Sequence record: NZ_CP137227.1
From: a plasmid
Direction: 5' to 3' (one strand)
Length of the DNA: 24,225 nt
Shown here: positions 1-24,225 of the stretch, in pieces
How positions within the stretch are numbered: position 1 is the stretch's first letter
Layout of the letters: each line of letters begins with the position of its first letter
Program-made: the position numbers and the translations under genes
The notes under the pieces: generated by a model
Told to the model about the DNA's origin: nothing
The model's input: only the letters and a program-made list of their open reading frames with translations
Database searches by the model: none

Positions 1-720
1 ATGGATAAGTTGCTGAACAAAAAGATAAAAGTTAAGCAGTCTAACGAGCTTACCGAAGCTGCTTACTACCTCTCGCTAAAAGCAAAGCGCGTTCTCTGGT
101 TATGTCTTATGCAGACGTATTTCACAGCTTCAGTAAGCGAAGATGATGATGAGATGGCTGTACTCGGTGACTCTACTTTCAAAGTAAAGGTGGCTGACTA
201 TGAGCAAATTTTTCAGGTAAGCCGTAACCAGGCTATCAAGGATGTTAAAGAAGGCGTGTTTGAGTTAAGCCGTTCTGCGGTAATCTTTTACCCGAAAGAA
301 GGAAGTTTTGACTGCGTCGCGCGCCCCTGGCTAACAGAGGCTGGCAGCCGATCAGCTCGTGGTATCTGGGAAATCGAATTTAACCATAAACTCCTGCGGT
401 ACATTTACGGCCTGACGAACCAGTTCACCACCTACTCGCTCCGCGATTGTGGCAGTCTTCGAAATCCACGGACGATCCGCCTTTATGAAAGTCTTGCTCA
501 ATTCAAATCTTCAGGCTTATGGGTTACTACTCATGCTTGGTTAAATGACCGTTTCCTTTTGCCGGAATCCCAACAGAAGAACTTGGCAGAGTTGAAACGA
601 TCTTTCCTTGATCCTGCACTCAAGCAGATAAATGAGAAAACACCTTTACTTGCTAAGTATAGTATTGATGATTCAGGAAAATTTCTGTTCTCAATAATTG
701 ATAAGCAAAATCCCGTCTGA
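1..720 (+). CDS. repA: Replication initiator RepA of IncN (pKM101/R46-type) replicon, iteron-binding Rep
   Basis: 239-aa ORF starting at window position 1 with no competing frame. Followed directly by 37-bp iterons, as in the IncN basic replicon. The sequence is recalled as IncN RepA; this is not database-verified. Confidence 0.8.
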   Translation: MDKLLNKKIKVKQSNELTEAAYYLSLKAKRVLWLCLMQTYFTASVSEDDDEMAVLGDSTFKVKVADYEQIFQVSRNQAIKDVKEGVFELSRSAVIFYPKEGSFDCVARPWLTEAGSRSARGIWEIEFNHKLLRYIYGLTNQFTTYSLRDCGSLRNPRTIRLYESLAQFKSSGLWVTTHAWLNDRFLLPESQQKNLAELKRSFLDPALKQINEKTPLLAKYSIDDSGKFLFSIIDKQNPV

Positions 721-723
721 CAT

Positions 724-770
724 AAATCAGCACACATGAGCCTGTCATTTGACAAATTTTTGTCATGAAG
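724..770. promoter_or_regulatory. Short inverted repeat TGTCA-TT-TGACA and TGTCATG between repA stop and first iteron; possible Rep/host-factor site
   Basis: tgtcatttgacaaatttttgtcatg is read directly. Function not established. Confidence 0.2.
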
Positions 771-773
771 ATG

Positions 774-1082
774 GGCGAATTTCCACACAGCACCGGCGCC
801 CGGCAAGGTGGGCGGATTCCCACACGGCACCGGCGCCCGGCAAGGTGGGCGGATTCCCACACGGCACCGGCGCCCGGCAAGGTGGGCGGATTTCCACACG
901 GCACCGGCACCCGGCAAGGTGGGCGGATTCCCACACGGCACCGGCGCCCGGCAAGGTGGGCGGATTTCCACACAGCACCGGCGCCCGGCAAGGTGGGTGG
1001 ATTCCCACACGGCACCGGCGCCCGGTAAGGTGGGCGGATTTCCACACGACAGCGGCGCCCGGCAAGATGGGCGGATTCCCAT
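774..1082. repeat. oriV iteron array: 8 tandem 37-bp direct repeats (unit GGCGGATTCCCACACGGCACCGGCGCCCGGCAAGGTG) plus a partial 9th
   Basis: The CAAGGTGGG motif recurs at a strict 37-bp period (803, 840, 877, 914, 951, 988, with degenerate copies at 1025 and 1062). It lies immediately downstream of repA, as in IncN oriV. The six-frame ORFs covering it (531..1082, 653..1273, 749..1294 and others) are repeat artefacts. Confidence 0.85.
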
Positions 1083-1094
1083 ATCGACATGTAT

Positions 1095-1432
1095 GTAGCT
1101 TGTGTTATCCGTGGATTGTGCAGCTCAGCGGGTCGCTGGTCGTATGGCGTAGTGTCCCCCGTAACCGGCCGCGTGCGGCCGCTAACTCGCAGTACGGCGC
1201 CGCGACCCGAAGGCGGGCCGCCGTTCCCGCGCGCAGGCGCGCGGCGCCCACTGCGCACCCCCGTGGGGGACATACGGCAGCTGTGTGGCGGTGAGCGGGA
1301 TTAGGGCTTTGCAGGGAGGGGGCTGGGTCGGGCGATACGTTCAGCATTGCGGTTTCCGGCGATTTGCGGCCGGTGCCCGTTTAACTCCGGCGTGGTCGCC
1401 TTCCATGCCCTGACGGCATAAGAAAATAAAAC
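1095..1432. repeat. CUP0: divergent (~85% identity) inverted copy of the CUP GC-rich body, lacking the promoter end
   Basis: By eye, 1098-1430 aligns to the reverse complement of 17120-17460 and 18350-18690. Shared blocks include tgtgttatccgtggattgtgcagctcagcgg, cccccgtaaccggccgc...gctaactcgcagtacggcgccgcgacccg, cgcgcgcaggcgcgcggcgcccactgcgcacccccgtggggga and catgccctgacggcat. The TTGACT/GATAAT promoter end is not conserved. Confidence 0.7.
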
Positions 1433-1449
1433 CGCCATGCTGCGGTCAT

Positions 1450-2019
1450 TCATGATTTTGTGGTGTAGCGATAAATAGTCATGCGAGAAACGTTGAAGCG
1501 CTTAGCAACTGCACCAACTGTCATTTCAGGATCAGCAAGTAAGATTCTAATTTGTTTAACATCTTCTTCAGAAAGTGACGGTTTTCTCCCTCCCACACGG
1601 CCCCTTGCGCGTGCAGCTGCAAGGCCTGAGCGCGTTCTTTCAATATTGCGGTTGCGTTCAAAGCTAGAGAATATCGCCATCAGATGAGTATAGATTTCCC
1701 CTATAACTGGCGCATTTGTGTCTATTCTGTCCTTGATGGCTATGAAAGTTATTCCGCGTTTCTTCAGGTCGTCGAGTAAAGTAATGACTTGACCCAATGA
1801 ACCGCCGAGCCGATCTAGTGCCCAAACTACTAGGGTATCTCCCTCGCGCAATGCTTTCAGGCAGTTCTCCAGTTCCGGCGCACCTTTTTTGTCGCGCTTT
1901 GGGCCGCTACGTGAGGTCTGATCCTGATAGATTTGCTCACATCCAGCTTTTGTTAGTTCGTCAACCTGGTGCGCCACATCCTGAAGATGCGTAGATTTAC
2001 GTGCATAGCCGATTTTCAT
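1450..2019 (-). CDS. resP: Serine recombinase (resolvase), IncN resP-type
   Basis: 189-aa protein. The N-terminal MKIGYARKST motif carries the catalytic Ser, there is a C-terminal HTH, and the size is typical of resolvases. The resP name is from memory of IncN annotation. Confidence 0.75.
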   Translation of the reverse strand: MKIGYARKSTHLQDVAHQVDELTKAGCEQIYQDQTSRSGPKRDKKGAPELENCLKALREGDTLVVWALDRLGGSLGQVITLLDDLKKRGITFIAIKDRIDTNAPVIGEIYTHLMAIFSSFERNRNIERTRSGLAAARARGRVGGRKPSLSEEDVKQIRILLADPEMTVGAVAKRFNVSRMTIYRYTTKS

Positions 2020-2284
2020 TCTTTTCTCGCTAATTAGTTATGGGGTTATTGTTATGTTGATACAGTAACGAGTTTTGTTACATGAGGGGAGTCATTTTTC
2101 GGGAGAAGTCAGGACTTTTCAAGACTGTCACAAAAACCATCGTTTTTGATACATTAATTTAACCAATAGGTTGCAGATCAAATCGCCTGTAACAGCCTTT
2201 CTGGCTGTTTGTCGTTTTCAGAAGACGGCTGCACTGAACGTCAGAAGCCGACTGCACTATAGCAGCGGAGGGGTTGGATCCATC

Positions 2285-3497
<1,213 letters not shown>

Positions 3498-3514
3498 TAC
3501 GCCTATTTTTATAG

Positions 3515-4595
3515 GTGTCTGGACTCGTGGGATCATGTACCCATGCGTAGCTGGCCGCTCTTCAAGGCCAGACACGTTTTGCGTACACTGTTCCAATCCG
3601 ACTCTTCACTGGCAACTCGATGACCCAGGCACTGCACAGCCAAGCCCGTACTACCCACCTGATCCGTGAGGAAATCAGGAACTCGACGCTCCCGCAGGCC
3701 GAACTGGCCAGGATGTACAACGTCACCCGCCAAACCATCCGAAAGTGGCAAAACCGCGAGTCTCCTGAAGACAAGTCGCATGCGCCGAACAAGATGTACA
3801 CGACGCTCACGCCCGAGCAGGAGCTCATCGTGGTGGAGCTGCGCAAGACGTTGCTGCTGCCCACGGACGACCTGCTGGCGGTCACGCGCGAGTTCATCAA
3901 TCCAGCCGTCTCGCGTGCCGGCCTGGGACGTTGCCTGCGCCGCCACGGTGTCTCGGATCTACGTAACCTGGTCGAGCAGGAAGGCACTGCGCCCGCCACG
4001 AAAAAGACCTTCAAGGACTACGAGCCGGGCTTTGTGCACATCGACATCAAGTACCTGCCGCAGATGCCCGACGAGACGGCAAGGCGCTATCTCTTCGTTG
4101 CCATCGACCGTGCTACGCGCTGGGTCTTCATCGAGCTCTATGCCGACCAGACCGATGGCAGCAGTGGCGACTTCCTCAACAAAGTCCAGCAAGCCTGTCC
4201 CGTCAAGATCGTCAAGCTTCTGACCGACAACGGCAGCCAGTTCACCGACCGCTTCACGGCTGGCGGCAAGAAGAAGGAACCCAGCGGCACACACGTGTTC
4301 GACCGCCTGTGCAAGCAGCTCGGCATCGAGCACCGGCTCATCCCGCCTCGTCATCCGCAGACCAACGGCATGGTGGAGCGCTTCAACGGTCGTATCAGCG
4401 ACATCGTCAACCAGACCCGTTTTGGTTCAGCTGCCGAACTGGAATCGACGCTGCGCAATTACGTCAAGATCTACAACCACAGCATTCCGCAACGCGCGCT
4501 CCAACACAAAACACCCGTTCAGGCGCTCAAGGAATGGCATGAAAAACGCCCTGAATTGTTCAGGAAACGCGTGTATAACCAGCCGGGTCTTGACA
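3515..4595 (+). mobile_element. ISKpn27-like insertion sequence (IS481 family), 1081 bp, inserted in the Tn3 tnpR-bla intergenic region with 5-bp TATAG target duplication
   Basis: Tn3 sequence ctatttttatag|...|gttaatgtcatgataataatgg is interrupted. TATAG is present at 3510-3514 and at 4596-4600. The element ends TGTCTGGACTCG...CCGGGTCTTGACA form imperfect TGT..ACA IRs. An internal 326-aa DDE/rve-type transposase is present. Confidence 0.8.
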
Positions 4596-4600
4596 TATAG
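3620..4600 (+). CDS. ISKpn27 transposase (DDE integrase-type, 326 aa)
   Basis: ORF with an rve-like core (IDIKYLP...FVAIDRATRW...LTDNGSQFTD...HPQTNGMVERFN). Its last codon and TAG stop (4595-4600) extend into the duplicated target TATAG. Confidence 0.8.
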   Translation: MTQALHSQARTTHLIREEIRNSTLPQAELARMYNVTRQTIRKWQNRESPEDKSHAPNKMYTTLTPEQELIVVELRKTLLLPTDDLLAVTREFINPAVSRAGLGRCLRRHGVSDLRNLVEQEGTAPATKKTFKDYEPGFVHIDIKYLPQMPDETARRYLFVAIDRATRWVFIELYADQTDGSSGDFLNKVQQACPVKIVKLLTDNGSQFTDRFTAGGKKKEPSGTHVFDRLCKQLGIEHRLIPPRHPQTNGMVERFNGRISDIVNQTRFGSAAELESTLRNYVKIYNHSIPQRALQHKTPVQALKEWHEKRPELFRKRVYNQPGLDI

Positions 4601-4763
4601 GTTAATGTCATGATAATAATGGTTTCTTAGACGTCAGGTGGCACTTTTCGGGGAAATGTGCGCGGAACCCCTATTTGTTTATTTTTCTAAATACATTCAA
4701 ATATGTATCCGCTCATGAGACAATAACCCTGATAAATGCTTCAATAATATTGAAAAATGACTT
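4601..4763 (+). promoter_or_regulatory. Tn3 blaTEM promoter/leader remnant (blaTEM CDS deleted)
   Basis: gttaatgtcatgataataatggtttcttagacgtcaggtggcacttttcggggaaatgtgcgcggaacccctatttgtttatttttctaaatacattcaaatatgtatccgctcatgagacaataaccctgataaatgcttcaataatattgaaaaa is the classic Tn3/pBR322 bla upstream region. It stops before the bla start codon. Confidence 0.85.
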
Positions 4764-4801
4764 CTTAACGTGAGTTTTCGTTCCACTGAGCGTCAGACCC
4801 C
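4764..4801 (-). repeat. 38-bp Tn3-family terminal inverted repeat copy (GGGGTCTGACGCTCAGTGGAACGAAAACTCACGTTAAG on minus strand)
   Basis: cttaacgtgagttttcgttccactgagcgtcagacccc is read directly. It is identical to the Tn3 IR as found downstream of bla in pBR322-type vectors. Confidence 0.85.
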
Positions 4802-4875
4802 TAATCCCAGCTGTAGCGGCCTGATTACATCCGGCCGCTACACCTAGCTCCACCTTCAAACAAGGAATATCGTTG

Positions 4876-5757
4876 ATGTCACTGTATCGCCGTCTAGTTC
4901 TGCTGTCTTGTCTCTCATGGCCGCTGGCTGGCTTTTCTGCCACCGCGCTGACCAACCTCGTCGCGGAACCATTCGCTAAACTCGAACAGGACTTTGGCGG
5001 CTCCATCGGTGTGTACGCGATGGATACCGGCTCAGGCGCAACTGTAAGTTACCGCGCTGAGGAGCGCTTCCCACTGTGCAGCTCATTCAAGGGCTTTCTT
5101 GCTGCCGCTGTGCTGGCTCGCAGCCAGCAGCAGGCCGGCTTGCTGGACACACCCATCCGTTACGGCAAAAATGCGCTGGTTCCGTGGTCACCCATCTCGG
5201 AAAAATATCTGACAACAGGCATGACGGTGGCGGAGCTGTCCGCGGCCGCCGTGCAATACAGTGATAACGCCGCCGCCAATTTGTTGCTGAAGGAGTTGGG
5301 CGGCCCGGCCGGGCTGACGGCCTTCATGCGCTCTATCGGCGATACCACGTTCCGTCTGGACCGCTGGGAGCTGGAGCTGAACTCCGCCATCCCAGGCGAT
5401 GCGCGCGATACCTCATCGCCGCGCGCCGTGACGGAAAGCTTACAAAAACTGACACTGGGCTCTGCACTGGCTGCGCCGCAGCGGCAGCAGTTTGTTGATT
5501 GGCTAAAGGGAAACACGACCGGCAACCACCGCATCCGCGCGGCGGTGCCGGCAGACTGGGCAGTCGGAGACAAAACCGGAACCTGCGGAGTGTATGGCAC
5601 GGCAAATGACTATGCCGTCGTCTGGCCCACTGGGCGCGCACCTATTGTGTTGGCCGTCTACACCCGGGCGCCTAACAAGGATGACAAGCACAGCGAGGCC
5701 GTCATCGCCGCTGCGGCTAGACTCGCGCTCGAGGGATTGGGCGTCAACGGGCAGTAA
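4876..5757 (+). CDS. blaKPC-2: Class A carbapenemase KPC; sequence matches KPC-2 as remembered (His at the KPC-3-discriminating position, KDDKHSEAV; omega-loop ...[12 protein letters not shown] wild type)
   Basis: 293-aa [30 protein letters not shown]...GLGVNGQ with the SSFK active-site motif. The ORF-track start at 4873 is an upstream TTG; ATG is at 4876. The ~75 bp upstream is the Tn4401-type blaKPC leader. Confidence 0.9.
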
Positions 5758-6006
5758 GGCTCTGAAAATCATCTATTGGCCCACCACCGCCGCCCTTGCG
5801 GGCGGCATGGATTACCAACCACTGTCACATTTAGGCTAGGAGTCTGCGCGGCAGAGCCGTGTGACCGGTTTTCTGTAGAGCACTGACGATGGCGGCGGCG
5901 CTCTCTGCAATTGGCAAGGCGTCGGCGCCAAGGATACCAATCTTGCGGCGCGCGGCGTGTTATGACGACTGGGGTGCATTTGAGCCGCCCCATTTAACCT
6001 TCGCCC

Positions 6007-7065
6007 TCACAGATACGCCATTCGCCTCAGATTTAGCGCCATGCAGACGAGCTTCCACTCGGCTTGCACCTTGTCCAGGCCCCTCATGCTGAACTGACGC
6101 AATCCCATCACCGCCTTGATCCAACCATTCGGAGCCTCCACGATCGACTTGCGCCGGCGGTAAGCTGCATCGCCTTGCTCCGTTTTCAATTTCGCCGCAA
6201 TCGCCGCCGTATGCGGATGGGTCTTGGCATTGACCTTGGCATCTTCACGTCCCTCGCGGCCGAGGGCAACGATGACATCGCCGTGGTGATCGGCGACCTT
6301 TGCCAGAACAGCCTCACTACGGAATCCCGCATCCGCCAGCGTCTGGGCCGGCATTTCTCCGGTGTTGGCCTGAACTGCTGCCAGCATGCCCAGCAGCGCC
6401 TGACTGTCCGCGGCGCAGTTGGTCAACTCCGCCGCCACGATGATCTGGTGCTCGGCATCGACCGCTGTGTACCCGTTGTAGCTCTGCTCGGAGCCACCAC
6501 CGGCGTGTTTCATGATCCGGCTGTCCGGATCGGTGAAGCTTTCCTGATCACGGTCATCCGGCACACCAAACTCGCGTTTGTACGAGCCACCGCCCTTGTC
6601 CGAGCCATCCGGATGGCGAGGCCGGCGGCCATCGTCTTCGCTGCGCCCCCGGGCCTGGTCCGCTTCACGCTGGCGCGCTTCCAGGCGCGCCTTTGCCGCC
6701 TGGATCGCCTCCAGGCGCTTCTCGCGGCGAGAAATCTCGGCAGGAATGTCCAGCTCCGGCTCGTTACGCTCCTGGTCGTCGGTAGCCTTGGCGCGATCAA
6801 GCAGCGCCTTGATCTCGCAATGCAATTCGTCCTCGGCCGGCTTCATGCGCTTATAGCTCATCGCCTTGTGGTCGCCATGTTTGGCGGCTTCGTATTCAGG
6901 TTCTTTAGAGAGATCCTTTAGATCGCCGTTCCTCACTACTGCCGGGAAGTCTCCCCAGGGAGCACGTTCGGCCTTATGTTCGGTCATGGTTTCAATCCCG
7001 GTCAGCGTCCCATATAGCCCCGAAACCTGCCAGGTGGGCCAAGATAGACCAGGCACCATAAGCAA
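6007..7065 (-). pseudogene. Truncated ISKpn6 transposase (IS1182 family), N-terminal portion missing
   Basis: The ORF is read as the C-terminal ~350 aa of the Tn4401 ISKpn6 transposase, on the opposite strand downstream of blaKPC. The reading frame runs without a genuine start into korC DNA. The true junction lies around 6990-7065. Confidence 0.65.
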
Positions 7066-7303
7066 TAGGGCTAGGGTTGGTTTTGCTCACCCAACGCCTG
7101 AAGGTTCGGGTTCCCTTTCCGCTGCCTCTCTCACCAGGCAAACCAACGAGATCAGCGACATCAACGCCACTGAGAGGCTTACTAAGCCCTTTTCGTTGCC
7201 TAATCAGCTCCAACACCTCTTTGATTTCATCGGCGGTTGGAGCCTGCCAATCTTCAGCGAACGGCCTAAGCGTTTCAGGTCTAATCATGCGATAAATCCT
7301 CAA
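6992..7303 (-). CDS. korC: KorC-like transcriptional repressor of the blaKPC platform (korC-orf-klcA block)
   Basis: 103-aa ORF in the conserved position between truncated ISKpn6 and klcA in NTE-KPC / Tn6296-type structures. Identified by context and recalled annotation. Confidence 0.55.
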   Translation of the reverse strand: MRIYRMIRPETLRPFAEDWQAPTADEIKEVLELIRQRKGLSKPLSGVDVADLVGLPGERGSGKGTRTFRRWVSKTNPSPIAYGAWSILAHLAGFGAIWDADRD

Positions 7304-7305
7304 AT

Positions 7306-7327
7306 AGCCCCGGTCAATGCCGGGGCT
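7306..7327 (+). terminator. Hairpin GCCCCGG-tcaatg-CCGGGGC followed by TTTTTT on plus strand
   Basis: Read directly. A near-twin hairpin at 7591-7612 (GCCCCGG-ccatca-CCGGGGC + TTTCTGTT) flanks the other side of the 51-aa orf. Confidence 0.5.
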
Positions 7328-7333
7328 TTTTTA

Positions 7334-7489
7334 TCAATGGGTAACGGTCGCGGCGGCCTCCCGATACGCCTTCAGTTCAATCAAGAGCAAGCCAAGCTCC
7401 CGCATCTTCATGCGCGGCATATGAACGGGGCGGCGGGCCGTCAGAGCGTCGCCAATGTGTTTTGCAAGTGATACAATATCCGTATTCAT
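7334..7489 (-). CDS. Small hypothetical protein (51 aa, MNTDIVSLAKHIGDALTARRPVHMPRMKMRELGLLLIELKAYREAAATVTH) between korC and klcA
   Basis: Hand-translated; below the ORF-track size cutoff. It corresponds to the orf usually drawn between korC and klcA. Flanked by two CCCCGG-stem hairpins. Confidence 0.4.
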   Translation of the reverse strand: MNTDIVSLAKHIGDALTARRPVHMPRMKMRELGLLLIELKAYREAAATVTH

Positions 7490-7616
7490 CGCGTTTATCC
7501 TCAAATTGACCGGTGAAAGCCCCTGTGATTGGTTGCAGCCATACCAGGGGCACCATTTCTTTTTCTACCTATGCACCTCCTTTAAGAGCCCCGGCCATCA
7601 CCGGGGCTTTCTGTTG

Positions 7617-8042
7617 CTAGTCTATTGCGGCCAAGATGGCCTCTTTTTCGTCATGCTCACAAGCCCAATCCCGCAAGCTGTGATACAGCCTTGAAAACCG
7701 CTCCTGGTCAGCGCCTTCTGTGTGAAATGACAGATGGCTATAGAGGTAGAGGCAAGCGGTAATCCCGGCAGCATCGGCGCTCATTTGGCCACTAAAGTAG
7801 TTCATGGCCTCGATGTTCAGCATTTCATCACGACGCCCAGGAGCCATATAAAAGCCGCCGTTCGACAGCTCCCACATAAGCCAATAAGCCCCGCGATACT
7901 CGCGGCAGAGCCCTTTCATTTGCTGGTAAAGCATCGACTCGAAAACCACATAGAAACGGCCTACATAGCGGGGCATTGCAGCCATACGGCGAGGGGTGGC
8001 GACCAGGGAGCAGATCAGGGGATTAAGTTCTGTTTGCATCAT
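7617..8042 (-). CDS. klcA: Antirestriction protein KlcA (ArdB family, 141 aa)
   Basis: Size and motifs are shared with the backbone ArdB at 19835..20260 (GxYWxxWELSNGGFYMAP / ...AID C-terminus). It sits in the canonical KPC-platform position. Confidence 0.8.
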   Translation of the reverse strand: MMQTELNPLICSLVATPRRMAAMPRYVGRFYVVFESMLYQQMKGLCREYRGAYWLMWELSNGGFYMAPGRRDEMLNIEAMNYFSGQMSADAAGITACLYLYSHLSFHTEGADQERFSRLYHSLRDWACEHDEKEAILAAID

Positions 8043-8095
8043 CGGAGTTCTCCGGTATTGACCGTGGCGGGTGCCCGGCCTTCTGAGATATATAA

Positions 8096-8112
8096 TAGGC
8101 CATTTTGGCCTA
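8096..8112. promoter_or_regulatory. 17-bp perfect palindrome TAGGCCATTTTGGCCTA between -35 TTGACA and -10 of the klcA promoter; KorC-operator-like
   Basis: Read directly. A second imperfect copy TAGGCCAAATCGGCCTA lies at 8139-8155 and a third, TAGGCCAAAATGGCCTA, at 8486-8502. Their architecture resembles the RK2 KorC operator TAGGGCATAATGCCCTA, recalled from memory. Confidence 0.5.
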
Positions 8113-8152
8113 TTGTGTCAAGCGGGTACAATAAAAAATAGGCCAAATCGGC

Positions 8153-8431
8153 CTACTTTTTTTCTCTCCAACTGAGCCACATTTTATTCAGCTCCAGGCT
8201 GCGGGCTGGCCAATCTGGCAGATTCACCGCATGGGCGCGGTAGTTGATCCGAGTATTCAGAGTGCAACGGGGAAAGGGGTTGGCCACCTTGCAGTAACGA
8301 TAAAACAGACCGACGAGGCGAGCACCGTAACGATCACGCTCCCAGGTCAAAACGTTGTGCATATGCTCGCGGCGTTCGCGTATCCATTCTCGATAGAGTT
8401 GGTGAAAGGTGCGGTTAGCTGTGTGGATCAT
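8153..8431 (-). CDS. Hypothetical protein (92 aa) of the KPC platform, upstream of klcA
   Basis: ORF with its own promoter: -35 TTGCCA, an 18-bp spacer containing the palindrome, and -10 TATAAT. Its 45-nt leader is identical to klcA's (ccgggcacccgccacggtcaataccggagaactccgATGAT). Confidence 0.5.
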   Translation of the reverse strand: MIHTANRTFHQLYREWIRERREHMHNVLTWERDRYGARLVGLFYRYCKVANPFPRCTLNTRINYRAHAVNLPDWPARSLELNKMWLSWREKK

Positions 8432-8595
8432 CGGAGTTCTCCGGTATTGACCGTGGCGGGTGCCCGGTCTTCTTAATTAAGATTATAGGCCAAAATGGCC
8501 TACTATGGCAAGAAAAAGCGCGCTCTACGTTAAAAAAATCACGTAGTCGCGGGGGATTGCCGCCAAGATTTCGCATAGCGTCGCCTGATTTCGTA

Positions 8596-8833
8596 CGTAC
8601 GAAATGGGCCACCTGGTCGAGCTGCTGCCGATGCCTGGTGAGTTGGCCACCTGGTTGATTTCCTTCTGGCGTCCAGATCTGAACTTGGCCACCTGGTCGA
8701 GCTGCTGCCGGTGCCTGGTAAGTTGGCCACCTGGTTGATTTCCTTCTGGCGTCCAGATCTGAACTTGGCCACCCGGTCGAGCTGCTGCCGGTGCCTGGTA
8801 AGTTGGCCACCTGGTCGAACTGCTGCCGGATCT
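8596..8833. repeat. ~90-bp tandem repeat x2.7 (unit contains two TTGGCCACCTGGT sub-repeats); iteron-like
   Basis: Three near-identical units are read directly. The ORFs 8415..8810 and 8539..8772 (both minus strand) are repeat artefacts. Confidence 0.8.
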
Positions 8834-8964
8834 AAAGGTGGAATATTAAGCAGGTAGTGATAGACTGAGATCCAGCATGGCTATACGCCTGCTAACCCCT
8901 CAAAAGAAAGCAGCCTCTAGGGCTGCCATCCGTTACGAAATCTCACTCACTTTGAAATAGCCAT

Positions 8965-9581
8965 CTAAACGGCTTTACACCTGGCCGCCTGAAGGGCAAC
9001 CGCTGAGGCTTCGCCATTAGTAATAGGGGAGGGACTTGTCTCACTGTTTTGTTGAGGTGAAGGCTTGCCCAGGCGATACCATTTAGCCCGGCTCATGCCC
9101 ATAGCTTCCCAGGGCTTTTGCCTGCTCAATGAGTTGGCTTCATAGGCTTCACGCTCAAGCTGGCCAGCGGCGCGGCGACGTTCTTCATCACGCAGTCTAT
9201 CGCGCTCTCTGCGGCGCTTCTGAGCCTCGTCAGTGCTGATAATCGTCTTCAGTTGCTCTTGTTCTTGCTGTGAGATCTGGAATAGGTTGATCAGCGTGTC
9301 GTTTTTGGGCGTGTATAGCGGTGCAAACGACTTTCCGCCGAACTCGACACGTTCCCCAGCCTCATAGGATTTCGCCTTGCTGTAGAGCGTCATAAGCTCT
9401 TTGGAGCGGTAAGACCAACGAGTATCCAGCTCGGAGGAAAGAGCGGCGGCCTCATGGTACATCTGGGCGCTGTTTGTTGCCCCGGAGAGAAGGAGAAAGT
9501 TAAGACGCCAGAAAAGATGCCTCATTCGCTCGCCTTCGTTGATTCCACCTCTGAGCTGGCCCAACTTGCGTAGGTCTTCCA
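8965..9581 (-). pseudogene. 5'-truncated replication-protein-like gene (the 'truncated repB' of the KPC platform); frame runs open into the Tn1721 IR
   Basis: 199-aa ORF with an Arg/Glu-rich stretch (RRRERDRLRDEERRR). The apparent start at 9564 is TTG, and the frame continues upstream into the IR, so the native N-terminus is missing. Rep identity is from recalled annotation only. Confidence 0.4.
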
Positions 9582-9619
9582 GGGGGAACCGCAGAATTCG
9601 GAAAAAATCGTACGCTAAG
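9582..9619 (+). repeat. 38-bp Tn1721/Tn21-subgroup terminal inverted repeat GGGGGAACCGCAGAATTCGGAAAAAATCGTACGCTAAG, res-proximal
   Basis: Read directly. Its partner (GGGGAGCCCGCAGAATTCGGAAAAAATCGTACGCTAAG on the minus strand) is at 13500-13537. Confidence 0.85.
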
Positions 9620-9973
9620 CTAAGGAAGGTCTGAAAAAGCCCCCGCTCGAGAAATGCATCCCAGCAACCATGCGGGTTACAGAGCGGTGATTTCGCGAAA
9701 CATGGGCTTTTTCAGAGCTTCCTTAGCGTTACGATAAAGCTAGCATGGAAACGATAGGTGCAAGCAAGTTAAGGGTTGCATCGCGCATGTCAATCTAGGC
9801 TATACCCTAACTTGATGTCAGGCAGGGCCGCGCCGCTTCGTCAGAATAGAGTCTGCTTTCCCATTTTTTGACACATGCCCGCGAAGGTTATAGATTTCAG
9901 CCTGACAGAAATGGGCTTTGAGGCACAACGGAACAGAAAGTGCACTTAAGCCGCCTTCAACCAAGGAGACATC
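9620..9973 (+). promoter_or_regulatory. res site / tnpR promoter region of the Tn1721-like module (TGTCAGGC / GCCTGACAGA half-site-like motifs)
   Basis: Position between the IR and tnpR. TGTCA-containing inverted motifs sit at ~9805-9830 and ~9900-9915. Sub-sites not mapped. Confidence 0.55.
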
Positions 9974-10534
9974 GTGCAGGGGCACCGCATCGGCTACGTC
10001 CGGGTCAGCAGCTTTGACCAGAACCCGGAACGCCAGCTGGAACAAACCCAGGTGAGCAAGGTGTTCACCGACAAGGCATCGGGCAAGGACACCCAGCGCC
10101 CCCAGCTCGAAGCGCTGCTGAGCTTCGTCCGCGAAGGCGATACAGTGGTGGTGCACAGCATGGATCGGCTGGCCCGCAACCTCGATGACCTGCGTCGCTT
10201 GGTACAGAAGCTGACTCAGCGCGGCGTGCGCATCGAGTTCCTGAAGGAGGGCCTGGTGTTCACTGGCGAGGACTCGCCGATGGCCAACCTGATGCTGTCG
10301 GTGATGGGGGCCTTCGCTGAGTTCGAGCGCGCCCTGATCCGCGAGCGGCAGCGTGAGGGCATCGCCTTGGCCAAGCAGCGTGGCGCGTACCGGGGCCGCA
10401 AGAAAGCCCTGTCCGATGAGCAGGCTGCTACCCTGCGGCAGCGAGCGACGGCCGGCGAGCCCAAGGCGCAGCTTGCCCGCGAGTTCAACATCAGCCGGGA
10501 AACCCTCTACCAGTACCTCCGCACGGACGACTGA
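9974..10534 (+). CDS. tnpR: Resolvase TnpR of Tn1721/Tn21-subgroup transposon
   Basis: 186-aa serine recombinase (MQGHRIGYVRVSSFDQNPERQ...). It lies immediately upstream of, and co-oriented with, a 988-aa Tn3-family transposase. Confidence 0.9.
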   Translation: MQGHRIGYVRVSSFDQNPERQLEQTQVSKVFTDKASGKDTQRPQLEALLSFVREGDTVVVHSMDRLARNLDDLRRLVQKLTQRGVRIEFLKEGLVFTGEDSPMANLMLSVMGAFAEFERALIRERQREGIALAKQRGAYRGRKKALSDEQAATLRQRATAGEPKAQLAREFNISRETLYQYLRTDD

Positions 10535-10537
10535 CAC

Positions 10538-13504
10538 ATGCCGCGTCGCTTGATCCTCTCGGCCACGGAGCGGGACACCCTGCTTGCGCTGCCGGAAAGC
10601 CAGGATGACCTGATCCGCTACTACACCTTCAACGACTCCGACCTGTCGCTGATCCGCCAGCGACGCGGCGACGCCAACCGCCTCGGCTTCGCCGTGCAGC
10701 TCTGCCTGCTGCGCTACCCCGGTTACGCGCTGGGAACCGACAGCGAGCTGCCCGAGCCGGTCATCCTGTGGGTGGCGAAGCAAGTCCAGGCCGAGCCGGC
10801 GAGCTGGGCAAAGTACGGCGAGCGCGACGTGACCCGTCGCGAGCATGCCCAGGAACTGCGCACCTACCTGCAACTGGCCCCGTTCGGCCTGTCCGACTTC
10901 CGCGCCCTGGTGCGCGAGCTAACCGAGCTGGCCCAGCAGACCGACAAAGGCTTGCTGCTGGCCGGTCAGGCCCTGGAGAGCCTACGGCAGAAACGACGCA
11001 TCCTGCCGGCGCTGAGCGTGATTGACCGGGCCTGCTCGGAAGCCATTGCGCGAGCCAATCGGCGGGTCTACCGCGCCCTGGTCGAACCACTCACGGACTC
11101 GCATCGGGCCAAGCTGGACGAGCTGTTGAAGCTCAAGGCCGGCAGCAGCATCACCTGGTTGACCTGGCTGCGCCAGGCACCGCTGAAACCCAACTCTCGG
11201 CACATGCTGGAACACATCGAGCGGCTGAAGACATTTCAGTTGGTGGACTTGCCCGAAGGCCTGGGCCGGCACATCCACCAGAACCGCCTGCTCAAGCTGG
11301 CCCGCGAGGGTGGGCAGATGACGCCCAAAGACCTCGGTAAGTTCGAGCCGCAGCGCCGCTACGCGACCCTGGCCGCCGTGGTGCTGGAGAGCACCGCGAC
11401 CGTGATCGATGAGCTGGTCGATCTGCATGACCGCATCCTGGTCAAGCTGTTCAGCGGCGCGAAGCACAAGCATCAGCAGCAGTTCCAGAAGCAGGGCAAG
11501 GCGATCAACGACAAGGTGCGCCTGTACTCCAGGATCGGCCAGGCGCTGCTGGAAGCGAAGGAAAGCGGCAGCGACCCCTATGCCGCCATCGAGGCGGTGA
11601 TTCCCTGGGACGAGTTCACCGAGAGCGTCAGCGAGGCCGAGCTGCTGGCCCGGCCGGAAGGCTTCGACCACCTGCACCTGGTCGGCGAGAACTTCGCCAC
11701 CCTGCGCCGTTACACGCCGGCCTTGCTGGAGGTGCTGGAACTGCGCGCCGCGCCGGCCGCGCAAGGCGTGCTGGCAGCCGTGCAGACCCTGCGTGAGATG
11801 AACGCCGACAACCTGCGCAAGGTGCCGGCCGATGCACCCACGGCCTTCATCAAGCCGCGCTGGAAGCCGCTGGTGATCACCCCGGAAGGCCTCGACCGGA
11901 AATTCTACGAAATCTGCGCCCTGTCCGAGCTGAAGAACGCCCTGCGCTCCGGCGACATCTGGGTCAAGGGCTCGCGGCAGTTCCGCGACTTCGACGACTA
12001 CCTGCTGCCGGCCGAGAAGTTCGCCGCACTCAAGCGCGAGCAGGCCCTGCCCCTGGCGATCAACCCGAACAGCGACCAGTACCTGGAAGAGCGTTTGCAG
12101 CTGCTGGACGAGCAGTTGGCCACCGTCACCCGCCTGGCCAAGGACAACGAGCTGCCCGATGCCATCCTCACCGAGTCAGGGCTGAAAATCACCCCGCTGG
12201 ATGCGGCGGTGCCGGATCGGGCGCAGGCGCTGATCGACCAAACCAGCCAGTTACTGCCGCGCATCAAGATCACCGAACTGCTGATGGACGTGGACGACTG
12301 GACGGGCTTCAGCCGCCACTTCACCCACTTGAAGGACGGGGCCGAGGCCAAAGACAGGACGTTGCTGCTGTCCGCAATCCTCGGTGATGCGATCAACCTC
12401 GGGCTGACCAAGATGGCCGAGTCGAGCCCCGGCCTGACCTACGCCAAGCTGTCCTGGCTGCAAGCCTGGCACATCCGCGACGAAACCTATTCGGCGGCCT
12501 TGGCCGAGCTGGTCAACCACCAGTATCGCCACGCCTTTGCCGCCCACTGGGGCGACGGCACGACCTCATCCTCCGATGGCCAGCGCTTCCGCGCGGGTGG
12601 CCGGGGCGAGAGCACCGGGCACGTCAACCCGAAGTACGGTAGCGAGCCGGGACGGCTGTTCTATACCCATATCTCCGACCAGTACGCGCCGTTCAGCACC
12701 CGCGTGGTGAATGTCGGCGTCCGCGATTCCACCTATGTGCTCGACGGCCTGCTGTACCACGAGTCCGACCTGCGGATCGAGGAGCACTACACCGACACGG
12801 CCGGCTTCACCGATCACGTCTTTGCCCTGATGCACCTGCTAGGCTTCCGCTTCGCGCCGCGCATCCGCGACCTCGGCGAAACCAAGCTGTACGTGCCGCA
12901 GGGCGTGCAAGCCTACCCGACGTTGCGCCCGCTGATCGGCGGCACCCTGAACATCAAGCACGTGCGTGCCCACTGGGACGACATCCTGCGCCTGGCCAGC
13001 TCGATCAAGCAGGGCACCGTCACCGCCTCGCTGATGCTGCGCAAGCTCGGCAGCTACCCGCGCCAGAACGGACTGGCCGTGGCCCTGCGCGAGCTGGGCC
13101 GGATCGAGCGCACGCTGTTCATCCTGGACTGGCTGCAAAGTGTTGAACTGCGCCGCCGCGTGCATGCCGGCCTGAACAAAGGTGAGGCGCGCAACTCGCT
13201 GGCCAGGGCGGTGTTCTTCAACCGCCTTGGGGAAATCAGGGATCGGAGCTTCGAGCAGCAGCGCTACCGGGCCAGCGGCCTCAACCTGGTGACGGCGGCT
13301 ATCGTGCTGTGGAACACGGTGTACCTGGAACGCGCCACCCAGGGGTTGGTCGAGGCCGGCAAGCCGGTGGACGGCGAGCTGCTGCAATTCCTGTCGCCGC
13401 TGGGCTGGGAGCACATCAACCTAACCGGCGATTACGTCTGGCGGCAGAGCCGCAGACTGGAAGACGGGAAGTTTCGGCCCTTACGGATGCCCGGAAAACC
13501 TTAG
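10538..13504 (+). CDS. tnpA: Tn3-family transposase TnpA (988 aa), Tn1721-type
   Basis: Full-length 988-aa ORF. The stop codon TAG (13502-13504) lies inside the 38-bp terminal IR, as is typical for Tn3-family elements. Confidence 0.9.
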
Positions 13505-13537
13505 CGTACGATTTTTTCCGAATTCTGCGGGCTCCCC
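13500..13537 (-). repeat. 38-bp Tn1721-type terminal IR (tnpA-proximal)
   Basis: cttagcgtacgattttttccgaattctgcgggctcccc is the reverse complement of GGGGAGCCCGCAGAATTCGGAAAAAATCGTACGCTAAG. Confidence 0.85.
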
Positions 13538-13802
13538 TTAATGACCAGCACAGTCGTGATGGCAAGGTCAGAATAGCGCTGAGGTCTGCCTCGTGAAGAA
13601 GGTGTTGCTGACTCATACCAGGCCTGAATAGCTTCATCATCCAGCCAGAAAGTTATGGAGCCACGGTTGATGAGGGCTTTATTGTAGGTGGGCCAGTTGG
13701 TTATTTTGAACTTTTGCTTTGCCACGGAACGGTCTGCGTTGTCGGGAAGATGCGTGATCTGATCCTTCAACTCAGCAAAAGTTCGATTTATTCAACAAAG
13801 CC
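13538..13802 (-). mobile_element. Remnant of an IS903/ISKpn26-like (IS5 family) element: terminal IR GGCTTTGTTGAATAAATCG (13784-13802, minus) plus the first ~65 codons of the transposase, truncated by the Tn1721-type IR
   Basis: The ORF 13501..13770 (minus strand) translates ...AKQKFKITNWPTYNKALINRGSITFWLDDEAIQAWYESATPSSRGRPQRYSDLAITTVLVIK and then runs into IR sequence. The IS903-type IR is read at the outer end. Confidence 0.75.
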
Positions 13803-13959
13803 CATTCAGTCCTCAATTTGTGCATTTTTTAAACGAAAAAAGGGTGTCTAATACGGTGAAATCATAGTATTACCAAAGTAATAAATAAAAAGTTATTTAA
13901 ATCAGTAATTTAGATTTGATTTGTAATACCTGGGTAATACCGCAGCATGGCTAAATTTT

Positions 13960-14128
13960 GTTTTTTTTCTTTTAAATCAGTGCGATAGCGTGATTTATCA
14001 CGCTGCGTTAGGTGTATAGCAGGTTAAGGGATAAAAAATCATCTTTTTTGGTAGGGGCGATCTACGTAGGTTAAGGACTAACTGGCTAAAAAGCGTTCAA
14101 TATTCCGTATTCATGCTTGCATGAATAC
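13960..14128 (+). promoter_or_regulatory. Candidate oriT (MOBF/R388-like): 8-bp hairpin AGCGTGAT-TT-ATCACGCT (13987-14004) followed 11 nt later by GTGT|ATAGC (predicted nic between 14015 and 14016), two GGTTAAGG(G/A) repeats and an IR GTATTCATG-cttg-CATGAATAC
   Basis: Compared from memory with the R388 oriT (IR2 ...GTGCG TATTGTCT|ATAGCCCAGATTTAAGGA...TTTTAAGGA). The AT-rich setting and position next to stbABC match MOBF11 plasmids. Confidence 0.5.
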
Positions 14129-14277
14129 CAGTACAACAAAAGTACATCAAAATTACATCAAAATTACATCACTTGAAGGTTGACAGTACAACAAAATTAC
14201 ATCATTCTTTGGTCATGAGGTAGCCAGTACAACAAAAGTACATCAAAAGTACATCAAAATTACATCAAAATTACATC
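14129..14277. repeat. stbDR-like arrays: two sets of 4-5 tandem 11-bp repeats (K)TACA(A/T)CAAAA flanking a -35 TTGACA, immediately upstream of stbA
   Basis: Set 1 at 14129-14170 and set 2 at 14225-14277 are read directly; an extra pair lies at 14185-14204. They resemble the R388 StbA-binding stbDR repeats in organisation. Confidence 0.6.
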
Positions 14278-14295
14278 ATTCTAAATGAGGGTACT

Positions 14296-14715
14296 ATGAA
14301 GCCCAAAAGTATCAGGGCGGCACTTCAGTTGATGTTGCCGGAAATAGAAGAAATGCTGTCACTGGGAGTTTCCAGGGAGGAAATTTATAAGGCAGTTTCT
14401 GAACGCTTCGGCCTGGAAGGTGTGAACGTTCGTAGCTTTGATACGTCCCTATATAGAGCGCGGCAAATCCGGAAAAATGGAATGCACAATACACATGAAA
14501 GGATGCCGAACAATGATGATAGTGTATTGCACAATACACAAAAAGGAGGTAGCGAGAAAGGTGCAGAGGAAAGTGTATTGCACAATACACAAACGCCGCC
14601 TGAGCCTGAACCGCAAGGAAGTGAAAAAAAAGAAAGTCCCGGCATTATTGATAAAGAGTTCTTCAATAAAATCAGTGAAGATTTCGACCCTAAGATGTTC
14701 AATAAAAAATTCTGA
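14296..14715 (+). CDS. stbA: StbA-like centromere/oriT-binding protein (139 aa): N-terminal HTH-like domain, C-terminal low-complexity tail with SVLHNTQ repeats
   Basis: First gene of a three-gene operon downstream of the 11-bp repeats. RBS GAGGG is 6 nt upstream. Assigned from operon context by analogy to R388/pKM101 stbABC. Confidence 0.55.
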   Translation: MKPKSIRAALQLMLPEIEEMLSLGVSREEIYKAVSERFGLEGVNVRSFDTSLYRARQIRKNGMHNTHERMPNNDDSVLHNTQKGGSEKGAEESVLHNTQTPPEPEPQGSEKKESPGIIDKEFFNKISEDFDPKMFNKKF

Positions 14716-14723
14716 GGTGATTT

Positions 14724-15440
14724 ATGAAAGTAGCGGTAATTAATTACAGTGGCAGCGTTGGTAAAACCTTAATTTCATCCTACCTGTTAGCCCCGCGTCT
14801 GACTGGAGCAAAATTCTATGCGGTTGAAACTATCAACCAGTCTGCTTCCGATCTGGGGATTGAGAATGTTTCCATTTTTAAAGGTGATGACTTTTCACGG
14901 TTGATTGAAGATATTGTTTTTGAAGATGCCGGGATTATTGATATTGGTGCGTCAAACGTAGAAGCGTTCCTGATGGCAATGTCCCGCTTTGACAGTGGCG
15001 CGAATGAATTTGATAAGTATGTAATCCCGGTTACGCCTGATAATAAGGCCATTGATGAAAGCCTGAAAACAGCACATACGTTAAGTAAGGCAGGTGTAAG
15101 CAGCGATAAAATCATCTTTGTTCCAAACCGCATTAGTCCAGATAGTGAAGTAGAGGATGTACTGGCGCCGGTATTTGAATTTGTCAAACGAACGAAAGTT
15201 GGCAAAATCAGCAAGAAATCTGTTATTTATAACAGTGAAGTTTTCGAATATCTCGCGTATCACCGTATCTCATTCGAAGCATTGACCGCTGAAGATCCAG
15301 AAGAATTTAAAGCCCGCGCTAAACAAACAACGGATGCTGACGAGCGCAAAAAACTGGCCCGCCGTTATACCTACATGAAACAGGCAATTCCTGTTAAAGC
15401 TAATCTCGATAAAGCATATGCGGCTTTAATGGGAGAATAA
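14724..15440 (+). CDS. stbB: StbB-like P-loop-like partition/stability ATPase (238 aa)
   Basis: N-terminal MKVAVINYSGSVGKTL is a deviant P-loop-like motif. Second gene of the operon. Confidence 0.55.
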   Translation: MKVAVINYSGSVGKTLISSYLLAPRLTGAKFYAVETINQSASDLGIENVSIFKGDDFSRLIEDIVFEDAGIIDIGASNVEAFLMAMSRFDSGANEFDKYVIPVTPDNKAIDESLKTAHTLSKAGVSSDKIIFVPNRISPDSEVEDVLAPVFEFVKRTKVGKISKKSVIYNSEVFEYLAYHRISFEALTAEDPEEFKARAKQTTDADERKKLARRYTYMKQAIPVKANLDKAYAALMGE

Positions 15441-15441
15441 A

Positions 15442-15810
15442 ATGGAAAAGCAGCCAGATAAATTTGAAGTTCTGATGGATTGGTTTTTAGGTGACGCGAA
15501 GGAAATCACCGCAAGTCAGAAAGAAATGACTGAGATACTTTCTGCGCTTTCGGAAAAGCTGGCAAAAGACACCGAAAGTTTAGGAGAGACGGCAGACTCT
15601 CTTAAACGGACTTTAGTAGAAAACCAGCGTTCAATTAGCCTGGCAATTAGTGATGATGCTAAGGCGCGTGAGGAATTTCTGACGAAGTTCCGCCGCGCGC
15701 AGGCGTCCAGAGCTGAGACGTTAACCCGTCAGATCCTTTTTATTACAGCTGGCTGCACTATTGTGGGCGCCGCCGTGGGTGCCGCGATAGCCATAATTCT
15801 ACTGAGATAA
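15442..15810 (+). CDS. stbC: StbC-like protein (122 aa) with C-terminal hydrophobic segment
   Basis: ATG overlaps the stbB stop (TAAAATG). Followed by a strong rho-independent terminator. Confidence 0.5.
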   Translation: MEKQPDKFEVLMDWFLGDAKEITASQKEMTEILSALSEKLAKDTESLGETADSLKRTLVENQRSISLAISDDAKAREEFLTKFRRAQASRAETLTRQILFITAGCTIVGAAVGAAIAIILLR

Positions 15811-15816
15811 TGTAAA

Positions 15817-15839
15817 CCGGGCATGTCCCGGTTTTTTTT
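15817..15839 (+). terminator. Rho-independent terminator CCGGG-catgt-CCCGG + T8 after stbC
   Basis: Read directly. Confidence 0.8.
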
Positions 15840-15840
15840 C

Positions 15841-15956
15841 AAGCGAAGCGCGGAGGCCGCAGGCCGGAGGCATTAGTGGCCGCCGCCCGAAGGGGCGAGA
15901 CGCGTAGCGGCTCGATGCGCAGCACGGCAGAACGGCCCCGCAGGGGTAATGCCCGG
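15841..15956 (+). repeat. GC-rich structured element copy A (~116 bp)
   Basis: Shares the core GGGCGAGACGCGTAGCGGCTCGATGCGCAGCACGGCAGAACGGCCCCG-CA-GGGG with copies at 17465-17577 and 18745-18866. Its ends pair (GGCATTA / TAATGCC). Confidence 0.7.
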
Positions 15957-15991
15957 TTTAATTCAACGTGACAGTCACGTGGAGGAAAAAT

Positions 15992-16336
15992 ATGAATGAC
16001 CGACAGCGTGAACAAGCCCGTATTCGCCAGGCCCGGCGCCGCGCGCGACTCAAAGAGGAAGGCGCTAGCGTGACAGTCACGCTAACAAAACAGGAAGAAG
16101 CAATGTTACAGGAGCTTTGCCGGGTTCGTCGTCCAGGACGAACAGCCTATTCCACGAATGAGTTTTTCCAACTGCTGCTGATCCGAAACTGGCAACAGTG
16201 GCAGGAGCAAAAGGCGCAGCTGGGGAAATGCCAGGCTTGCGGAAAGCTGAAAGCGGAGGGAGGTTGCGGCGGCGAACGGCAGAGCGAAACCTTTAACTGC
16301 TGGCTAGCCGTCGAAGCAAACGAGCTTAATGTGTAG
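15992..16336 (+). CDS. Ribbon-helix-helix-like DNA-binding protein (115 aa from ATG 15992; basic N-tail RIRQARRRARLKEEG, beta-strand ASVTVTLTK, helix EEAMLQELCRV; C-terminal CxxC...GGCGG)
   Basis: RBS GGAGG is 8 nt upstream of the ATG; the ORF-track start at 15968 is an upstream GTG. The palindrome CGTGACAGTCACG sits at its RBS (15968-15982) and again inside the gene (16066-16082). Confidence 0.5.
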   Translation: MNDRQREQARIRQARRRARLKEEGASVTVTLTKQEEAMLQELCRVRRPGRTAYSTNEFFQLLLIRNWQQWQEQKAQLGKCQACGKLKAEGGCGGERQSETFNCWLAVEANELNV

Positions 16337-16446
16337 TGTATTGTGCTATACAGAAATTGCCAAAAGCAGCGCGGAGTAATAACTGAAACGGCCGCGCAGC
16401 GGAAAGAAAAAAGCCCGGTCAATCCGGGTTTTTTTCTTTCGGCGGC

Positions 16447-16767
16447 TCAGTAATCGTCTAGATCTCCGCAGCCCAGCGGGCAACAATTACGCTCAATACC
16501 GTGGCTGCAATAATCGTTTTCCCGATCCTGCCGGATTTCTTCCGCGATCTCGTCTTGGGTCAGATAGTCAAATTCACGCCGCGCTACCGCGATCAGTTCT
16601 TCCCGATACTCGGCCGGAACGCCAGCAAGATAGCCGTCAATAACCGCGCTCAGGCGGCGCTGATACAGTTCATAAATCAGGCCGCAGCGGGGCTGCTGTT
16701 CGCGCGCAAAACTCTCACACTGGCGACGAAAATCTTCAAGAGTCTGCTCAAGGGTTTGTGTGGTCAT
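16447..16767 (-). CDS. Hypothetical acidic protein (106 aa) with C-terminal Cys cluster (CSHGIERNCCPLGCG)
   Basis: ORF downstream of, and co-oriented with, the 59-aa orf driven by CUP1. Confidence 0.45.
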   Translation of the reverse strand: MTTQTLEQTLEDFRRQCESFAREQQPRCGLIYELYQRRLSAVIDGYLAGVPAEYREELIAVARREFDYLTQDEIAEEIRQDRENDYCSHGIERNCCPLGCGDLDDY

Positions 16768-16822
16768 GTCGTTTGTCCTCGATCTTTCTGTTAAAGACCC
16801 GGCTTGGCCGGGTCGTCAGTGC

Positions 16823-17001
16823 TATTTAGTTTGTTGCAGCAGCTGGTCTAATTTTGCCGCCAGTGCATACGTCGATGTGAAAGCGCCTTGCAGGCGCTGA
16901 TTAGGCAGCTGGTTGAACGCTTCGAGGCAGGCGCGCAGCAATAATTCTTTCTGAGATTCGACTTCTTTTTTCAGCTGGGAAGGGGTGGTAACAGTGGTCA
17001 T
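16823..17001 (-). CDS. Small hypothetical protein (59 aa, MTTVTTPSQLKKEVESQKELLLRACLEAFNQLPNQRLQGAFTSTYALAAKLDQLLQQTK), first gene downstream of CUP1 promoter
   Basis: Hand-translated. Strong RBS AAGGAG 6 nt upstream of the ATG. Below the ORF-track cutoff. Confidence 0.5.
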
Positions 17002-17019
17002 GCTTACTCCTTAGTGATC

Positions 17020-17460
17020 CGATACCGGCAATTTTTCGGGTGGCGGTATTGCCTCCCGATGATTTAATTATCGGTGATTACGCCTTTAAAGTCAATACAA
17101 GTACGGAATTTATTTACATGTTTTTATGCCCGTCAGGGCATGGAAGGCGACCGCGCCGGACTCCACCGGACACCGGCCGCAAATCGCCGGAAACTGCGGG
17201 ACTGACCGGAGCAACAGGCCAACCCCCCTTCCTGCTAAGCCATAACCCAGCCCGCCGCCACGCAGCTGCCGCACGTCCCCCACGGGGGTGCGCAGTGGGC
17301 GCCGCGCGCCTGCGCGCGGGTACAGCGGCCCGCCTGCGGGTCGCGGCGCCGTACTGCGAGTTAGCGGCCGCCGCGCGGCCGGTTACGGGGGACACCGCAC
17401 CGTCACGGCCAGCGCCCCGCTGAGCTGCACAATCCACGGATAACACAATAGCGCACTGGC
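17020..17460 (-). promoter_or_regulatory. CUP1: ~440-bp conserved upstream (CUP) cassette of IncN plasmids; sigma70 promoter on minus strand (-35 TTGACT, 17-bp spacer, -10 GATAAT, at ~17050-17095) plus ~330-bp GC-rich body
   Basis: Near-identical to 18250-18690. A shortened copy is at 20280-20525 and a divergent inverted copy at 1095-1432. The six-frame ORFs within it (17040..17423 plus strand, 17114..17446 minus strand, 17383..17634 minus strand) are artefacts. Confidence 0.75.
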
Positions 17461-17464
17461 AAAG

Positions 17465-17577
17465 GATGCCGACGCCTGAAGGGCGTTGGCACCCCGAAGG
17501 GGCGGGGCGAGACGGGAACCGGCTCGATGCGCAGCACAGCAGAGCGGCCCCGAAGGGGTAACGCCCTGTGTGGCATC
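17465..17577 (+). repeat. GC-rich structured element copy B (~113 bp), abutting the GC-rich end of CUP1
   Basis: Same core as copy A. Its ends pair (GATGCC / GGCATC and GGGCGTT / AACGCCC). Confidence 0.7.
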
Positions 17578-17699
17578 AGGATTTAGCGCAATGGCAGAAC
17601 ATGAGCTGGAGAGATCACCGGCAAGCAGCAGCAAAGGGGCGGCGCAGCCGCCCAGATGGCTGTTTGCCGATACCGGCGATTAATTAGAGCGGTGTTTAA

Positions 17700-17722
17700 T
17701 ATCCCCCGCGTGGCGGGGGACT
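17700..17722 (-). terminator. Hairpin TCCCCCGC-gtg-GCGGGGGA just 3' of ardA (minus strand), followed by A/T-rich tract
   Basis: Read directly. Confidence 0.4.
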
Positions 17723-17727
17723 AGGTT

Positions 17728-18237
17728 TCAGCAAGTCATGTTAAATACGTGTCCGTCATGTAAACTGAAATCCCCAATAAACAGATCCCGCGCATAGGCT
17801 ACGATGTCAAAATATCGGGCTACGGATTCAGGAATTTCATTCAGTAGACCGCTATCATTCAGGTATTCCTCTGCAAAAGTTTCTTCGTCCTTAGCTTCGC
17901 CCATATAGGCATCTCTAAACAGGTCGAAATCAGTGCTATTAAACAGATCAACAAAGGCCACAAACGCCGCTTCGTTTCCTTCCTCGCGGGCTTGTTTAAA
18001 GCCGTTAATAAAATCCCAGTTGATATGGCACTCTGACGCCATATCAGACGGAATACCCTCCCAATCCTGGAACATAAATTCTGGATCAGCCTCATTTGCG
18101 TGTAACTCGCGGCAGCGCTCGTAAAACTCCTCTGAGCTATCAAAATCGGTCAGATCGAGCCAGGCTCCCGCAATGCTTCCGCAGTTGTATTTATGGTAAG
18201 TGCCAACATAAACAGAAGGGGTCGTAATATCAGTCAT
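17728..18237 (-). CDS. ardA: Antirestriction protein ArdA (169 aa, highly acidic; type I RM DNA-mimic)
   Basis: MTDITTPSVYVGTYHKYNCGSIAGAWLDLTDF... matches the ArdA family N-terminus. Located in the IncN leading region, downstream of CUP2. Confidence 0.85.
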   Translation of the reverse strand: MTDITTPSVYVGTYHKYNCGSIAGAWLDLTDFDSSEEFYERCRELHANEADPEFMFQDWEGIPSDMASECHINWDFINGFKQAREEGNEAAFVAFVDLFNSTDFDLFRDAYMGEAKDEETFAEEYLNDSGLLNEIPESVARYFDIVAYARDLFIGDFSLHDGHVFNMTC

Positions 18238-18249
18238 GGTGTACTCCTT

Positions 18250-18690
18250 AAAGCGCCGATACCGGCAATTTTTCGGGCGGCGGTATTGCCTCCCGATGAT
18301 TTAATTATCGGTGATTACGCCTTTAAAGTCAATACAAGTACGGAATTTATTTACATGTTTTTATGCCCGTCAGGGCATGGAAGGCGACCGCGCCGGACTC
18401 CACCGGACACCGGCCGCAAATCGCCGGAAACTGCGGGACTGACCGGAGCAACAGGCCAACCCCCCTTCCTGCTAAGCCATAACCCAGCCCGCCGCCACGC
18501 AGCTGCCGCACGTCCCCCACGGGGGTGCGCAGTGGGCGCCGCGCGCCTGCGCGCGGGTACGGCGGCCCGCCTGCGGGTCGCGGCGCCGTACTGCGAGTTA
18601 GCGGCCGCCGCGCGGCCGGTTACGGGGGACACCGCACCGTCACGGCCAGCGCCCCACTGAGCTGCACAATCCACGGATAATGCAGGAGAC
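18250..18690 (-). promoter_or_regulatory. CUP2 (full-length copy), promoter driving ardA
   Basis: Essentially identical to CUP1, including the TTGACT-17-GATAAT promoter (~18300-18345) and the CCGATACCGGC boundary motif. Confidence 0.75.
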
Positions 18691-18744
18691 GAATCATGAT
18701 AGGAGGCTGAAGGGGAAATGAGCGGCAGCAGGGGAAGGGGTTGC

Positions 18745-18866
18745 CAAGCGGAGCGCGGAGGCCGCAGGCCGGAGGCGTCAGTGGCAGCTGCCCGCGTGAG
18801 CGGGGCGAGACGCGTAGCGGCTCGATGCGCAGCACAGCAGAACGGCCCCGGAGGGGTGACGTCCGG
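18745..18866 (+). repeat. GC-rich structured element copy C (~122 bp)
   Basis: ~85% identical to copy A. Its ends pair (GGCGTCA / TGACGTCC). Confidence 0.7.
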
Positions 18867-18895
18867 GGGTTCGCTTTTAAAGATTTTCGACCACA

Positions 18896-19051
18896 TCAGT
18901 AAATCGTAGTGACACCATGAAGCAAAAGTATCGTGCAGACCAGAATCAACAACAGTAACAGCAGACCTTTTTTTCGACGTAATAAAACCGGCCCCAAAGC
19001 GCCCGCAAGAAGCACACTCAACACGATTTCCGTTATGCTAATCGTATTCAT
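18896..19051 (-). CDS. Small hydrophobic peptide (51 aa, MNTISITEIVLSVLLAGALGPVLLRRKKGLLLLLLILVCTILLLHGVTTIY); predicted two-TM membrane peptide
   Basis: Hand-translated ORF with a weak GAGAG RBS. Below the ORF-track cutoff. Confidence 0.35.
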   Translation of the reverse strand: MNTISITEIVLSVLLAGALGPVLLRRKKGLLLLLLILVCTILLLHGVTTIY

Positions 19052-19123
19052 AATCTCTCACGTTTCCCTTTTTAGAACTCTGCCACACACGGATAAAACC
19101 TTATAACAAAGCAACAAAACCCG

Positions 19124-19363
19124 TTATTCAGACACGGTAATGCCTAGTTTTTTTGCCAGAATTTCAGATGACAAAGAAACCCTTATCGACTTCCCGGTTA
19201 CAAGGTGAATGATTGTGGCTTCATGCCCTTCAACAGAGTGGGATATTAACTCACGCTGAATGATATGCGTCTCTCCATCATTTCCCGTCACGGCTATTAG
19301 GCTCTCTGTAGAACAGGGGTTGATACTACTAATGTTGGTGTTGTTTTCGGTTTTGTTCAGCAT
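19124..19363 (-). CDS. Hypothetical leading-region protein (79 aa), CUP-controlled-gene (ccg)-like position
   Basis: ORF co-oriented in the ardB-to-ardA gene string. Confidence 0.45.
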   Translation of the reverse strand: MLNKTENNTNISSINPCSTESLIAVTGNDGETHIIQRELISHSVEGHEATIIHLVTGKSIRVSLSSEILAKKLGITVSE

Positions 19364-19372
19364 CGCTGATCC

Positions 19373-19777
19373 TCAAATATCGGTTTGTGTTACGTCTGCC
19401 GCTTTGCGCTGGATAAGCGACTTAAAGAAATCCGACGCCTTCAGAATATCGCTATCCTGGAAGTCGGGAAATGTCGCTTCTGTCAGCTCCTGCGCCGTAC
19501 CTGCCCGTATAACGGTTTCATCGCGGATCATCGTTCGCTTAACGCCATCAGCCTGTTTTTTGCTGAAGGAGTGCCGGAAAATAATCGCGTATTGGCCGCC
19601 GCTATCCTGATGAACAGAAGTATCCCAGCGATGATTACCCTGTTTACGATAGTGGTGATAGATTTGCTGGCCGTAGCGCTCCTGATCGGAATTACGGTAA
19701 TCGAACATTAACAGTTCCAAAAGCATTAACCGATCTGGCAATTGCCAGGCGGTAGGGTGTTGAAGTGTCGCTAACAT
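19373..19777 (-). CDS. Hypothetical leading-region protein (134 aa); GCGTGACAGTCACG palindrome overlaps its RBS region (19787-19803)
   Basis: ORF with RBS GGGGA. Sits immediately downstream of ardB. Confidence 0.5.
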   Translation of the reverse strand: MLATLQHPTAWQLPDRLMLLELLMFDYRNSDQERYGQQIYHHYRKQGNHRWDTSVHQDSGGQYAIIFRHSFSKKQADGVKRTMIRDETVIRAGTAQELTEATFPDFQDSDILKASDFFKSLIQRKAADVTQTDI

Positions 19778-19834
19778 AGTTTCCCCTGAGCGTGACAGTC
19801 ACGATAAGGCGGGCTTTGCCCGCCTGGTTATCAG

Positions 19835-20260
19835 TTAATCAATGGCACGATAAATACGATTCTGGCTTTCGTTCTCCAGCGTATTAACGTACTCCCGCAA
19901 CAGGTGATACCGGTTAGCCATCGTTTCGTTCAGTTCGGCTTTGCCTTCTTCATATGCCAGCCCGCAAAAGTAACTGTAGGCATACAGACAAACAATAATC
20001 CCTACTTCGCGCGCGCTGCATTCACCTTCAAAATAGTTAGGTAACGAGAGCCAAAGAGGTTGGGGCGCTTCCATAAAAAACGCGCCATTGCTGGCCTGAA
20101 GGTATTCCCAATACCCTCCCTGGTAGTCTTTAGCGTAACGATTCAGAAAGGACTGAATGAAGTGATCTGCGCTGAAGAAAGCGCCACGAAATGCCGCAGG
20201 CATGAAGTTCATGCGGGCGTTTTCAGAAATGTAGCGGGCGGTGATTTCGATAGTTTCCAT
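19835..20260 (-). CDS. ardB: Antirestriction protein ArdB (KlcA/ArdB family, 141 aa)
   Basis: Paralogous to klcA at 7617..8042 (shared YWE/WELSNG-FFMEAP and ...RAID C-terminus). First gene downstream of CUP3. Confidence 0.8.
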   Translation of the reverse strand: METIEITARYISENARMNFMPAAFRGAFFSADHFIQSFLNRYAKDYQGGYWEYLQASNGAFFMEAPQPLWLSLPNYFEGECSAREVGIIVCLYAYSYFCGLAYEEGKAELNETMANRYHLLREYVNTLENESQNRIYRAID

Positions 20261-20279
20261 GATACTTCCTCTTTAAGCC

Positions 20280-20525
20280 GATACCGGCGATGGTTAAGCG
20301 GCAGGCACATCACCTGCCACTTTTTAATTATCGTACAATGGGGCGTTAAAGTCAATACAAGTACGGATTATATTTACCTAATTTTATGCCCGTCAGAGCA
20401 TGGAAGGCGACCTCGCCGGACTCCACCGGACACCGGGGGCAAATCGCCGGAAACTGCGGGACTGACCGGAGCGACAGGCCACCCCCCTCCCTGCTAGCCC
20501 GCCGCCACGCGGCCGGTTACAGGGG
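20280..20525 (-). promoter_or_regulatory. CUP3: shortened CUP copy (internal ~190-bp deletion between short CCGCCGCCACGC / GCCGCCGCGCGGCCGGTTAC repeats), promoter for ardB
   Basis: Retains CCGATACCGGCGAT, the GTCAATACAAGTACG promoter core, the ATGCCCGTCAGAGCAT inverted repeat and the gcaaatcgccggaaactgcgggactgaccggag block. Confidence 0.65.
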
Positions 20526-20639
20526 ACACTGAGAAAGCAGAAAGCCAACAAACACTATATATAGCGTTCGTTGGCAGCTGAAGCAGCACTACATATAGTA
20601 GAGTACCTGTAAAACTTGCCAACCTGACCATAACAGCGA

Positions 20640-20658
20640 TACTGTATAAGTAAACAGT
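20640..20658 (+). promoter_or_regulatory. LexA (SOS) box TACTGTATAAGTAAACAGT (CTGT-N8-ACAG) upstream of mucA
   Basis: Read directly. Sits 17 bp upstream of the mucA ATG (20675), overlapping the presumed promoter. Confidence 0.8.
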
Positions 20659-20674
20659 GATTTGGAAGATCGCT

Positions 20675-21115
20675 ATGAAGGTCGATATTTTTGAAAGCTC
20701 CGGCGCCAGCCGGGTACACAGCATCCCTTTTTATCTGCAAAGAATTTCTGCGGGGTTCCCCAGCCCGGCCCAGGGCTATGAAAAGCAGGAGTTAAACCTG
20801 CATGAGTATTGTGTTCGTCACCCTTCAGCAACTTACTTCCTGCGGGTTTCTGGCTCGTCAATGGAAGATGGCCGCATCCATGATGGTGACGTACTGGTTG
20901 TGGATCGCTCGCTGACGGCCAGCCACGGCTCAATCGTAGTCGCCTGCATCCATAATGAATTTACCGTGAAGCGGCTACTGCTGAGGCCCAGACCCTGCCT
21001 GATGCCGATGAACAAAGATTTTCCTGTGTACTACATTGACCCGGATAATGAGAGCGTTGAAATCTGGGGAGTGGTTACGCATTCCCTTATCGAGCATCCG
21101 GTATGTTTGCGCTGA
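20675..21115 (+). CDS. mucA: MucA (UmuD homologue; LexA-like S24 self-cleaving accessory subunit of error-prone polymerase V)
   Basis: 146 aa from ATG 20675 (MKVDIFESSGASRVHSIPFYLQ...) with Ser/Lys peptidase motifs (GSSMEDG...VKRL). The ORF-track start at 20657 is an upstream GTG inside the LexA box. Confidence 0.85.
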   Translation: MKVDIFESSGASRVHSIPFYLQRISAGFPSPAQGYEKQELNLHEYCVRHPSATYFLRVSGSSMEDGRIHDGDVLVVDRSLTASHGSIVVACIHNEFTVKRLLLRPRPCLMPMNKDFPVYYIDPDNESVEIWGVVTHSLIEHPVCLR

Positions 21116-22368
21116 TTGATGTCAATGGCATGTACGCCAGCTGTGAGCAGGCATTTAGGCCAGATCTGGCAAACCGAGCAGTGGCCGTTTTATCCAACAA
21201 TGACGGCAACATTGTGGCCCGTAATTACCTGGCGAAGAAAGCGGGCCTGAAAATGGGCGATCCGTACTTCAAAGTCAGACCCATAATCGAGCGTCATAAC
21301 ATCGCTATTTTTAGCTCTAATTACACTCTCTATGCCTCCATGTCGGCCCGGTTCGCGGCCGTAGTTGAGTCCCTTGCAAGCCACGTCGAACAGTATTCAA
21401 TCGACGAGCTTTTTGTTGACTGCAAAGGGATAACGGCCGCCATGAGCCTTGACGCTTTCGGGCGCCAACTGCGCGAGGAAGTCAGGCGACACACAACGCT
21501 GGTATGCGGGGTCGGTATTGCCCGTACTAAGACGCTGGCGAAGCTGTGTAACCACGCTGCAAAAACATGGCCCGCTACTGGCGGGGTGGTTGCTCTGGAC
21601 GATGGCGCCAGACTGAAGAAATTAATGAGCATCCTGCCGGTTGCGGAAGTCTGGGGCGTCGGCCATCGTACAGAGAAAGCACTCGCCACAATGGGGATCA
21701 AAACGGTGCTGGATTTAGCCAGGGCAGATACGCGCCTAATCCGTAAGACGTTTGGTGTTGTGCTTGAAAGAACGGTACGGGAGCTACGCGGCGAGGCTTG
21801 CTTCAGCCTGGAAGAAAACCCTCCGGCGAAGCAGCAGATTGTTGTATCGCGCTCATTCGGCCAACGCGTAGTAGCCCTGGCGGATATGCAGCAGGCGATC
21901 ACCGGATTTGCAGCGCGCGCAGCTGAAAAACTGCGTAATGAGCGGCAATACTGCCGCGTCATAAGCGTCTTTATCCGCACCAGTCCTTATTCAGTGCGTG
22001 ATACACAGTATGCCAATCAGGCAACCGAAAAACTGACGGTGGCAACCCAGGACAGCCGCACGATAATTCAGGCGGCACAAGCCGCGCTGGCGCGGATCTG
22101 GCGGGAAGATATTGCGTATGCAAAAGCAGGGATCATGCTGGCCGATTTCAGCGGAAAGGAGGCCCAGCTGGATTTATTCGACTCTGCTACGCCTTCAGCT
22201 GGCAGCGAGGCGTTAATGGCTGTTCTCGATGGCATAAACCGGCGTGGCAAGAGCCAGCTGTTTTTTGCAGGCCAGGGCATCGATAACTCCTTTGCCATGC
22301 GCCGTCAGATGTTGTCACCTGATTACACGACAGACTGGCGCTCGATACCAACAGCAACCATCAAATAA
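21103..22368 (+). CDS. mucB: MucB (UmuC homologue; Y-family DNA polymerase V catalytic subunit)
   Basis: 421 aa beginning MFALIDVNGMYASCEQAFRPDL..., overlapping the mucA 3' end by 13 bp. Confidence 0.85.
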   Translation: MFALIDVNGMYASCEQAFRPDLANRAVAVLSNNDGNIVARNYLAKKAGLKMGDPYFKVRPIIERHNIAIFSSNYTLYASMSARFAAVVESLASHVEQYSIDELFVDCKGITAAMSLDAFGRQLREEVRRHTTLVCGVGIARTKTLAKLCNHAAKTWPATGGVVALDDGARLKKLMSILPVAEVWGVGHRTEKALATMGIKTVLDLARADTRLIRKTFGVVLERTVRELRGEACFSLEENPPAKQQIVVSRSFGQRVVALADMQQAITGFAARAAEKLRNERQYCRVISVFIRTSPYSVRDTQYANQATEKLTVATQDSRTIIQAAQAALARIWREDIAYAKAGIMLADFSGKEAQLDLFDSATPSAGSEALMAVLDGINRRGKSQLFFAGQGIDNSFAMRRQMLSPDYTTDWRSIPTATIK

Positions 22369-22518
22369 TTACCGGCGCCGCACGCGGGCCGGTCAACCCC
22401 TCAACCGGCCGAAACGAGTTTCGGCGCGGTTTCGCGGTTTTCGGTAAAAGGCGTTTCATCTGTATAAAAGATCAGCTAAATTATGTGTATTGCACAATAC
22501 ATATATGTGAGGTTAACA

Positions 22519-23310
22519 GTGAATTTGCCTACGCCCGAAACCTACGATGAACTTCAGAGAGCCTACGATTTTTTTAATGAGAAGCTATTCAGCAACGAGC
22601 TGCCGCCATGCCTGATAACGTTGCAGCGTGAGAAGCGAACGTATGGCTATTGTTCCTTTAAGCGTTTCGTCGGCCGTGAGAGTGGGTACACGGTAGACGA
22701 GATCGCTATGAATCCGGTGTATTTCTCGATCAGAACCATAAAGGCCACGCTTTCAACACTGGTGCATGAGATGGTTCATCAGTGGCAATTCCATTTTGGC
22801 GAGCCTGGCCGCCGTGGCTATCACAACAAACAGTGGGCGGCCCGGATGGAACGGGTAGGACTAATGCCTTCTGATACCGGCGAACCGGGAGGCAGGAAAG
22901 TGGGCCAGAGCATGACCCATTATATTATTGCCGGTGGCCCTTTCGATATGGCCTGTGATGAACTGCTGACAGGCCATTTCCGGCTTTCCTGGATGGACAG
23001 GTTTCCGCCTTACCAGCCTAAGCCTGGCGCTGTGCTAAGCCCTACAGGAAAAGGCTATATTGACGACGAGGAAGATGATAGCGAACACGAACAGGAGGTG
23101 GAGGAAGGGCGCGACCCGGTTGAACTCGACGACGAGATCATAGAGGCCATGCGATTTGTAACCCCGCCGCCTGAAGCGCCGGTGAACAAAACAAACCGGG
23201 AAAAGTACAGCTGCCCGGTGTGTCATATCAATCTCTGGGGTAAACCGGGGATAGTGGTTTACTGTGGTGGCGAGCACTGTAATAAAGCCGCGTTAGTAGT
23301 CTTAAAATAA
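22519..23310 (+). CDS. mpr: SprT-like zinc metalloprotease Mpr (HEMVHQWQ HExxH motif; C-terminal CPVCH...CGGEHC zinc-ribbon-like)
   Basis: GTG start at 22519 has a GAGG RBS 7 nt upstream. The ORF track gives 22483 ATG, which lies inside the operator palindrome. The gene sits next to mucAB as in pKM101. Confidence 0.6.
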   Translation: MNLPTPETYDELQRAYDFFNEKLFSNELPPCLITLQREKRTYGYCSFKRFVGRESGYTVDEIAMNPVYFSIRTIKATLSTLVHEMVHQWQFHFGEPGRRGYHNKQWAARMERVGLMPSDTGEPGGRKVGQSMTHYIIAGGPFDMACDELLTGHFRLSWMDRFPPYQPKPGAVLSPTGKGYIDDEEDDSEHEQEVEEGRDPVELDDEIIEAMRFVTPPPEAPVNKTNREKYSCPVCHINLWGKPGIVVYCGGEHCNKAALVVLK

Positions 23311-23337
23311 AGTCCTTTCGGACTTTATTTTTTTTCC
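23311..23337. terminator. Bidirectional terminator AAGTCC-tttc-GGACTT + T9 between convergent mpr and the 113-aa regulator gene
   Basis: Read directly. Confidence 0.7.
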
Positions 23338-23666
23338 ATTTCCGAGGTCGTGATGTTATTAATGCTGTACTTCGCGGCTTCTTTTAAAACAGTTTCAGCA
23401 AGGCTTGCTGGTATCCAGACCTGAACTAATTTTAATGGTTCGCCGTTCTCGGCTTTAAGAGTGGTGTTCTGGTACAAATCCCAGATTCGCTTAACGGTGC
23501 TGGAAATGTTTTGCTTGGAACGGCCTACTCGCGTGGCTACGTCTGATGATTTCTCACCTTTGACAAGCACGGAATAGCCAATATCTGTTGTGATGTGTGC
23601 AAAGGAAGCCATTTGCGGCAGCAGCTGTTTCCATTCTGTTTCTGAAATTCTGTTTTTCTGAGCCAT
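23325..23666 (-). CDS. HTH transcriptional regulator (113 aa from ATG 23666, MAQKNRISETEWKQLL...); candidate autoregulated CUP-regulon repressor
   Basis: RBS GGAGG is 9 nt upstream of the ATG. Its promoter carries the CUP promoter core GTCAATACAAGTACG (23719-23733). HTH-like SDVATRVGRSKQNISSTVKRI. The ORF track's upstream start at 23726 has no RBS. Confidence 0.5.
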   Translation of the reverse strand: MAQKNRISETEWKQLLPQMASFAHITTDIGYSVLVKGEKSSDVATRVGRSKQNISSTVKRIWDLYQNTTLKAENGEPLKLVQVWIPASLAETVLKEAAKYSINNITTSEMEKK

Positions 23667-24039
23667 CTGTGGCGCCTCCGTAGTTTTGGTTACAGAAAGG
23701 ATATACTCAGAATAAACTGGGGTCAATACAAGTACGATTTTTATAAACTTTATTTTATTTGAGGGTGAGGCCCGGTGCGGCAGCAGCGCGGGCCTCGATG
23801 GTGCCGCGAAGGTGCTGGCGCCATGCTTGGATTAAAACATGAACCGTGAAGAACTGCGAAACTTGTTTTCGCGGTTCTGAGGGGTTGACCGAGCCGCGAA
23901 GCGGCGCTGGTAAGCGATGATATGCACATATCCACAGGCATATTTTTAAAAGGTATTTTATAGATTTTTTATCTTTTTAAAGTCTTTTAGAGCTATATAA
24001 CTCATTGATTTAAAATCATAAATAAGTGTTATCTCTGGG

Positions 24040-24145
24040 AATCCGCCCACCTTGTTATGGGAATTGGCCCACCTATCTATGGGAAACACCCCACCTTACT
24101 ATGGGAATTAGCCCACCTTGTTATGGGAATTGGCCCACCTTAGAC
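24040..24145 (+). repeat. Five tandem 22-bp direct repeats (consensus GAATTRGCCCACCTTGTTATGG), preceded by an AT-rich tract and a DnaA-box-like ATATCCACA at 23928-23936
   Basis: Copies read at 24040, 24062, 24084, 24106 and 24128 (the last partial). Confidence 0.7.
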
Positions 24146-24225
24146 GAAACTGTAAAAAATGTATTTACTTGTTTGAACTTTGTGGTAGTGTGGAGAGTAA
24201 TTTTTAACCCACAAAGGCAAGGCTC

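Follow-up and report, generated by a model that had tools for sequence, protein, structure and literature searches.

Several described systems resemble the element reported here. The Frpo and ssi class 1-3 promoters (F, ColIb-P9, pESBL) are specific to the transferred strand (T-strand), sit ahead of early genes in the leading region and are active only as ssDNA (PMC11541004, PMC12672017, PMC9849209). Frpo is an imperfect hairpin of 200-330 nt with A+T that rebuilds a -35/-10 pair, whereas the element is GC-rich, folds over 90 nt into several junctions and lacks promoter hexamers. The phiX174-type n'-pas, a PriA-dependent ssi, is likewise strand-specific folded ssDNA, branched or hairpin, on a template needing duplex conversion. 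Such pas sites are poorly conserved in sequence, in contrast to the strongly conserved core of the element.

The G4/St-1/alpha3 origins and the ssiA and ssiB sites of RSF1010 are hairpin clusters with mini-hairpins of the GCGNAGC/GCGNNAGC type, which keep SSB away and mark where primers begin (PMC13037366); in RSF1010, the reader of these sites is RepB', a primase that the plasmid itself encodes. The ssoA and ssoU sites of rolling-circle plasmids are orientation-dependent, highly structured and non-coding like the element, and host enzymes read them to start the complementary strand, some in a broad host range. They differ in belonging to Gram-positive RCR plasmids, in depending on RNA polymerase, in their RSB/CS-6 motifs and in having no homology to the element. 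Finally, the CUP of IncN plasmids, which shares the leading region with the element, is a dsDNA promoter/ArdK-operator repeat of about 0.44 kb.

Three copies in an IncN leading region

The window, a stretch of 24,225 nt, comes from an IncN plasmid (NZ_CP137227.1). The ssDNA substrate of pKM101 TraI, TGTGATAGCGTGATTTATCGCGCTGCGTTAGGTGT|ATAGCAGGTTAAGGG, matches its + strand at 13981-14037, and this oriT core (TraI recognition hairpin plus nic), equivalent to the pKM101 oriT57 substrate, has nic between 14015 and 14016, a T-strand 5' end at 14016 and rightward transfer. In pKM101 oriT57, the 22-mer 3' of nic remains covalently attached to TraI (PMC9868005 Table S1). Because the published substrate matches the + strand, this is the transferred strand, as the sequence-only reading had predicted.

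Sequence, repeat families and alignment place three GC-rich copies on the + strand, at 15840-15953 (A), 17465-17577 (B) and 18741-18859 (C), essentially where that reading had put them and starting 1.8, 3.4 and 4.7 kb from nic. The window contains the 17-nt core GGCTCGATGCGCAGCAC three times and no more, compared to 0.41 expected even allowing three mismatches. When a covariance model was run on the entire window without filters, it recovered these copies alone (85, 70 and 60 bits; E 1e-18 to 1e-12), and the next-best match scores 13 bits.

Copy A consists of an optional 5' module (15840-15866) with CAAGCGAAGCGCGG, and a core at 15867-15955 (85.1 bits, E 1e-18). The module comprises a mini-hairpin GC-GAA-GC (15843-15849) and then a hairpin GGCC-GCA-GGCC (15855-15865). 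The core contains P1 (15869-15875/15947-15953), the P2-equivalent GCCG/CGGC (15882-15885/15925-15928), hp2 CCC-GAA-GGG (15886-15894), P3a CGAG/CTCG (15896-15899/15911-15914), P3b CGC-GTA-GCG (15901-15909), hp4 TGC-GCA-GCA (15916-15924) and hp5 CCCC-GCA-GGGG (15936-15946).

Copy B has no 5' module (model match 17480-17567, 60.5 bits) and carries an additional outer stem (17465-17470/17572-17577) around P1 (17481-17487/17560-17566), hp2 (17492-17502), P3a (17508-17511/17523-17526), P3b CGG-GAA-CCG (17513-17521), hp4 (17528-17536) and hp5 (17548-17558). The 5' module of copy C (18741-18766) holds CAAGCGGAGCGCGG with the mini-hairpin GC-GGA-GC (18744-18750) and GGCC-GCA-GGCC (18756-18766). Its core (18772-18865, 69.9 bits) has P1 at 18770-18776/18853-18859, a P2-equivalent GCTG/CAGC (18783-18786/18831-18834) that is compensatory relative to copy A, hp2 CCCGC-GTGA-GCGGG (18787-18800), P3a (18802-18805/18817-18820), hp4 (18822-18830) and hp5 CCCC-GGA-GGGG (18842-18852).

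The complementary ends described earlier are real in every copy: GGCATTA/TAATGCC in A, GGGCGTT/AACGCCC nested in GATGCC/GGCATC in B, and GGCGTCA/TGACGTC with one G.T in C. The GNA-loop hairpins GGCC-GCA-GGCC and CCCC-GNA-GGGG also stand, apart from a small slip in the proposed consensus 'CCCCG-GNA', where the loop G is entered in duplicate.

Directly 5' of copy A lies the stbC intrinsic terminator (hairpin plus T-run, + strand, 15814-15842; terminator scan and sequence), in agreement with the earlier description, and the genes on either side are both on the + strand. Copies B and C, also as described, both sit between minus-strand genes, 22 and 60 nt past the distal ends of two minus-strand CUP repeats. 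These lie upstream of ccgAI (17005-17443, with the sigma-70 promoter TTGACT-17-GATAAT at 17095-17067) and upstream of ardA (18242-18680, promoter 18332-18304). The promoters of IncN CUPs are of the ordinary dsDNA sigma-70 kind, and a promoter scan found no + strand promoter for the copies.

The suggestion that the element may be part of CUP does not hold. CUP homology stops at 17443/18680, followed by unrelated, non-homologous spacers before the elements; the CUPs at 20258-20530 and 23722 (ardB, ardK) have no element according to the whole-window covariance search, and copy A has no CUP. The element is also widespread in plasmids without CUP.

Covariation, distribution and strand

The core spans about 90 nt at 65-75% G+C, with helices of 3-6 bp, and the covariance model describes a closing stem, a three-way junction and a four-way junction. 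P1 closes the three-way junction of P1, P2 and hp5; P2 (5'-GGGATT/AAGCCC-3', with a conserved A.G mismatch) closes the four-way junction with hp2, P3 and hp4. Besides A.G/G.A mismatches and C(GNA)G triloops, the unpaired junction nucleotides are conserved, and the multi-junction topology is fixed across beta- and gamma-proteobacteria.

The secondary structure is under selection. Three copies had only hinted at covariation, but across 121 distinct homologues the signal is overwhelming: compensatory change on both sides affects 21 of the 27 base pairs in the model. Paired cells amount to 92.5% compared to 80.8% in shuffles and 38-50% with partners slid, and the 307 double-change cells (84 in shuffles) were reached in none of 500 shuffles. 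All helices are kept in diverged copies: P3a CGAG/CTCG becomes CAAG/CTTG, CGATG/CATCG or CGAA/TTCG; P2 GGGATT/AAGCCC becomes GCGATG/CAGCGC, AGGATG/CAGCCT or GTGATC/GAGCGC; hp4 TGC/GCA becomes CGC/GCG or TCC/GGA. Among the 121 copies, the hp4 loop is C(GNA)G in 110; for hp2, 68 copies have C(GNA)G and 23 have C(GNNA)G. The optional 5' module with its initial d(GCGNAGC) mini-hairpin is present in 53/107 unique copies. Single-sequence DNA folding gives z = -4.3 for copy B, with A (-0.01) and C (-1.6) no better than shuffles, and RNAalifold alone recovers only P3 and hp4.

Covariance model matches extend to IncN, IncW (R388), IncP-9, F and PromA-like plasmids, to plasmids of Pseudomonas, Burkholderia, Xanthomonas and Aeromonas, and beyond plasmids to one ICE and more than 100 metagenome contigs. 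At least 4,800 PLSDB records carry the element: 1,743 have a beta-proteobacterial copy by BLAST and at least 3,100 an F-type copy. We found no published description of the family; in Rfam the window has no match at gathering thresholds and the elements none at E<=5. The element thus apparently represents a large, widespread and undescribed family. One contig, L229, holds a CRISPR spacer against the element core.

The copies are locked to one strand and to the leading region. Wherever the T-strand can be determined, they lie on it. They occupy the T-strand or the anti-relaxase strand in IncN-like plasmids, R388, pDTG1, F, pAsa9-like plasmids, P. syringae PP1, pBCK56, pXI1 and an ICE. The single orientation claimed for the window despite flanking genes pointing both ways is therefore found here and in about ten other plasmid families. 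Of 37 multi-copy contigs, 35 have all their copies on the same strand; both orientations occur only in the remaining two, L258 and L262, which are uncharacterised IMG/VR contigs with tight inverted pairs. Copy-to-oriT distance is 1.8-9 kb in most plasmids; one copy in pXI1 lies 18.5 kb away.

In favour of a selfish MITE- or REP-like repeat, or of a cassette-spreading recombination module without function of its own, the element is multi-copy and adjoins the recombinogenic CUP repeats, and an IncN fragment (copy A plus orfD) has moved into IncI-gamma/K plasmids. Given the absence of terminal inverted repeats and target duplications, the single strand, the confinement to leading regions with unrelated flanks and a fold conserved through deep divergence, we consider this origin most improbable.

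Carriers differ in relaxase and T4SS types (MOBF, MOBP; MPF_T, F, I). Their leading regions often encode ssb, DUF932, ParB-like and KorA/TrfB-like proteins, so that the element could be an ssDNA site for a plasmid-encoded or transferred protein (SSB, ArdC-like, ParB-like, DUF932) serving protection or RecA/SOS control. However, no one such gene occurs in all carriers, the IncN1 window has neither ssb nor DUF932, R388 has no DUF932, and the variety of relaxase and T4SS types likewise speaks against a plasmid partner, making such a site very unlikely.

Single-stranded DNA or RNA

The sequence-only reading placed the fold in ssDNA and not in mRNA, and several indirect observations favour this. 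DNA parameters give the + strand greater stability than the complementary strand in 93/110 copies, RNA parameters in only 48/110. C(GNA)G loops are of the kind known from GCGNAGC mini-hairpins, which resist SSB and mark the G4/St-1/alpha3 oric, RSF1010 ssiA and the N4 ssDNA promoters (PMC13037366). Wobbles over all helices (49 G.T and 66 A.C) do not settle the strand; P3a and hp4 alone have 8 G.T and 0 A.C.

These G.U-compatible wobbles, together with the multi-junction fold, the strong covariation and the conserved purine-purine mismatches, give the element the look of a structured RNA, either an sRNA or a cis-regulatory element transcribed from the + strand. Nonetheless, a conserved promoter or terminator is absent, a sense-strand terminator stands directly upstream of copy A and of its counterpart L004:6031, and the transcriptional context is sense at copy A and antisense at copies B and C. 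C(GNA)G triloops dominate instead of GNRA/UNCG tetraloops, the strand asymmetry is lost with RNA parameters, no Rfam family matches and the element is restricted to leading regions. We therefore judge a transcribed RNA to be improbable and infer that the element acts as folded ssDNA.

A possible start signal on the transferred strand

What would such a fold do? We tentatively propose a cis-acting folded ssDNA signal on the T-strand that is read by a conserved host factor and probably starts complementary-strand synthesis, a reading we hold at somewhat less than even confidence. More doubtful is the specific form in which the element would be the still missing signal that lets complementary-strand synthesis start without RNA polymerase during conjugation, recruiting a conserved host factor such as PriA. 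As the leading region enters the recipient, or is unwound, the core of about 90 nt would fold. Its hairpins, capped by C(GNA)G mini-hairpin loops that are poor SSB binders, would leave an SSB-free branched fold for a conserved host replication factor to recognise, the likeliest candidates being a PriA-type primosome or primase. Complementary-strand synthesis would then begin at the element and proceed back towards nic. In IncN, synthesis from copy A would quickly make stbABC double-stranded and expressible, and from copies B and C the CUP promoters with ccgA and ardA. Both priming at the element and the identity of its reader we infer rather than regard as proven.

Priming is preferred over a promoter because the first copy after oriT (copy A, L004:6031, L254:12031, L249:20029) has no T-strand-templated gene to drive; these copies lie 3' of stbABC/SprT, genes unreadable before the complement is made. 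For the F plasmid, complementary-strand synthesis is not abolished by rifampicin, and RNA-polymerase-independent start sites must therefore exist. Also in favour of priming, the 14-mer CAAGCGAAGCGCGG from the 5' module has a single occurrence in phiX174 (chance 0.01). This lies on the viral strand at 2355-2368, within the F-G intergenic region of the complementary-strand origin. Over all 14 nt, the module sequence CAAGCG(N)AGCGCGG agrees with this site; it also contains AAGCGG, which we take to be the hexamer common to n' sites. The hairpin hp2 CCCGAAGGG includes CCGAAGG, a motif cited for RSF1010 ssiA.

Several observations count against priming. The phiX174-like module is optional, missing from half of the copies, including B; the matched site presumably lies just outside the 55-nt minimal n' effector; and the core has no phiX174 counterpart (best covariance model score 6.5 bits). 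Known PriA sites are little conserved in sequence, unlike this core, a conserved CTG primase start is absent from the alignment, and in F the Frpo transcripts are already able to prime. The undecided wobble counts, the limited RNAalifold result, the single-sequence folds of copies A and C, the two contigs with inverted pairs and the distant pXI1 copy weigh on the same side. A G4-type ssi was rejected, as BLAST against 50,697 phage records gave no match to the element, and so no homology to the G4/St-1/alpha3 oric, and the alignment shows no conserved CTG start.

The idea of a Frpo-type single-strand promoter has to be abandoned: the element rebuilds no -35/-10, no promoter-like hexamer pair was found on or in it, and in F it is a separate module beside Frpo1 and Frpo2. 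The F copies (L269, 13091-13176 and 18479-18564) lie 150-250 nt 3' of the Frpo2/Frpo1 hairpins, and the published 329-nt Frpo stops about 50 nt short of the core. An auxiliary role, in which the element would bring in or place RNA polymerase, or else an accessory factor, so that adjacent T-strand-templated genes are transcribed early, would agree with the 45-900 nt that separate about 15 of 20 annotated copies from a minus-strand gene downstream, with the location of both F copies 150-250 nt upstream of Frpo2 or Frpo1 and with the S. enterica Frpo* candidates (Samuel et al.) that extend into the first half of the core. Yet -35/-10 hexamers cannot form, a Frpo2-acrIIA4 construct works without the element, A-type copies and L249:24941 lack a gene that they could drive, and the downstream IncN genes have their own sigma-70 promoters. 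Such a role is thus rather unlikely.

The same neighbourhoods bear on a roadblock or insulator, by which the GC-rich T-strand fold would stall complementary synthesis or end ssDNA-templated transcription from the distal side, leaving the downstream region single-stranded for longer or keeping early operons apart. The element is placed between operons: its two F copies separate the klcA-side operon from Frpo2 and psiA/flm from Frpo1, and in IncN it is found between ardA and the CUP that follows. The mini-hairpins are extraordinarily stable, and an ssDNA promoter hairpin in F does stall complementary synthesis until UvrD resolves it. However, the hairpin mapped there is ssp2 and not the element, a plain barrier needs no conserved unpaired junction nucleotides, A.G/G.A mismatches or fixed topology, and delay would be counter-productive for IncN downstream promoters, which require dsDNA. 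We regard a roadblock as unlikely.

How the incoming single strand is converted to double-stranded, expressible DNA is a long-standing gap in conjugation biology, sharpest for plasmids without their own primase (IncN, IncW, IncF). According to recent work, the timing of this conversion governs both the expression of anti-defence genes and establishment. One conserved strand-specific fold is common to the model plasmids F, R388 and pKM101; it is a concrete and deletable cis element, which can also mark the T-strand and leading regions of contigs that lack annotation. Natural examples of a complex functional structure in DNA, not RNA, are rare, and this would be one. If the start-signal reading is true, the T-strand of thousands of plasmids, from F, R388, pKM101, IncP-9 and PromA-like plasmids to those of Pseudomonas, Burkholderia and Xanthomonas as well as ICEs, carries what is in effect a natural ssDNA aptamer, conserved in sequence and structure and built with three- and four-way junctions. 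Plasmid establishment would then have one common, targetable step, and the core, conserved enough for CRISPR targeting, may offer a broad anti-plasmid target.

Three copies in the leading region of an IncN1 plasmid

The backbone of the window is of the IncN1 (pKM101/R46) type, with repA and its 37-bp iterons at 1-1137. The single-stranded substrate of pKM101 TraI, which reads TGTGATAGCGTGATTTATCGCGCTGCGTTAGGTGT up to the cut and ATAGCAGGTTAAGGGATAAAAA after it, the latter portion remaining covalently bound to the relaxase (PMC9868005 Table S1), aligns to the plus strand at 13981-14037. This match places nic between 14015 and 14016, and therefore identifies the plus strand as the transferred strand (T-strand), as the sequence-only reading had supposed, with the leading region extending rightwards. 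After oriT come stbABC (14296-15810) and orfD, both on the plus strand, followed on the minus strand by the regulon controlled by the conserved upstream repeat (CUP), namely ccgAII, ccgAI, ardA, ccgEIII, ardR and ardB, and beyond ardB by mucAB, mpr and ardK.

The nic region is intact. Ordinary IncN backbone homology begins only at 13803; traK-traJ-traI, the neighbours of oriT in relatives, are absent and that side is filled by a Tn3-family transposon (9573-13546, with tnpA at 10538-13504 and 47-nt inverted repeats at 9573-9619 and 13500-13546). The stretch from oriT to stbA is only 91% identical to that of pMNCF070. Between nic and stbA, 11-bp direct repeats (AAAGTACATCA/AAATTACATCA) form two clusters at 14117-14289; they differ in number from those of relatives and are probably StbA-type binding repeats.

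Three conserved copies of the element are found on the plus strand in the flanking contexts first described: copy A (15840-15953) between two plus-strand genes, directly past the stbC terminator, and copies B (17465-17577) and C (18741-18859) between minus-strand genes. The distances from nic to their starts are 1.8, 3.4 and 4.7 kb. A 17-nt core is exact in all three, where 0.41 matches are expected even with three mismatches allowed. The covariance model, run without filters on the whole window, scores them at 85 (A), 60 (B) and 70 (C) bits and gives no other match above 13 bits. An unannotated 51-codon minus-strand ORF with two hydrophobic stretches (18900-19054; MNTISITEIVLSVLLAGALGPVLLRRKKGLLLLLLILVCTILLLHGVTTIY) lies between ccgEIII and copy C.

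The suggestion that the element is part of CUP is rejected. CUP homology stops at 17443 ahead of B and at 18680 ahead of C, leaving spacers (22 and 60 nt) that are unrelated; the CUPs of ardB and ardK have no element by the covariance model, and copy A as well as most carrier plasmids are without CUP. R388 shows a comparable, CUP-like layout in IncW: a block of about 0.5 kb is present twice (L255:19639-20168 and 23645-24174), once upstream of ardC and once upstream of a second leading-region gene, and each block terminates distally in the element. About 40 nt (TTGTGTTATCCGTGGATTGTGCAGCTCAGCGGG), holding a DnaA-box-like TTATCCGTG, are common to the distal ends of two CUPs (17405-17448 and 18642-18680) and, inverted, to the end of the iteron array (1100-1143). 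A partial CUP copy (1100-1416), also inverted, lies beside the replication origin.

A covarying multi-helix fold

MAFFT was unable to align the variable hp3 and hp5 regions, and was replaced by a covariance model (R1) built from 17 seeds whose structure was annotated by hand. In this model, helix P1 closes a three-way junction of P1, P2 and hairpin hp5, and P2 closes a four-way junction with hp2, P3 and hp4. Among 136 matches (121 distinct), in an alignment fitted to the model, standard pairs fill 92.5% of cells compared to 80.8% in column shuffles and 38-50% with slid partners. Changes on both sides occur in 21 of the 27 pairs, and cells with double changes number 307 against 84 in shuffles, none of 500 shuffles reaching any of these measures. 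The most telling helices sit in sequence-anchored regions and were confirmed by eye in diverged copies. Thus, the end-pairing first noticed in three copies covaries across a larger alignment, as expected of a selected secondary structure.

Individual helices illustrate the pattern. P1 takes at least eight complementary forms. P2 (5'-GGGATT-3'/5'-AAGCCC-3'), whose central A.G is invariant and whose inner end carries a G.A, varies as GCGATG/CAGCGC, GTGATG/CAGCGC, AGGATG/CAGCCT and GTGATC/GAGCGC. The CGAG/CTCG of P3a becomes CAAG/CTTG in pDTG1 and the IMG/VR contig L262, CGATG/CATCG with an inserted pair in Xanthomonas, CGAA/TTCG in R388 and, elsewhere, TGAG/CTCG. Hairpin hp4 (TGC-GCA-GCA) varies as CGC-GCA-GCG and TCC-GAA-GGA; F and pDTG1 have lost the hairpin, and in R388 it is longer with the tip still GCGCAGC. 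In the window, the complementary end-pairings and GNA-looped hairpins originally proposed are correct, and the P2 equivalent shows one compensated pair difference between A and C (GCCG/CGGC versus GCTG/CAGC).

RNAalifold alone recovered only P3 and hp4, and single-sequence folds of A and C were not better than shuffles. An alternative fold suggested by several single-sequence minimum free energies, in which hp4 is extended (GGC-TCG-(A)-TGC-GCA-GCA-CGA-(AA)-GCC), was rejected: its pairing fails in L250, L057 and copies B and C of the window, and P3a and P2, the helices that compete with it, covary. Coding sequence was rejected on account of indels whose lengths are not multiples of three, and a double-stranded operator palindrome on account of the nested multi-helix topology with freely covarying stems.

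A widespread family locked to the transferred strand

PLSDB records matched by BLAST numbered 942 with copy C as query and 1,743 with a copy taken from an Acidovorax plasmid; 89% of the latter are typed as conjugative, and their hosts include Enterobacterales, Pseudomonas, Burkholderia, Xanthomonas and Serratia. The F-type copy with its flank adds at least 3,100 further records. The search of IncN, IncW and other plasmids with R1 recovered four copies in each IncN-like plasmid, two each in R388 (IncW), pDTG1 (IncP-9), F, an F-like Aeromonas plasmid, P. syringae PP1, Thiomonas pXI1 and an ICE inside an IncC plasmid, and further matches in B. cenocepacia pBCK56, Xanthomonas and P. aeruginosa plasmids, a Variovorax contig and more than 100 metagenome contigs. 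A metagenome scan with a 24-nt core pattern saturated. In a 17-mer scan of genome contigs, chance matches dominate in high-GC genomes and only two (L057 and L061) are real. No copy was found in records of cultured phages or in 32 kb of the R64 (IncI1) leading region (30-62 kb).

Matches in IncI-gamma/K plasmids of about 100 kb (for example PCN061p5) were rejected as independent members, being merely an IncN fragment: a nearly identical copy A with the start of orfD (L003:9001-9180), adjoining yacAB beside a floR/IS91 insertion. On a metagenome contig, a CRISPR array of 59 repeats with a period of 61 (L229:715-4300; repeat GGTCGATCCCCGCTCACGCGGGGGAGAC) carries a spacer, TTGCGAGGCTCGATGCGCAGCACGAAAGCCCG (about 2453-2484), that matches the conserved core, and hosts therefore target this invariant stretch.

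The element lies on the T-strand in every plasmid for which this strand could be fixed from nic, the position of oriT, synteny with F or the relaxase operon: IncN1, IncN-like, IncW, IncP-9, F, pAsa9-like, PP1, pBCK56, pXI1 and the ICE. The usual distance from oriT is 1.8-9 kb, with one pXI1 copy at 18.5 kb. In F, the strand that carries the copies serves as template for ssb and for the genes driven by Frpo (a single-stranded DNA promoter). All tra genes of an Acidovorax plasmid, and the leading-type genes of pPNP1, are on the strand opposite the element. Among the 37 sources that carry more than one copy, 35 have them all on the same strand. The two exceptions are IMG/VR contigs (L262:1558-2013 and L258:6352-7942) with tight inverted pairs on both strands, 5' ends facing, 280 and 376 nt apart, reminiscent of the oppositely oriented priming signals of a vegetative origin. 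The flanking ORFs have no Pfam match, and the plus-strand copy of L262 is very diverged with every helix kept through compensatory changes. A MITE was rejected because of the restriction in strand and position, and a selfish repeat is hardly credible.

A candidate signal for complementary-strand synthesis

We assigned the strand on the basis of loops, purine-purine mismatches and energy asymmetry; G.T versus A.C wobbles, at 49 versus 66 overall and 8 versus 0 in P3a and hp4, show no consistent strand preference. Of 121 copies, 110 have a C(GNA)G loop on hp4 and 91 have either C(GNA)G or C(GNNA)G on hp2. On the opposite strand, the conserved mismatches and loops would become pyrimidine-pyrimidine mismatches and TNC loops. 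With DNA parameters the plus strand is more stable in 93 of 110 copies, by 2.0 kcal/mol on average, and RNA parameters give no asymmetry (48/110). The motifs C(GNA)G and GCGNAGC are known as "extraordinarily stable mini-hairpin DNA", bind SSB poorly, and have been reported at the complementary-strand origins of G4, St-1 and alpha3, at RSF1010 ssiA and at N4 single-strand promoters (PMC13037366). An optional 5' module, CAA-GC(GNA)GC-GCG followed by another GNA hairpin, precedes the core in 53 of 107 copies. These features favour folding in single-stranded DNA over mRNA, as first proposed. The element has no plus-strand promoter and no consistent terminator, and a sense-strand terminator immediately precedes A and its counterpart at L004:6031; we consider a plus-strand RNA quite improbable.

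The Frpo-type promoter hairpin envisaged at the outset was not borne out, since in F the element is separate from Frpo1 and Frpo2. On the T-strand of F, each copy follows Frpo2 or Frpo1 in the 3' direction at 150-250 nt, a position upstream of the promoters themselves; Frpo sequences of 329 nt stop about 50 nt short of the core, and the Frpo2-acrIIA4 construct works without the element (Samuel et al.). Two of the weak "Frpo*" candidates of the same study simply extend into the first half of the element, and ssiD and ssiE of F are the Frpo promoters. That the element is an auxiliary module of single-stranded DNA promoters seems improbable. The T-strand of CUP was also considered as an Frpo-like hairpin, and its fold is not significant (z -1.6). 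Of the sequence-only reading, structure, T-strand location and single-stranded DNA-like behaviour thus stand, and Frpo type and membership of CUP do not. In F, a polypurine (GAAGAG)n tract of some 70 nt (L269:13010-13085; F record about 58009-58084, minus strand) immediately adjoins a copy on its T-strand 3' side; the annotation treats tract and element together as a hypothetical protein, placed on the 'wrong' strand.

The closest resemblance appears to be to primosome assembly sites of the phiX174 type. The 14-mer CAAGCGAAGCGCGG of the module occurs once in phiX174 (viral strand 2355-2368; chance 0.01), within the F-G intergenic region, where the complementary-strand origin is located. The n' sites have AAGCGG in common, and the 55-nt minimal n' effector of phiX174 is presumably the hairpin adjacent to this match.

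The conservation of junctions and mismatches argues for specific recognition rather than mere stability, and a stable fold acting as a roadblock or insulator seems to us rather unlikely. Relaxase, T4SS and accessory genes vary from carrier to carrier; this variation favours a host reader and makes a site for a plasmid protein very unlikely. Priming is suggested by the first copy after oriT, which has no gene to transcribe and is 3' of stbABC or SprT, genes that need the complement before expression; by the IncN genes downstream of B and C, whose ordinary sigma-70 CUP promoters need double-stranded DNA; and by the rifampicin-resistant conversion that occurs in F.

Rfam has no family matching the elements at gathering or permissive thresholds, and full-text literature searches found no paper with the core or module sequences; the family is apparently undescribed. 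We tentatively favour, at somewhat less than even chances, a signal that would fold on the T-strand, be read by a conserved host replication factor and so start complementary-strand synthesis. The element would then belong among the single-strand initiation or single-strand signals, a kind already known, of which this family is apparently a new one.
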